A DNA stretch of 64,000 nucleotides. Origin: a candidate division FCPU426 bacterium. Its GTDB lineage: Bacteria; Oederibacteriota; Muellerivitia; Muellerivitales; Muellerivitaceae. Location: NCBI GenBank assembly GCA_963719085.1, contig CAVRAL010000004.1, positions 1,120,001 to 1,184,000 of the forward strand, written 5' to 3'. The notes beneath the pieces were generated by a model. It had not been told where the DNA came from, ran no database searches, and worked only from the letters and a program-made list of their open reading frames with translations. A program made the position numbers and the translations under genes. Positions within the stretch are counted from its first letter, which is position 1; the number at the start of each line of letters is the position of its first letter. This document shows positions 1-64,000 of this stretch, piece by piece.

Positions 1-629
1 AGGATTTAGTCAAACTATTCCTGGAGCTGGACCTGGCCATGCTGGAAGTGAACCCCTTAGTCGTTTTAAAGAACGGCGAGCTCAATTGCCTGGACGCCAA
101 GGTGGCGTTCGAGGACAACGGCTTGGCCCGGCACAAAGAATATGAGGCCTGGCGCGATCCGGATGAGGAAGACGCCCGGGAATTGGAAGCGGGCAAGAGC
201 GGGCTTTCGTATATCTCGCTGGACGGCAATATCGGCTGTTTGGTCAACGGGGCGGGACTGGCCATGGCCACCGCCGACGCCATTTCCTTTTTCGGCGGAT
301 CACCGGCCAACTTCCTGGATGTGGGCGGCGGGGCCACCACCAAGGCCGTCACGGCGGCTTTTAAGATTATTTTGTCCGATGAGAGGGTGAAGGCCATTTT
401 GGTCAATATTTTCGGCGGCATCATGAAGTGCGACATCATCGCCCAGGGCATCATCGACGCGGCCAAGGACGTGGGGCTGAAGCTTCCCCTGGTCGTCCGC
501 TTGGAAGGAACCAACGTGGAAAAAGGCAAAGAGCTTTTAGCCAAGTCCGACCTCAAGTATCAATTCGCCTCCAGCATGGATGAGGCGGCCAAGACCGTGG
601 TGGCCGCGGCCAAGGAGGCCCAAGCATGA
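1..629 (+). CDS. sucC: Succinyl-CoA synthetase beta subunit (5'-truncated by window edge)
   Basis: Motifs [46 protein letters not shown]; frame open to window start; overlaps sucD start. Confidence 0.97.
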
Positions 630-1537
630 GCGTATTCCTCGATAAAAAATCTAAAGTCATCTGCCAGGGCATCACCGGCGCGGCCGGGCTTTTTCATTCC
701 AAGAATTGCCGGGATTACGGCACCAAGATGGTGGGCGGAGTCACCCCGGGCAAGGGCGGCAGTGAAGTGGAAGGATTCAAGGTATTTGACACGGTAGCGG
801 AGGCGGTCAAAAAAACCGGCGCCAATACCACCATGATCTTCGTGCCGGCGCTTTTCGCGGCGGACGCCATTTTAGAAGCCGCGGCGGCGGGCATTGAGCT
901 GATCGTTTGCATTACCGAAGGCATCCCGGCCAATGACATGGCCCGGACGGCTGAAATTTTAAAGCGATACCCCAAGAGCCGCTTGATCGGCCCCAATTGC
1001 CCCGGGATCATCACGCCGGGCGTGGCGAAAGTCGGCATCATGCCGGGCTACATCCACAAGCCGGGCAAGATCGGGATCGTGTCCCGTTCCGGAACCTTGA
1101 CCTATGAGGCGGTTTGGCAGGTCACCCAGCTCAAGCTCGGCCAATCCACCTGCATCGGCATCGGCGGGGATCCCATTATCGGAACCAGCCATTTGGCGGC
1201 CTTGGAAGCTTTCAACCACGATAAGGACACGCAAGCCGTCATCATGATCGGGGAAATCGGTGGCACGGCCGAGGAAGAAGCCGCCCAATACGTGAAGAAA
1301 GAAATGAAAAAGCCCGTGGCGGCCTTCATCGCCGGCACCACGGCGCCTCCGGGCAAACGCATGGGCCACGCCGGCGCCATCGTTTCCGGCGGCAAGGGAA
1401 CGGCCAAGGAAAAGATGGCGGCGCTGGAAGCGGCTGGAATCGTGGTGGCCAAAAGCCCGGGCGAGATGGGGCAGGCTTTGCTGGAAGCGCTCAAGGGCAA
1501 GGGCCGCCGCAAAAGCCCTAAGAAAAAGTCTAAATAG
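626..1537 (+). CDS. sucD: Succinyl-CoA synthetase alpha subunit
   Basis: [29 protein letters not shown] (phospho-His) motifs. Confidence 0.97.
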
Positions 1538-1565
1538 CTAAAAGCAAGGTTTCGTTGACCGCCAA

Positions 1566-1604
1566 GTAAAGTGTAAAAGGCGGATCCGCCCTTTTACACT
1601 TTAC
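1566..1604. terminator. Long hairpin between convergent sucD and GT9 genes (possible bidirectional terminator or repeat-borne hairpin)
   Basis: GTAAAGTGTAAAAG...CTTTTACACTTTAC inverted repeat, flanked by CCGCCAAG and GGACGCCTAAG repeat-arm units. Confidence 0.55.
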
Positions 1605-1677
1605 GAGGACGCCTAAGCATTTCTCCAAATTGATTTTTCAACCAAAACCAACTCAAAATTAAATGTGAATGTTTCTT

Positions 1678-2538
1678 CTATGAATTCATCCGGCTCATGG
1701 CGGCCAGGATAATGGACTCTTGCGGGCCCCAAAGGCGCGGGTCGGTGGTGTTGAAGACCGCGAAGGTTTTGACGCCGCAGGCTGAGGCCAGTTGGGTCAC
1801 TCCGCTGTCGTTGCCTAAATAACCGCAGGCCTGGGTCAGGACCGCGGCTAAATCCGGGAGTGTTAAAGATTCCGGTAAAACCTTCGCGCGGGGAATATCC
1901 TTGAACGCGGCGCGGATCTCGCCGACCCAGCCCATTTCGGCTTCTCCCCACAGCACCAATACCTGCCTGGATGTTTCAGCCACGGTTTTTTCGGCGGCTT
2001 TCTTAAAAAAAGAAAGCGGCGCGTTTTTGGCGGGACTTCCACTGCCCGGATGAAGGATGAAGGGCTGGGTGAGCCCAAGGCCCGCGCATAAGCTGAGCCC
2101 TCTTTCTTTTAAAGGGTCGGCAAGGACAAGCCGGGGGACCGGAGAAGCATCCTTAAGTCCCACCAAGTCGAGCCAGTAATGCCCCACCCAGCGTTCTTCC
2201 TTTAAGAAGTCCTCGAATTTTTTGGAGGGCCAATGTATTTTGAGGTTGGGAAAAGGCCTCAGTGCCTTTTCCAAACGATCATCCTTTTCCTTGAAGAAGA
2301 TAAAAACTTTGTTGAATTGGCTCAATTGAGGATCGGGTTCCCCACGGTAAAGGGATTCTAAAAGCGGTTCCAACGGAATCACTTGGGTCACGCCTAAAAG
2401 GGAAGTGCCCAAGGTTTGATAGGGCAAGGTTCCGGCCACGGTTACGGGAGCTTTAGCCCGCAAATATTGAAGGGCGGGTAAGGTGAGGATGCTGTCGCCT
2501 AAGCTTCCGGCGGCGAGGACCAGGATTGGATCACTCAT
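1678..2538 (-). CDS. Glycosyltransferase family 9 (ADP-heptose:LPS heptosyltransferase-like)
   Basis: GSLGDSILTLPAL N-terminus, LHPGSG, YLGNDSGVTQLASACG. Confidence 0.88.
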   Translation of the reverse strand: MSDPILVLAAGSLGDSILTLPALQYLRAKAPVTVAGTLPYQTLGTSLLGVTQVIPLEPLLESLYRGEPDPQLSQFNKVFIFFKEKDDRLEKALRPFPNLKIHWPSKKFEDFLKEERWVGHYWLDLVGLKDASPVPRLVLADPLKERGLSLCAGLGLTQPFILHPGSGSPAKNAPLSFFKKAAEKTVAETSRQVLVLWGEAEMGWVGEIRAAFKDIPRAKVLPESLTLPDLAAVLTQACGYLGNDSGVTQLASACGVKTFAVFNTTDPRLWGPQESIILAAMSRMNS

Positions 2539-2588
2539 AGTGACTGCCCCAATTTGAAACTATGGAAGACGGAGTAGGGTAATGTGAT

Positions 2589-2887
2589 TTGCCCGGCGAA
2601 GCCCACGGGGAGAAACTGGGCTGCAAGGACGAGGATTGGCATAGCTATAGAACCTCTTTCAATTTCAAACTGTCGTAACGAGAACAAGCCAATAGAGCGG
2701 GGCTTGCCCGGCGTAGCCCTTTGGGCGAAGCCGGGAGGATTGAGGGGTTGTCGGTCATGAGTTCTTATCCGGCTTTGCTCCAACCCCGGTTTGTGGCCAG
2801 GGTGAGTGGGATGATTTTACGAGCTCCGCCGGATGTTGCCCCGGCAACTGAGGATAACCCGGCGGAGCCCTTTTGGGCGAAGCGGGG
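2589..2887. repeat. Cluster of three REP-like palindromes
   Basis: Direct copies of CCCGGCG(A/T/G)AGCCC-n-GGG(C/A)GAA(G/A)C-GGG at ~2589-2620, ~2706-2736 and ~2858-2887. Confidence 0.6.
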
Positions 2888-3162
2888 TCGATATTCTTTA
2901 GGTTTACCAACTTGGCAACAATTATAAGGGGTCAAAACAGTCCTTTAGGCTTGAACGTCTAAATGGCAGGCTTTTTCTAAAAACGTCAAAATACCTTACA
3001 AAATGAAGGGATTAGTCCCAAAGCCGGATTGGATTTATCGTTATTTTTGATTTATTTTAACCGTTTAAATGGCATAATTCCTGCTCGTTTAGAAGGTGCC
3101 TTTTGGATGAGTCTCAAGCGGGAAGATTAAATGACCGCTTTCATTAAACGAAGGAAGATTTC

Positions 3163-4776
3163 TTGTTCCTAAATAATCCAAAATTTTATTGGAAGGCCCT
3201 CCTCACATTCATGGGCTTTTGGGGTTTGAACCTCATTCCCTCGGCCGTTTGGGCGGACTCGCCTCAATTGACGGTTCAGGGCAATCATGTCGTGGTCAGC
3301 GGCGGTTGCACGATCCGGTTAAAAGGCGTGGACGTGGATAGCCTGGAATACGAAGCCGATGGTTACGGATCCAATCCTTCCGGGGGCGGCATCACGGCCA
3401 CCGCGGCCGCGGCCGTTACGGATTGGAACGCCAATATCATCCGATTACCCCTCAACCAGGATTACTGGTTTGGATGCGGCGGAGGCGGCGCGAATTATCA
3501 GAACATGGTCGATACCATCGTCAATTTTTGTAAAACCCATAACACTTACGTGCTCCTGGACTTGCATTGGTCGGGGGACCAAACCGGCGCCACCGCGCCT
3601 TGCGGCACCGGATGGGGAAACGACAATCCGCTAAACAACGGCCACCAGCTTTACATGCCGGATGACAACAGCGTCACCTTTTGGTCGGATGTGGCCGCGC
3701 GTTACGCCAATAACCCGGCGGTGCTTTTTGACCTGTTCAACGAGCCTTATGATTACCAAGGCAATGGATGGTCGGTCTGGTTCAATGGCGGGACGAATAC
3801 CGGCGTCACCCCTAGTTTCCATACGCCCGGCATGAAGGCTTTGCTGGGCGCGGTCCGCGCGGCGGGCGCGAACAATGTGGTGGTCGTGGGCGGTCTGGAC
3901 TACGCTTATGATTTATCGGGGGTGACCACCAACAACTGCGGGGGGCCCTGCAGTCTGGTGGATCAGGCCGGCGGCAATGGTATCGTTTACGCGTCCCATA
4001 TTTATCCCTATAAGGGAAGTAATCCCTGGAAGCCCTCCGATGGAGACGCGAAAATCACCCCCGCGACCGCTTTTTTCCCGGTCATCATCAGTGAGTTCGG
4101 CGAAAATCTGTCCAATACCGGGGTGACCCCGAATCCGGATACCAATGGCACCTGGGACCAAACGCTTTTGAACTGGATCAACGGAAGCAATTTGACGAGC
4201 TACGAATACGCGGCCACCGCCTGGGATTTTCACACCAGTTCCAGCCCGGATCTTTTAGTGAACTGGCAATACACGCCCACCACTTACCATGGCGTTCCGG
4301 TTTACAATTGGCTCCAGACTCCGGTGCCGACTTGCCTGGTCGCGACGGATACCCCGACGCCGGGCCCCTGTACGGCCGGCGGATTCACTTGTACGCCCAC
4401 CTTTACGGCGACTCTGAGCCCGACGGTGACCATCACCCCCACGCCCACGGTGACATTGACGCCGACGATTACGGATACGCCTAATCCCAGCTCCTTGATT
4501 CCTTTCCCCAATCCCACGGACGGGAAACAACCCATTTCCTTTTTCTATAACGTGACCGGGCCCGCCACGGAGGTGGATTTGAGGGTCTTTACGGTGGCCA
4601 ACCGATTGATTTTTAAGGATTTGGATTTAGCGACCGGAGCGGGGCAGCATACCTATAGTTTGAATTGGGTTGGGCGGGGCCTAAATCCGGCCAATGGGCT
4701 TTATTATTTCGTCCTCGACATCAAAAACAACGGCCAACGATCCCGGCAAATCATGAAGGTGCTGGTCGGCCGTTGA
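3163..4776 (+). CDS. Secreted glycoside hydrolase family 5 (cellulase-like) with Pro/Thr linker and T9SS/FlgD-like C-terminal domain
   Basis: Signal peptide (..SAVWA-D); NIIRLPLN, YVLLDLH, FDLFNEP (acid/base), IISEFG (nucleophile); TPT linker; PFPNP...ANGLYY CTD. Confidence 0.9.
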   Translation: MFLNNPKFYWKALLTFMGFWGLNLIPSAVWADSPQLTVQGNHVVVSGGCTIRLKGVDVDSLEYEADGYGSNPSGGGITATAAAAVTDWNANIIRLPLNQDYWFGCGGGGANYQNMVDTIVNFCKTHNTYVLLDLHWSGDQTGATAPCGTGWGNDNPLNNGHQLYMPDDNSVTFWSDVAARYANNPAVLFDLFNEPYDYQGNGWSVWFNGGTNTGVTPSFHTPGMKALLGAVRAAGANNVVVVGGLDYAYDLSGVTTNNCGGPCSLVDQAGGNGIVYASHIYPYKGSNPWKPSDGDAKITPATAFFPVIISEFGENLSNTGVTPNPDTNGTWDQTLLNWINGSNLTSYEYAATAWDFHTSSSPDLLVNWQYTPTTYHGVPVYNWLQTPVPTCLVATDTPTPGPCTAGGFTCTPTFTATLSPTVTITPTPTVTLTPTITDTPNPSSLIPFPNPTDGKQPISFFYNVTGPATEVDLRVFTVANRLIFKDLDLATGAGQHTYSLNWVGRGLNPANGLYYFVLDIKNNGQRSRQIMKVLVGR

Positions 4777-4852
4777 TGTCCGAGCTGTGCCTGACACCGA
4801 ATTCTTTTGGTATCATGGGGGGCCGGGGTACTTTTACCTTTAAGGAATTACA

Positions 4853-7573
4853 TTGTTTTTTTCATCCCTTAACTTAAAACGTTTGCTGCCCATCCTCGTT
4901 TGGGTTTTGGCGGCGGGGTTGCCCGCGCTGTCCCAAACCCTGCCGGCCACGATCACCGTGAACGCCGCCACGACCCTGACCTCTTTCGCGCCCCTGAGTA
5001 TTTTCGGCAACAATACGGCTTATTGGATTTCCAATACGGACAACCAAGCGGTGCAGTCCAAAGTCCAAGCGGCGGGGAATTATTTTTTGCGTTACCCGGG
5101 AGGCTCCTCCTCGGATGACTTCCATTGGAACGGAACCGGGGCTTTTAACGGCAGCGGCTATTGGGTGCCCAGCGGCACCACCTACTCGGCGGGTTTCGCC
5201 GATAATGAGACTTATCGAGGAACGACATCCAGTTATGGGGCGGCTTCCCATATTACCGATGGCAATCCTGCCTCGGTCTGGTTGTCCAACGTGGACACGG
5301 ATTTCCCCAACAGCCAATGGGCGGAACTGGATTTAACCGCCACCGCCTTGGTCAACGCGGTGACGATTGTTTGGGGCACTCCTTACGCCACTTCTTTCCA
5401 AATTCAGCGGTGGCCCAGCTCCGGATGGCCGCCGCCTTTGAGTGACAATTCCTCAAATAAATGGATAACGGTGGGGACCTACGCCGGTACGGGCGGTACC
5501 CAAGGCGTGACCTTTACTTCCGCCTCGGCGCAGTATTGGCGCGTATTGATGACGGCCAGTTCCGCGGGGGTGAGCGGCGCTTATTCCATCGGCGAGGTCA
5601 CCCTTTATAACGGGGCGACCAAAGTCTCCTCGAACACCACGACTCCCTCGGCCCAAACCCAAGTGGAAGTTTCCAGCACGGATCCCGCCAGCAGTAAAAA
5701 TTACACGACGGCTCCGCCGGGAAGCACGGATTTCGCCTCTTATATGACTTATGTCCAAGCGTTCACGCCCCATGCCATTCCCTTGATCACGGTGAATCTG
5801 GGAACCGGCACGGCTTCGGAAGCGGCTTCTTGGGTTTATTACGCCAATGTGACCAAGGGTTACGGCATCCATTATTGGCAGATTGGCAACGAGACCGAGG
5901 GTAATTGGGAAACCGGCGGGCCGCTTCCCGCGCAGGACTATGTGCGGCGCTATATCGAGTATTACAACGCGATGAAGGCGGTCGACCCGAGCATTATCAT
6001 CACGGGTCCGGTGTCGGGAAGTTTTCTCGACACCTCCAACATGTATGACGGAAAAAGTTATGTCCAGGATTTCATCAGTATGCTTCACGCCGATGGGGAT
6101 GACAGCTACATCGATGGAATTGATTTTCACTGGTATCCCAATTACGGGAGCTACACGGCGGCGACGGCCTTGGCCAGTCCCGCCCAATTGGACGCTTTCC
6201 CCGTCAGCCTCAATTCTTGGTTATCCGGTGTCTCGGGCGGGACCACGATCCCTGTTTTTATGAGCGAATATAACGTGGACGCGGGGGATGAGAATTTCCA
6301 GGTTCAACTCGGCAACGGACTTTGGGTGGCCGATTCCTTGGGCCATTTCATCGCCGATTTCGGAAGCCGCGGATTTTCCAATCTTTGGGATACCTTGAAC
6401 GGTGGAAGCGGCGTCACCAGCGTGACCGGCGGGGATTTGGGTTATTTGAACGTCAACAACAGCAGTGCCACTTACCAATACCAAGCCCACGCTTCTTATT
6501 GGGCCATCCAGATGATGACGAACGATTGGGCTATTCCGGCTGACGCCACGCCGCATCAATTGGTTTCCACCACCATCACGGGAGTGTCCTCGTCCTTGCT
6601 GGCGGCTTATTCGGATTACCGGCCGGACGGCATATTGTCCCTAATGGTAGTGAATAAAAACCCGACCGCCAGTTACGCTGTTACTTTAAATGTGGGGCCC
6701 TTTACGCCCAACGCCACAGCCAACGAATGGGTTTATAACTCCACCAACTACCAATGGGTCACTACCGGCGGCACGCCTTATCACGCGGCCCCCGATACGG
6801 CGCCCACCAGCTTGGTGGCCTCGGGCGTGTCGAATACTTTTCCGGTCACTTTCGGGCCCTATTCCATTAATGTCATTCAATTCACCAATTCGGGTGTGCC
6901 CACCCGCACGCCTACCCCTACTTATACGGCGACCCCCACGCTTACGATCACACCCACTCGAACCGCGACGGGAACTCCCACGGTCACCAATACCCGAACT
7001 GCGACCTCGACTCCCACCATTACGCTTACCCCCACCGTGACCTCCACGGTCACCGCGACACCCACGGTGACCCTGACGCCGACGATTACGGACACGCCCA
7101 CCATTACCCTGACGCCGGTTTTTACTTATACCCCCACCGTTACCCCGACGCCGACCCTAACGCCGACTTTCACCCTGACGCTCGTCCCGACGTTCACACC
7201 CACATTCACGCCGACGATCACCCCGACCTGGACGGCCTCGCCGACGGTGACGCCTTTGCCTTCGGCGACCCCGACCCCGGTGAACTTCGTCTTCATCCCT
7301 TATCCGAACCCCTCGAACGGTCAAAATCCAACTTCTTTTTATTACAACGTGACCCAGCCAGAAACGACGGTGTCTTTGAAGATATTCACCGTGGCGAACC
7401 GGATGATTTTTAATGACTCTTCTTTATCGACCGGCCTCGGCCAACACGCCTATACGTTGGACTGGGCGAGCTTGGGACTTCATCCGGCCAACGGCCTTTA
7501 TTATTTTATGGTGGAATTCAGGGATAATGGTCAGGTGAGCCGGCAGATCATGAAGGTTTTGGTCATCCGCTAA
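4853..7573 (+). CDS. Secreted clan GH-A glycoside hydrolase (GH44/39/51/79-like) with discoidin/F5-8-like insert, Pro/Thr linker and CTD
   Basis: Signal peptide; [54 protein letters not shown] discoidin-like segment; long TPT linker; PYPNP CTD. Confidence 0.8.
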
Positions 7574-7600
7574 AAAAAACAGTAACAAAAACTCGAAGGC

Positions 7601-7778
7601 ATTTAACAATGATGGACGCTGATAAATTCCGATTGGGAAAAACCATAGGGTTCCGGTTGGTTCTTTCCGGCTTTCATCCGCGTTTGGGTCGATTCTTGAT
7701 GGACTAGTTTAGGGGACAGCGACATTGTCTCGGGTATCTTTGACTTCAATGTGGAAACCTGGGGCGTCATTGTTAAAT
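7601..7778. repeat. Composite palindromic repeat (ACAATGATG family with two-hairpin cassette)
   Basis: Outer arms TTAACAATGATG/CGTCATTGTTAA; internal AGCGACATTGTCTCGGGTATCTTTGACTTC nearly identical to the copy at ~60090. Confidence 0.8.
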
Positions 7779-7843
7779 TGACTTTTGTTGAAGGTTCTAA
7801 GAGAAAAGCTCACAAAAAGAGCTAAAAGACCCGATCCTCCGGC

Positions 7844-7871
7844 TTGAAACCCCCTGTCCGCCCCATATAAT
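7844..7871 (+). promoter_or_regulatory. Putative sigma70 promoter of ispG
   Basis: TTGAAA-16 nt-TATAAT, then AAGGAG SD before ATG 7900. Confidence 0.55.
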
Positions 7872-7899
7872 GTGTTTATTCCCTTGAAGGAGCTGTTCG

Positions 7900-9009
7900 A
7901 TGGCTGAAATGTTCTACGAAATCAAGCGCCGCAAAACCCGTCCGGTCATGGTGGGCAAGGTCCAAGTCGGCGGCGGAGCCCCCATTTCCATCCAGTCCAT
8001 GACCAACACCCATACCTATGACGTGCAAGAAACCATCGACCAATGCAAGCGCTTGGAAGACGCGGGCTGCGAAATCATCCGCGTGACGGTGGAAAGCCCG
8101 AAAGCCTTAAAGGTTTTGGGACAGATCAAGGCCAAAATGAAGGTTCCCTTGGTGGCCGACATCCATTTTGCCCATGCCATGGCGCTGGGCGCCATTGATG
8201 AGGGCGCGGACAAGATCCGCATCAACCCGGGCAACATCGGCGGCATGGACCGCTTGGCTTTGGTGGTGGAGAAGTGCAAAAAGTTCAACGTGGCCATGCG
8301 GGTGGGCGTGAATTCGGGCTCGCTGGAAAAAGACCTCCTGGAAAAGCACGGGCATCCGACGCCGGAAGCCATCGTGGAATCGGCCATGCGCCATATCAAG
8401 TTCATCGAGTCCTTCGACTATCACAATATGATCATCTCGGTGAAGAGCTCGCACGTTCCCACCATGATCCGCTCTTACCGGCTTTTGGCCGAGCAATGCG
8501 ATTATCCTTTCCACGTGGGCGTGACCGAGGCCGGCACCAAGATGCAGGGAATCACCAAAAGCGCCGCGGGCATCGGGGCTGCCTTATCCGACGGCATCGG
8601 CGACACGATCCGGGTTTCCTTGACGGCGGACCCGGTGGAAGAAGTCAAAGTGGCCACCCACCTGCTGCGTTCCATGGGCTTCCGCAAAGAAGGCGTGGAT
8701 ATCGTGGCCTGCCCCACCTGCGGGCGATGCCATGTGGACTTGGAAAAGATGGTGGATCAAGTGGAAACCGCGACCCTCACCATGAAGACCCCCATGCGGG
8801 TGGCCATCATGGGCTGCGTGGTCAATGGGTTGGGCGAAGGCGCCGAGGCTGATATCGGCATCTGCTCGGAGAAGGGGCACGGGGTCATCATTGAGAAGGG
8901 GGAGATTAAAGTGCGCTTGAAGGAAGAAGAATTGGTTCCCCATTTGATCGGCGAGATCAAAAAGCGCAGCGCCGAGATGGAAAAGGCCGCCGCTCAGAAA
9001 TCGTCCTAA
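7900..9009 (+). CDS. ispG: (E)-4-hydroxy-3-methylbut-2-enyl-diphosphate synthase
   Basis: IQSMTNT, ADIHF, RINPGN, GVNSGSL, GVTEAG, CPTCGR, MGCVVNG. Confidence 0.97.
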   Translation: MAEMFYEIKRRKTRPVMVGKVQVGGGAPISIQSMTNTHTYDVQETIDQCKRLEDAGCEIIRVTVESPKALKVLGQIKAKMKVPLVADIHFAHAMALGAIDEGADKIRINPGNIGGMDRLALVVEKCKKFNVAMRVGVNSGSLEKDLLEKHGHPTPEAIVESAMRHIKFIESFDYHNMIISVKSSHVPTMIRSYRLLAEQCDYPFHVGVTEAGTKMQGITKSAAGIGAALSDGIGDTIRVSLTADPVEEVKVATHLLRSMGFRKEGVDIVACPTCGRCHVDLEKMVDQVETATLTMKTPMRVAIMGCVVNGLGEGAEADIGICSEKGHGVIIEKGEIKVRLKEEELVPHLIGEIKKRSAEMEKAAAQKSS

Positions 9010-9039
9010 CGGTTAAAGTGAAGGTAGTGTGTTGTCGCC

Positions 9040-9070
9040 AAGAGGCGGGTGAAAACCCGCCTCTTTTGTT
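9040..9070 (+). terminator. Rho-independent terminator after ispG
   Basis: AAGAGGCGGGT-GAAA-ACCCGCCTCTT followed by T-rich tail. Confidence 0.7.
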
Positions 9071-9103
9071 TATTCCCAGATAAAAATTTTTAAGGAACAA
9101 CGC

Positions 9104-10831
9104 ATGCGAGTCTCCCAAGCCCTCATTCCCACGGTCAAAGAAACACCCCAAGAAGCCGAGATTCCCTCTCACAAACTGATGCTTCGCGCGGGGCTGATGC
9201 GAAAAGTCGCCTCCGGCATTTATGAATACCTGCCGTTGGGCCAAAAGGTCATCCTCAAGGTGATGAGGATCATCCGCGAGGAAATGGAAGCCGCCGGCGC
9301 GCAAGAAGTGTTGCTTCCCATTCTCACCCCCGCTGAGCTTTGGCAGGAAACAGGCCGCTGGCAAAAATATGGAAAAGAATTGATGCGGGTGAAGGACCGC
9401 CACGAGCGCGATTACGCCCTGGGTCCCACGCATGAGGAAGTCATCACGGATCTGGTGCGCCGGGAGCTCAAAAGCTACAAGCAACTGCCCATGAATTTAT
9501 TCCAGATCGCCACCAAGTTCCGCGACGAGGTGCGGCCGAGGTTTGGCGTGATGCGCAGCCGGGAATTCCTCATGAAGGACGGCTATTCCTTCGACGTGGA
9601 CGACGACGCCTGCGACAAGACCTACTGGAAGATGTACGAGGCCTACAAGCGCATCTTCAAGCGCTGCGGGCTTCTCAGTTCGCCCGTTGAGGCGGATTCA
9701 GGGCTCATCGGCGGCAGTTTTACCCATGAATTCATGGTATTGGCCGAAACCGGCGAGGCCGCCATCGCTTTATGCGAGGCTTGCGGCTACGCGGCCAATA
9801 TGGAAAAGGCCCAGGGCGTGCCCGCGGCCCACGCGGTTTCCGCCGAAGGCGGGGCTTACCAAAAAATCTCCACCCCCGGCAAACACACGGTGGCCGATGT
9901 GGGCGCTTTTCTGAAACTACCCGCCCAGCAATTCATCAAGACCCTGCTTTTTATCGCCGACGGCAAACCCGTGGCGGTTTTGGTGCGGGGCGACCATGAC
10001 GTGAATGAAGTCAAGGTTCAAAATTATCTCCAGGCCGCCGAGATCAATTTGGCGTCGCCCGAAAAAGTCTATGAAGTGACCAAGGCTCCCGTGGGCTTCG
10101 CGGGCCCGGTGGGGCTCGCCGGGGTGAAAATCATCGCGGACGCGGAATTAAAAGGCGGACATCAGTATGTAACCGGGGGCTTGGCGAAGGATATCCATCT
10201 TACCGGGGTGGAACTGGGCCGGGATTTCGCCGAGCCCGAGTGGGGCGATTTCCGAAATGTGGTCATGGGCGACGGCTGTCCCAAGTGCGGCAAGCCCTTG
10301 AAGACCGGCCGGGGTATCGAGGTGGGGCAGACCTTTAAACTAGGCACCAAATATTCCGCCGCCATGAAATGCGTTTATTTAGGGGATGAAGGCAAAGATA
10401 AAGAAGCGGTCATGGGTTGCTACGGCATCGGCGTCACCCGCACGGTCGGCGCGGCCATTGAGCAGCATAACGACGAAAACGGCATCGTTTGGCCCATTTC
10501 GCTTTCGCCTTACCAGGTTCATTTGCTTTGCCTCAACCCGGCCGAGAGCGACGTGGTGAAGGTTGCCGATCAATGTTACGAGGATTTAAAGAAGGCGGGC
10601 TTCGAGGTTCTTTATGATGACCGGCTTGAGGCTTCGGCGGGATTCAAGTTTAAGGACGCCGATCTTTTAGGGCTGGCTTTGTCGGTCCGGGTGGGCGCCC
10701 GGGGTTTGAAGGAAGGCTTGGTGGAACTCAAGCGCCGCCGGGAAAAAGACGTCGTGAAAGTTCCCGTGGCTGAGGTGCTGGGCAAAGTGAAGGAACTCGC
10801 CGCCGAAGAATGGAAACTCTGCACGCCGTAA
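9104..10831 (+). CDS. proS: Proline--tRNA ligase (bacterial type with editing insertion)
   Basis: SHKLMLRAG, LGPTHEE, KFRDEVRPRFG, GIEVGQTFKLG, MGCYGIG. Confidence 0.97.
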   Translation: MRVSQALIPTVKETPQEAEIPSHKLMLRAGLMRKVASGIYEYLPLGQKVILKVMRIIREEMEAAGAQEVLLPILTPAELWQETGRWQKYGKELMRVKDRHERDYALGPTHEEVITDLVRRELKSYKQLPMNLFQIATKFRDEVRPRFGVMRSREFLMKDGYSFDVDDDACDKTYWKMYEAYKRIFKRCGLLSSPVEADSGLIGGSFTHEFMVLAETGEAAIALCEACGYAANMEKAQGVPAAHAVSAEGGAYQKISTPGKHTVADVGAFLKLPAQQFIKTLLFIADGKPVAVLVRGDHDVNEVKVQNYLQAAEINLASPEKVYEVTKAPVGFAGPVGLAGVKIIADAELKGGHQYVTGGLAKDIHLTGVELGRDFAEPEWGDFRNVVMGDGCPKCGKPLKTGRGIEVGQTFKLGTKYSAAMKCVYLGDEGKDKEAVMGCYGIGVTRTVGAAIEQHNDENGIVWPISLSPYQVHLLCLNPAESDVVKVADQCYEDLKKAGFEVLYDDRLEASAGFKFKDADLLGLALSVRVGARGLKEGLVELKRRREKDVVKVPVAEVLGKVKELAAEEWKLCTP

Positions 10832-10845
10832 AGCAGAGGAATCAT

Positions 10846-10928
10846 TTTACAATGATAAACGCGGATGAACGCGGATGGTTTAAAACCAACTTGTTTTATC
10901 GGCGTTTATCCGCGTTCATCATTGTAAA
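10846..10928. repeat. Palindromic repeat, ACAATGAT family without the cassette
   Basis: TTTACAATGATAAACGCGGATGAACGCGGAT ... ATCGGCGTTTATCCGCGTTCATCATTGTAAA; arms have ~9-nt periodicity. Confidence 0.8.
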
Positions 10929-10951
10929 TTTCAGTTTTTGAAAGGTTTTTC

Positions 10952-12106
10952 TTGAAAATCGCGCTCGTCACCGACACCTACTATCCCCGCATCAACGGGG
11001 TCTCGGCTTCCACGCAAATTTTCGCCGAGGAATTCGGCAAACTGGGTCATGAAGTCCACATCTACGCCCCGGCTTTTCCTAACGCCGCCGACGATAGCGA
11101 AAATTACAAGGTTTTCCGCTTTCCTTCCTTGTACCTTTTCTTCGATCCAGAAGACCGCTTGCCCATGCCGGGCCGCGACAAGAAGCTGGTTCAGTTCTTC
11201 AAGGACCAAAAATACGACATCGTGCATACCCAGACGCCCTTTTCCCTCGGGGGGCCGGCGGTGAAGTGGGCGAGGGAAACCGGCGCTAAGGTCGTGCATA
11301 CCTACCACACGCTTTTCGCGGCCTATACCGAGCATTACCTTTGGTTCATCCCCAAGGCTTGGGGCATCGCCTACGCCAAGTCCGCCAGCCGAAAGTATTG
11401 CGATTCCTGCGACCTGGTCATCACGCCCTCCACTGCCATGCGCGGCGCGCTTCAAAGCTACAATGTGAAGGCGCCCATTGAGGTCATCCCGACCGGCATC
11501 CGGCTGGCTCGCTTCCAGGGCCGGGACTCCAAACGTTACCGGGAACTCAAGGGCTACCAGCCCCAGGACAAATTGCTGCTCTTCATGGGACGGGTAGCCG
11601 AGGAAAAGAACATCGATTTCCTTTTGAATGTCATCAACGGCCTGAGGCCTGAAATCCCGAAAATTCAATTCCTCATCGCCGGTGAAGGGCCCGCCAAAAA
11701 GCGTCTGGAAAAGATGGTCGCCGATTTGAATATGGGCGATTGCGTGCATTTCGCCGGCTATTTAAGTAAGGAAGATTGGCGCGATTGCTACGCCGGGTCC
11801 GACTTGTTTGTTTTCGCTTCCATCACGGAGACCCAAGGGCTGGTCGTCACCGAGGCGATGGCGGCGGAAACCCCCGTCGTGGCCGTGGGCGAGATGGGCA
11901 TTAAAGACGTGATGGCTTCCGGCAAGGGCGGCGTCATGACCAAGCTGGATGAGAAGGAATTCTCCGCCGCGGTCAAACGCATGCTGACGGATGACCCGTT
12001 TTACCAGGAAAAGAAATCCGAAACCCTGGCGGAAGCGGATAAATGGTCCTCCACCTCGATGGCCAAGCGCATGCTGGAAGCCTATGGCCGGATTTTAAAA
12101 AGTTAA
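10952..12106 (+). CDS. Glycosyltransferase family 4 (diacylglycerol glucosyltransferase-like)
   Basis: TDTYYPRINGVS, VHTYHT, GRVAEEKN, FASITETQGLVVTEAMA; TTG start. Confidence 0.9.
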   Translation: MKIALVTDTYYPRINGVSASTQIFAEEFGKLGHEVHIYAPAFPNAADDSENYKVFRFPSLYLFFDPEDRLPMPGRDKKLVQFFKDQKYDIVHTQTPFSLGGPAVKWARETGAKVVHTYHTLFAAYTEHYLWFIPKAWGIAYAKSASRKYCDSCDLVITPSTAMRGALQSYNVKAPIEVIPTGIRLARFQGRDSKRYRELKGYQPQDKLLLFMGRVAEEKNIDFLLNVINGLRPEIPKIQFLIAGEGPAKKRLEKMVADLNMGDCVHFAGYLSKEDWRDCYAGSDLFVFASITETQGLVVTEAMAAETPVVAVGEMGIKDVMASGKGGVMTKLDEKEFSAAVKRMLTDDPFYQEKKSETLAEADKWSSTSMAKRMLEAYGRILKS

Positions 12107-12121
12107 AGAAAAACAGTTTTT

Positions 12122-12296
12122 GCCGCCAAGACGCTCCCGGCGGCCTAGAATGAGGCCAATCGGCCGGGACCTATCGCCTTCGCTATAATGTTTGATTTGA
12201 GAGCGATGCAAGTCCGCCAAGAACGACGAAAGATCATCATGTCAAAATTTCTTATTTCTTTATGCCTTTTTTGGCGAACTTGGCGTCTTGGCGGTG
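12122..12296. repeat. Composite palindromic repeat (CGCCAAG family) with two-hairpin cassette in left arm
   Basis: GCCGCCAAGACG[TCCCGG..CCGGGA][TCGC..GCGA]..CCGCCAAG ... TTGGCGAACTTGGCGTCTTGGCGGTG. Confidence 0.7.
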
Positions 12297-13111
12297 AAAT
12301 AGGAGTTGTTTTGCTTTTTGTTTTTTCTTTCCCTGTTTTCGCTCAAACTTCCAACCCGCGAGAAACTTGGTCTGTCCTGCCCGCCGAGCCCCTATTCGCG
12401 CCCCTTATCGCGGATCCCCGGGAGCCCCACACTTCCATCACCGCCTATGGCAACGAGAATGACTTTGAGGGCGCGGTGGGAACCATGGTGGAGTTGGTCC
12501 GCTATAAGCCCATGGATGACACCGAGTGGGGTTGGGGACTTTTTGGGGCGGGTTATATCCTCTTAAGCGAGAACGGCGCCACCTTTCCCATGCAGGCCGG
12601 GGATTGGTACGCGGGCACCTATGTCAGCGAAAAAAGCGGGCCTTTTTCCTTTCGGTTGGAATTCGAGCACCAAAGCGCCCACTTGGGAGACGCCTTTGAC
12701 GGAAGCGCTACGGTCACGCCCATCTTTTACAGCCGGGAAAATTTCAACTTAAGCGCCTCTTATGACGCGGCCTCTTGGCTGCGGTTTTACGCCAATTTGG
12801 GGATTTGGGAAAACATCGCCCCGCCGGATAAACTTTTTTTCTGTTCTTTAGGGACGGAAATTTACACGCCGACCTTTTCATTTTTAGGCGCGGCCTTAAG
12901 GGGTTATGGCACCTATAACTTGAAACACAAAGAGGAGGCCGGCGGCGTCAATAACCAAACCATCCAGCTGGGACTTCAGCTGAAAGCCCATGAAGGCGAC
13001 CGGTCTTCGGTGCGCTTGGCCTTGGTTTACTACAACGGCAACGCGGAGTTCGGCCAGTTTTATCTCCAACATGACGAGCATTGGGGAACGGCGGTGTATT
13101 TTGATCCCTAA
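12239..13111 (+). CDS. DUF1207-like exported protein, copy 1 (probable outer-membrane beta-barrel)
   Basis: Signal-like N-terminus; LFAPLIADPREP, HQSAHLGD, YSRE, FGQFY, C-terminal YFDP; start uncertain. Confidence 0.7.
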   Translation: MSKFLISLCLFWRTWRLGGEIGVVLLFVFSFPVFAQTSNPRETWSVLPAEPLFAPLIADPREPHTSITAYGNENDFEGAVGTMVELVRYKPMDDTEWGWGLFGAGYILLSENGATFPMQAGDWYAGTYVSEKSGPFSFRLEFEHQSAHLGDAFDGSATVTPIFYSRENFNLSASYDAASWLRFYANLGIWENIAPPDKLFFCSLGTEIYTPTFSFLGAALRGYGTYNLKHKEEAGGVNNQTIQLGLQLKAHEGDRSSVRLALVYYNGNAEFGQFYLQHDEHWGTAVYFDP

Positions 13112-13128
13112 CCACGGCCAAGACTTTT

Positions 13129-13227
13129 TCACCACCAAGGCACCAAGACACCAAGAGAGATATAAGAAGAAAATTAAATTCTTTTTGATTTTTTGCCGTC
13201 CTTGGTGTCTTGGTGCCTTGGCGGTGA
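13129..13227. repeat. Palindromic repeat, CACCAAG family
   Basis: TCACCACCAAGGCACCAAGACACCAAG ... CTTGGTGTCTTGGTGCCTTGGCGGTGA. Confidence 0.85.
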
Positions 13228-14009
13228 TATTGGGTTTTCCTTGGGCCGCGGGGGCTCAAGAAACACCCCAATGGGTTTTGCTCCCGTCCCAATTGGTCTT
13301 TCGGCCGCTCATCGCCGATCCCCGGGAAATTCATGACAGCGTTTCGGCCAACGGCGCCTGGGATACCTATGAGGGGGACATCGGCGACATCATCGAGCTT
13401 CTTCAATGGCGTCCCTTGGATGGAAGCCGCTGGGCTTGGGGCATTGAGGGCGCCAGCGATATCCAATTGGACGGCTTGGGAAACGGCGTTTTTCCTGAGC
13501 GGGTCAGCGATTGGTATTTGGGAACTTATTTCAGCGAATCCTTAGGGGCGTTTTCCCACCGCCTGGAATACCTGCATGTGAGCTCGCATTTAGGGGACTC
13601 GCTTTTTCCCGATCCGCGCATCATCTTCACCCGGGAAAGCTTCCGTTGGACCACCTCTTTTGATCCTTCCCGTCAATTCCGGGTCTACGCCGGCGCCGGT
13701 TATTACCCCCACATGGCGCCGGATGACCAGCGCTTTTACGCCCATTGGGGCGCGGAGCTTTACAGCGAGGATTGGCCCCTGAGGGGAACCGTGGTTCGCG
13801 GCTATTTGGGCTACGACGGAAAATACCTGCGGGAAGCCGGGGGTGTTTTGGACCAGAATTTCGAGTTGGGCGTCCAATGGAAATGGACCCAGGATTCCAC
13901 CCGGGCGATCCGTGTGGCGGTTTCCTACTACGCCGGAAATTCGGACTTCGGACAATTCTACCGCCAAAGCGACAACCACTGGGCCTGGGGCGTTTATTTC
14001 GATCCCTAA
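13185..14009 (+). CDS. DUF1207-like exported protein, copy 2 (tandem paralog)
   Basis: VFRPLIADPREI, HVSSHLGD, FTRE, FGQFY, YFDP; start TTG 13185 or TTG 13101. Confidence 0.7.
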   Translation: MIFCRPWCLGALAVILGFPWAAGAQETPQWVLLPSQLVFRPLIADPREIHDSVSANGAWDTYEGDIGDIIELLQWRPLDGSRWAWGIEGASDIQLDGLGNGVFPERVSDWYLGTYFSESLGAFSHRLEYLHVSSHLGDSLFPDPRIIFTRESFRWTTSFDPSRQFRVYAGAGYYPHMAPDDQRFYAHWGAELYSEDWPLRGTVVRGYLGYDGKYLREAGGVLDQNFELGVQWKWTQDSTRAIRVAVSYYAGNSDFGQFYRQSDNHWAWGVYFDP

Positions 14010-14093
14010 AAGGTCCTATTTTTCGCAGGCGGAATCGGCATTTTTTATGGAATAAGGGTATGGGTTCCTTCACTAGGTTAGTGGAGGACAATT

Positions 14094-15167
14094 ATGAAAA
14101 ACCCACGACGCTTATCGGTTTTGCTTATCTTTGCCGGACTGATTACGCTTCCTTGGGGTTGCATGAAGAGCTTTAGCTCTTTACCCGCCGCGCCCGGGTC
14201 GGCTCCACCGACCCCTACTGAGACATTTCAATTTAGTCCCACGAGCACCTCAACCGCCAATCCGGCTTTTACTTTCACCAATACCCCGACCATCACTAAT
14301 AGCCCGACTCCCAGTTTTACCCCGGCCAGCACGCCGACCTTGGTGGATATTAATTTCACCTCGGGCGTGACGGTTTTGCCGACAGGGGCCTATCAATTTG
14401 GAAACGTTCATTTGGGGGCGGGAGCTGTCGTCACCATCGCGGGAGCGGTCACGGTTCTTTGCAAGTCTTTCACCTTGGACGCGGGAGCGACCGTAACCGG
14501 CGCGGGCCAGGGATATTGGGGAACGGATTACCTTCCCTTGACGATAACCTGGATTGGCCCCGGACCTGGTTGGGGAGCATCGTCTCCGTGGCCTAGCAGT
14601 GACCTTTGGTTTTTATGTGGAGGCGGCGGCCACGGCGGCGCGGGAGGAACGGACTGCGATTCCCAAGGAAACTGTGTTTCAGGCGGGAAAGCAAACGACG
14701 ATCTTATCCATCCTTCGTTGATGGGGAGTGGAGGGGCTCAAGACTCGCTTAATTCCAAGTTGGCGCCGCCATGCTCAGCCGGCGGCGGCCTCTTGGTTCT
14801 GGTGGCTTATGACGCCGTGTCGAATCAGGTTCAACCGGTTACGATAAATGGAACTGTCGACATGAGCGGGGGAAAAGGATGCGGCACCGATTTCAATGGA
14901 GGCGATGCCGGAGGCGCGGGAGGCGGGATTTTAATCGAGGCCAGTTCGGTCCAAGGAAACGGATATTTAAATGCCAACGGGGGGAACGATGGGCAAATTA
15001 ATGGCGGCGGAGGCGGTGGCGGCATTATATCCTTGATCGAGAAAGTGCCTTCTTTTGCCGGAACCACTTCGGTTTTGGGCGGAAACTATGTTCCTGGCTA
15101 TGTCTCCCCAAATACAGGTGAAACCGGAAGTGTGACCGTCACGGCGGCGCCTTCCAGCGGGTATTAG
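14094..15167 (+). CDS. Predicted lipoprotein with Pro/Thr linker and glycine-rich domain
   Basis: GGAGG SD; MKNPRR + hydrophobic stretch + LPWGC lipobox-like; TPT tract; GGGGHGGAGG/GGAGGG repeats. Confidence 0.7.
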   Translation: MKNPRRLSVLLIFAGLITLPWGCMKSFSSLPAAPGSAPPTPTETFQFSPTSTSTANPAFTFTNTPTITNSPTPSFTPASTPTLVDINFTSGVTVLPTGAYQFGNVHLGAGAVVTIAGAVTVLCKSFTLDAGATVTGAGQGYWGTDYLPLTITWIGPGPGWGASSPWPSSDLWFLCGGGGHGGAGGTDCDSQGNCVSGGKANDDLIHPSLMGSGGAQDSLNSKLAPPCSAGGGLLVLVAYDAVSNQVQPVTINGTVDMSGGKGCGTDFNGGDAGGAGGGILIEASSVQGNGYLNANGGNDGQINGGGGGGGIISLIEKVPSFAGTTSVLGGNYVPGYVSPNTGETGSVTVTAAPSSGY

Positions 15168-15179
15168 TTCTTTCTTTTC

Positions 15180-15225
15180 AAAACAAAAACCTTCGGGAAA
15201 ATGCTCCCGAAGGTTTTTGTTTTTC
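15180..15225. terminator. Hairpin terminator (potentially bidirectional)
   Basis: AAAACAAAAACCTTCGGGA-loop-TCCCGAAGGTTTTTGTTTT. Confidence 0.75.
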
Positions 15226-15293
15226 AAGTTCTTTTAATTAAAAAACCTAAAATAAAAATCCACGAAAACGCGCGTTCCCGGGGGCCAAAAATC

Positions 15294-15321
15294 TTGACTT
15301 CTCCCCCATAGGTTGTATAGT
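15294..15321 (+). promoter_or_regulatory. Putative sigma70 promoter of polC
   Basis: TTGACT-16 nt-TATAGT. Confidence 0.5.
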
Positions 15322-15368
15322 CCGAACAAACACCACCCACTCCCCAAATTTCCCCTGGATGAGGCCGC

Positions 15369-18300
15369 ATGACTCCGATCGGGACACAGTCCAACCCTGA
15401 AACCGAAGCCCCCGCTTCCCCTTTTTATGATTTACTCCAGCAAATCCCCTTGCAATGCCACGAAAAAGAACGGTTCCTTGAATCCGAGATTTTAAGCGTT
15501 CAAATCGACCCGAACCGCCAGCTGGTCTGGATGAAGCTGAAGATGCCGGCCATGGTGGGCGCGGAGTGTTTTGAGGGCCTGGCTTTGGGCCTCAAAGCCA
15601 CCTTGCCGGACGTGGCCAAGGTGATCCTGGATGTCCATTATCCGGCCGGCATTCTGGGCACCGCGGACTACTTGGCCCTTCACGGTAAAAATTTAGTGGC
15701 CGCTTTAATCGAGGAAGGGGACATCGCGGAGGGCTGGTTCGCCCATTGCCGGTTGGTCATGGAAAGTGAAAGCCTGGTTTTGCAGGTTCCCCATGAGTTG
15801 GCCCAACAGCAAATGGAACGCAAACAAGCCGCCAAGTTCCTTTCCGAAATGATGAAGGTGCGCTGCGGCGTGGAAGCGGCCGTCCGCGTGGAAACCCAAG
15901 CGTCCCTGCGGCCTGAGATTACCCCGGAGATGCTCGAGGCCGCCGCCGAGAAACCCAAGGAAGCGGCCAAGCTGACCGAGCCCGTTTCCATCCTGGGCCG
16001 CGCCATCGCCGCCGAGCCCCAATCCATGAACGTCCAGGACGAGCAGAATAGTTTTGTGGCCGAGGGCGAGATCATTATGTTCGAGACCTTCCAAACCCGA
16101 AGCGGCCGCCACCTGGTGAAACTGACCATCACGGATTACGTTGATTCTCTCGATGTCCGCTTTTTCCACGAGGGCGACGGCAAGTTCAAGGGCGGCTTGA
16201 AAGAGCGCGACTGGGTGCGGGTACGGGGCGATTTGCGGTTCGATAAATACGCGGCGGATGATTTAACCATGACGGCCCGCGACATCATGAAGGTGCCGCC
16301 CCCCGAATCGCGCCAGGACCGCGCCGTTGAAAAAAGGGTCGAGCTTCACTGCCACACCCAAATGAGCCGCATGGACGGACTTTCCAAAATCGACCGCCTG
16401 ATTGAGCGGGCCGCCAAGTGGGGCCACCCCGCCATCGCCATCACGGACCACGGCGTGGTGCAGGCTTACCCCGAAGCCCGGGCCGCCGCCAAAAAGCACG
16501 GCATCAAACTGATCCTGGGCATCGAAGGCTACCTGGTGGATGAGTTTAAACGGGAAAAGGGAATGCCCATTTACCACATCATCATCCTGGTCAAGAACAA
16601 GGCGGGCCTGAAGAACCTCTACAAATTGGTTTCGGAAAGCCATCTGCATTATTTTTACAAACGGCCGCTCATCCCTAAAGAACTGCTCGAAAAACACCGG
16701 GAAGGACTCATCATCGGCTCGGCCTGTGAGCAAGGCGAAATTTGGCAGCACCTTCTTAAAAAAGACAAGCCGCTGGAAGAAGTGGCGGCCTTTTATGATT
16801 ACGTCGAGATCCAGCCCTGCGGCAACAACGAGTTTATGATCGCGGACGGCGCGGTGAAGGATATGGCGGAGCTTCAGGCCTTGACCAAACAGCTTTACGA
16901 TTTGGGCAAAAGCATGGGCAAGATGGTTTTGGCCACCGGCGACTCGCACTTTTTGGAGCCCCGGGACGAGGTTTACCGCCGGATCATCCACGCGGGCATG
17001 GGCTATGGCGTGGAGCGCCAAGCGCCGCTTTATTTCAAAACCACCGATGAGCTTAAACGGGATTTTGAGTATTTCACCCCTGAGATCGTCCATGAATTGG
17101 TGGTGACCAATCCCAATAAAATCGCCGCCATGGTGGAGGATGTGGAACCCCTGCCCACCGAAACCCTGAGCCCCCATTGGGACGGGGCGGATGATTTGCT
17201 ACGAAAGACCGCCACCGACCAAGCCAAGGCGCTCTATGGCGACGCCTTGCCCGATTTCATCGAGAAGCGGCTCACCAAAGAACTCGACGCCATCATCAAC
17301 AATAAGTTTTCCACCTTGTATGTGATCGCCATGAAACTGGTGAAAAAGTCCATCTCGGACGGCTATCTGGTCGGAAGCCGGGGAAGCGTGGGAAGTTCTT
17401 TCGTGGCCTATTTATGCGGTATTACCGAGGTCAATCCCTTGCCGCCCCACTGGCGCTGTCCGGAGGGTCATTTTCACGAGTTCCCCGAAAATCCCGGCTC
17501 TTCCGCCGGCGTGGATATGCCCGAGAAAAAATGCCCCAAGTGCGGCATGCCCACCATCCGGGACGGCTTTTCCATCGCCTTCGAGGTTTTCATGGGCTTC
17601 AAGGGCGATAAGATGCCGGACATCGACTTGAATTTTTCCGGCGAGTACCAGCATGTGGCGCACAAATACGTGGAAGAGCTTTTCGGCAAGGAACATTGTT
17701 TCCGAGCCGGCACCATCTCGGCGGTGAAGGATAAGATCGCCTTCGGCTTTGTGAAAAAATTTGTCGAGGAAGTGGGGCGCAAACCCCGCAACGCGGAGCT
17801 CAACCGGCTGGTGAAGGGCTGCTCAGGCGTGTCCAAGACCACCGGCCAGCATCCGGGCGGCATCGTCATACTTCCTAAGCACATGGAAATTACCGACGTC
17901 TGTCCCGTTCAATACCCGGCGGACAACAAAGACGGCGACGTCATCACCACCCATTTTGACTATGACAGCATGCATGACTGCCTGGTCAAGCTCGACATCC
18001 TGGGCCATGACAATCCGACCAGCTTGAAGCGTTTGCAAACCATGACCGGGGTGTCGCCGGTCCACATTCCGCTCAACGATCCGGATACCATGAGTCTTTT
18101 TTCCGGGGTAGGCGCTTTGAAGCTGAAAGAAAAAATGGATTTTGATTTAGGAAGCTTAGGCATCCCCGAGTTCGGCACTTCCTTCGCCATGGACATGCTC
18201 CGGGATACCAAGCCCACCAAGTTCGAGCATTTGGCCCGATTGTCCGGTTTGGCGCATGGCACCGATGTGTGGCTGGGCAACGCGCAGGATTTAATTAAAA

Positions 18301-19043
18301 AAGGCACCGCCAACCTGTCGACCGTCATCTCCACCCGCGATGACATGTTGAACGACCTGGTGGCCCAAAAGATGGATGAGGCCTTGTCCTTCAAAATCAT
18401 GGAGTCGGTCCGCAAGGGCAAGGGGCTGACGCCGGAGTTTGAAAAGGCCTTGGCGGAAGCCAAGATTCCCACCTGGTACGTGGACAGCTGCCGCAAGATT
18501 AAGTACATCTTTCCCAAGGCCCATGCCGTGGCCTATTGCATCATGAGTTTCCGCATCGCTTATTTTAAAGTGCATTATCCCTTGGCCTTCTACGCCGATT
18601 ATTTCACCAACAAGTCCTCGGGCTTTGACGCCACCGTGGCCTGCGGGGGCTTGGGCAAGGTGAAGGAACACATTAAAAACGTGAAGGCCATGGAAAAGCC
18701 GACCAACAAAGAACTGGATGAAGTGTCGGTTTTGGAAGTGGCGGCCGAGATGTACGCCCGCGGGTTCAAGTTCTTGCCGGTGGATCTTTATACTTCCAAC
18801 ACCCATCAATTCAAGATCGAGAAGGCCAATGGCGAGGATTGCCTGCGGCCGCCCCTGATTGGGTTGCCGGGCCTGGGCGAAACGGCGGCGGAGTCCATTG
18901 TGGAAGAGCGCGCGAAGGGCGAGTTTACTTCGATTGAGGATTTGGTCGAGCGCTGCGGCATCAACAAGAACGTCATCGAGATCCTCAAGGGCCACGGCTG
19001 TCTGGGCGAGATGCCCGACTCCCAGCAAGTTTCGCTCTTCTAG
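15369..19043 (+). CDS. polC: PolC-type DNA polymerase III alpha subunit lacking the inserted 3'-5' exonuclease domain
   Basis: PolC N-terminal region and OB fold before PHP (RVELHCHT); GSRGSVGSS; Zn finger CPEG..CPKCG; KMPDIDLNFSGEYQ; TTGQHPGG; LDILGHD; FPKAHA; C-terminal clamp-binding QVSLF. Confidence 0.95.
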   Translation: MTPIGTQSNPETEAPASPFYDLLQQIPLQCHEKERFLESEILSVQIDPNRQLVWMKLKMPAMVGAECFEGLALGLKATLPDVAKVILDVHYPAGILGTADYLALHGKNLVAALIEEGDIAEGWFAHCRLVMESESLVLQVPHELAQQQMERKQAAKFLSEMMKVRCGVEAAVRVETQASLRPEITPEMLEAAAEKPKEAAKLTEPVSILGRAIAAEPQSMNVQDEQNSFVAEGEIIMFETFQTRSGRHLVKLTITDYVDSLDVRFFHEGDGKFKGGLKERDWVRVRGDLRFDKYAADDLTMTARDIMKVPPPESRQDRAVEKRVELHCHTQMSRMDGLSKIDRLIERAAKWGHPAIAITDHGVVQAYPEARAAAKKHGIKLILGIEGYLVDEFKREKGMPIYHIIILVKNKAGLKNLYKLVSESHLHYFYKRPLIPKELLEKHREGLIIGSACEQGEIWQHLLKKDKPLEEVAAFYDYVEIQPCGNNEFMIADGAVKDMAELQALTKQLYDLGKSMGKMVLATGDSHFLEPRDEVYRRIIHAGMGYGVERQAPLYFKTTDELKRDFEYFTPEIVHELVVTNPNKIAAMVEDVEPLPTETLSPHWDGADDLLRKTATDQAKALYGDALPDFIEKRLTKELDAIINNKFSTLYVIAMKLVKKSISDGYLVGSRGSVGSSFVAYLCGITEVNPLPPHWRCPEGHFHEFPENPGSSAGVDMPEKKCPKCGMPTIRDGFSIAFEVFMGFKGDKMPDIDLNFSGEYQHVAHKYVEELFGKEHCFRAGTISAVKDKIAFGFVKKFVEEVGRKPRNAELNRLVKGCSGVSKTTGQHPGGIVILPKHMEITDVCPVQYPADNKDGDVITTHFDYDSMHDCLVKLDILGHDNPTSLKRLQTMTGVSPVHIPLNDPDTMSLFSGVGALKLKEKMDFDLGSLGIPEFGTSFAMDMLRDTKPTKFEHLARLSGLAHGTDVWLGNAQDLIKKGTANLSTVISTRDDMLNDLVAQKMDEALSFKIMESVRKGKGLTPEFEKALAEAKIPTWYVDSCRKIKYIFPKAHAVAYCIMSFRIAYFKVHYPLAFYADYFTNKSSGFDATVACGGLGKVKEHIKNVKAMEKPTNKELDEVSVLEVAAEMYARGFKFLPVDLYTSNTHQFKIEKANGEDCLRPPLIGLPGLGETAAESIVEERAKGEFTSIEDLVERCGINKNVIEILKGHGCLGEMPDSQQVSLF

Positions 19044-19172
19044 TTTTCATCACCACTATATGAAGTAGTGAAGAATCCATAAAAGCCCAATATCCAAGGC
19101 CTTCCCCGGGCTTTGGCCTTGCTATCATTAGGCCTTTTTGATAAAACATCCGTGCACATTTAAGGTTTTCCC

Positions 19173-19205
19173 AAAAAGTGGGCCCTTCCGGCCCGCTTTT
19201 TTTTT
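19173..19205 (+). promoter_or_regulatory. rimP-leader hairpin/attenuator
   Basis: AAAAAGTGGGCC-CTTCC-GGCCCGCTTTTTTTTT directly upstream of rimP, like the AGTGGG..CCCACT leaders common before rimP-nusA. Confidence 0.7.
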
Positions 19206-19258
19206 CACCTGTTTCAGGGATTGGCCTTGAGCGCGATTCGTTGATTTTGAGGTTGGAA

Positions 19259-19732
19259 ATGACCGATTCAAACCTGCCCGGTTCCTTTCAAATCCGGGAA
19301 GTGGCCGAAGTGGCGGCAAAAGACCAGTTTCTGGAGCTGTTTGATTTTTCGATGAGGACCCAGGGCAAAAATCTGGTCCTGACGGTGGTTTTGGACAAGA
19401 AAAGCGGTCCGGTCACGCTCGACGATTGCACCAGCGTCAGCCGGGACTTGGAACAAAAGCTGGACGAGCTTAATTTGATTGATCGGGCGTACCTTTTAGA
19501 GGTGTCGTCCCCGGGGCTGGATCGGCCCTTGAGAAATGCGGACGATTGTCTGAGATTTAAGGGCCGGCTGGCCCAGTTCGTGACGCTGGAGCCCTTGGAC
19601 GGCCAGAGTAGTTTTAGGGGAAGGCTTCAGGAAACCGCCGGGGACCTGGTGGAACTGGTGCTGGAAGGCGGGAAGCTGGTGCGGCTTCCATTCTCGAAGG
19701 TGAAGACGGCGCGGCTGATCGTCGAGATATAA
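19259..19732 (+). CDS. rimP: Ribosome maturation factor RimP
   Basis: VTLDDC..VSR, YLLEVSSPGLDRPL; precedes nusA; ATG 19259 with GAGG SD. Confidence 0.95.
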   Translation: MTDSNLPGSFQIREVAEVAAKDQFLELFDFSMRTQGKNLVLTVVLDKKSGPVTLDDCTSVSRDLEQKLDELNLIDRAYLLEVSSPGLDRPLRNADDCLRFKGRLAQFVTLEPLDGQSSFRGRLQETAGDLVELVLEGGKLVRLPFSKVKTARLIVEI

Positions 19733-19733
19733 G

Positions 19734-19793
19734 TTCTTAATTTTTAGTTTTGAGTTATGGAAACTTAGAACTGAAAACTTAGAACTAAAAACT
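19734..19793. repeat. 7-nt-period AT-rich palindromic repeat between rimP and nusA
   Basis: TTTTTAGTTTTGAGTT ... AACTTAG AACTGAA AACTTAG AACTAAA AACT. Confidence 0.55.
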
Positions 19794-19813
19794 GCAGCTC
19801 CTAGGGGTTGAAC

Positions 19814-21118
19814 ATGGGTAACGAATTAGCCTTGGTGATGAGCCAAATCGAGCATACCAAGCGGATCGACAAAAAGCGTTTGGTGGAAGCCATCCAAGCG
19901 GCCCTGTCCTCGGCGGCCAAGAAAATCTTCGGCGTGGGCCAGGAAGTGGAAGTCGAGTTCGACGAAATCAACACCGAGTTCCGCGCCTATTACCTGAAGG
20001 AAGTGGTGACCACGGTCACCGATCCCGGCACCCAGATCAACCTGGCGGACGCGCGCGCCATCAAGTCCGATGCCGAGCTGGATGAAGTCATCAAGATTCG
20101 CATTCCCGCGGAGCAATTCGGCCGCATCGCCGCCCAGACCGCCAAACAAGTCATCGTCCAGCGCGTGCAGGACGCCGAGCGCCAAAGCGTGTACGACCAG
20201 TTCAAGGAAAAAGAAGGCGATCTCATCACGGGCAACGTGCTTCGTTACGAGGGGCGCAACGTGATCATTTCCCTCGGCGACGCCGAGGCCCTGATGCCGC
20301 CCAAGGAACAGGTGCCGCGCGAGCGTTACGCCACGGGCGAGCGCATGAAATTTTTGGTGCTGGAAGTGCGCAAGACCCTGAAGGGTCCCGCCATTATCGT
20401 GAGCCGCGCCCATCCGAACCTGGTGCGCAAAATGTTTGAGCTCGAGGTGCCCGAGATTTATGAGGGCGTGGTCAAAATTGAGAGCGTGGCCCGGGAGCCC
20501 GGCGCCCGCACCAAGATCTCCGTCCGTTCCATGGGCGACGACCGCATTGACGCCGTGGGCGCCTGCGTGGGCGTCAAGGGCATCCGCGTGCAGAACATCG
20601 TGGATGAGGTGCGGGGAGAAAAGGTCGACATCGTGCGCTGGGATGATGATCCGCACAACTACCTGTCCAACGCCCTGTCGCCGGCGAAAATTTCCCGGAT
20701 TGTTTTCCACACCGACTCGCCCTCGGCGGAAGTGATCGTGCCCAACGACCAGCTGTCTTTGGCCATCGGCAAAAAGGGCCAAAACGCCCGGCTGGCGGCC
20801 CGCTTGACCGGCATCAAGGTCGATATTAAGAACGAGGAACAACACGCCACGGAGGAGCGGGCCCGCATGGACGCCCACTTCATGGAAATTTCCCAAGATG
20901 GCCCGGTGGGAGAGGCGAAGGCCCCGACGGAGGAGGACCGCAAGGTCGCCCCTCCGGATGAGATCAACGAAGGCGCCGTCCAAGGCGAGGTCACCGAGGT
21001 GACCGTGTCCAAGGATGAGAGCGGTGCGCCGATTATTCCGCCGACGACCGAGTTAAAACCATTGGAAAATGCCGCCGAGACGCCGAACCCAACCGATGTA
21101 CCTGAAGGGGAGGTTTAA
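19814..21118 (+). CDS. nusA: Transcription termination/antitermination factor NusA
   Basis: FGRIAAQTAKQVI, S1/KH domains, AREPGARTKI, SLAIGKKGQNARLAA; acidic C-terminal tail. Confidence 0.97.
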   Translation: MGNELALVMSQIEHTKRIDKKRLVEAIQAALSSAAKKIFGVGQEVEVEFDEINTEFRAYYLKEVVTTVTDPGTQINLADARAIKSDAELDEVIKIRIPAEQFGRIAAQTAKQVIVQRVQDAERQSVYDQFKEKEGDLITGNVLRYEGRNVIISLGDAEALMPPKEQVPRERYATGERMKFLVLEVRKTLKGPAIIVSRAHPNLVRKMFELEVPEIYEGVVKIESVAREPGARTKISVRSMGDDRIDAVGACVGVKGIRVQNIVDEVRGEKVDIVRWDDDPHNYLSNALSPAKISRIVFHTDSPSAEVIVPNDQLSLAIGKKGQNARLAARLTGIKVDIKNEEQHATEERARMDAHFMEISQDGPVGEAKAPTEEDRKVAPPDEINEGAVQGEVTEVTVSKDESGAPIIPPTTELKPLENAAETPNPTDVPEGEV

Positions 21119-21127
21119 GGACCGCTT

Positions 21128-23413
21128 ATGAGCAAACGGCTTTTTGAATTCGCCAAGGAACTGGGCCTCACCAGCAAAGAAGTGCTGGAGCGCACCAAAA
21201 AATTAGGCTTCAACATCCCGAGCCAGCTGACGGTGGTGGATGAAAAGGTCCAGGCCGACGTGCGCCGGGATTTAGGGTTGGTGGCCGATTTATCCGCCAC
21301 CGTTCCGCCCTCGCCTCCCGTTCCTTCAATGCCTGCCTCGGCCGTCAAAGCATCCCAGCCGACTCCCTTAAGAATGCCCGCGATGGGCAGCCAGCTCGGC
21401 ACGCCTTCGCCCTCGTCCAGGACCATCACGCGTCCCGCCGCGCCGACCCATCACCCGCGCCCCGCGCCCAAACCCGCGATGGCGCCTCGCAAACCCGCCG
21501 GATTCCCCAAGCCGATGCCGGTCAAGACCGGCGGACACGGATTGGCCGCGGGCCGTCCCCAGCTCAAACCCACCCAGGCATCCCGAGCGGAAGCTGAAGC
21601 TAAAGAAGCCGTCGTGGAGACGGATCCCGTGACCGGCGAACCTTTGGCCGGGCCCAAGGTGCTCACCAAGATCAAGGTGACTGAGGGCATCACGGTGGCC
21701 GAACTGGCCCAAAAGCTCGACGTCAAGGCCGGCATCCTGATTAAAGAACTGATGGACCTTAAAATTTTGGCCACCATCAACCAGAAGATGGACATGACGG
21801 TGGTGGAAACCCTCGCCAGCGCCCATGACGCGGAAGTCGAAGTGGTTCCGCTGTTCGGGTCCGAAATGTTCCAAGACGCTCCCGACGATCCCAAAGACTT
21901 GGTGCCGCGTTCGCCCGTGGTGACCATCATGGGCCACGTGGACCATGGAAAGACCCTGCTCCTGGACGCGATCCGCAAAACCAAAGTGGCCGAAGGCGAA
22001 GCCGGCGGCATCACCCAGCATATCGGCGCCTACCAAGTGAAGCACGACAAGGGAACCATTACCTTCCTCGATACGCCGGGCCATGAGGCTTTCACCCTGA
22101 TGCGCGCCCGCGGCGCCAAAGCCACGGACCTGGTGGTCTTGGTGGTGGCGGCCGATGACGGGGTGATGCCCCAGACACTGGAAGCCATCGATCACGCCAA
22201 GGAAGCCAAGGTCCCCATCGTGGTGGCCATCAACAAAATCGACAAACCCGAGGCCAATCCGGACCGGGTCAAGACCCAGCTCGCCGAGCGTGGTTTGCAG
22301 CCTGAGGACTGGGGCGGCAAGACCATCTTCGTTGAGGTTTCGGCCAAGAAGCGTTTGGGCCTGGACAAGCTTCTGGAGATGATTTTGCTTGAGTCGGAAA
22401 TTCTGGATCTGAAGGCCAATCCCAACCGCAGCGCCAAGGGCGTGGTGTTGGAAGCGCGCCTGGATAAGGGCCGCGGTTCCGTGGCCACCTTGCTTGTTGA
22501 AAAAGGAACCTTAAAAGTCGGCGACGACGTTTTGGCCGGCAGCACTTACGGCCGCGTCAAGGCCATGCATGACGACTTAGGCAAAAGCCTCAAGAGCGCC
22601 GGGCCCGCGGTGCCGGTGGAAATTTTAGGATTAAGCGACGTGCCCCAGGCCGGGGACGTGTTTTACGTGGTGGACGACCCGAAGATGGCGCGCGAAATTT
22701 CCACCCGCCGCATGGAAGCCCTGAAGGACAACCGCATCGTGGGCGCCATGAAGCACATCACCCTGGACAACCTCTTCGAGCAGATCAAAGAGGGACAGAT
22801 CAAGGAACTCAAGGTCATCGTCAAGGGCGACGTGCAGGGATCGGTGGAAGCCTTGACCCAATCGCTGGAAAAGCTCAGCGGCGAGAAGGTGGTCCTGAAG
22901 GTTATCCGCAGTTCCACCGGTAATATCGTCAATTCCGACATCCTGCTGGCCTCGGCTTCCAACGCCATCGTGGTGGGTTTCAACGTGAAGGCCGATACCA
23001 ACGTGAAATCGACCGCCGAACGCGAAGCCGTGGACGTGCGGGTTTACAAGATCATTTATGACGCGGTCGAGGACGTCCGCAAGGCCATGGAAGGCTTGCT
23101 GGAGCCGACCTACCGCCAGGTGGGAACGGGCCAAGCCGAAGTGCGCCAGCTCTTCTCAACGCCCAAGGGCGTTATCGCGGGCTCCATCGTAAAGACGGGC
23201 AAGATCACCCGCCAGGCCAAGGTTAAAGTGATGCGGGGCGATACGCTCGTTCACGAGGGGGCGCTGTCCTCCCTTCGCCGCTTTAAAGACGACGTGAAGG
23301 AAGTCAATGTCGGCTTTGAGTGCGGGATCGGCATCGAGGGATTCGACGAGGTTCAAGTCGGCGACATCCTGGAGTTTTATGTGATGGAAGCGGTCGCCCA
23401 AAAGCTGGAGTAA
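21128..23413 (+). CDS. infB: Translation initiation factor IF-2
   Basis: [33 protein letters not shown]. Confidence 0.97.
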
Positions 23414-23422
23414 AAACGGCAA

Positions 23423-23592
23423 TTAACAATGATGGACGCGGATACACGCTGATAAAGATGACGCCTAAAGAACCTCTCATTTGTTTTTAAAAATCGGCGC
23501 CATCCGCGTGACGCCGCCTTTCCGTATCGGAGTTGACAGAGGGCGGCTAATCTCGGGTTTTTGAGAATTGAAAACCCGAGGCATCATTGTAA
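23423..23592. repeat. Composite palindromic repeat (ACAATGATG family with two-hairpin cassette)
   Basis: TTAACAATGATGGACGCGGAT...ATCCGCGT, GCCGCC..GGCGGC, CTCGGGTTTT..AAAACCCGAG, CATCATTGTAA. Confidence 0.8.
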
Positions 23593-23617
23593 AAGCGGGT
23601 TGTTTTCAGGAGCGGTT

Positions 23618-24019
23618 ATGAGTTTTAAACGAGCGGACCGGGTTTCGGAAGCCATTAAGCGGGAAGTCAGCTTGATGGTCCAACAAGACGTCAAGGATCC
23701 CCGGGTCCATTTTGTCACCGTGACCGACGTCAAAACCACCGACGATCTGCGTTACGCCAAGATCTATGTTTCCATCCTCGGCGATAAAGAAACCCGCAAA
23801 GAATCCTTGGCGGGCTTGGCCCACGCCAAAGGGTTTCTCCGCGGCGAGCTGGGCCGCCGCCTGGGCCTTCGATATACCCCGGACATCCAGTTTTTCCTCG
23901 ACGAGTCGCTCGACCATTCCATCCAGATCCGAACCCTTTTAAATAAAATCAAAAAAGCCGACGAACCAAACGGCAATGAGCCGAAGGACGACGTGTCCGA
24001 GGAAAAGAAAGATGAGTAA
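23618..24019 (+). CDS. rbfA: 30S ribosome-binding factor A
   Basis: KRADRVSEAI, KDPR, DLRYAKIYVS, LRYTPDIQF; AGGAG SD. Confidence 0.95.
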   Translation: MSFKRADRVSEAIKREVSLMVQQDVKDPRVHFVTVTDVKTTDDLRYAKIYVSILGDKETRKESLAGLAHAKGFLRGELGRRLGLRYTPDIQFFLDESLDHSIQIRTLLNKIKKADEPNGNEPKDDVSEEKKDE

Positions 24020-25004
24020 GCTTTCCCTCTTGAAGCGCGGTGATCGCTTGGCGATTCAAAAAATCGCGCGTCTGGTCCGCCGCAACGACCGGTTTTTACT
24101 GACCACCCATGAAAACCCCGACGGAGACGGTCTGGGCGCCCAATCGGCCCTCTATGTGGCCCTCAAAAAGCTGGGCAAAAAGGTCAAGGTGGTGAACCAC
24201 GATCTCCTGCCGCAAAAGTTTGATTACCTGGCCTTTAAAAACGCTTATCAAAAATCCGATATCGTTCCCGACCATCAAGTTTGCTTCGTCATGGACGCCG
24301 GCGATTTCACCCGCATCCGGGAAGGCGTGAAGCGGGTTGAGTTCAAGACCCTGGTCAATGTGGACCACCACTATTCCAATAACCTTTACGGCGATTACAA
24401 CCTGGTCCTGCCCAAAGCCGCGGCCACCGGTGAGGTGATTTATCACCTCATCAAGGCCTTGGGCGTGAAGATTGACGCCGCGATCGCCGAGAGCGTTTAT
24501 ACCTCGCTGGTCACGGATACGGGGGGCTTCCGCTACCGTAACACCACGCCGCAAGTGCTTCGGTTGGCGGCCGAGCTGGTGGAGGCGGGCGCCGACGCGC
24601 AAAAAGTTTGCGACCGGATCTTCGCCGGAGTCACCTCCCAGGCCATGGAACTCACCCGGATCTCGCTGGGAAAAACCCATCTTTACGATCACGGCGCCAT
24701 CGGCACGATGACCTTGACCCAGGCGGACCTCAAAAAATCACACGCTACCGATGACGATACGGAGAACCTGATCAACTTCGTGCGCAAGATCAACACGGTC
24801 AAGGTCTCGGTTTTTCTCAAGCAGCGGGAGGACGGCCGGCTGAAGCTGTCCCTGCGCTCGCGGTCCCCCAAGATCAATGTGGCCGAGATCGCCAAACACT
24901 TCGGGGGCGGCGGCCATTCCTACGCCGCCGGGGCGCTTTTGAGCGGTTCGTTGGACGGTGCCTTGAAAAAAGTCGTCGCGGTCTGCCGCCGCTTCCTGAA
25001 GTAG
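24012..25004 (+). CDS. nrnA: DHH/DHHA1 bifunctional oligoribonuclease/PAP phosphatase
   Basis: THENPDGDGLG, VDHH, TDTGGFR, SLRS, GGGGH. Confidence 0.9.
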   Translation: MSKLSLLKRGDRLAIQKIARLVRRNDRFLLTTHENPDGDGLGAQSALYVALKKLGKKVKVVNHDLLPQKFDYLAFKNAYQKSDIVPDHQVCFVMDAGDFTRIREGVKRVEFKTLVNVDHHYSNNLYGDYNLVLPKAAATGEVIYHLIKALGVKIDAAIAESVYTSLVTDTGGFRYRNTTPQVLRLAAELVEAGADAQKVCDRIFAGVTSQAMELTRISLGKTHLYDHGAIGTMTLTQADLKKSHATDDDTENLINFVRKINTVKVSVFLKQREDGRLKLSLRSRSPKINVAEIAKHFGGGGHSYAAGALLSGSLDGALKKVVAVCRRFLK

Positions 25005-25020
25005 CGCCAGCTAAAAACGT

Positions 25021-25120
25021 TCACCACCAAGACGCCAAGGCACCAAGAAAATCTGATCTTAAAACAAAATGAATTCCTAAAAGATGAGGTGTCCTTGGCT
25101 GCTTGGTGCCTTGGTGGTGA
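25021..25120. repeat. Palindromic repeat, CACCAAG family
   Basis: TCACCACCAAGACGCCAAGGCACCAAG ... CTTGGCTGCTTGGTGCCTTGGTGGTGA. Confidence 0.85.
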
Positions 25121-25167
25121 GGAATCGTTTTAAATGTCGGTTATTTTTAAACCCTTAAAAGGCTCTC

Positions 25168-26070
25168 ATGGACGGACTTCTCATTCTCGACAAACCTTCC
25201 CAATGGACTTCCCATGACGTGGTGGCCAAGGTCCGGGGCATCACGAAGGAGCGCCAGATCGGCCATTTAGGCACCTTGGACCCCTTGGCCACCGGTGTTT
25301 TGCCCCTGGCCTTGGGCGCGGCCACCCGGCTGATTGAGTTCGCCTCCCATGACAAAGAATACTGGGCCACCTGTCTTTTAGGCCAAACTACCGACAGCGA
25401 GGACGTGACAGGGAAATTATTGAGCGAAGCTTCCACTTCCCATTTAGAGGAAGGCCTGGTGCGGGAAAAAGTTTTGGGTTTGCGCCGATTGACCGAGCAA
25501 ATTCCACCCATGGTTTCGGCGATTAAAAAAGACGGCCAGAAACTTTACGAGCTGGCCCGCGCGGGAAAGAGCGTGGCCCGCGCGTCGCGGCCGATTCAAA
25601 TCCGTGAAATTGAGATTTTGGAATTGGTCTTGCCCCGGGTGACCTTTCGGGTGGCTTGCTCCGGCGGCACTTATGTGCGTTCGCTTTGCCGGGAATTGGG
25701 GGAGCAGTTAGGCGTGGGCGGATGCTTGGAAAAACTTAAACGCACCCGGTCCGGTTTGTTTAAACTGGATGACGCGGTGACCTTAGAAGAGTTGAAAAAA
25801 ATGGCGGAAGAAGGCAAGCTGGCATCGCGCTTAAAGCCGGTTCAGGAATTAATCATTGAGTGGCCCCGGTTTCAACCGGACGCGCAAACGCTCACTCGCT
25901 TTTGCCAAGGCCAGGCGATCGACGTGGCGGAGGCGGGATTCGCGGCCGGGTGGGTCAGGGTTTTGACGCCGGAGGGCCGGCTGGCGGGCGTGGGCCGGAT
26001 CGCCATGATGGAAGGGCAGGGTATGCGCTTGAGCCCGCAAAAAGTATTCGGAGTCAATGGAATCGAGTGA
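25168..26070 (+). CDS. truB: tRNA pseudouridine(55) synthase
   Basis: DKPSQWTSHDVV, GHLGTLDPLATG, CSGGTYVRSL. Confidence 0.96.
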   Translation: MDGLLILDKPSQWTSHDVVAKVRGITKERQIGHLGTLDPLATGVLPLALGAATRLIEFASHDKEYWATCLLGQTTDSEDVTGKLLSEASTSHLEEGLVREKVLGLRRLTEQIPPMVSAIKKDGQKLYELARAGKSVARASRPIQIREIEILELVLPRVTFRVACSGGTYVRSLCRELGEQLGVGGCLEKLKRTRSGLFKLDDAVTLEELKKMAEEGKLASRLKPVQELIIEWPRFQPDAQTLTRFCQGQAIDVAEAGFAAGWVRVLTPEGRLAGVGRIAMMEGQGMRLSPQKVFGVNGIE

Positions 26071-26981
26071 AACATCAATTGAAGCCCATCGTCCTTACCA
26101 TCGGCGTTTTTGACGGCGTCCACCGGGGCCACCAGGCCTTGATCGCCGAAACCATCCGGCTGGCCAAGCGGCTCAAGGCAAGTCCGGAAGTCTTAACTTT
26201 TCAAGATCATCCGGCCCATGTCTTGACCGGGGCTCCGTCCATTCCCTTTTTATTGCCCCGGACTCAAACCTACGCCTTCCTTAAAAAAGCGGGCGCGAAA
26301 AAAGTATGGGCCATCCGTTTCACGAAAAGCTTCTCAAGAAAAACGCCTGAGGCCTTTGTGCGTTGGCTGGAAACTTTAGGCCAATTAAAAGGCGTGGTGG
26401 TGGGCGATAATTTCAGGTTTGGCCAAGGCGCCCAAGGCGATGTCGCCGAGCTTGAAAAATTGGGACGCCGTTATGGTTTCGTGGTAAAGGCCTTGAAGCC
26501 GGTCCGGATCCTCGGGGAAGCGGCCTCCTCCACCCGGGCCCGGCGTCTTTTGGCGCAGGGGCGCACGGAAGAAGCCAACCTGGTTTTGGGCCGGCCCTAC
26601 GCGCTAGAAGGGAAAGTGGTCCGGGGAAAAAGAGTGGGGCGTAAGATCGGATTTCCCACGGCCAATCTCGCGGCCGATCCCCGGTTTCTTCCGAAAGACG
26701 GCGTCTATGCCTGCGCGGTTCAAGTAGGGAAACATTTTTACCGGGCCGGGATGAATTTAGGAAAAAGGCCCACTTTTAAAAATGACGACCATCACCGGCA
26801 AGCCGAGGTGCATTTGCTTCGCTATTACGGTCCGCTTTATGGTCGGACACTCAAAGTTTATTTGCTTAAATATTTAAGGCCCGAGCGCAAGTTTCCCTCA
26901 ACCGTCGAGCTGGTGGCTCAAATTAAGAAAGACTTAAAGGTCATCGAGCGCGTTCAATTAAAGGGCTTAAAAGCCTTTTAA
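26067..26981 (+). CDS. ribF: Bifunctional riboflavin kinase/FAD synthetase
   Basis: IGVFDGVHRGHQ, VGDNFRFG, GRKIGFPTAN, EVHL; GTG overlapping truB stop. Confidence 0.95.
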   Translation: MKHQLKPIVLTIGVFDGVHRGHQALIAETIRLAKRLKASPEVLTFQDHPAHVLTGAPSIPFLLPRTQTYAFLKKAGAKKVWAIRFTKSFSRKTPEAFVRWLETLGQLKGVVVGDNFRFGQGAQGDVAELEKLGRRYGFVVKALKPVRILGEAASSTRARRLLAQGRTEEANLVLGRPYALEGKVVRGKRVGRKIGFPTANLAADPRFLPKDGVYACAVQVGKHFYRAGMNLGKRPTFKNDDHHRQAEVHLLRYYGPLYGRTLKVYLLKYLRPERKFPSTVELVAQIKKDLKVIERVQLKGLKAF

Positions 26982-27000
26982 TTAGTAGTACCCCACCATA

Positions 27001-27218
27001 CGTCATTGCGAGGAGCGTCGTTCATTGGTTTTAGCGACGAAGCAATCTCAGTTTATGATCTTTTGATACGCTACGGGATTTAGGCTTAAACAACCCATAA
27101 ACTGAGATTGGCTATGCCGACTACTCCATAAGCTAGGAGAATGGAGGTCGGCATGTCCCGATTTCAAAGTCTTTATTTAGTATCGGGAGCGTCACAAAGT
27201 TCGTTCCTCGCAAAGACG
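27001..27218. repeat. GTCATTGCGAG-type palindromic element with inserted two-hairpin cassette
   Basis: CGTCATTGCGAGGAGCG..GCGACGAAGCAATCTC ... GAGATTG [ATGCCGAC..GTCGGCAT][TCCCGAT..ATCGGGA] ..CCTCGCAAAGACG. Confidence 0.8.
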
Positions 27219-27269
27219 AATTAAGGCCAAAATCCCTTCAAATCTCGCTATTCCTTTGGCTTTAAAGCC

Positions 27270-27438
27270 TTTACACCCATCCACTTCGGCCTTTAGAATA
27301 CCCGTCCCTGTCCGGCTTTTTAGCCATCCGACAGGGAAACGCAAGGCGATGATCCTTCCCCTTGGCGTCCGTCCACTCTGACGGCCGCTCGGAGGTTCGG
27401 GGAGCCCGGCTTAAAACTTTATTTGGAGGCCTCGCGCC
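27270..27438 (+). promoter_or_regulatory. Putative rpsO promoter and structured leader
   Basis: TTTACA-18-TAGAAT; ~135-nt leader with CCCTGTC..GACAGGG stem; GGAGG SD. Confidence 0.4.
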
Positions 27439-27705
27439 ATGATGACGAAAGACAAGAAGATCCAGTTGATCCAAGATTTCCGCAAGAAGGAAACCGACAC
27501 CGGCTCGCCCGAAGTGCAGGTTGCCTTAATCACCGAGCGCATCAAGTACCTGACGGAACATTTCAAGAGCCATCCGAAAGACCATGCTTCGCGCCGGGGT
27601 TTGTTGAAGTTGGTCGGTCAGCGCCGCCGTTTCCTGGACTATCTCAAGAAACATGACGTCAAGGGCTACGCGGGATTGATCGAACGCTTGGGTCTTCGCA
27701 AGTAA
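27439..27705 (+). CDS. rpsO: 30S ribosomal protein S15
   Basis: [33 protein letters not shown]. Confidence 0.98.
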
Positions 27706-27736
27706 TTTTTTCCCGGCCTTAAGGGAAAACCTTGAA

Positions 27737-27803
27737 GGCACGGAGCCACAGAGAAAGCCCGCCTCACTTTGCCGGAGCTGGTTTTCTTTGTGCCTTTGTG
27801 TCC
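27737..27803. repeat. Degenerate palindromic repeat (CACAGAG/CTTTGTG family)
   Basis: GGCACGGAGCCACAGAGAAA ... TTTCTTTGTGCCTTTGTGTCC. Confidence 0.5.
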
Positions 27804-27882
27804 CGGGGTGAAGTTGGGTTTGTTTCCCAAGGCCGGTACTTTTTAAGAGGGTTCACCCCAAAACACACAGGAGGATTTTAAT

Positions 27883-29994
27883 ATGATGCAGCGTGTCAGC
27901 AGCCCCTTCGCGCATTCCACTTTTTCCATCGAAACCGGCCGTATGGCCAAACAAGCCGACGGGTCCGTCTTGGCCCAGTTCGGGGATACGGTCGTGATCG
28001 CCGCCGTTGTCGGAGCCAAAGACCCGATGCCCGGCAAGGATTTTTTCCCCCTGACCGTTGAGTACCGCGAGCGTTCCTCGTCCGCCGGCCGCATTCCCGG
28101 CGGCTGGTTCAAGCGGGAAGGCCGTCCGCGCACCAAGGAAACCTTGACGTCGCGTTTGATCGACCGCCCGATCCGCCCGCTTTTCCCGGATGGTTTCTTT
28201 AACGAAGTGCAAATGATGATCACGGTCATTTCCTCGGACCAGGAAAATGATTCCGACGTCTTGGCCGTCACGGCCGCTTCCGCCGCCTTGGCCGTTTCCG
28301 ATATCCCGGTGGCCGACATGTTCGGCTGCGTGCGCGTGGGCCGCATCAACGGGGACTTGGTGGTCAACCCGACCTTTGAGCAAATGAAAAAGAGCACGCT
28401 GGACTTGGTCGTGGCCGCCAGCCGCAAGGCCGTGGTCATGGTCGAGGGCGGCGCCGATGAGGAATCCGAATCGGTTGTTTTCGAGGCCATTAAGCTGGCC
28501 CACAAGGCCTGCCAGACCTTGATTGATTTACAAGAAGAGCTGGTCAAGAAAGCCGGCAAACCCAAGCGTCCCTTGACCTTGGTGAAGCCCGAAGCGGGCG
28601 TCGTGAGCGACGTGAAAAACTTCGCCCTTTCCAAGATGAAGGAAGCCATGGCGGAAAAGGACAAGCTCAAGCGCCAGGATAAGATCAGCGCGGTCACCAA
28701 GGAAACTTGGGAGCATTTCAAGGCCCAGCATGAAGGCCGGGAAAAAGAAATCCACGGCATCGTCCACGCCATTGAGTCGGATTTGGTCCGCGAGGCCATC
28801 TTGGACCGCCAAGAGCGCCAGGACGGACGCAAGTTCGATGAGTTCCGCCCGATCACTTCGGAAGTCGGCGTGTTGCCCCGCACCCACGGTTCGGCGCTTT
28901 TCACCCGCGGCCAGACCCAGGCTTTGGTGGTCACCACCATGGGAACCAAGGATGACCAGCAGATTTTGGAAGAGCTGGAAGGCGAAGTTAAAAAGCGCTT
29001 CATGCTCCATTACAACTTCCCGCCTTTCTCGGTGGGTGAGATCAAGCGTTTGTCGGGCCCCGGCCGCCGCGAAATCGGCCACGGCAACTTGGCCGAACGC
29101 GCCTTGGAGCCCTTGCTGCCTTCCTTTGACGAGTTTCCTTACACGGTCCAAGTGACCTCGGACATTTTGGAATCCAACGGTTCCTCGTCCATGGCCTCGG
29201 TTTGCGGCGGCTCCTTGTCCATGATGGACGCGGGCATTCCGCTCAAGGCCCCCTGCGCCGGCGTGGCGCTGGGTTTGGTCAGCAACGAGGATATGTCCAA
29301 GTACGCCATCCTGACCGATATCCAAGGATTGGAAGATCACTTCGGCGATATGGACTTCAAGGTCGCGGGAACCCGCAAGGGCATCACGGCCATCCAGATG
29401 GACATCAAAATTTTCGGACTGCCTTTCGAGGTGGTCGAAAAGGGTTTGGCGCAAGCCAAGCAGGGCCGCTTGACGATCTTGGACATCATGGACAAAACCA
29501 TGACGGGTCCGCGCGACAAGATGTCCGAATACGCCCCCCGCATCGTCTCGATCAAGGTACCCGTGGATAAGATCCGCGACATCATTGGCAAGGGCGGAGC
29601 CACCATCAAGAAAATCCAGGAAGACTTCCAGGTCGACGTCAATGTGGAAGACGACGGAACGGTCCACATCTCCTCGGCCAACGGAGCCGCGATCGACAAG
29701 GCGAAAGGCTTTATCGACGGCCTGATGGCGGAAGCCGAAGAAGGCAAGATTTACTTCGGGAAGGTCAAAAAGATCATGGACTTCGGCGCCTTCGTCGAGA
29801 TCCTGCCGGGCACGGACGGACTGGTGCACATTTCCCAGCTCGACAACCGCCGGGTGGAAAAGGTTGAGGAGGTCTTGAAGGAAGGGGACGAATTGCTGGT
29901 CAAGTGCATCGGCATCGACCCCAAGACCCGCAAGATCAAGCTGTCCCGCAAAGAAGCCCTGGGACTGAACATCGCGGATTACAAGAAAAACTAG
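27883..29994 (+). CDS. pnp: Polyribonucleotide nucleotidyltransferase
   Basis: FFPLTVEYRE, RLIDRPIRPLF, SNGSSSMASVC, GDMDFKVAGT; KH and S1 domains. Confidence 0.98.
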   Translation: MMQRVSSPFAHSTFSIETGRMAKQADGSVLAQFGDTVVIAAVVGAKDPMPGKDFFPLTVEYRERSSSAGRIPGGWFKREGRPRTKETLTSRLIDRPIRPLFPDGFFNEVQMMITVISSDQENDSDVLAVTAASAALAVSDIPVADMFGCVRVGRINGDLVVNPTFEQMKKSTLDLVVAASRKAVVMVEGGADEESESVVFEAIKLAHKACQTLIDLQEELVKKAGKPKRPLTLVKPEAGVVSDVKNFALSKMKEAMAEKDKLKRQDKISAVTKETWEHFKAQHEGREKEIHGIVHAIESDLVREAILDRQERQDGRKFDEFRPITSEVGVLPRTHGSALFTRGQTQALVVTTMGTKDDQQILEELEGEVKKRFMLHYNFPPFSVGEIKRLSGPGRREIGHGNLAERALEPLLPSFDEFPYTVQVTSDILESNGSSSMASVCGGSLSMMDAGIPLKAPCAGVALGLVSNEDMSKYAILTDIQGLEDHFGDMDFKVAGTRKGITAIQMDIKIFGLPFEVVEKGLAQAKQGRLTILDIMDKTMTGPRDKMSEYAPRIVSIKVPVDKIRDIIGKGGATIKKIQEDFQVDVNVEDDGTVHISSANGAAIDKAKGFIDGLMAEAEEGKIYFGKVKKIMDFGAFVEILPGTDGLVHISQLDNRRVEKVEEVLKEGDELLVKCIGIDPKTRKIKLSRKEALGLNIADYKKN

Positions 29995-30010
29995 TCGTTA
30001 GATTGGTAAG

Positions 30011-30039
30011 AGCCTCGGCCTTTTGGCCGGGGCTTTTTT
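30011..30039 (+). terminator. Rho-independent terminator of pnp
   Basis: AGCCTCGGCC-TTTT-GGCCGGGGCT + T tract. Confidence 0.85.
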
Positions 30040-30110
30040 GTTTTAGAAGACTTTTATTTATCGATGCGATATGACTCTGTAATTCAGTTGGGCCAACATA
30101 GTTCAATTTT

Positions 30111-31379
30111 TTATGAGGTTTTTCTAAGGATATATATTTTCTTATAAGTGCCTAAGTAATCCTCTGGGCAAATTATTTTGTATCCATTTTTTCTTAATTC
30201 CAATTCAACTAAATAGTAAGTAATGGAAAACAAGCGCTTCTGAATTTCAAGCCATTCATTTTCATTTAATGTTTTTCCGTCCAAATGTTTTTGTTTGTAA
30301 ATATCAACCAGTCCAAGTTCTGGAACATAATTAAAGTCATCAAAATCAACGTTGTTGCAAATTTGATTGCCTTCATCAGGTCGGCCACCAAGCCAATGTT
30401 TAAATTCGTTATCGGTTACAAAAAACGGTTGAGATAAACTAGTTCTTACATCTTCGATCCACGGATCATTTATTTTGCTATATGTGGCTGAATCAACACC
30501 TAAACTTTCACACATGTTCAGAATAGTAGCGCCTCTGCTTCTCAAATCTGTTAAGTTGCCAATTGCCTTATCTATTCCTAGCGGAATTGGATAAAAAGCG
30601 GGTTTGCAAAGAAGCGCCTTCGGAAGTTGAGATAGTAATGGTGGAAGTGTATGTAATGTTGAAATCGGTGAAATTTGTTGATGTATTTGAGTGACAGGGT
30701 GTGTATTTTTTTCTGTTCTGGATCTGTTTAAGAAAAAGTAAAAAATATTTCCAAATAAAATTATTGATAATATAAAAACGGTTCTTCGATTGATCATTTT
30801 GAAAATAATGGCTTTTTGTTTTGGCTCCAGCTCGTGATTTCGATCATATTCCATAAGATCTCGCGGGTTGAAATTTTTGACTTCTACGGTTTCGTTGTAT
30901 ATTTTGGTTAAAGAGTTCCTATAAAAATCAAATAATCGTAAAAGCTTTTCTGCATCGGGCTTTGTTGAAAGTGGGTCCAGTGAGCCACCCTGAAGCAAGA
31001 ATTTTTTTTGCTCCTCTTCTCCCAAGGCCATTTTTAAAGCAACTGCAACCAGATATCTCCAATCTTGCATTTCACTTAGAGCAATACGATATTTTGTCGT
31101 AGGGTTTATGAAAGTTGGTAAATAAAGCCGGATTTTTAAATTTTCATCAATTCTTTTGTAAATGAAGCTTTTAAATGCCATTAGGGGTGTTGTATCGGCA
31201 TTTGATTTATTTCTAATCTTCCTAATTACTAAAGCCATCCAGTGAAATAAAAGAACAACACAAATACCAATAATCCCGGTCCCAATAGCTTTGACATATT
31301 GTGCATCTATCATTTGAACACCTGTTGCCAAACCGAAAAATATGACAAGTAAGTATTCAAAGTACGGTATTTCAGGCAT
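30111..31379 (-). CDS. AT-rich hypothetical membrane protein
   Basis: 422-codon ORF; two N-terminal hydrophobic helices plus a central one; composition far more AT-rich than flanks. Confidence 0.65.
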   Translation of the reverse strand: MPEIPYFEYLLVIFFGLATGVQMIDAQYVKAIGTGIIGICVVLLFHWMALVIRKIRNKSNADTTPLMAFKSFIYKRIDENLKIRLYLPTFINPTTKYRIALSEMQDWRYLVAVALKMALGEEEQKKFLLQGGSLDPLSTKPDAEKLLRLFDFYRNSLTKIYNETVEVKNFNPRDLMEYDRNHELEPKQKAIIFKMINRRTVFILSIILFGNIFYFFLNRSRTEKNTHPVTQIHQQISPISTLHTLPPLLSQLPKALLCKPAFYPIPLGIDKAIGNLTDLRSRGATILNMCESLGVDSATYSKINDPWIEDVRTSLSQPFFVTDNEFKHWLGGRPDEGNQICNNVDFDDFNYVPELGLVDIYKQKHLDGKTLNENEWLEIQKRLFSITYYLVELELRKNGYKIICPEDYLGTYKKIYILRKTS

Positions 31380-31600
31380 GTGTCATTGTATCCAATCGGA
31401 TTAATCGCGATTAAAAACAGGAATACTTATGATCTCTTGAACCCAAGCGATTAGTGGTTTCAAATACTATCTGCGCATTCGAGTATACAATTTCCCCTTA
31501 GCCCTGTTTTAAATTGAATAAAGGCGTTTTTTTGGCCTGTGGTGTAAAATAATCTTACGCTTTTTGAACCTCTAACCGGATAGGTCCCTTGAAAAAAACC

Positions 31601-31966
31601 ATGCTTAAAAAAGAAGACTGGGGCCTTCTGACCATCACGGCTTTGCTTTCGACTTTTGTTTTCCCTCCCTACTTCATTTACATCATGACCATGGCGGCCT
31701 TGACCGAGTTCGCCCATCTTTGGACCACGCGGCTTTCCCGGGAAGAGCAGGAGACTTTCATCGAGTTCGAGAAAGAATTCCGCAAAGGCTACAAACTGGA
31801 AAAAGCTGGGGAATGGAAGGCCGCGATTCAGTGGTATCAAAAACTGGAAAAACGTTATTCCGACCTGCCCCAAGCCAGCAAACTCGCCACGCTTCAAATC
31901 CGCAAGCTCCGTTCCGCCAAGAAACCCAAGGGCGCGCCGCCGGTCAAAAAGGGAAAACCGTCATGA
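31601..31966 (+). CDS. Small membrane protein with TPR-like helix pair
   Basis: N-terminal hydrophobic segment; [20 protein letters not shown]; stop overlaps next ATG (ATGA). Confidence 0.65.
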
Positions 31967-33858
31967 TGATCGCCCTTGTTTGCCGGGAATGCGGCCAGCC
32001 TTTGGAAGAGGCGAATCGGTTTTGTCCCGTTTGCGGGGCGCCCCGGGAACCCGTGGAGCGCCAAACTTACGAAGGCATCGAGGCTTTTGAGCAGGGGGAA
32101 TACGACAAGGCGCTGTCCCTTTTCAAAGGTGTGGCTAAAAAGCAAAACTTAAGCGCTTTCGCGCTGCGTGATGTGGGGCACGCCGCTTTTCACCTTCAGG
32201 ATGACAATCTGGCCCTGGATTATTACGAGCGGGCGCTTCAGGTTTACAAAAACCTTCTCGACGTCCATTTCAATGTGGGCCTCATCCATATGCGCCGGGG
32301 CCATGTCAATGACGCCATGTTCTCCTTTTTGGAAACGCTTCAACTGATCCACGCGCTCACGCCCGGCAGTTATTACCTGGGGCTTTTTCACACGGCGGAA
32401 ACCTTGACGCTTCAATGCCGGCTGAACTTGGGGATGCTTTTCAAGGAGCAGGGCGAGCTGGAGAAGGCGCTTGACCAATACCGGCTCATTTTAGAGAGCC
32501 ATCCGAAGAATGTGCTGGCCTTAGGCAATCTGGGCGACGCTTTAATGACTTTGGAGCGCTACGAGGAAGCGATTAAAACCTTTAAGAAGGCCCTCAAGAT
32601 CCTTCCCGAAAGCGACGAGAGGCTGAACCTCCAAAATGATTTGGGCGTGTCTTATTTCAAAAAGGGCGAGATTGAGAACGCCATCGTGGAATTTAAGGCG
32701 GTATTGAAGAAAAACCCCGACCATGTGAACGCCATCTACAACTTAGGCCAGGTTTATTATCACGAAGGGCTGACGGGCCGGATGAAGAAAGACTACGAGG
32801 AATTCGTGAAATCGTCCAAGGACGCGGCCTCGATTCTTTTCGCCCTCTCGAAATCCATGGTGTCGGTGGCCGCGGACGCCGAAAGGAACCGGGTGCAGGA
32901 TGATCCCGCCCTTATCGGCAACAGCACGGAGATGAAAAAAATACACGACCTCATTAAGCGGGCCGCCGCCAGTGACGCGACCGTGCTCATCCTGGGGGAA
33001 AACGGAACGGGAAAAGAACTGGTGGCCAAGGCCATCCACCAACAGTCCAACCGCTATGACAAACCCTTCATTCCCATCGCCTGCTCGGCCTTGAGCGAGT
33101 CGCTTTTGGAAAGCGAGCTTTTCGGGCATGAGAAGGGCTCTTTCACCGGGGCCATCGGGCAAAAGATGGGAAAGTTTGAGGCGGCGAACCACGGGTCGGT
33201 TTTTTTGGATGAGATCGGGGAAATCTCGCTGTCCACCCAGGTCAAACTGCTTCGGGTTTTGCAAGAGAGGGAATTTGAAAGGGTGGGAGGGACGGAGCCC
33301 TTGAAGGTGGATATCCGGGTGATCGCGGCTACCAACCGCGACTTGAAGCAGGCCATCAAGGCTGAACGGTTCCGGGAAGATCTTTATTACCGCTTGAACG
33401 TTATTGTGATTGAGCCCCCGCCGCTTCGGCGCCGGGAAGGCGATTTGCCCTTGCTCATCCGTTATTTTATCGACCGGCAGAAAACCAAGCGCTCCACGCG
33501 GTTTGAGGGGGCTTCCGAGGCGGCCTTGAAGATCATGGAAAATTACGCCTGGCCCGGCAACGTGCGGGAGCTTGAAAATGTGATTGAGCGCATCCTCACC
33601 TTAAATGACGATGTGCTGATTAAGCCGGAGCATTTGCCCGAGGAAATGATGGGCAAAAAGCCCCAGGATTCGCCCGAGACAAGAATCGCGACCGGGGTTT
33701 TGCCGGGCTCCAGCGTGTTGGAGTCAGTGGAACGGGAAATGATCGCCCGCGTTCTCAAGGAATCGGACTTCAATAAGAAACAGGCGGCGGTACGATTGGG
33801 CATCAGCCGGCCCACGCTTTATCAAAAGATCCGAAAATACGGGATTGAAGTTCCATAA
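31963..33858 (+). CDS. Sigma54-dependent enhancer-binding protein with N-terminal zinc ribbon and TPR repeats
   Basis: CRECG..CPVCG; several TPRs; [46 protein letters not shown]; Fis-type [15 protein letters not shown]. Confidence 0.92.
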
Positions 33859-33905
33859 ACGGAATAACCATTTAGGAATGAAGCCTGGAGTATGATTCGA
33901 TCGAG

Positions 33906-33966
33906 TGTAAACTAATTGAACAGTGTAAATATATTGTGTAAATTATATTTACAAATCTGATTTACA
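33906..33966. promoter_or_regulatory. Putative upstream activator sites for a sigma54 activator
   Basis: TGTAAA-N5-TGAACA (33906-33922) and perfect TGTAAA-N5-TTTACA (33937-33953), 31 bp apart; extra half sites at 33924 and 33961. Confidence 0.65.
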
Positions 33967-34025
33967 CGGGAAGGGATAAGTCAAATAAAGGGCCCTTTTT
34001 AAAGGCTTATCAAAAACCCCGCTTT

Positions 34026-34041
34026 TGGCATATCCCTTGCT
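34026..34041 (+). promoter_or_regulatory. Sigma54 (-24/-12) promoter
   Basis: TGGCATATCCCTTGCT: GG-N10-GC with consensus TGGCA and TTGC. Confidence 0.85.
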
Positions 34042-34050
34042 TATTAGTGG

Positions 34051-34138
34051 TACATCCGTGAGAGCGGAGTAGCCTTTTAACGAACCAAACCATTCTCACC
34101 TCCTTAGAGCCTCGGTCTTGACCCACCGGGGCTTTTTT
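34051..34138 (+). ncRNA. Putative sigma54-dependent small RNA (~88 nt) with anti-Shine-Dalgarno tract
   Basis: Starts ~12 nt after the -12 element; 5' hairpin TAC(A)TCCG-TGAGAG-CGGAGTA; unpaired TCACCTCCTTA; intrinsic terminator; no plausible ORF. Confidence 0.7.
34108..34138 (+). terminator. Intrinsic terminator of the putative sRNA
   Basis: AGCCTCGGT-8 nt loop-ACCGGGGCT + T tract. Confidence 0.8.
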
Positions 34139-34176
34139 ATTGCCAAAATTCACCTTTTTACATAGTGGCAAATCCA

Positions 34177-34284
34177 TTCACCGCACACGCCAAGGGCGCC
34201 AAGAAACCCATTGGCCGGATTGGTTTTTGGAGGATTTCAACCATTGCTTTTTTGTCTTGGCGAACTTGGCGTCTTGGCGGTGAA
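34177..34284. repeat. Palindromic repeat, CGCCAAG family
   Basis: TTCACCGCACACGCCAAGGGCGCCAAG ... CTTGGCGAACTTGGCGTCTTGGCGGTGAA. Confidence 0.8.
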
Positions 34285-34379
34285 ATTGTTTAGGCTTTAG
34301 CTCGTTTTTAGCCCCTGCTTGAGTTTCTTCTGTTGTGTTATCCTAGGCTTTGCCGCTTAAAACGCCTTGGAGGACACCC

Positions 34380-35450
34380 CTGAACGCCTACTGGATTATC
34401 CTTCTCATCTCCGCCGTGCTTTCCCTGGGGCTGACCCCCCTCTTTCGAAAAATCGCCCTTCGCACCAACTTCGTGGACAGCCCCAGCGGGCAGCTCAAAC
34501 GCCATACGGCCCCGGTGCCTTATTTGGGCGGGCTTGCCGTTTATTTCGCCTTTCTGTTGACCCTTTTTGGGGCCATCATTTTCTTATCCCCGGCGGACAC
34601 GCCCAAGATTTTGGCGGTGATTTTTGGGGGAACGATCATGGCCATCCTGGGGTTGGCGGATGATCTATTCTTTTTGAAGCCCGGTTTGAAGTTTTTAGTC
34701 CAGTTTGTGGCGGCGGCCTGCCTGATTATTTTCGGGGTCCATATCAAATTTATCTTTAACCCCTGGCTGGATTGGGTGATCACCCTTCTTTGGGTGGTGG
34801 GCGTCACCAACGCTTTGAACCTGATCGACATCATGGACGGGCTGGCCGGCGGCGTGACGGTCTTGGCGGCCCTGGCTTTTGTTTTCGTGCCTTTGGGCGG
34901 GGAACCCAACTACGTCAATTTGGTGGCGGCGGCCTTGGCGGGCAGCGCCTTGGGCTTTCTTCCTTATAACTACCAACCCGCTAAAATTTATCTCGGGGAT
35001 TCCGGGGCGCTCTTCATCGGGTTCGTCCTGGCCAGCGTGGCGATGGGCGAGAGCTATACCCAAACCAACGTGGTTTCTTTGGCCGCGCCGATTTTGATCC
35101 TGGGCATCCCGATTTACGACACCATTCTGGTGATGTTCCTGCGGTTCCTTAAAGGCAAGTCGATGTTCCAGGGTTCGCACGATCACCTGGCTTTGCGGCT
35201 TCGGTTTTTGGGAATGAGCGTGAAACAGGTGGTGCATTCGCTTTGGGGGTTGACCCTCCTTTGCTGCGGGGCGGCTTTCTTTTTGATCCGCCTGAGCGAA
35301 AAGCGCGCCTTTGTTTTTCTGCTGGCCTTTTTTTTCGCCGCCACCCTCTGGACCCTTTTTGTCGCCATGATCCCGATTGACGGGCCGGGAATGCGCGTGC
35401 CGGCAGCCAAGAAAAAGAAACCGCGAACCGCTCCGAAGTCCAAACGATGA
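34380..35450 (+). CDS. MraY/WecA-family undecaprenyl-phosphate GlcNAc-1-phosphate transferase
   Basis: PVPYLGGLA, GLADD, NALNLIDIMDGL, IYLGDSG, DHL; multi-TM; start CTG 34380 (after GGAGG) or TTG 34350. Confidence 0.9.
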   Translation: MNAYWIILLISAVLSLGLTPLFRKIALRTNFVDSPSGQLKRHTAPVPYLGGLAVYFAFLLTLFGAIIFLSPADTPKILAVIFGGTIMAILGLADDLFFLKPGLKFLVQFVAAACLIIFGVHIKFIFNPWLDWVITLLWVVGVTNALNLIDIMDGLAGGVTVLAALAFVFVPLGGEPNYVNLVAAALAGSALGFLPYNYQPAKIYLGDSGALFIGFVLASVAMGESYTQTNVVSLAAPILILGIPIYDTILVMFLRFLKGKSMFQGSHDHLALRLRFLGMSVKQVVHSLWGLTLLCCGAAFFLIRLSEKRAFVFLLAFFFAATLWTLFVAMIPIDGPGMRVPAAKKKKPRTAPKSKR

Positions 35451-36757
35451 AGGCTCCTATTCTCATCGCCGGCGGCGGATTGGCCGGGCTGGCCTGCGCG
35501 CGGGAATTGCACCAAGCCGGGAAAACCTATCTTTTGGCCGAGCGCGAAAGTCAAATCGGCGGCCTTTGCCGCACGATTCAAACCCGGGGGTTTAGCTTCG
35601 ATTACACCGGCCACTTTCTCCATTTCAACAAACCCGAGATGAAAGCGTGGGTGTTGAAATTGATGGGCGATCAGTTGAAGACGCGGAATCGGCACGCGGC
35701 CATCTATAGCGAAGGCGCCTATACCGAGTACCCCTACCAAGAAAATAACGCGGGACTCAAACCCGAAACCGCCCGGGAAAATGTTTTGGGTTACCTGGAG
35801 GCGGTCCTGCGGCGGAAGTTCCAGGGCGTGGATCCGGCGGAGGCCAAGGATTTTAAAACCTGGTGCCTTCAAACCTTGGGGCCGGGCCTGTCGAAAAATT
35901 TTATGTTCCCCTACAACGCGAAGCTTTGGAAGTTCCCCCTCGATCGTTTGACTCCCCGTTGGATGGGAAGGTTCGTCCCGTCCTCCCGGGTGGGGGAAGT
36001 GGTGCGGGGCGCTTTTCATCGGGAAAAGTCCGAGTCTGGTTACAACGCCACTTTTCTTTATCCCGAAAAGGGAGGCATCTCGGCCCTGCCAAAGGCCCTG
36101 GCCCATGGCCTTCCCAACCTTTGGATCGGCGCGGGGTTGAAGTCCCTCGATTTGTCCCGCCGGAGGGCCGTTTTGGAGGGCGGACTTGAGGTGGAATATG
36201 ATCGGTTGGTTTCAAGCCTTCCCTTGCCCAGCCTTTTAAAACTTTCCGCCGGGATTCCCGCGCGACTGCGCCGGTCGGCGGCGGCTTTAAAGGCCACCTC
36301 CATCTACAACATTAATTTTGGGTTTAAGGGCCGCCAGCCGGTTCCTTACAGCTGGGTTTATTTTCCGGGAAAAGAATTTTTGTTCCACCGCGCCGGCTCG
36401 GTCAGCGCCTGTGTGCCGGGAATGGTTCCGCCGGACCATTTTTCCCTGTATGTGGAGTTTTCTTATGGTCCCGGCCAAAGGCCCAACCCGGCCGCGATGG
36501 GGCGGCACGCGTTTGAAAAATTGAAGGCCTTGGGCTGGGTGAAATCGTTAAAGGATTTGGCGGTTCGGGTGGACCTAAACCTGCCCGGGGCCTATGTCAT
36601 TTACGATGAGGATCGGGAAAGCGTCTTGGGGGAACTAAGCCGCTTTTTGACCAGGCAAGGGGTCCAATCCATGGGGCGTTATGGCCGCTGGGAATATGGC
36701 AGTATGGAAAGCGCCATGGACCAGGGCCGCCAAGCGGCCCAGGTTTTGATCCAATAG
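35447..36757 (+). CDS. FAD-dependent oxidoreductase (protoporphyrinogen oxidase/UDP-galactopyranose mutase-like)
   Basis: IAGGGLAGL, GGLCRT, FDYTGHFLH, PYNAKLW, GRYGRWEY. Confidence 0.8.
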   Translation: MKAPILIAGGGLAGLACARELHQAGKTYLLAERESQIGGLCRTIQTRGFSFDYTGHFLHFNKPEMKAWVLKLMGDQLKTRNRHAAIYSEGAYTEYPYQENNAGLKPETARENVLGYLEAVLRRKFQGVDPAEAKDFKTWCLQTLGPGLSKNFMFPYNAKLWKFPLDRLTPRWMGRFVPSSRVGEVVRGAFHREKSESGYNATFLYPEKGGISALPKALAHGLPNLWIGAGLKSLDLSRRRAVLEGGLEVEYDRLVSSLPLPSLLKLSAGIPARLRRSAAALKATSIYNINFGFKGRQPVPYSWVYFPGKEFLFHRAGSVSACVPGMVPPDHFSLYVEFSYGPGQRPNPAAMGRHAFEKLKALGWVKSLKDLAVRVDLNLPGAYVIYDEDRESVLGELSRFLTRQGVQSMGRYGRWEYGSMESAMDQGRQAAQVLIQ

Positions 36758-36845
36758 GCCCGGCGGGAAGCCGCTTTTCAGTTTTCCCGTGTATAATGCG
36801 GGACAAGTCGCCGGTTAAACTCAGCCTCTTAAATTAGGGAACCGC

Positions 36846-37295
36846 ATGGCCGCCATCGATATCGACTCCATTAAAAACTTAAGCCTTTTCAAGGACCTCG
36901 CGCCCGCCGAGCTGGAAAACTTATCCACCCTCATTTTTGAGAAAAATTATTCGAAGGGCTCCACGCTTTTCGTGGAAGGGATGACCGGCGAGGTGCTTTA
37001 CCTGGTTAAAAGCGGCTCCGTGCAGATCCTCAAAAAACTCGACAATCACCAGGAAACCGCCTTGGCCACCTTGAAAGCCGGGGAGTTCTTGGGTGAAATG
37101 TCCTTGATCGATAATCGGCCCCGCACCGCTACCGCCCGGGTCGCCGAGGAATCAGTGCTTTTGGTCATGACCAAAAAGGCGTTCAACGCCATGATGGAAA
37201 AACATCCTTCGGTGGCCTTGAAAGTATTGTTGGTTTTCCTCAAAGTGGCCAACGAGCGGGTCCGCAAGGCCAACGAGGCCTTCAAGCAAATTTAG
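36846..37295 (+). CDS. Stand-alone cyclic nucleotide-binding domain protein
   Basis: LFVEG..GEVLYLV, GEFLGEMSLIDNRPRTATA; no HTH. Confidence 0.88.
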   Translation: MAAIDIDSIKNLSLFKDLAPAELENLSTLIFEKNYSKGSTLFVEGMTGEVLYLVKSGSVQILKKLDNHQETALATLKAGEFLGEMSLIDNRPRTATARVAEESVLLVMTKKAFNAMMEKHPSVALKVLLVFLKVANERVRKANEAFKQI

Positions 37296-37315
37296 AAATG
37301 CCCAAAGAAGAGGCA

Positions 37316-37484
37316 TTTAGCAGTGATGTCCCGGGGCTCCCTACTGGTGTTAAGGATGCCCGGGACAATGTCGCCGTCCACTGTTTATATTTATATAGGG
37401 AAAGGCGACGCGAACGCCGATGAAAAATCTTCAATTTTTGTTTTTTCTTCAAAATCGGCGTTTATCCGCGTTCATCATTGTAAA
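37316..37484. repeat. Composite palindromic repeat (ACAATGATG family with cassette, opposite orientation)
   Basis: GCAGTGATG [TCCCGGG..CCCGGGA] CAAT [GTCGCC..GGCGAC] GCGAACGCCGAT..ATCGGCGTTTATCCGCGTTCATCATTGTAAA. Confidence 0.8.
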
Positions 37485-37526
37485 AAGATTGATTTTTGAA
37501 TTTTAGTCTTTGAAACGGCGAATCCC

Positions 37527-39254
37527 ATGAAATCTCATCTCCTGTCTTCATTTTCCCTGCTCGTGGTTTTGGCGTTGCTGGCCCCCCTTCGGGCCGCCGC
37601 CGACACCTTTGATCCGGATGAATCCGCGATCGAAAACCAGGCGCGGGCCTATTGGCACTACGCCTGCGGTTTGGAAGCCCAGGCCCAAAACGACGACTCC
37701 CGGGCCATGGCGGAGTTTGAGGAAGCTTCCCGGATGGATCCCAATTCTCCCGCCGTCCACAACCGGCTGGCTTTTCATTACTACCAGCAAGGCCTCAACT
37801 ACAAAAGCGAGGAAGAGTTCCGCAAGTCGATCGAACTGGACCCTTCCAATATTGACAACCGGCTGCTTCTGGCCAGCCTTCTGGGAAGCCAGGGGGAATA
37901 TGGCAAGGCGGAAAACCAATACACCGCGATCTTGAAGCTGGACCCGAAAAACTTGGAAGCGCGTTATTACCTGGCCGGCATCTACGCGTCCGAAAACCGC
38001 TACGAGGAAGCCCTGGATAAATACGAGGACATCCTCAAGGACAATCCGAAGGCCGCGGGGGTTTATTACAGTATCGGCCTTCTTTTTATCCGCAAAAACG
38101 ACTCGGCCCAGGCCGAGGGGGCTTTTCAGAGGGCCATCAGCATCGATCCCACCCTGGTGGAAGCCTACAGTTCCTTAGGGCTGGTTTATGAATTGGACCA
38201 AAAGCCCGCCCAAGCCATCGACACTTATCTGGCGCTGCTCAAGATCAAGCCCGATCAAGCCACGGTTTATGAGTCCTTGGGCGAGCTTTATTACAATTCC
38301 AATCAAGACCAAAAGGCCATTGAGGCTTTCCAGAACTATGTCCGGCTCAAGCCCGAGGATCCCTCCATCCAGGACTATATCGGCGTCTGTTCTTACCGCT
38401 TGAAGGACTACGCGGGGGCCGTCAAGGCCTTCCAAACTTTATTGGACGCCCAACCCACCAACGATTTGGTGCGCTACCGCTTGGCGGCCACCGAGGAGGA
38501 AATGGATCTGGACGACGAAGCTATCGCCCAATTGAAGATGATCCTGGACCATGACCCGAAAAATACCGACGCTTGGTACCAAATGGTCCTGATTTATCAC
38601 AAGCAAAAGAAAGAGGACCTGTTGACCCAAACGCTTTTAAGCGGGCTCAAGGCCAATCCCGAGAGCGAGGACCTGATCCTGCTCCAGGCGTCCCTGGCCA
38701 ATGAAAAGGGCGACCTGAAGGCGGCGGAAGCCGGTTATCGAAAGACCATTCAACTGGATCCCAAAAACAGCCAGGCCTATTTTTATCTGGGATCGCTTTT
38801 GGACCAGGAAGGCCAATTCAGCGACGCCATGGACCTGATGAAAAAGGTGATCCAACTTCAGCCGGACGACGCCGAGGCTTTCAATTACATCGGTTATTCC
38901 TACGCCGACAAAAACCAAAATCTGGATGAGGCTCAAAAAGACGTGGAACAGGCGCTGAAGCTGGATCCGAACAACGCCTATTACCTGGACAGCCTGGGCT
39001 GGGTTTTTTACCGCAAGAACGATCTTTCCACGGCCAAAGAAAAGTTCGAGCTCGCCATCGCCCAATTGGGCCCCCAGGCCCAGGAAGCCAACAAGGATGA
39101 CGCCATCATTTTCGACCACCTAGCCCATGTGCTGGTGAGGATGGGGGACAAGATCGAGGCCCAAACCCAATTAAAGAAGGCGTTGGAACTGGATCCCACG
39201 AACAAGGATTTCCTCAACGACCAATCCAAACTGGACTCCACCAATTCCTTGTGA
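37527..39254 (+). CDS. Exported tetratricopeptide repeat protein
   Basis: Signal peptide; many TPRs; NYIGYSYAD, YLDSLGWVFY, typical of the TPR gene upstream of ispE. Confidence 0.9.
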   Translation: MKSHLLSSFSLLVVLALLAPLRAAADTFDPDESAIENQARAYWHYACGLEAQAQNDDSRAMAEFEEASRMDPNSPAVHNRLAFHYYQQGLNYKSEEEFRKSIELDPSNIDNRLLLASLLGSQGEYGKAENQYTAILKLDPKNLEARYYLAGIYASENRYEEALDKYEDILKDNPKAAGVYYSIGLLFIRKNDSAQAEGAFQRAISIDPTLVEAYSSLGLVYELDQKPAQAIDTYLALLKIKPDQATVYESLGELYYNSNQDQKAIEAFQNYVRLKPEDPSIQDYIGVCSYRLKDYAGAVKAFQTLLDAQPTNDLVRYRLAATEEEMDLDDEAIAQLKMILDHDPKNTDAWYQMVLIYHKQKKEDLLTQTLLSGLKANPESEDLILLQASLANEKGDLKAAEAGYRKTIQLDPKNSQAYFYLGSLLDQEGQFSDAMDLMKKVIQLQPDDAEAFNYIGYSYADKNQNLDEAQKDVEQALKLDPNNAYYLDSLGWVFYRKNDLSTAKEKFELAIAQLGPQAQEANKDDAIIFDHLAHVLVRMGDKIEAQTQLKKALELDPTNKDFLNDQSKLDSTNSL

Positions 39255-40135
39255 GCGCCCCCGCCCTCGTCCTTCAAACCCCCGCGAAGATCAATTGGGT
39301 CCTGGAAGTGCTGGGCAAGCGGGACGACGGTTTTCATGAGCTGGCCTTGGTTTTTCAGGCCGTCAGTCTTTGGGACGAACTTTCCTTTTATCCCCAAGAC
39401 CGGGGCCTGGAGTTGTCGATAGAGTCTTCCCCGGCGCCTTTGGAAGCCGATGATTCCAATTTGGTTTTAAAGGCGGCGCGGCTTTTTTTTGAGGCGGCCG
39501 GCATTCAGGCGGGAACGCGGATCGGGCTGAAAAAAAATATTCCCCTGGCCGCCGGGCTTGGCGGCGGGTCCAGCGACGCGGCGGCCACCCTTTGGGGGCT
39601 GAACCATCTTTACCAAACCCGGATGCCTTTGGAAAAACTTCAAGCTTTAGCCTCGCGGCTGGGGTCCGACGTTCCGTTCTTTTTGACCGGAGGCACGGCC
39701 TTAGGGACGGGCCGGGGGGAAATGATCGAGTCCTGGGAACCGGCGGCTGATTTTTCGCTCGTTTTGGTCAAACCCGAGGAAGGGCTTGCCACGCCGAAAG
39801 TTTACCAGTCAGGCAAGGCGGTCTTCACTCCGGGCGAAAAGGCCGGGAAATTAAAGCCCTTGCTTCAAACCCGTGACCCGCGGGCGGTGGCCCAGGGTCT
39901 TTTCAATGGGTTGGAGCCCGCCGCTTTTTCCTTGCTCCCGTTGGTCGAAAGCCTCAAGAATAGCCTGTTGAACGGGGGGGCTTTGGGCGCCCTGGTTTCG
40001 GGCAGCGGCCCGACGGTTTTTGCCCTGATGGAAAACGGCGAAGCCGCCCAAGCCTTGGCGAGAAAAATGAAGTCCCAGGCCGCCCATGTTTTTGCCGTCC
40101 AAACCGTTTCGGAAGGTCCCAGGATCCTCTCATGA
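39251..40135 (+). CDS. ispE: 4-diphosphocytidyl-2-C-methyl-D-erythritol kinase
   Basis: PAKIN, RDDGFHEL, IPLAAGLGGGSSDAAA, GSDVPFF, SGSGPTVF. Confidence 0.96.
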   Translation: MSAPALVLQTPAKINWVLEVLGKRDDGFHELALVFQAVSLWDELSFYPQDRGLELSIESSPAPLEADDSNLVLKAARLFFEAAGIQAGTRIGLKKNIPLAAGLGGGSSDAAATLWGLNHLYQTRMPLEKLQALASRLGSDVPFFLTGGTALGTGRGEMIESWEPAADFSLVLVKPEEGLATPKVYQSGKAVFTPGEKAGKLKPLLQTRDPRAVAQGLFNGLEPAAFSLLPLVESLKNSLLNGGALGALVSGSGPTVFALMENGEAAQALARKMKSQAAHVFAVQTVSEGPRILS

Positions 40136-41127
40136 AAAATAAAAAATCGAATTCCCCGGCGTCTAAAGGCTCCTGGCTCCCCAAAGTTTTGGGCTGGGTT
40201 GTTTTATTGGTTTTGGCTTGCTTCCTCGTTTTCATTTATTTCATCCTGCCGCCCAAGGTCGGGCAATCGATCGCCGACCGGGCCCAAATCCGAAAAGCCT
40301 TAACCCAAACGCCCAAGACGGACGGATTTCGTTATCAGGACGTCAGCTTCACCGCCTCCGACGGGGTGAGCCTCCAGGGCTGGTGGCTGCCCTCGGCGAA
40401 GAAAGGGAAACCCGAGGGAACGGTTATTCTTTCCCACGGGGTTTTTAAAAACCGGGAACAGGTCCTCAGCCGGGCGGAATTTTTAGCCAAGGCCGGCTAT
40501 CAGGTGCTTTTGTTCGACCTACGCGGCTGCGGGGAAAGCGGCAACAGCCCAGTTTCGGGCGGCCTTTTGGAAGCCAAGGATTACCTGGGCGCCTATGACA
40601 ATTTAGAGAAGACCCGCCGGCTTCAAAGCCCCGTGGTATTTTTCGGATTTTCCCTGGGCGCCATCGCGGCCTTGCGGGCGGGTCAACAGGAAGGGGATAA
40701 GATCCAAGCGATCATCGCGGACAGCCCCTTGCCCAACATTAAGGCCTATGTTTCCCGGCGCACCATGGGCGGCGGCTTTAGCGTTTTTCCGGGATTTCTC
40801 GGCCGTTGTTTAAAGGCCTACAACGCCTTAACCGGGCTTTCACTGACTCAAGAGGATTTGGACTTGTCGCCGGTGGTCAAGCAAATCACCCAAACCCCGG
40901 TGCTTTATATTGTGGGACAGAAGGATGACTTGGCCCGGCCCCCGGAAGTGCGGCAGTTGTTTGACTTAACGGCCGCCCGCCATCGCCGCCTGGATTACAT
41001 TCCGGACGCGGGGCATGACCAGACCTATTCCCAATACCCGGTGATTTATGAGCGGGGGGTCTTGGAGTTTTTGAACGATTTAAAAACGGGATTCCCCGAG
41101 CCGAAGCTTTCGGGCGCGGCGAACTGA
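40132..41127 (+). CDS. Membrane-anchored alpha/beta hydrolase
   Basis: N-terminal TM; SHG, FDLRGCGES, GFSLG nucleophile elbow, D and AGH. Confidence 0.85.
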   Translation: MKNKKSNSPASKGSWLPKVLGWVVLLVLACFLVFIYFILPPKVGQSIADRAQIRKALTQTPKTDGFRYQDVSFTASDGVSLQGWWLPSAKKGKPEGTVILSHGVFKNREQVLSRAEFLAKAGYQVLLFDLRGCGESGNSPVSGGLLEAKDYLGAYDNLEKTRRLQSPVVFFGFSLGAIAALRAGQQEGDKIQAIIADSPLPNIKAYVSRRTMGGGFSVFPGFLGRCLKAYNALTGLSLTQEDLDLSPVVKQITQTPVLYIVGQKDDLARPPEVRQLFDLTAARHRRLDYIPDAGHDQTYSQYPVIYERGVLEFLNDLKTGFPEPKLSGAAN

Positions 41128-41147
41128 AATAAACAAAAACGAATCAA

Positions 41148-41284
41148 TTTCACCACGAAGTTCACCAAGTACACGAAGTTAAACATGAAATAATCCGACT
41201 AGCCCCATTTTCGGGGTCTTGAAGAAGATTTCGACTGAAAATAAGATTTCTTCACTTCGTGAACTTAGTGCACTTCGTGGTAAA
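41148..41284. repeat. Palindromic repeat, CACGAAG family
   Basis: ACCACGAAGTTCACCAAGTACACGAAGT ... ACTTCGTGAACTTAGTGCACTTCGTGGT. Confidence 0.85.
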
Positions 41285-41289
41285 TGGGC

Positions 41290-41670
41290 TTAAGGTTCCT
41301 TTTTCTTGAACCGCATGGCGGACCAGTCCTCGTTAAGCGAAACCAGCGATACCCCGTCCAGCCCATGTTTCGCCATCAAGGCGTGTCCCGTATCCCGGTT
41401 GTAATCCGACTTATATTTTTTGGAAGTTCCCTTCGGATAAGCTACCCAGAGCACGGTTTTTTCGTTCAATAACTTCGGCAGGATTTTCGCCAGTTTTTCC
41501 CCTTCGCCGAGCGATTTCACAAAACAAAGGGCGAAACCATATTGGCCCTGGGGCGCGGTATGGACCTTGACGCCAAAAGCTTTCGACAGGAGTTTGAGCT
41601 CGGCCGGCAGGCCCAAGAGCAAAACCGGTTGCTGACCTTTGAAAAAAAGCTTTTTGAGGATGGGGTTCAT
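41290..41670 (-). CDS. Hypothetical protein (DUF3052-like)
   Basis: LWVAYPKGTSK..SDYNRD, VSLNEDWSAMRF motif. Confidence 0.75.
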   Translation of the reverse strand: MNPILKKLFFKGQQPVLLLGLPAELKLLSKAFGVKVHTAPQGQYGFALCFVKSLGEGEKLAKILPKLLNEKTVLWVAYPKGTSKKYKSDYNRDTGHALMAKHGLDGVSLVSLNEDWSAMRFKKKEP

Positions 41671-41749
41671 TATTCAACACATCCGATGTCCCATCGAGAG
41701 CCCTTGAATGGCTCAAACCCGATGGGATTTCGGGTGCTCCTTTTTCTTG

Positions 41750-41956
41750 TTATTCGACGCACCCAATAAAGTAATGGCATTGATAGCAGACGATCTTGCA
41801 TTTTTTGGTGACCATGGCGTGGCCGCATTGGGGGCAGGTGTAAAAGAGTTCCTCGGCTTCATTGACGATGACGTTATTTTTAACCATCCGGCCAAAGTCT
41901 AAAAGCGATGGCAAGGGCGTGATGATGGGTTTCAAGTCGGCGTTTTTTTCGTCCAT
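41750..41956 (-). CDS. Small cysteine-rich zinc-finger protein
   Basis: CPQCG-x6-CKIVCYQC-x5-C. Confidence 0.55.
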   Translation of the reverse strand: MDEKNADLKPIITPLPSLLDFGRMVKNNVIVNEAEELFYTCPQCGHAMVTKKCKIVCYQCHYFIGCVE

Positions 41957-42093
41957 AAAACCAGCCTATCACGCCGCTTTTGTCGCCTCAATGCCGATTT
42001 GTTCCCGCCGTTTGTGCTTGATTCAGGCCCTCGGGCGAATTAAATTACACCCCTGCTTTCAGTAGGTCTTCCTTAATTCAGCCTATTCCTGAT

Positions 42094-42168
42094 TGGGGCG
42101 TCGACAAGCGGTAAGTCACCAGATTTTGGATCTGGCATTCGTAGGTTCGAATCCTACCGCCCCAGCCA
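42094..42168 (+). tRNA. tRNA-Gln (UUG)
   Basis: Acceptor TGGGGCG/CGCCCCA; anticodon arm CCAGA-TTTTGGA-TCTGG; GGTTCGAATCC T arm; encoded CCA. Confidence 0.96.
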
Positions 42169-42207
42169 TTAAAGCCCATCCTCATAGAATTGAGGATGGG
42201 CTTTAAT
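42169..42207. terminator. Hairpin terminator after the tRNA (shared with convergent OYE gene)
   Basis: TTAAAGCCCATCCTCA-loop-TGAGGATGGGCTTTAA. Confidence 0.75.
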
Positions 42208-42247
42208 GTTTGTGAGAGGCTGCTTTTTTTCATCCACACCGCGCTTC

Positions 42248-43348
42248 TTACCCCAAACGAGGGTAATCCGTATAGCCCTTCTCGTCGCCGCCGTAAAAAG
42301 TCGCGGGGTTGGGCGGATTGAGCCCTTCGACGGGGTTCAGGGTGCTGGCCGCTATGCGCTTGAACCGCTCGGGTAAATCGGGATTCGCCAAGAAGAGGGT
42401 CCCGTAGCACACCAAGTCGGCGCCGCCCTTTTCCACAATCGCTTCACCCGAGGCCAGGTCAAAGCCCTGGTTCACCATATAGGCTTGGTGGAAGACCGAA
42501 CGCAAGAGCGGCGTTAAGAGGGCGGTTCCGGCGGGGAGCTTTTTCGCGTCGGCGGGTCCTTCCTTCACGCAAAGATAGGCCAGCTTGCGCTTATCCAGTT
42601 CCTTCGCCAAGGCGGTGTAGGTTTCCACCGGATGGGCGTCGGACATGGAGTAGTAATCAAAATAAGGGGACACGCGGTATCCGACCCGCTCCGGGCCCCA
42701 GACACCGACGATGGCGTCGACGACTTCCAGGGGGAAGCGCAGGCGGTTTTCCAGGCTGCCGCCGTAAGCGTCGGCGCGGTGGTTGGAGCCGCTCTTGGTG
42801 AATTGTTCCAGCAGGTAGCCGTTGGCCCCGTGGATTTCCACGCCGTCAAAGCCCGCCGCCATGGCGTTTTCCGCGCCCTTTTTGAATTGGGCGACCACTT
42901 CGGGGATTTCCGAAAGTTCCAGGGCCCGGGGGGTCACAATATTTTTTTGTTCGCCTTGGGGCGTGTGCAGCTGCCCGGCCACGGGAAGCGCCGAGGCGGA
43001 TACGGGAAGTTTTCCGCCGTGATAGTCGGGAAGCGAGACCCGGCCCACATGCCAGAGCTGCAAAAATATTTTGCCGCCGGCTTGGTGGACCGCGTCGGTC
43101 ACCTTGATCCAGCCTTTGACCTGCTCGTCCGAATAGATGCCCGGGGTGTTGGGGTAGCCCTGGCCCATGGGAGTGACCTGGGTGGCTTCGGTCACGATGA
43201 GCCCGGCCGAGGCCCTTTGGGCGTAGTAAACGGCCGCCAGGGGGTTGGGCACATTGCCTTCCACGGCCCGGCAGCGCGTCAGCGCGGACATCGCCATTCG
43301 ATTGGATAATTCCATCGCGCCCAGCTTAAAAGGGGATAACAGTTTCAT
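42248..43348 (-). CDS. Old yellow enzyme family alkene reductase (NemA-like)
   Basis: LTRCRA, YYAQRASAGLI, QLWHVGR, EIHGANGYL, ANPDLPER, GYTDYP. Confidence 0.93.
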   Translation of the reverse strand: MKLLSPFKLGAMELSNRMAMSALTRCRAVEGNVPNPLAAVYYAQRASAGLIVTEATQVTPMGQGYPNTPGIYSDEQVKGWIKVTDAVHQAGGKIFLQLWHVGRVSLPDYHGGKLPVSASALPVAGQLHTPQGEQKNIVTPRALELSEIPEVVAQFKKGAENAMAAGFDGVEIHGANGYLLEQFTKSGSNHRADAYGGSLENRLRFPLEVVDAIVGVWGPERVGYRVSPYFDYYSMSDAHPVETYTALAKELDKRKLAYLCVKEGPADAKKLPAGTALLTPLLRSVFHQAYMVNQGFDLASGEAIVEKGGADLVCYGTLFLANPDLPERFKRIAASTLNPVEGLNPPNPATFYGGDEKGYTDYPRLG

Positions 43349-43490
43349 GAAAGCTCCTAGGAGAAGAATGATTGAGAGGGCTTTTATACATCGATGATTC
43401 AAAGGATAGATAGCGGGGCAATAAAAAAAATAAAAGTGTGGTTACTTTCGGGTGACTGGTTGTTAGGGCGTCCATTTCGGACCAGGAAAT

Positions 43491-43523
43491 AAAAAAGCCC
43501 GCCCCGATACCGGGACGGGCTTT
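43491..43523 (-). terminator. Intrinsic terminator of the 43538-44005 gene
   Basis: AAAAAAGCCCGCCCCG..CGGGACGGGCTTT. Confidence 0.7.
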
Positions 43524-43537
43524 AAGATCGCTGAAAA

Positions 43538-44005
43538 TCAGTTTGAAGCGTCGCTGTCCGCGTCAGCCGAGTCGTCCGCGCTGGGGGTGGAAGCGGCCCC
43601 CGCGCCGGGGGTGGCTGAAGGCGCCGCCCCGCCATGTTTGGCGGCGTAAATGGCTTTGGAATTGTCATTGAGCATTTGAACCAGCTGGGTGAGCTGGTCG
43701 TCGGTCAATTCCCTTTTGCCGTTTTGCTCGATATCGGTTTTTTTCTGGACATGGATCGCCTTGACCTGCTCCCATAAGGGCTTGGCTGATTCTTTGGTCA
43801 GGGTGCCGGCTTTGACCCCTTCCTTGATGCGGGCGCTTTGTTCCAGCAGGCGTTGATTGATCAATTTGACCCGGGGATCCGCGACGCCGTTGAGCCCAAC
43901 GGTCGATTCGGTCGCCGCCGGGGCGGGTGTGGCGTCCTGAGCCATGGCCATCGAACCGGATCCCGCCGCTAATAGGAACAAAAACAAACCTAAATATTTT
44001 CTCAT
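43538..44005 (-). CDS. Exported helical hypothetical protein
   Basis: GAGGGAGG SD; signal peptide (AMA-Q); RIKEGVKAGTLT helical motif. Confidence 0.75.
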   Translation of the reverse strand: MRKYLGLFLFLLAAGSGSMAMAQDATPAPAATESTVGLNGVADPRVKLINQRLLEQSARIKEGVKAGTLTKESAKPLWEQVKAIHVQKKTDIEQNGKRELTDDQLTQLVQMLNDNSKAIYAAKHGGAAPSATPGAGAASTPSADDSADADSDASN

Positions 44006-44118
44006 AAATCCTCCCTCATTTTTAACGGCTCTTGAAAAAGCCGTTTTTCGCGTCTGGAATTAGACGGTCTGAGATGAGGAAAAGTTTTTGGGAAAGGGTT
44101 TAAAACCCCGCGGGAGGG

Positions 44119-44481
44119 CTACGAAACCAGCGCGAAAGACAAATCGAGCATCTTTCGAATCAGGCTTGGAGGCAAAGACCCATCCAAAAGAACCGTATTC
44201 CAGTGTTTCTTATTCATGTGGTAGCCGGGTTCAATGGAATGGGGGTATTGTTTCCGGAGCGTGAGGGCCCAATGGGGGTCGCATTTGAGGTTGCTCGACC
44301 AGTGTGCGCCATCGGGCGAGAGCGTCGCGAACATCTTGCCCCTCTTGGTTTTATAAACGGCTACCTGTGGCCCAAAGGGAAAAGTTTCCCGGGCTCCGGG
44401 TTTTGAGAGAAAAAGCTTCCGGTATTTGCGGAAGGGCCTTCCCGTGAATAAAGGCGCTGAGATCGGTTCTTTTCGCGTCAT
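44119..44481 (-). CDS. MmcQ/YjbR family protein
   Basis: FPFG, GKMFA, NLKCDP, PGYHMNKKHWNTV. Confidence 0.9.
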   Translation of the reverse strand: MTRKEPISAPLFTGRPFRKYRKLFLSKPGARETFPFGPQVAVYKTKRGKMFATLSPDGAHWSSNLKCDPHWALTLRKQYPHSIEPGYHMNKKHWNTVLLDGSLPPSLIRKMLDLSFALVS

Positions 44482-44501
44482 AAACTCCTTGAGGGGGACG
44501 G

Positions 44502-45347
44502 CTAAAAATCCAACAGTTCACCGACCCGAGGTGACCAATCCACGCGTACATAGGTGATCCGGTCCAATGGTTCGCCGACCAGTCTGGCGCGCTTGTCGTT
44601 TTTTTTCGCTAAAGCGAGATTTTTCCCGGGGACGCCGTCCTCGTCGAAAAAATTGACGGACCAATTCAAAAGAAAGGTTTTTTGATCCGGTGTTTCCACC
44701 GCGGTGGGCGCGCTGCCGGGTTTGGTTTCGCGGGAAAGACAGGAGGATCGGCGAACGAACCGGGGAAGGGCGAAATCCGAGGGCTCAAGTTCGGCGATTT
44801 CGTCCGGCCATACCAGGCTTCCCGGGTCCTCAGCCAAGGGCGGCTCGGAGCTGAAAACAATTAAACAGCGGTCGATCTTTTTTCCCTGGCGGGTTTGAAT
44901 CCGGCAGGGCACCTCGGCGTATTGAGGATCATTTGAAAGTTGATGGGCGGGGGTGGCTCCAATGAGCTTGGCCTTAAGCCAATGGGAATCCGACAGCGTT
45001 TGAGGTGAGGCGCCCCAACGTTCCAGCAAGCCGGCTTTCTCAGGCGAAACGACGGTCATCAGTTCGCCCGCGGCGTCCAGGTACCAGGCTTGGGCGCATC
45101 GCGGGCATTGATAAAGCGAGCCCCGCCGAAAGGCCTTTTTTCTTAAAAGCGTCCGGGTATAGCGGCCCCAATCGCCTTGGGGTTCGGATAAGGCCAGCTG
45201 CCAATTGAATTGAATGGTTTGCCAGCCGCCATCGCAAGCGGGACAGGCTCCGGGAGTCCTGTCGCCGGTTTTGGTTTCGGGGATCGAAGGCCGTTTGTCG
45301 AAGCGCAAAGTTTTTCCTTTTTTAAGAAACGGCGGAAGCGTCCCCAT
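44502..45347 (-). CDS. Hypothetical protein with two CxxC motifs
   Basis: CPAC and CPRC; 281-codon ORF co-oriented with the mmcQ-like gene. Confidence 0.6.
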   Translation of the reverse strand: MGTLPPFLKKGKTLRFDKRPSIPETKTGDRTPGACPACDGGWQTIQFNWQLALSEPQGDWGRYTRTLLRKKAFRRGSLYQCPRCAQAWYLDAAGELMTVVSPEKAGLLERWGASPQTLSDSHWLKAKLIGATPAHQLSNDPQYAEVPCRIQTRQGKKIDRCLIVFSSEPPLAEDPGSLVWPDEIAELEPSDFALPRFVRRSSCLSRETKPGSAPTAVETPDQKTFLLNWSVNFFDEDGVPGKNLALAKKNDKRARLVGEPLDRITYVRVDWSPRVGELLDF

Positions 45348-45542
45348 TCTTTCACCGGTGGGGCCCGGGGAAAATCAAAAAAATAAGTAAATCGGTCAAC
45401 CCGGATTCTTTTAACGAAAAACCTGCCCTGGTTTTGGCGACCTTGAGTGGTGGTTTGGCGGAAATTTGGTAATCTTAATGGGGGTCAAGGCTTTATCTCG
45501 GCGCCCGGCGAAATTTTTCATTACGACAAGAATAAGGACTCC

Positions 45543-46016
45543 ATGAGCGAACGGACGGGTTGGCTGGAAAAATGGGTGGGTGGCCGGGTCGCTTCGATCG
45601 TGGAAGTGAAATATCACCGGGTTCAAGTCAAAAAAACACGCCGCAAAAAAGCCGGCGGCCCCCTGCCCGCGGAGCGCCAAGCCGAGCATTATTACATCCT
45701 CGATAAAAAGGTCCATTTGGGCCACCTGACCCTCACGGGGAACAGCGTTTTTGGGAAGAATGAGTTGTTGGAAGTGGGCCTGCCCGTACCCCAGTTTCAA
45801 ACCCAGCTGAGGCTTTTAGGCAAAGCCGTCGACACCACGACCTTTCTGGAACATAAGCGGGTGGTTTTTCGGGCCCAGGTCCATTTTTCCGCGGTGAACA
45901 AGGAGGATTTTCAACGATTAGTCGCCATGGCGGAACGCCGCTTGAAATTGATGGGTCCGCCTCCAACCCTTTCCCAGCATCCCGCCCACCGAAAGATGAC
46001 CTTCCAGAGGACCTGA
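45543..46016 (+). CDS. Hypothetical protein (weakly PilZ-like C-terminal half)
   Basis: TAAGGA SD before ATG 45543; heads a co-oriented three-gene run. Confidence 0.5.
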   Translation: MSERTGWLEKWVGGRVASIVEVKYHRVQVKKTRRKKAGGPLPAERQAEHYYILDKKVHLGHLTLTGNSVFGKNELLEVGLPVPQFQTQLRLLGKAVDTTTFLEHKRVVFRAQVHFSAVNKEDFQRLVAMAERRLKLMGPPPTLSQHPAHRKMTFQRT

Positions 46017-46027
46017 TTTTCCGATCC

Positions 46028-46624
46028 ATGTTAAAATCCGGCCCTATGCCAGCTTCCGCCCCCATTCCGGTTTTTACCGACCTTCAGGTTCAACAAGCGG
46101 TTGAAAAAATCGCGCTGGAAACCGCCGCTTGGCTGGAAAATGTCTCGTCCCCCCAATTAAATCTTTTATCCATCCTGGAAGGCGCCCGGCCCCTGGCCCG
46201 GGACCTGACCCGAAACCTTCAGCGCTTGAACCCCGCGATTAAGATTCAACAACATTCCATCCGGGTCCGGGCCACGGAAGGCTCCCAGCTGATGGAAAGT
46301 CGGAAATTTTTGGACGAGGGCGTGGAATGGGACGCTTTAAGCCGATCCCCGGTTTTGATTGTGGATGATCTTTTGGATTCGGGTAAAACGCTTCAAACCG
46401 TCGGCCAAAAGATCGGGACGCGCGCGGAGTTTAAAACGGCCGTGTTGATTCAAAAATATTCCGAGGCCCCCGTGCGGGCGGACTTTCGGGGGCTTCAACT
46501 GGGACTGCGCCGGGAGGATTTGGCGGCCAAGGGTTTGAGGGATTATTGGCTTTACGGTTATGGAATGGATTTGGACGGGAAATTCCGGGATTTAAATTAC
46601 GTGGCTTGGGTGGAAGTGCGGTGA
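46028..46624 (+). CDS. Type I phosphoribosyltransferase (hypoxanthine PRT-like)
   Basis: VLIVDDLLDSGKT PRPP loop; YGYGMD..GKFRDL. Confidence 0.8.
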   Translation: MLKSGPMPASAPIPVFTDLQVQQAVEKIALETAAWLENVSSPQLNLLSILEGARPLARDLTRNLQRLNPAIKIQQHSIRVRATEGSQLMESRKFLDEGVEWDALSRSPVLIVDDLLDSGKTLQTVGQKIGTRAEFKTAVLIQKYSEAPVRADFRGLQLGLRREDLAAKGLRDYWLYGYGMDLDGKFRDLNYVAWVEVR

Positions 46625-47838
46625 GCGGCGAAACCGAAGTTTTGGTGGTGGGGGCGGGGCCGACCGGGCTTACCGCCGCTGCGGCGTTGAGCCGTTGGGG
46701 CGTCAAGGCGCGCGTCATCGATCAAGCGCCGGCACCGAGCGATCAATCCAAGGCCCTCGGCGTTCAGCCCGGCACCCTGGAGTGCCTGCGGGATGTTTTT
46801 GGGGCGCGGCTCCCGGCCCAAATGATCCAAGAAGGTTTTCCCGTGAAGGCTTTTCATTTGCGGGTCGAGGGCCAAAGGACCCTGGACATCGACACCAGCG
46901 TCATTCCCAGCGCTTATAACTTCATCCTGGTTTTGGAGCAAAGTAAAACCGAGAGGCTTTTGGCCGAGGTCCTCAGCGGCGAATCCATTCCCGTGGAGCG
47001 CTCCCGCGCGCTTCTGGAAACCCGCGAGGAAGGGAACGGAGTGTTGTCCCGAACGCGAAAAAGCGATGGAACGGAAGAGGTGATCCGGTCCCAATTTGTG
47101 CTGGGCTGTGACGGCGCCCACAGCCTGGTACGGCATCAGGCGGGAATCGATTTTCAAGGAAAACCCTATTCGGCGGATTTCATCTTGGGCGATGTGCGGC
47201 TGGAATGGGCCTGCCCGGACGGGGAAATCCAAATTTTTTTGGGAAACCGGGGCGTGGCGGCGGCTTTTCCCATTAAGGGCGACCACCGGTTCCGCTTTAT
47301 TTTGATTCCGAAGGAAAAAACGGCGGTTGAATCCCTGGCGATTTCCCCGGAAGAATTTAACCGGACCGCCCGAGGCCTTTGTCCCCTGCCTTTGAAAATG
47401 CTGGAACCGATTTGGCTCACCCGGTTCCGGGTCCATCATCGGCGCGCGAAACGGTTTCAAAAAGGACGGCTTTTTCTTTTGGGGGACGCGGCGCATATCC
47501 ACAGTCCCATCGGGGGACAGGGCATGAACACGGGCATTCAGGACGCGGTGAACTTGAGTTTTAAAGTCGCCCGGGTTTTGCGCCACGGGGCGCCGCTGGA
47601 AAGCTTGAATGGGTACGAAGCCGAGCGGGTTCCGGTGGCGGACGCCATCCTAAAAAATACCGACGCCGCCACCCGGACGATTCTTTTGGGGGAGAATCCT
47701 TTTTTACAAAAGATGGCTTTTTATTTGGCGCCGCGATTGGGAAGGCTTCCATTTCTCCAAAAGAAAATACTGCGAGGTATTTCCCAGATTGAGGTGGCCC
47801 GCCGCGAGATCGCCCAACGCCGGCGGTTCAGCGAATAA
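46621..47838 (+). CDS. FAD-dependent monooxygenase
   Basis: VVGAGPTGL, GCDGAHS, LGDAAHIHSPIGGQGMNTGIQDA; GTG overlapping previous stop. Confidence 0.9.
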   Translation: MSGETEVLVVGAGPTGLTAAAALSRWGVKARVIDQAPAPSDQSKALGVQPGTLECLRDVFGARLPAQMIQEGFPVKAFHLRVEGQRTLDIDTSVIPSAYNFILVLEQSKTERLLAEVLSGESIPVERSRALLETREEGNGVLSRTRKSDGTEEVIRSQFVLGCDGAHSLVRHQAGIDFQGKPYSADFILGDVRLEWACPDGEIQIFLGNRGVAAAFPIKGDHRFRFILIPKEKTAVESLAISPEEFNRTARGLCPLPLKMLEPIWLTRFRVHHRRAKRFQKGRLFLLGDAAHIHSPIGGQGMNTGIQDAVNLSFKVARVLRHGAPLESLNGYEAERVPVADAILKNTDAATRTILLGENPFLQKMAFYLAPRLGRLPFLQKKILRGISQIEVARREIAQRRRFSE

Positions 47839-47898
47839 AAAGCCTCCGTGGCTTAGAGCGCCTGAACTCCCGGTTTATTCCCCAAAATAATTTCAAAC

Positions 47899-47925
47899 GA
47901 GCCCGGGCGGGATTTGGGCTTTTTT
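47899..47925 (+). terminator. Intrinsic terminator
   Basis: AGCCCGG..TTGGGCT + T tract. Confidence 0.55.
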
Positions 47926-48125
47926 ATTAACACGTGAAATTGTCAAACAAGATCGATAAACCATTCGGGCGGTGAGCCGAAATCCTTTTCCCTAAATAGG
48001 CGCCAGTTTCATTGTCAGTGACCTGAAAGAGGGGTTAAATAGACGGCAAGGGTTAAAGGGCGGATAAATTCAAAAGTCCCGAAACCCAAATTTTCAACGG
48101 TCAGCTAAAATCGTTTGGAGCCGAG

Positions 48126-51100
48126 ATGCCTCTCGCGACTTTCCAACTTATTTTCCGCTGGGTCACTCGTTTTGGGGTGAACGTGCCGGCTATTGTCGTA
48201 TTTTTTTTCGTGGGGCTTCCTATTATTTCCCCGGTTGGGGCCACCATCACCGGACTCACGATTGTGTCCGTCAATCCCGCCGCCCCGGTTCCCGGAGCCG
48301 CCTTGACCGTGATCGGCAGTTATTGCGCCAGCTACAACGGGGAACCGGATGATTTATTCTTGGCCACTGAAAGCGCCTCCGCCTCGATCATTTCCTGCCC
48401 CAGCGTCACCCAGCAGTTTCTCGTGGATGTGAACGGCATCGGCCGCGATGAGAACGATCCTTGCGGCGGCAATCCCAGTTGTACCCAGGCCGGTTATCCC
48501 GTGACGAATATCAATACCACGCCGAACACGGGGGGCTGTACGGGAGGCACCTTTTTCAACGGCGTTACTTTCGTGGTCACGGTCCCCTCGAACCTCCAAT
48601 ATGGCACCGCTTACCATTTGGTTTTCTCCGGTAAAGACAACGGCTACCAATGCAGCGGGCCGGACCCGACCCTCCAACAACAAAATTATCCCTTTACCGT
48701 GTCCAGCCCCTTGGGGGGAAGTGTTTCCTTGAATAAAAGCGCCGAATCAACCGCGGGCGCCTTGCCGGGCGATCAAGGCGCTTTACCCGGCGATCTTATT
48801 TTATTCAGCATCAATTACACCTTCGTCAACCGTACGACGGACAGCATTTCGGATGTGCTGCCGCCCGGCGTGACGCTGGTCCAAGCGCAGCCGGCCCCGG
48901 CGGCGGAGGTGGGCAGTACGGTGACTTGGACCTTGCCCAACGCGAATCCCGAAATTCAGGGAAGCGTTTACGCGCTGGTTCGGGTCGACGCCAATACGCC
49001 GGCGGGCACTGTTTTTTCCAACACGGCCAGCTATTCCAGCAACAATGGAACGGGAACGAGCAACACGGTGATGGCCACGACCGGAACGCCCTTCACCCTC
49101 ACCAAAAGCGAGTCCTCCGCCGGGCCTTTGAATCCGGGGCAGGTCATCACCTATACGCTGGCCTACCAGTACAACGGTTCCAGCCTGAAGTTTTCCGATT
49201 CCTACGATTACGACTCGATCGGAAGCTCGCCCACCGGCGCCAATATCACGGGTTATGACGGAACCCAATATAGTACGAGCGCGGGAACCTGGATTGTGAC
49301 GGCCGGGTCGGGGGGCGATAATTATCTCCACGCCGATGGCGGGGGAAATTATCCCCAACTGCTGCGTACCAGCTCCGGGGGAACGACTTACTGCCCCTTC
49401 GGGGGCGGGGCGGTGTCGATCTATAAGGTTGAGGGCGACCTGGAAGTGGATCCCAATAACCCCTGCACCAAAGGCTGTGACGCCTCCATGGTGGCCTTCG
49501 CCGATTGCAACCAGAACGCCTATCTCATCAGCATCTCAGTCGATCCCTATCCATCCCACTTTTTCATCCAAAAAGTTTCCGGCGCCAATTACGTTTATGG
49601 CAACGGCAACGCGGCCAGCAGCTGGGTTTCCACCGGGCTTCCCGCGGGCCCGGGGGACAGCTACATCATCAACTCAGGGGAATTTTACACCGTGGACGCC
49701 ACGATCCAGCCCAATGGAACGGGCGGCGTGAGCTTTACCTTGTCGATTCATCCGACCAACCAAGCGGGAACCACCCTCACCTATTCACTCAACGACCCCA
49801 ACGCCACGGACCTGCCCTTTACGGCTTGCGGCTGCGGGGAAGTGGGATGGCAGGTGGATAACAGCATCGATGAATTCGCGAACCTCAAGGTTTTCTCCGC
49901 GGACAACCTGCTCAACGGGTCCCTCACCGATCCGATTCCCCCGGGCGTGACCTATCAGGGCTCCAGCACGGTCAACGCGGGAGCCCCGGTGATTCAATCC
50001 ACCGGCGCCAACGCCTTGACCTGGACCTATCCCAATATCCCGCCCCTGACGGGGACGAAGGCCATTACTTGGTGGGGAACGGTGGCCTGCACGGGCGCGC
50101 TGGGCGTGACCAACACGTCTTACTTCAACGCCGCCAATCTTTCGCTTCCGGTGACTTCCAACGCGGTGACGGCCTTAATCAACTGCCCCACCAACACGCC
50201 CACTCCCACGCCCACCGATACTCCCACGAATACCCCCACCCGCACGCCCACGCCCACCAATACGCCGACATGGACCCCCACCAATACCTTTACGCCCACC
50301 TGGACCCCGACCCCGACTCCCACGAATACCAACACGCCCACCCCGACTCCGACCAATACCTTTACCCCCACGCCCACCAATACCCCCACTTGGACCCCGA
50401 CCAATACTTGGACGCCCCTTTTCAGCCCCACCCCCACCAATACCTTTACGATCACGCCGACCTTCACGCCGACCAATACTTGGACTCCCACCGATACCAT
50501 TACGCCGACCGATACGCCCACGCCCACCAATACCCCAACGGATACTTTTACCATTACCCCGACGGTGTCGGTCACCAATACCTTTACCTTTACGCCCACC
50601 TTTACCCCGACGAATACTTGGACTCCGACGAACACCCCCTCACCGACCAATACCTGGACGCCGACTTTTACCGCGACCCCCACTCACACGCCGACGAACA
50701 CTTTCACGGTGACCTTTACCCCCACCTTTACCTTTACGCCGACCGCGACCCATACCGTGACCCCGACGCCAACCGTGACGCCGACTTCCACGGCGGTCGG
50801 CATCGTCATTCTGGTCGGCATTTACAACTCGGTGGGTGAGTTGATCGAGCAGTTTCCCGAACAGACGCTGCCCAACGGGGTTCAGGTTTTTTCCTTGAGC
50901 CCCAACGCGGAGATCACCAGCCTTAACGGCGGAGTCACCATCATGGTGCAGGGGAATCCCGTCGCTTCTTGGAACGGAACCAACCCCAATGGCACGCCGG
51001 TGATAAACGGCCAATACTATATTAAGGTGGACAGCGTGGATAACGGGTCCGTGAACAGCGTCACCCAGCCGGTCATCGTGAACCGGGATCTGAAACATTT

Positions 51101-51686
51101 GGACGTGGATGTTTACAACGAGGCGGGCGAAATCGTGGCGCACCTCGTCGACACGGTCACGGACCCCACGGGCAATCCCTTAACCAGCGTTTCCATTTCC
51201 AGCGACGTTTTGAGCCCCGGTTCGGGGTCCAACAGCCAGATCACTTTGACCGGTAATAACGGCCAAGTTTTGGCGACTTGGACCGGAACCAATGACGCGG
51301 GCCAAGCGGTGGCCACCGGAACCTACTTTATCGAGGTGCATGATGACGAGGGAAACAACGGGGGAGCGGACTTGGTCCAAACCGTGGTGGTGACGGGGGC
51401 GCCGACCGCGCCGGGAACTTTCAAGGCTTCGCCCAATCTATTGGGGGCCAACCAGACTTTCGTTCAATTCACGGATAATGACCCCTCCCAGGTCACCTTA
51501 CGCGTGAGTGTTTACGATGTGGCGGGGGAATTGGTGAAAAGTTTGACGGGGGACCCGGGGACCAACCTGGCCACCTGGGATACCACGGGATACGCCAGCG
51601 GACTTTATTTCGCCCGGGTGAGCGCGATCGACGCGGATGGCCATTCCCGGGGCGAGAAGATTTTGAAGATCATGCGGTTACGCTGA
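48126..51686 (+). CDS. Large exported protein: DUF11-like repeats, beta-sandwich domain, ~200-aa Pro/Thr tract, tandem FlgD-Ig/CTD-like domains
   Basis: [37 protein letters not shown] repeats; three IYN/VYN/VYD..GE domains with W.G.N and G.YY/F motifs. Confidence 0.8.
50187..50790 (+). repeat. Coding low-complexity Pro/Thr (TPTNT/TFT/TWT) repeat tract
   Basis: Degenerate ACC/ACG/CCC/AAT codon repeats within the 48126-51686 ORF. Confidence 0.85.
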
Positions 51687-51878
51687 AGTCGAAATCCCCC
51701 TTGGCCGTCCTGAGGCTTCGCGGGCGTCTTCCCGAGCGCTTCATGCTAGGATGTCCCATCTTTTTTATAGATGCCGACGAAAATACTAGAATGGATCGCC
51801 TTCCATTTTCATTGCGGGCAAAATAGTTTGGAAGGCGATCCATTCTAGTCATCATCCAGGCATCGATAAGGGGAATCC

Positions 51879-52118
51879 ATGGAATCCGACAATAAGACGG
51901 TTCATCAATCGACGATCAAGGTTAAAAGCGGGGAATACCGGTTTACGGTCAAGGACTCGCCCCGGTCAGGGCGCTATTTATTGATGGAAGATGTCCGGAT
52001 CAAGGACGGGAAATCCAGGGTTGAGCGGGTGGTGGTTTATCCCGAGCTCATCGAGGGTTTTGACGCGGAGTATCAAAAGGCGAAGGCTTTTATGATTCCG
52101 CCTCCGGCATCAACTTAA
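51879..52118 (+). CDS. PUR-like (DUF3276) nucleic-acid-binding protein
   Basis: YRFTVKDS..GRYLLMED..RVVVYPELIEGF pattern; AAGGGG SD. Confidence 0.65.
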   Translation: MESDNKTVHQSTIKVKSGEYRFTVKDSPRSGRYLLMEDVRIKDGKSRVERVVVYPELIEGFDAEYQKAKAFMIPPPAST

Positions 52119-52126
52119 AAAAATTC

Positions 52127-52233
52127 TTTTACTACGAAGTACACGAAGTTCACAAAGTTAAAACAAGAGCATTTCTTTTGATTTGAAGAAAATTTAGCCT
52201 TACTTCGTGTACTTTGTGAACTTCGTGGTAAAA
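52127..52233. repeat. Palindromic repeat, CACGAAG family
   Basis: TTTTACTACGAAGTACACGAAGTTCACAAAG ... CTTCGTGTACTTTGTGAACTTCGTGGTAAAA. Confidence 0.85.
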
Positions 52234-52252
52234 CGCCTTTTGTTGATTGATT

Positions 52253-52394
52253 TTAAACTTCTTGGCCTGCCGCCCAATCCCCGTAACGGCGTTTCGCCCG
52301 ATATCGGGCGAGTGCACGGGGACGGGCCGCCGGATGGATATATTTATACTTCCTGGCCGGCCGCCCAGCCCGACGCCCACTCCCACCGATAACC
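52253..52394 (-). pseudogene. Two relict copies of the yhiN-like gene 3' end
   Basis: 52344-52394 encodes GYRWEWASGWAAGQEV*; 52253-52276 encodes WAAGQEV*; the intact gene ends QWAWSSGWAAGQSV*. Confidence 0.75.
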
Positions 52395-52445
52395 GCTTCG
52401 CCCAATCTTGGGCGAAATCGTAGGGAGGGTCATCGCAATGATATT

Positions 52446-53633
52446 TTATACCGATTGGCCTGCGGCCCATCCCGATGACCACGCCCACTGAAAGTTATAC
52501 CCTCCCAGCCAGCCGGTGACGTCGACGACTTCGCCGATAAAATAAAGTCCGGGGACTTTTTTCGATTCCATCGTCCGGGATGAGAGCTCATCCGTGTCCA
52601 CGCCGCCCCGGGTGACTTCGGCCTTGTTGTAACCCACCGTCGACTCCGGAACGATCACATAGTCTTGAATCGCGCGGCAAAAGGTTTCCAAGACCTTGTT
52701 GGAAAGGGTGGGCAGGGCCGCGCCCTCGGGCAGCTCCAATTCGCAGAGCCGATCGGCCAGGCGGTTGGGAAGTTTTTCCTTCAAGAGGGTCTTCACCTCG
52801 GATTTGGAACCTTTGCGTTTATAGTCCCAAAACCATTGGACAAGTTTGTCCGGGGTTTCACTCGGCACGAAATTTAAGTGAAGTTTGTTGTCCTGGCGCC
52901 AGTACAGGGAAATTTGCAGCGCCGCGGGGCCGCTGAGGCCCACATGGGTGAAGAGGATATTTTCCCGGAAAGAGGCGCTTCCGCAAGACACCAGGCAGTC
53001 GGTGGAAACGCCGGTGAGGTCCCCGAACTTTTTAAGGTCGGGGGCTTTTAATCGAAACCCATCCAGGGCCGGCGCCGGTTCCACGATCTTCAGCCCAAAT
53101 TGCCGGGCGATCTTATACCCAAAATCAGTGGCGCCGACTTTGGGAATCGAAAGCCCCCCGGTGGCGATGACGAGGGAGTTGGCGCGGAAGCTGTCTTTAT
53201 CGGTTTGGACGGTAAAGCCGTCGGTTTTCTCGATCGAGGTGATTGTGTGGCCCAGAAAAAACTCGGCCTTCGCCTGGCGGCACTCCTCGGTCAAAAGCGA
53301 GACGATATCCTTGGCCGAATAGTCGCAAAAAAGCTGGCCCAATTTTTTCTCGTGATGGGGAATTTTATGCGACTTGACCAATTTCAAGAAATCACCCGGG
53401 CCATAGCGGGACAGGGCCGATTTGACGAAATGGGGGTTTTGCGACAGGTAATTGTCGGGCCCGGCGCCGGTGTTGGTAAAATTACAGCGGCCCCCGCCCG
53501 AAATGAGGATCTTGGCGCCGACCTTTTCCGCGTGGTCGATCAAGGCCACCCGGCGTCCCCGTCTGCCCGCCTCCATGGCGCACATCATTCCGGCCCCGCC
53601 CGCGCCGATAATTAGAACCTCGAAATTTCGCAT
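52446..53633 (-). CDS. yhiN: HI0933/YhiN-family flavoprotein
   Basis: IIGAGGAG, KILISGGGRCNFTN, ATGGLSIP, LFTHVGLSGP, VTRGGV, GGYNFQWAWSSG. Confidence 0.9.
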   Translation of the reverse strand: MRNFEVLIIGAGGAGMMCAMEAGRRGRRVALIDHAEKVGAKILISGGGRCNFTNTGAGPDNYLSQNPHFVKSALSRYGPGDFLKLVKSHKIPHHEKKLGQLFCDYSAKDIVSLLTEECRQAKAEFFLGHTITSIEKTDGFTVQTDKDSFRANSLVIATGGLSIPKVGATDFGYKIARQFGLKIVEPAPALDGFRLKAPDLKKFGDLTGVSTDCLVSCGSASFRENILFTHVGLSGPAALQISLYWRQDNKLHLNFVPSETPDKLVQWFWDYKRKGSKSEVKTLLKEKLPNRLADRLCELELPEGAALPTLSNKVLETFCRAIQDYVIVPESTVGYNKAEVTRGGVDTDELSSRTMESKKVPGLYFIGEVVDVTGWLGGYNFQWAWSSGWAAGQSV

Positions 53634-53772
53634 GCGGCATCTTACAGGATAAAAGCCCTTTTCCCACCGGGGAGAGGAAAAGGGTTTCCGAAACCGGCGG
53701 CTTCTTCTTTAGGCGCGGGCTTTGCCGGGGTCTATACTTCAGGTGAAGGCCTACTCGCTTTCCGGAGGACTT

Positions 53773-53982
53773 ATGAAGGAAAAAAGAAGGATTTGGCTGG
53801 TGATTCTCCTGATTTCAGCCCTGGCCCTGCCCGGCTTGGCTAAAACCAGCGCGCATGCCTCCAAATTGTCGAAGAGCGCGAAAACCCATTCGTCCCATAA
53901 AAGGACCCATCCCAAACCGCTGCCCAAGGTCGAAAGGGTCCAACACCCGATGGACGATGGTCCGCCGGCGGGCTGGCATTGA
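53773..53982 (+). CDS. Small exported basic hypothetical protein
   Basis: GGAGG SD, signal peptide, followed by terminator. Confidence 0.55.
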   Translation: MKEKRRIWLVILLISALALPGLAKTSAHASKLSKSAKTHSSHKRTHPKPLPKVERVQHPMDDGPPAGWH

Positions 53983-54017
53983 TCTTTTCCTAAATAAAAC
54001 AGAATCCATTTGAGCTT

Positions 54018-54052
54018 AAAGGCGCCGGACTTGAAAGTCCGGTGCCTTTTTT
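54018..54052 (+). terminator. Intrinsic terminator
   Basis: AAAGGCGCCGGACT-TGAA-AGTCCGGTGCCTTTTTT. Confidence 0.8.
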
Positions 54053-54216
54053 GTTTTAGATGATTTTGATGGGGCTGGTTTACAACAAGTGTCTAAAAAT
54101 AGGCAAAAATAAAATTTAACATCGGCGTCATTGAATCGGGATATTGTTCGCGATTAAATTGGAGACGGTTCATTTCGCGAAACGGCATGAACCACCCATC
54201 ACTCGAGGAGGAACTT

Positions 54217-55005
54217 ATGCCCAAACCCATCGCCGTCCTGACGAGCCGGAAAATAAAACATTACGGATGGTCCCCGGACCTGCCCGACCACCGGGATCAT
54301 CTTTACGCCGCGCCCGCGGTCCATTTAGCCGCCCTTCCGCTCAAAGCCGACCTGCGGCCCGGCTGCCCGCCGGTTTATGACCAGGGGCAATTGGGAAGCT
54401 GTACCGCCAATTCCATCGCCGCCGCCGTGGAGTTTGACCAGATCAAACAAAGCCTGCCGTCGGTTTTTGTCCCCTCCCGGCTTTTTATTTATTACAACGA
54501 GCGGGCCATGGAAGGGACAGTTTCCCAAGACAGCGGCGCCCAAATCCGGGACGGCATCAAGGGCGTTGGAAAACTGGGCGTGTGCCCGGAAAAAGAATGG
54601 CCCTATGTCATCGCGAAGTTCGCGCAAAAACCTCCCTCAAGCTGTTACGGCGACGCGGTGCAGTACCGGGCGCTGAGCTATCAAAAAGTCGCGAGGGACC
54701 TGAACCAAATGAAGGGCTGTCTGGCTTCCGGTTATCCTTTTGTGTTCGGCTTCACCGTCTATCAAAGTTTTGAAAGCACCCAAGTGGCCAAAACCGGCTT
54801 GGTGCCTATGCCCGCACCCAGCGAGCAAACCCTGGGAGGCCACGCGGTCATGGCGGTCGGTTATGACGACAGCAAACAAGTGTTTATCGTGCGTAATTCT
54901 TGGGGCCCGGGTTGGGGCTTGAAAGGCTATTTCCTGATGCCTTACCTGTACCTCATGCATCCGGGGCTTTCGAGCGATTATTGGACGGTTCGTTTAGTGG
55001 GGTAG
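54217..55005 (+). CDS. C1 (papain-family) cysteine peptidase
   Basis: DQGQLGSCTAN, SRLFIYYNER, GGHAV, VRNSWG; GAGGAGG SD. Confidence 0.92.
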   Translation: MPKPIAVLTSRKIKHYGWSPDLPDHRDHLYAAPAVHLAALPLKADLRPGCPPVYDQGQLGSCTANSIAAAVEFDQIKQSLPSVFVPSRLFIYYNERAMEGTVSQDSGAQIRDGIKGVGKLGVCPEKEWPYVIAKFAQKPPSSCYGDAVQYRALSYQKVARDLNQMKGCLASGYPFVFGFTVYQSFESTQVAKTGLVPMPAPSEQTLGGHAVMAVGYDDSKQVFIVRNSWGPGWGLKGYFLMPYLYLMHPGLSSDYWTVRLVG

Positions 55006-55020
55006 GAAAAGACCGCATTT

Positions 55021-55110
55021 TTCACCGTCCAGACGCCAAGTTCGCCCAGAAAGATAAAAATCGCGTTTGACACATTTTTGTTTTTGATTTTCTTGGCGTC
55101 TTGGCGGTGA
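55021..55110. repeat. Palindromic repeat, CGCCAAG family
   Basis: TCACCGTCCAGACGCCAAGTTCGCC ... CTTGGCGTCTTGGCGGTGA. Confidence 0.75.
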
Positions 55111-55149
55111 TAGGGTGTTTCCGTAAATTCCCAAATTTAAGGAAAAACT

Positions 55150-55824
55150 ATGTCCAAGTCTTTCGCCAAGGCCGATGAAGCCGTCCAAAAGTATGTTCTT
55201 GAGACCTTTCATCCCGAGGACCCAATCCTTTTAGAAATCCGGGAAAGGGCCGCGAAAGAAGGCCTGCCGGACATCCACGTGGGGCCCATGGATGGTCTTC
55301 ACCTGGAAGTCATCGCCCGGGCTGTAGGCGCGAAAAAGATAGTCGAAATCGGGACCTTAGCCGGTTATTCGGGGGTTTGCCTGGCCCGGGCCCTGCCCAA
55401 AGACGGAAAACTTTATTGTTTTGAGTATGAGCCCAAGCACGCCCGGGTTTCCTTGGAATCCTTTAAGAAGGCCGGGTTTGAGGAACAGGTCGAAATTCAT
55501 GTGGGGCCGGCTTTGGAACAGCTGCCGAAAATAGAGGCCCAAGGGCCGTTCGACTTGGTCTTTATCGACGCCGATAAACCCGCTTACCCGGCTTATTTGG
55601 AATGGGCCATGAAGCATTTGCGGTTGGGGGGAGTCTTTTTGGGGGACAACACCTTTTCGGGCGGGCTCGTGGCGGACCCGGCCAACGAAACGCAAGGGCC
55701 CAAAACGGAAAGGGTCAAGGCGATCCGTGAGTTCAACCGAATGGCCGCCACGGATCCCCGCTTCCGCTCCACCGTCATCCCCACCGGCGAGGGGTTAACC
55801 ATGGGCGTTAAAATGAGGAACTGA
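55150..55824 (+). CDS. SAM-dependent O-methyltransferase (caffeoyl-CoA OMT-like)
   Basis: VEIGTLAGYS, FDLVFIDADK, GDN. Confidence 0.9.
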   Translation: MSKSFAKADEAVQKYVLETFHPEDPILLEIRERAAKEGLPDIHVGPMDGLHLEVIARAVGAKKIVEIGTLAGYSGVCLARALPKDGKLYCFEYEPKHARVSLESFKKAGFEEQVEIHVGPALEQLPKIEAQGPFDLVFIDADKPAYPAYLEWAMKHLRLGGVFLGDNTFSGGLVADPANETQGPKTERVKAIREFNRMAATDPRFRSTVIPTGEGLTMGVKMRN

Positions 55825-55828
55825 TTTC

Positions 55829-56521
55829 TTATTCGTCCTTTAATCGATAGCCGACGCCCGGTTCGGTCATCAGGTATTGGGGCCGGTTGGGATCGGGCTC
55901 AATTTTTTCCCGCAATTGATGGATATAGGTCCTGAGGTTTTGGGAGTCGTTGGACGTTCCCCAAATCTCGGTCAGTATTTGTTTTTGGGTGACCACCTTG
56001 CCGGCGTAGCGGACTAAAAGCGCCAGCACGTCGTATTCGTTGGGCGTGAGATGGACCGGTTTGTTTTTAACCAAGACCAGCCGTTTGTCCAAATCGACCT
56101 TCAGCCCCTTGGATTCAAAGAGCGCGGGCGCGCCCCCGGTTTTTTCTTTTTGCGCGTGGCGCAAGGCCACCCGGATGCGCGCTAAAAGCTCTCCCACGCT
56201 AAACGGCTTGGTGAGGTAATCGTCGGCCCCCGCGTCGAGCCCGGCGATCTTATCCCCGTCTTTGCCCCGGGCGGTGAGGATAATAACGGGAATCGCGGAG
56301 ACTTTCCGTAATTGTTTTAAAACCTCTAGGCCGTCCAGGCCGGGCAGGCCTAAATCCAAAAGGATGAGCTGGGGATGATGGGAGGCGGCCAGGGCCAGGC
56401 CTTCTTCCCCCTTGTCGGTTTCCACCACCTTGAAAGACTCGTTCGAAAGCGAGGCTTTCAAAAACCGGCGGATGGAGGCCTCGTCCTCAATGACTAGAAT
56501 GAGCTGTTTCTTGTCCGCCAC
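55829..56521 (-). CDS. kdpE: Response regulator KdpE
   Basis: IEDE, LLDLGLP, GADDYLTKPF, TEPGVGYR; downstream of kdpD; GTG after AAGAGG. Confidence 0.93.
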   Translation of the reverse strand: MADKKQLILVIEDEASIRRFLKASLSNESFKVVETDKGEEGLALAASHHPQLILLDLGLPGLDGLEVLKQLRKVSAIPVIILTARGKDGDKIAGLDAGADDYLTKPFSVGELLARIRVALRHAQKEKTGGAPALFESKGLKVDLDKRLVLVKNKPVHLTPNEYDVLALLVRYAGKVVTQKQILTEIWGTSNDSQNLRTYIHQLREKIEPDPNRPQYLMTEPGVGYRLKDE

Positions 56522-56589
56522 GGAAAACCTCTTTTTGAAAGTCCGGCTTTTCAAAACATTCTATCAAAAGCGGCGGGAGCCCATCGGGG

Positions 56590-59256
56590 TCAGGCTTTAG
56601 GTTCCAGTGGGAGCGAGAATTGAAACACCGCGCCGCCGCCGGGCCGGTTGAAGGCCTCGATTTTTCCCTCGTGCAGGTCCAGGATTCCCTTGCAAACCGA
56701 AAGCCCCAAACCGGTTCCGCCTGCCAGGCGCTGGGCTTGGCCCCGGTAAAATTTATCGAAGACATGCGCCAAATCCTCCTCGTTCAATCCCGGGCCGCGG
56801 TCGAATACCTTGAGGGTCATCCAAGCGCCCTCCATTCCGACGGATAACTCAACGGGCGATGGGTCGGGGGTGTATTTGAGCGCGTTGTCCAAAAGATTAA
56901 CCAATACCTGCTCGATTAAAAGGCCGTCCATGGGGACGGCGGGCAGATCCTGGCGGGCCCGGATCTCAACGGTCCGCGAGCCGACTTGTTTTTCCAGCCG
57001 CCCCAACGCCGAGCCGATAATCTCGTTGATGTGGGTCTTTTCTTTTTTCGCCCGGATAGCGCCGGACTCGAGCCGCGTCATTTCGAGCAGGTTATTGACC
57101 AAACGGTTGAGCCTTTCCGATTCGCCGAAAATATTCTCTAAAAGTTCGTCCTGGGTCTTTTGGTCCATGCTTTTCCGGTTTTCCAAAAGACTGCTGGCCG
57201 AGCCCGCGATGGCGGCCAGCGGCGTGCGCAGGTCGTGGGAAACGGAGCTTAAGAGGGAACTGCGGAGCTTTTCGGTTTCCATGAGCACTTGGGTTTGCTT
57301 TTGTTTTTGTTCCAGCCGGTCGCTGGCCACGGCCAGGGCGCTTTGGTGGGCGAAGGCCTCCAGCAGGTGCAATTGTTCGGGGATGAAAAGCCGTTCCGGA
57401 TCCCGGGGTTTGACGCCCAGCGCCCCTACGGGCTCCCCGGAAGCCAGGAGCGGCACGTAAAGCGCCTCCGAGGCCGGCAAGGTATCCGTGCCGCGGCCGG
57501 CCACTTGGCCCAGGTCATAAGACCAATGGGCCACCCCCATTTCCTTGGCCGAAAGGGTGAAGTCCTCGCGGCTCCCGCACTGGACCTCCAATCGGCCATG
57601 GTCGTCGGGAAGCAAGGCGATGACATCGCTCTCAAAAACTTCCGCGATGTGGTTCACCGCGATCCTCAATAACTCTTGGGTGCCACGGTTGCCCGCCAAT
57701 TCCCGGGACAGGGCGTAAAGCGCGGCGGTCCGGCGCTCCCGGAGCCTTGAAAGTTTCGCCTGCCGCCTGACCCGCACCGTCAGGTTGCTGATGGAAAGGC
57801 CCACCAACAGCATGACCAGGAACATAAAAATGTACTGGGTGTCGGATACGGCGAAAGAAAAGCGGGGCGGCACGAAAAAGAAATCAAAGGCGATGACGCT
57901 TAAAAAAGAAGCCAGGGTGGAGGGGCCCAGGCTGAGCCTTGAGGAAACCGCCAGGATGCCCAAAAGATAAACCATGATGAGGTTGGCCAGGTCCACATGG
58001 GGGAAGAGCAGCCACGCCAGGCCCGTGCTGGCCAGCACGGATAGAACCGCCCCAAGATAAGGGAAGGGGTCCAGCGGTTTGGTTCCCGGAAGCGGGCGGG
58101 CGGGCGTTGAGTTTTTTTCCGTTCCGCTTTGGGTGACATAAATATCGATTTCGCCGCTGTCCCGAAGTAAAAGATCCACCGGGGAGGGTTTTAGGATGCG
58201 CCGCCAAAGCGAGGCCGAGGGTTTTCCGATGACGATCTGGGTGACGTTGCGCTCCCGGGCGTAGTTGAGGACTTCCTCGGCGAAGTTTTGCCCGCTGAGG
58301 GTGGCGGTCTCGGCGCCCAATTGCTCGGCCAGGCGCAAGTGCGCCACGGCTTGAGCCCGGGCTTCCTTGGAAAGGGCCGGCGCGGGGGTTTCCACCGTCA
58401 CCGCGATCCATTCGGATTTCAAGCCCTTGGCCATCCGGTGGGTGGTGCGTACCAGGCCGGCGGAGGCGGGGTTGGGGCCCACGCAAACCATCAGGCGCTC
58501 GCTGGTGGCCCAAGTCTGGGTGATGGCCTGGTCCTTACGGTAATCCTGCACCTGGTCATTGACCCGGTCGGCGGTGCGGCGCAGGGCGATTTCCCGAAGC
58601 GCGGTCAGGTTTCCTTTGCGGAAAAAGTTTTTCAGCGCCCTTTGCGCCTGTTCGGGCGCGTAGACCTTGCCCTCGGCCAGACGTTTTAAAAGATCGTCCG
58701 GCGGCAGGTCCACCAGTTCGACCTCGTCGGCCTCCTCCAAAACCGAGTCCGGCAGGGTTTCCCGCACCACCACGCCCGTGATCCGGGCCACGATGTCGTT
58801 GAGGCTTTCCAGATGCTGGACATTGAGGGTGGTGTAGACGTCGATGCCGCTGTCTAAAATTTCCAAAACGTCCTGCCAGCGCTTGGGGTGGCGGGTCCCT
58901 TTGGCGTTGGTATGGGCCAGTTCGTCGACTAAAAGAAGGCGGGGTTTCCGCTTCAGCGCCAAGTCCAGGTCGAATTCCCGCAGTTGGGTCCCATGGTATT
59001 CGACCGAAAGCGCGGGCAGAATTTCCAGGCCTTCCAACAGGGAGGCGGTTTCCCGGCGCCCGTGGGTTTCCACGATCCCCACCGCCACATCCACGCCGGC
59101 GGCCTTTTGGGCCCGGGCCGCTTCCAGCATGGCGTAGGTTTTCCCCACGCCGGGCGAGGCGCCGAAAAAGACCTTCAGCTTACCCCGGGATTTTTTTTGT
59201 TCCTCGGCCTTGACGCGGGACAGCAGGGCGTCCGGATCGGGTCTTTTGTTATTCAT
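56590..59256 (-). CDS. kdpD: Sensor histidine kinase KdpD
   Basis: GASPGVGKTYAML, LVDELAHTN, Usp domain, 4 TM, GAF, SHDLRTPL, HATPase. Confidence 0.97.
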   Translation of the reverse strand: MNNKRPDPDALLSRVKAEEQKKSRGKLKVFFGASPGVGKTYAMLEAARAQKAAGVDVAVGIVETHGRRETASLLEGLEILPALSVEYHGTQLREFDLDLALKRKPRLLLVDELAHTNAKGTRHPKRWQDVLEILDSGIDVYTTLNVQHLESLNDIVARITGVVVRETLPDSVLEEADEVELVDLPPDDLLKRLAEGKVYAPEQAQRALKNFFRKGNLTALREIALRRTADRVNDQVQDYRKDQAITQTWATSERLMVCVGPNPASAGLVRTTHRMAKGLKSEWIAVTVETPAPALSKEARAQAVAHLRLAEQLGAETATLSGQNFAEEVLNYARERNVTQIVIGKPSASLWRRILKPSPVDLLLRDSGEIDIYVTQSGTEKNSTPARPLPGTKPLDPFPYLGAVLSVLASTGLAWLLFPHVDLANLIMVYLLGILAVSSRLSLGPSTLASFLSVIAFDFFFVPPRFSFAVSDTQYIFMFLVMLLVGLSISNLTVRVRRQAKLSRLRERRTAALYALSRELAGNRGTQELLRIAVNHIAEVFESDVIALLPDDHGRLEVQCGSREDFTLSAKEMGVAHWSYDLGQVAGRGTDTLPASEALYVPLLASGEPVGALGVKPRDPERLFIPEQLHLLEAFAHQSALAVASDRLEQKQKQTQVLMETEKLRSSLLSSVSHDLRTPLAAIAGSASSLLENRKSMDQKTQDELLENIFGESERLNRLVNNLLEMTRLESGAIRAKKEKTHINEIIGSALGRLEKQVGSRTVEIRARQDLPAVPMDGLLIEQVLVNLLDNALKYTPDPSPVELSVGMEGAWMTLKVFDRGPGLNEEDLAHVFDKFYRGQAQRLAGGTGLGLSVCKGILDLHEGKIEAFNRPGGGAVFQFSLPLEPKA

Positions 59257-59283
59257 GGCTAAAACCTACCCCAAAATCTTGTT

Positions 59284-59364
59284 AACCACAGATTCACGCG
59301 GATGAATCGAAAGAGAAAAAGAAATTCGTGCTTTTTAAAGCCTTGTCCAAGCGCATCGGTGGTT
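59284..59364. repeat. Degenerate palindromic repeat (AACCACAGAT family)
   Basis: AACCACAGATTCACGCGGATGAA ... GCGCATCGGTGGTT. Confidence 0.55.
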
Positions 59365-59380
59365 CCACATGATTTTAGCT

Positions 59381-59971
59381 TTATTTTGAAGATAAAGCGT
59401 CCAGGGCCAAGTTTAATTTCAACACGTTCACGCCTGGATCGCCGATGACGCCCAGCCACCTTCCCCGGGTATTTTGGGCGATCAGGGATTCCACCTGGGA
59501 AAGTTCCAGGCGGCGGATTTTAGCGACGCGCCCGGCCTGATATTCGGCCGCCGCGGGGCTGATCTCCGGGTCCAGACCTGAGCCGGAAGCCGTGACCAAA
59601 TCCATGGGCACGGGGGCTTGATGACCGGGGTCAGCTTTGCGAAGGGCGTCGACCCGCCCCTTGACCGCGTCCAAAAGAGCCTGGTTGGTAGGTCCCAGGT
59701 TCGAGCCGCTGGAAGCGGCCGCGTTATAACCCGTGGGACTGGTGGCGCTGGGCCGGCTCCAGAAATACTTGGGGTCGTCGAAAGTCTGGCCGATGAGTTC
59801 GGACCCGACGGTTTGGCCCTTGATTTGGATCAGGCTGCCAGCCGCTTGATGGGGAAAAAGAACCTGCCCTAAGACCGTGACGAGGCCCGGATACAAGAAT
59901 CCGGTGAGGATCGTGAAGGCCGCCAAAAAAACGGCGGATAAGCGAATTTGGGTTCCGATTTCTTTAAACAT
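59381..59971 (-). CDS. kdpC: Potassium-transporting ATPase subunit C
   Basis: [48 protein letters not shown]. Confidence 0.96.
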
Positions 59972-59986
59972 TTTCGTCTCCTTTTT

Positions 59987-60146
59987 TTACATGGATCAAC
60001 GCGGATGAACGCTGATAAAAGATTCCGAAATTCCATGTTTTTTTAAAATCCGCGTTCGCGTCGCTTCTCCGTATAACAGTTAGGGGAGAGCGACATTGCC
60101 CCGGGTATCTTTGACTTCGATTGGAATCCTGGGACATCATTGTTAA
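59987..60146. repeat. Composite palindromic repeat (ACAATGATG family with cassette)
   Basis: AACGCGGATGAACGCTGAT..ATCCGCGTT, GTCGCT..AGCGAC, ATTG, CCCGGG..CCTGGG, CATCATTGTTAA. Confidence 0.8.
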
Positions 60147-60152
60147 TGATCC

Positions 60153-62225
60153 TTAAACCCAGCCGAAGGCCGATAAAACCATGTCGATCAGTTTGATGCC
60201 CGCGAAGGGCACCACCAGGCCGCCTAACCCGTAAATGAGAGAGTTGTTCCAGAGCAGTTTCGAGGCCGAGGCGGGGCGGTACCGGACACCCCGCAGGGCC
60301 AGCGGGACCAGAAAGACAATGATGAGGGCGTTAAAGATGACCGCCGACAAGATGGCGCTTTGGGGTGTGGCGAGCCGCATGATGTTCAAGGCGCCCAATT
60401 CCGGGTAGGTCAGGGCGAAAGCCGCCGGCAGGATGGCGAAGTATTTTGCCACATCATTGGCGATGGAAAAAGTCGTCAGGGACCCCCGGGTCATGAGAAG
60501 TTGTTTTCCGATCCTCACGATTTCAATCAGTTTGGTGGGATTGGAATCCAGGTCCACCATGTTGCCCGCTTCCTTGGCGGCCTGGGTGCCGGTGTTCATG
60601 GCCACCGCCACGTCGGCCTGGGCCAGGGCCGGGGCGTCGTTGGTGCCGTCGCCGGCCATGGCCACCAGCCGGCCTCCGGCCTGCGAATCCCGGATGAGCT
60701 TGAGCTTGGCCTCGGGCGTGGCTTGGGCCAAAAAGTCGTCCACGCCGGCCTCGGCCGCGATGGCGGCGGCGGTGAGAGGATTGTCCCCGGTGATCATGAT
60801 GGTTTTAATCCCCATCCGCCGAAGCTCGGCGAAGCGCTCTTGGATGCCGCCCTTCACGATGTCCTTCAATTGAATAACGCCCAATACTTTTTTCCCGTCG
60901 GCCACGACCAAGGGCGTCCCGCCCAATCGGGAAATGGATTCCGCGCCGCGGCGCACGTCGTCCGGGTAATGGCCGCCTTGTTCCTGAACATAGTGTTCGA
61001 TGGACTCCGCGGCGCCCTTGCGGATGGACCGCTTGCCGATGTCCATGCCGCTCATGCGGGTTTGGGCGGTAAAGGGCACGAAGGTGGCGGCCAACTCCTT
61101 CATTTCACGCCCCCGAAGCCCGTATTTTTCCTTGGCCAACACCACGATACTGCGCCCTTCGGGGGTCTCGTCCGCCAGCGACGAAAGTTGGGCCGCTTCG
61201 GCCAATTCAGCCATGGTGACGCCTTCGGTCGGAATCAGCTCGGTGGCTTGGCGGTTGCCTAAGGTGATGGTTCCGGTTTTATCCAACAGCAAAATGTCCA
61301 CATCGCCGGCGGCTTCGACCGCCCGGCCGGAGAGCGCGATGACATTGGCTTGGATCATCCGGTCCATTCCGGCGATACCGATGGCGGACAGAAGTCCCCC
61401 GATCGTGGTGGGGGCCAAGCATACGAAAAGAGCCACCAATACGGTGACCGTGACCACCTTCCCGGCGCCCGAAACGAGGACGCTGTAGATCGAATAGGGA
61501 AGCAGGGTGGCGCAAACCACCAAAAAGACCAGGGTCATGGCCGCCAGCAAAATATTAAGGGCGATTTCATTGGGGGTCTTTTGGCGTTTGGCGCCCTCCA
61601 CCATGGAAATCATGCGGTCCAAAAAGGATTCGCCCGGATTGGAAGAGATGCGCACAATCAGCCAGTCGGAGATCACCCGTGTGCCGCCGGTGACGGCATT
61701 GCGGTCGCCGCCGGCTTCGCGCACCACGGGAGCGCTTTCGCCCGTAATGGCGCTTTCATCCACCATGGCGACTCCGACAACCGCCTCGCCGTCCCCGGGA
61801 ATAAAGTCCCCGGCCTCCACCAGCACCAGGTCATCCTTGCGCAGGTCGCCGGATAAAACTTCTTGAAGGGGGGAATCTTTTTTAGCTTCCTTCAATTTTT
61901 TAGCCTTCACCTGCTGGCGTGACTGGCGCAGGGTATCGGCCTGGGCCTTGCCCCGCCCCTCGGCCATGGCTTCGGCGAAATTGGCGAAGAGGACCGTGAA
62001 CCAAAGCCAGAGGGAGACGGTGAAGATGAAGCCGGGCGCCGCTTCCCCATGGCCCCCGAGGGCCTGGAGCCAAAGGCCGGTGGTGAGGATACTGCCCACG
62101 TAAACCGTGAACATGACCGGATTTTTGACCATGTGGCGGGGGTCCAATTTTTTGAAAGAGTCCCCGATGGCCCGGCGGGTAATTTTGGGGTCGAAAAGCG
62201 GTTTGTGTTGGGTTGGTTCGTTCAT
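60153..62225 (-). CDS. kdpB: Potassium-transporting ATPase subunit B
   Basis: [35 protein letters not shown]. Confidence 0.98.
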
Positions 62226-62238
62226 TTTATTCTCCTAA

Positions 62239-64000
62239 TTAGAATGAGAGGTGCATCATTTTTAAGTGCTCAACAATGGGTCCCAGGGCCAGGGCGGGCA
62301 GGAAGTTCAAACCACCCACCAAAAGGACGGTTAACACCAGCATCACGATGAAAAGCGGCGTGTGGGTGGGAAGGGTTCCCGCGCTGGGCGGTGAAATTTT
62401 CTTCTTCGCCAAACTTCCGGCCAAGGCCAGGATGGGAATGGCCAGCCAGAAACGGCCGAGGAACATGGCGACCCCGCCCAGCAGGTTATAAAAGGGCGTG
62501 TTCCCGGTCAGCCCCCCAAAGGCGCTGCCGTTGTTGTTGGATTGGGAGGTGAAGGCGTAAAGGATTTCGCTAAAGCCATGGGGCCCCGGGTTTTCCGGAG
62601 CCGCTTGCCCCGCGGCCGTGACCACGGCCACCGCGGTGGTCACCAGGGTCAAGAGGGGCGGGATCAGGATCATGATCGAGGCCATCTTCATCTCATAAGA
62701 CTGGATTTTTTTGCCCAGGTACTCCGGGGTGCGGCCCACCATGAGCCCCGCCACGAAAACCGCCACGATGACAAAGGCCAGCATGCCGTAAAGGCCGGAG
62801 CCGACCCCGCCGAAGGAAACCTCTCCCAGCATGATCATCCAAAGCGGCACTAAGCCGCCCATCGGCGTGAAGGAATCATGCATGGCGTTCACCGAGCCGT
62901 TGGAAGCGGCGGTGGTGACGGAAGCCCAAAGGGCCGAGCCCGCGATCCCGAAACGGACTTCTTTTCCTTCCATATTTCCGTCGCGCAAGGAAGACCCGTC
63001 TTGGCCCAAGGTGAGATGGTTGAGGGCGGGGTTTCCCGATTGCTCGGAGGCCACGCATAAATAAAGCATGGGAGCCAGCAGCAGGAACATGGCGGACAGG
63101 ATGGCCCAGCCTTGGCGGCGGTCCCCGACCATCACCCCGTAGGTGTAGCAGAGGGACGCCGGAATAAGCAGGATGGTCAAGAGTTCCAAAAAGTCGGTGA
63201 GGGGCGTTGGATTCTCAAAGGGGTGGGCCGAATTGACGTTGAAAAAGCCGCCGCCATTGGTGCCCAGCATTTTGATGGCTTCCTGCGAGGCCACCGGTCC
63301 CACCGCGATAGATTGCTGGGTGACAGGGATGGAAGTGGTTTGGGGCTTTCCATTTAGTGTTACTGGAACACCCTGGGCATTCGTGACCGGTTGGTCATAA
63401 GAAGTGGGTTGAACCAGGGCGGCATTGGGATAGGCGCTGAAGGTTTGGGGTACCCCCTGTTGAATTAGTACAAGCCCATAAAAAAGGCTCAGGGGCAAAA
63501 GGATGTAGAGGGCGCCCCGGGTCATATCCACCCAAAAATTTCCCAGTTGGCGGGTTTCTTTCCGGGAGATGCCCCGAATGAGCGCCGCCAAAGTGGCCAT
63601 GCCGGAAGCCGCGCAGAGGAAATTATGGACGGCCAGGCCGGCCATTTGGGTGAGATAGCTCATGGTCGACTCGCCGCCATAGTTTTGCCAGTTGGTATTG
63701 GTGATGAAGCTGATGGCGGTGTTGAAGGACAGGTCGGGAGTCACGGCCCCTTGCCCCGCCGGATTCAGGAAAAGAAATGACTGAAGCCGCATCAGGCCGT
63801 ATAAAACCAAGCCGCCGACCAGGTTGAAGACCAGCATGGCGAGGGCGTAAGTTTTCCAGTCCATCTCCTCGCCGGATTTCACCCCGCCCAGGCGGTAAAT
63901 GAAATTTTCCAGCGGGCCCAGCCAGCGGGCGGCCCAGAAGGGTTTGTTTTCGTAAACCCGGGCCATATAGAGGCCTAAGGGTTTCACCAGCGCGAGCAAA
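62239..64000 (-). CDS. kdpA: Potassium-transporting ATPase subunit A (5'-truncated by window edge)
   Basis: SFITNTNWQ, LGTNGGGFF, SNGSVN, GRTPEYLGKK, NNGSAFGG. Confidence 0.97.
   Translation of the reverse strand, partial: LLALVKPLGLYMARVYENKPFWAARWLGPLENFIYRLGGVKSGEEMDWKTYALAMLVFNLVGGLVLYGLMRLQSFLFLNPAGQGAVTPDLSFNTAISFITNTNWQNYGGESTMSYLTQMAGLAVHNFLCAASGMATLAALIRGISRKETRQLGNFWVDMTRGALYILLPLSLFYGLVLIQQGVPQTFSAYPNAALVQPTSYDQPVTNAQGVPVTLNGKPQTTSIPVTQQSIAVGPVASQEAIKMLGTNGGGFFNVNSAHPFENPTPLTDFLELLTILLIPASLCYTYGVMVGDRRQGWAILSAMFLLLAPMLYLCVASEQSGNPALNHLTLGQDGSSLRDGNMEGKEVRFGIAGSALWASVTTAASNGSVNAMHDSFTPMGGLVPLWMIMLGEVSFGGVGSGLYGMLAFVIVAVFVAGLMVGRTPEYLGKKIQSYEMKMASIMILIPPLLTLVTTAVAVVTAAGQAAPENPGPHGFSEILYAFTSQSNNNGSAFGGLTGNTPFYNLLGGVAMFLGRFWLAIPILALAGSLAKKKISPPSAGTLPTHTPLFIVMLVLTVLLVGGLNFLPALALGPIVEHLKMMHLSF

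Follow-up and report, generated by a model that had tools for sequence, protein, structure and literature searches.

A predicted sigma-54-dependent small RNA gene with an anti-Shine-Dalgarno type of seed, located next to its probable activator in one order of FCPU426 bacteria

Directly after the gene for a sigma-54 activator in an FCPU426 bacterium lies a short stretch without open reading frames, and downstream of it a gene of the Glycos_transf_4 type (WecA/MraY-like; GT4). Does this stretch specify a small RNA with a gene of its own, or is it the leader of the GT4 gene, and what could such an RNA do? A first-pass annotation of the window (the whole 64-kb stretch of DNA analyzed here) had described at this place a sigma-54 module composed of two enhancer sites 31 bp apart, an exact promoter, an ORF-less unit and a terminator, and all of these parts are in the sequence (Table 1). 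With moderate confidence, we read the locus as a self-standing sigma-54 gene for a regulatory RNA of ~87 nt, which carries a C/U-rich seed that would occlude Shine-Dalgarno (SD) sequences and is driven by the adjacent activator. We infer that the RNA is produced, that the neighboring activator drives it, and that it pairs with SD sequences in mRNA targets. For this phylum, of which no member is in culture and no riboregulator has been described, it would be a well-bounded small RNA (sRNA) family that comes with a probable dedicated activator, enhancer and promoter.

Table 1. Positions of the features at the locus, counted from the first nucleotide of the window
Feature	Position	Strand	Remarks
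Gene for 121-aa membrane protein with TPR-like helical tail	31601-31966	+	
Gene for sigma-54 enhancer-binding protein (activator), 631 aa	31963-33858	+	Zn ribbon, TPR, AAA+, HTH_8
Distal enhancer site GTGTAAACTAATTGAACAG (GTGTAAA-N5-TTGAACAG)	33905-33923	.	11/14 consensus positions; centre ~-138
Proximal enhancer site GTGTAAATTATATTTACAA	33936-33954	.	13/14 consensus positions; centre ~-107
Third, partial enhancer site	33949-33967		overlaps the proximal site
Sigma-54 promoter TGGCATATCCCTTGCT (TGGCAT-N5-TTGCT)	34026-34041	+	GG at -24/-25, GC at -12/-13
Predicted small RNA, ~87 nt	34052-34138	+	start inferred from promoter spacing; end at the U-tract of the terminator
5' hairpin CCG-UGAGAG-CGG	34056-34067	+	weak in this genus
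C/U-rich seed CUCACCUCCUU	34095-34105	+	34096-34105 identical to the 16S 3' tail
Intrinsic terminator	34106-34138	+	11-pair stem 34106-34135; U6 tract 34133-34138
Extended -10-like element TGTGTTATCCT	34334-34344	+	outside the RNA unit

The activator protein was identified by its Pfam matches, which comprise PF00158 (Sigma54_activat, 1.8e-72), TPR, PF02954, Zn_Ribbon_1 and an AAA lid. It carries a GSFTGA loop, an accepted variant of the GAFTGA-type loop. The Pfam search found no receiver domain in the protein, and no NCBIfam equivalog reached its cut-off. The stop codon of the small membrane protein gene overlaps the ATG of the activator gene (ATGATGA), and the enhancer, promoter and RNA unit follow in line, in keeping with the order of membrane partner, TPR activator and sRNA that had been proposed. 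The 121-aa membrane protein, for which neither Pfam nor NCBIfam gave a match, is found upstream of the activator with 86% and 74% identity at the loci L030 and L031, and a homolog stands at the head of the module in a distant family (L138, positions 469-933). It is likely the sensory partner of the activator. The rpoN gene, on which the sigma-54 reading depended, is present elsewhere in the genome as a 531-aa frame (PF04552, 214.6 bits), together with about 11 genes for bacterial enhancer-binding proteins (bEBPs). The Hfq profile PF17209 had no match in this 99%-complete genome; the control genomes did match.

A pattern scan for TGGCAY-N5-TTGCW found no exact match in the window other than the promoter, and 13 in the 3.04-Mb genome, the promoter included. 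It is as exact as the first-pass annotation had claimed, but it lies one base to the left of the span implied there. The position of the promoter places the start of the RNA near 34052. A promoter with GG and GC elements 10 nt apart is present at 31/31 related loci. The enhancer sites were scored over 14 positions of the consensus GTGTAAA-N5-TTTACAC, and just one further pair of sites with at least 11/14 was found genome-wide besides the pair at 33905-33954. This second pair, at C1:558365, was rejected as an enhancer, because it lies where a coding region ends (3') and no sigma-54 promoter is close to it; thus the RNA locus has the sole enhancer pair in the genome that is joined to a sigma-54 promoter.

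Comparison with the related genomes showed that the enhancer is fixed in its geometry as well. The distal site was found in 31/31 genomes, and the two sites are 28 to 31 bp apart in all of them (exactly 29 bp in 24). The centre of the proximal site lies at -106 to -109 in 24/31 genomes; in the remaining ones it lies at -98 (2 genomes) or at -116 to -120 (5 genomes), a shift of about one helical turn. With centres near -107 and -136 to -138 in 31/31 genomes, the sites fall within the ~80 to 150 bp from the promoter at which upstream sites of sigma-54 promoters are looked for.

Inside the predicted RNA, an ORF scan found no frame of 20 aa or more on the plus strand. The 88-nt stretch folds at -26.3 kcal/mol (z = -2.99), and only 1/200 shuffled sequences folded equally well. 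The first-pass annotation had seen in the RNA a mimic of the anti-SD end of the 16S rRNA, and TCACCTCCTTA is indeed located at 34096-34106. Since the 16S rRNA of this very genome ends in ...GGATCACCTCCTTTCT, the identity with the seed amounts to 10 nt, TCACCTCCTT. The accompanying picture of a 5' hairpin and an unpaired linker holds only in part. The hairpin in this genome is just CCG/CGG, and the minimum-free-energy fold pairs GUGAGAG (34058-64) with UUCUCAC (34093-99), so that the linker is only partly unpaired here: CCUCC stays ~80% unpaired, but the UCAC part of the seed is covered in this genus. The loop of the terminator holds GACCC at 34120-34124.

The circuit had been put forward as an undescribed one, and the Rfam search is in line with this. 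When the whole window was searched with Rfam 15 at gathering thresholds, a tRNA was the only match, and the RNA unit matched no family. The best scores below threshold were 16.6, 16.4 and 16.3 bits, where 43, 50 and 41 would have been needed, and the weak candidates ncS54, Betaproteobacteria toxic sRNA and mmgR had E values of 0.6 to 1.6, mostly over the terminator. A literature search found no paper describing this RNA.

We then asked how widely the unit is distributed. In a DNA search of 41 relatives, the part with the seed and the terminator recurred at 80 to 94% identity in many genera, and each recurring copy was preceded by a sigma-54 promoter. A covariance model, R1, was built on 17 aligned copies and searched against all 99 genomes of the phylum. 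It found one copy in 30/31 genomes of the family (G000 included) and in the 1/1 genome of a sister family; the only family genome without a match, G014, is 63% complete. The other 67 genomes of the phylum gave no true matches. Matches in four genomes of family f8 and additional ones in G004 and G024 were plain terminators after ORFs and were rejected, as neither the promoter nor the activator is near them. A second R1 match in G000 itself (C4:192783-192869) is merely the terminator behind a coding gene, and BLAST of the RNA unit against the rest of the genome returned just terminator-like fragments of no more than 34 nt. When 185,579 species genomes were scanned for the exact pattern, 10 loci came up, of which 9 are members of the family by R1; at the tenth, L080, the hairpin alone matches.

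Wherever the contig reaches far enough, the RNA copy lies between an ortholog of the activator (60 to 88% identity) and a GT4 gene. With the same order of parts found again in 31 related genomes, the arrangement is not due to chance. As judged from these alignments, the predicted RNA unit is conserved across one order of this uncultured soil bacterial phylum, and the conservation extends to promoter, enhancer, hairpins, seed and terminator. The first-pass annotation had staked its reading on the promoter and the C/U tract being kept together at orthologous loci, and they are, the promoter at 31/31 loci and CCUCC at 27/31.

The 31 RNAs are 77 to 98 nt long and share one order of elements: a 5' stem-loop is followed by a single-stranded linker that contains AAACGAAUCAA, next comes a stretch rich in A, and the C/U tract and the terminator close the RNA. 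In most relatives the 5' hairpin is a long stem with the loop CGACAA, and the terminators of all 31 have a GC-rich stem of 9 to 14 pairs followed by 4 to 9 U. Pairing was evaluated on alignment A2 of 30 copies, in which 95.7% of the cells are paired and 9/15 pairs have changed on both sides, counts that lean towards the model because A2 was fitted to R1. None of 500 shuffles matched the observed values for pairing and covariation, and slid controls fell to 18 to 62% paired. In helix 1, changes on both sides were seen at all 5 modelled pairs, and the terminator stem covaries too. A MAFFT alignment of the 31 RNAs (A3) did not align the divergent hairpins correctly, and its consensus fold was poor; it was dropped in favor of A2.

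The C/U tract was followed through the same genomes. CACCTCC is present in 22/31 genomes, CTCACCTCC in 20/31, TCACCTCCT in 14/31 and UCACCUCC in 21/31. The CUC core is invariant in 31/31 aligned sequences and the flanking Cs are almost so; the tract always lies 0 to 6 nt ahead of the terminator. The seed 5-mer has a predicted unpaired probability of at least 0.8 in 28/31 genomes, with a median of 0.99. The unit thus has the properties expected of the gene for a trans-acting base-pairing sRNA, namely, its own promoter and terminator, no ORF, a covarying structure and a conserved unpaired seed. CCUCC is missing in four genomes, which read CACCUCU (G006), CUUCGUCUCUC (G015), AUCUCCUUC (G017) and AUCUCCCC (G025). 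These four retain C/U-rich variants. GACCC in the terminator loop is found in 31/31 genomes, with the loop predicted to be fully unpaired, and the linker motif AAC(G/A)A in 28/31. The conservation of the linker AAACGAAUCAA and of the loop GACCC equals or exceeds that of the seed.

It was considered that a real sigma-54 RNA may work through the linker AAACGAAUCAA or the loop GACCC, either as another seed or as a protein-binding site, and not through the anti-SD tract. The constancy of the two motifs and the four genomes without CCUCC speak for this, but we regard it as unlikely, given that the CUC core never varies, that the tract holds its place just before the terminator and is unpaired in nearly all of the RNAs, and that an identity of 8 to 10 nt with the 16S tail would be hard to account for in this way.

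The RNA could also be the 5' leader or attenuator of the GT4 gene, with the sigma-54 promoter driving GT4 and the terminator serving as a regulated stop. The first-pass annotation had named such a leader as one of the findings that would overturn its proposal. The RNA does lie directly upstream of GT4 on the same strand in every genome in which the contig reaches, and 4/30 genomes have no promoter-like element in the gap, among them G007, where the gap is 47 nt. Against this, the terminator is strong in all 31 copies, and inspection of the 31 folds showed no alternative antiterminator pairing with the 5' arm of the terminator. An extended -10-like element of the form TG[T/A]TAT[A/C/T]NT is found no more than 250 nt past the terminator in 26/30 genomes, compared with 1.24 expected from shuffles. 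It mostly reads TGTGTTATAGT. In the window, the element TGTGTTATCCT is likely the GT4 gene's own promoter; a strict sigma-70 scan of the window found no -35/-10 pair here. The gap between terminator and GT4 varies from ~50 to >380 nt and in this genome contains a mobile palindromic repeat that occurs genome-wide. Pairing of the seed with the GT4 leader reaches only -16.6 kcal/mol (background median, -17.6), and in 13 other families the small gene driven by the activator ortholog does not have a GT4 gene in its vicinity. The marks of an attenuator or a riboswitch leader are therefore not seen, neither an antiterminator by inspection nor, in 26/30 genomes, a GT4 gene that would have to rely on the upstream promoter. 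Because of the strong terminators, the separate -10-like element, the variable gap and the absence of GT4 in the other families, the comparison indicates that the RNA unit is a separate gene, independent of the GT4 gene, and that a leader is very improbable.

In the favored reading, that of a regulatory RNA acting through its C/U tract, the Zn-ribbon/TPR activator would probably receive its signal by way of the small membrane protein translated together with it. The activator would then bind the two GTGTAAA-N5-TTTACAC sites ~107 and ~136 bp upstream and switch on the sigma-54 promoter, and transcription would stop at the strong intrinsic terminator. The resulting RNA would begin with a 5' stem-loop and close with the terminator hairpin, and between the two would lie an A-rich, single-stranded linker that ends in CUCACCUCC(U). 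The C/U tract, which copies 8 to 10 nt of the 16S anti-SD tail, would most likely pair in trans with ribosome-binding sites of the GGAGG(UGAG) type, and this pairing would block initiation on the target mRNAs without Hfq. Since the RNA repeats the sequence with which the ribosome docks on mRNAs, it probably blocks the translation of some of them, and it is the sequence, position and accessibility of the seed that point to SD occlusion. With a unit of less than 250 bp and one activator gene, the proposal can be tested in a heterologous sigma-54 host.

Which mRNAs would be affected is less clear. It had been proposed that the RNA represses mRNAs with strong AGGAGG SD sequences, a claim for which we found no support: only a small number of starts are complementary to the seed, and the genes concerned (pilin-like, HU-like, ACP-like and MotA) are ordinary ones with a strong SD. 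The genome contains GGAGGTGAG 13 times, with ~2 to 3 occurrences at plausible start regions; the one at C4:1236089 was discarded as a target, being internal to a chemoreceptor-like ORF. The genes with GGAGGTG and a start codon include some that we take, from their N-termini, to be pilin-like, HU-like and ACP-like, all of them ordinary strong-SD genes, and the starts complementary to the seed could not be distinguished from plain strong SD sites. The best candidate is motA, in which GGGGAGGUGAGAUC-GUG forms 10 bp with the seed and matches the 16S tail equally well. The strong SD of motA is kept in 27 orthologs, many of which read GGAGGUGAU and fit the 16S tail better than the RNA. In the genus group g13, the RNA reads (A/C)GCCUCC and motA reads GGAGGUU, which would be a joint change but counts as a single event. 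A seeded genome-wide duplex scan produced no credible specific target; the top duplex, at C1:1272565 with 17 contiguous pairs, is antisense inside an ORF of >728 aa and was rejected. Pairing with the mRNA of the module itself was at best -17.7 kcal/mol, which is at the background median (-17.6). The identity of the seed with the ribosome's docking sequence raises the question of whether the RNA acts on few mRNAs or on strong ribosome-binding sites broadly.

The same identity allows another reading, in which the RNA is a decoy of the 16S 3' tail that titrates a protein or enzyme recognizing the anti-SD end and does not pair with mRNA at all. The 10-nt identity with the genome's own 16S tail, the presence of UCACCUCC in two-thirds of the genomes and the failure of a specific mRNA target to emerge are consistent with a decoy. 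In 16S rRNA, helix 45 precedes the tail. The order of elements in the RNA is the reverse, with the tail-like tract before the hairpin; no candidate binding protein was identified; and any seed directed at SD sequences must resemble the anti-SD in any case. We consider a decoy very improbable. Finally, it is barely credible that the product is a minus-strand peptide (AAGGAGGTGAgaATG followed by 27 aa), perhaps type I toxin-antitoxin-like, with the C/U tract as the complement of its SD. In favor of it, the minus strand here reads as a perfect SD, a 5-nt spacer and an ATG, and most relatives have a TTG 4 to 12 nt past GGAGG. Against it, the ATG is present in only 8/31 genomes, a start codon is lacking altogether in one, frames and stops shift so that the peptide varies from 2 to ~50 aa, and the hairpin substitutions are compensatory at the RNA level, with the conserved promoter and enhancer facing the plus strand; a coding role of the minus strand was rejected because start, frame and length are not conserved across the 31 genomes.

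Outside the order, in 13 other families, the place of the RNA is taken by a protein gene. This was missed by the first-pass annotation: activator orthologs elsewhere in the phylum drive a gene for a small protein. Most of the phylum's other families have full-length relatives of the activator's N-terminal 300 aa, with 27 to 33% identity over the N-terminal region and 37 to 43% over the whole protein. At 16/18 fetched loci, 3 to 4 GTTAACA/GTTTACA repeats come after the activator gene, along with a sigma-54-type promoter (GG-N10-GC); at the remaining two the contig ends before this slot. The promoter resembles TGGCAY-N5-TTGCW at 13 of these loci and is more degenerate at 3. Downstream of it are a strong SD and the coding sequence of a ~62-aa protein with invariant GH.G.G and KKG motifs.

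A profile of the ~62-aa protein matched 28/99 genomes, in 13 families, and was absent from all 31 genomes of the RNA-bearing family (G000 included) and from the one sister-family genome. In G000, no homolog was found (best profile E value, 0.33). The opposite distributions indicate that the position behind the activator is occupied by the protein gene or by the RNA gene, and in none of the 99 genomes searched by both. Eight families have neither the RNA nor the ~62-aa protein, and no full-length match to the activator was found there. In family f8, a single 342-aa frame joins the TPR part to the small protein and lacks AAA+ and HTH.

The ~62-aa protein has no Pfam family. Its structure model is confident (pLDDT 88), and searches with the model gave nothing in Foldseek at E ≤0.001; the best hit in VIA was a eukaryotic ribosomal protein at Z 6.2, within the noise of that tool, and the best score in Atlas was 0.88, to unnamed clusters. 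The alternation of protein and RNA offers a natural case in which to study the exchange of output between the two. As a speculation that we consider doubtful, the dedicated signaling module of membrane protein, Zn-ribbon/TPR activator and single target promoter may have been rewired in one order, its sole output changing from the ~62-aa protein to the anti-SD sRNA, which would then act as a global throttle on the strongest SD sites. If so, a regulator would have swapped a protein output for an RNA output with its upstream sensing kept, and the induced RNA would compete with ribosomes, under the control of a signal, on highly translated mRNAs.

We rate the RNA as a new sRNA family whose arrangement and seed type each have known counterparts. 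For the arrangement, the closest likeness is to Pxr/Nla19 of Myxococcus xanthus. Pxr has three stem-loops, and to our knowledge no anti-SD tract has been described in it. The pxr gene is intergenic, directly downstream of the sigma-54 regulator gene nla19, and is equipped with a separate sigma-54 promoter and an enhancer site; the RNA has several stem-loops and its position is conserved across genera (PMC5568312). The FCPU426 locus shares with it the sRNA gene placed after the activator gene and the sigma-54 promoter and enhancer of its own. In contrast, Nla19 is a response regulator, whereas the FCPU426 activator carries a Zn ribbon and TPR repeats at its N-terminus and likely has a partner in the membrane.

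Other sigma-54 sRNAs next to activators are Qrr1 beside luxO, CrcZ after cbrB, GlmY with GlrR and NrsZ after ntrC, and for these bEBPs one or more adjacent sRNA genes are the main or only output. Those systems are proteobacterial, their RNAs are mostly Hfq-dependent or protein sponges and their activators are two-component response regulators; the FCPU426 genome, on the other hand, has no Hfq match, its activator has no receiver domain and the RNA family is unrelated.

For the seed, the likeness is to the anti-SD sRNAs cuckoo/CcsR, Betaproteobacteria toxic sRNA and mmgR, which have a C/U-rich motif of the anti-SD type. In the cuckoo/CcsR (RSs0680) sRNAs, the anti-SD-like C/U motif is the sole strongly conserved sequence, and occlusion of ribosome-binding sites is proposed for the sRNAs with the anti-SD CCUCCUCCC (PMC4615179). 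The cuckoo/CcsR RNAs carry CCUCCUCCC in the loops of 2 to 4 hairpins, but the RNA described here has a single CUCACCUCC in a linear linker, and its hairpin loops read CGACAA and ...GACCCA. What is unusual in the FCPU426 RNA is the length of its identity to the 16S tail and the alternation of protein and RNA at an orthologous activator.

An unannotated protein family of about 62 amino acids, with the sequence pattern M.YEC.VK.GH.GAGKY...GGVKKG... (alignment A4), is encoded directly 3' of orthologs of the activator, the sigma-54 enhancer-binding protein, in loci L121, L122 and L123 and in 13 more. The family belonged to no Pfam family, and a structural search gave no clear match. Each gene is preceded by its own GG-N10-GC sigma-54-type promoter (16 loci), which resembles TGGCAY-N5-TTGCW in 13 of the 16, and GTTAACA or GTTTACA repeats also precede these genes. 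The protein was found in 28 of the 99 genomes of the phylum set, and in none of them did it co-occur with the small RNA.

In f8, another family of the phylum, a single frame of 342 to 355 amino acids fuses the activator's TPR part with the small protein. This frame is without the AAA+ and HTH domains and lies downstream of a small-membrane-protein homolog. The arrangement hints that the small protein acts physically together with the TPR domain.

Features of the window and of locus L138 (family f8)
Feature	Location	Strand	Remarks
Divergent ORF	window 30111-31379	-	422 aa; N-terminal membrane segment
Single enhancer-like site	window 31541-31559		GTGTAAAATAATCTTACGC; 12/14 consensus positions
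A/T-rich element AAAGG(N)TTTTT	window 33985-34010 and orthologs		recurs near -51 or -61, downstream of the enhancer and ahead of the promoter
Genome-wide palindromic repeat copy	window 34244-34300		CTTGGCG-type octamers; inserted between RNA terminator and GT4 gene
Putative GT4 start region	window 34369-34382 and orthologs		CTG start after conserved (T)GGAGGAC
TPR/small-protein fusion frame	L138 966-1994	+	likewise in genomes G089 and G090

The terminator loop of the small RNA contains GACCC(A) in the window (34120-34124) and in all 31 orthologs. Since terminator loops are not normally invariant, this loop may be a second contact surface of the RNA. The usual long 5' stem-loop is replaced by a short one only in the window's genus (the window and genome G001). 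There, the hairpin loop GUGAGAG (34058-34064) and the seed's UUCUCAC (34093-34099) are complementary, and the predicted pairing may mask part of the seed within the RNA itself.

The palindromic repeat downstream of the RNA terminator has numerous copies in the window's genome and its relatives. The apparent start codon of the WecA-like GT4 glycosyltransferase gene is CTG, or TTG in some genomes, 6 to 8 nt past (T)GGAGGAC, and in several genomes the frame offers no alternative start codon. The gene seems to have a conserved non-AUG start coupled to a strong Shine-Dalgarno site.

Upstream of the module, neither Pfam nor NCBIfam gave a match for the divergent ORF. The enhancer-like site lies about 40 nt 5' of the membrane-partner gene and may serve autoregulation of the module. 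The A/T-rich element, which a simple pattern matched in 11 of the 31 genomes, may be a bend or an IHF-type site.
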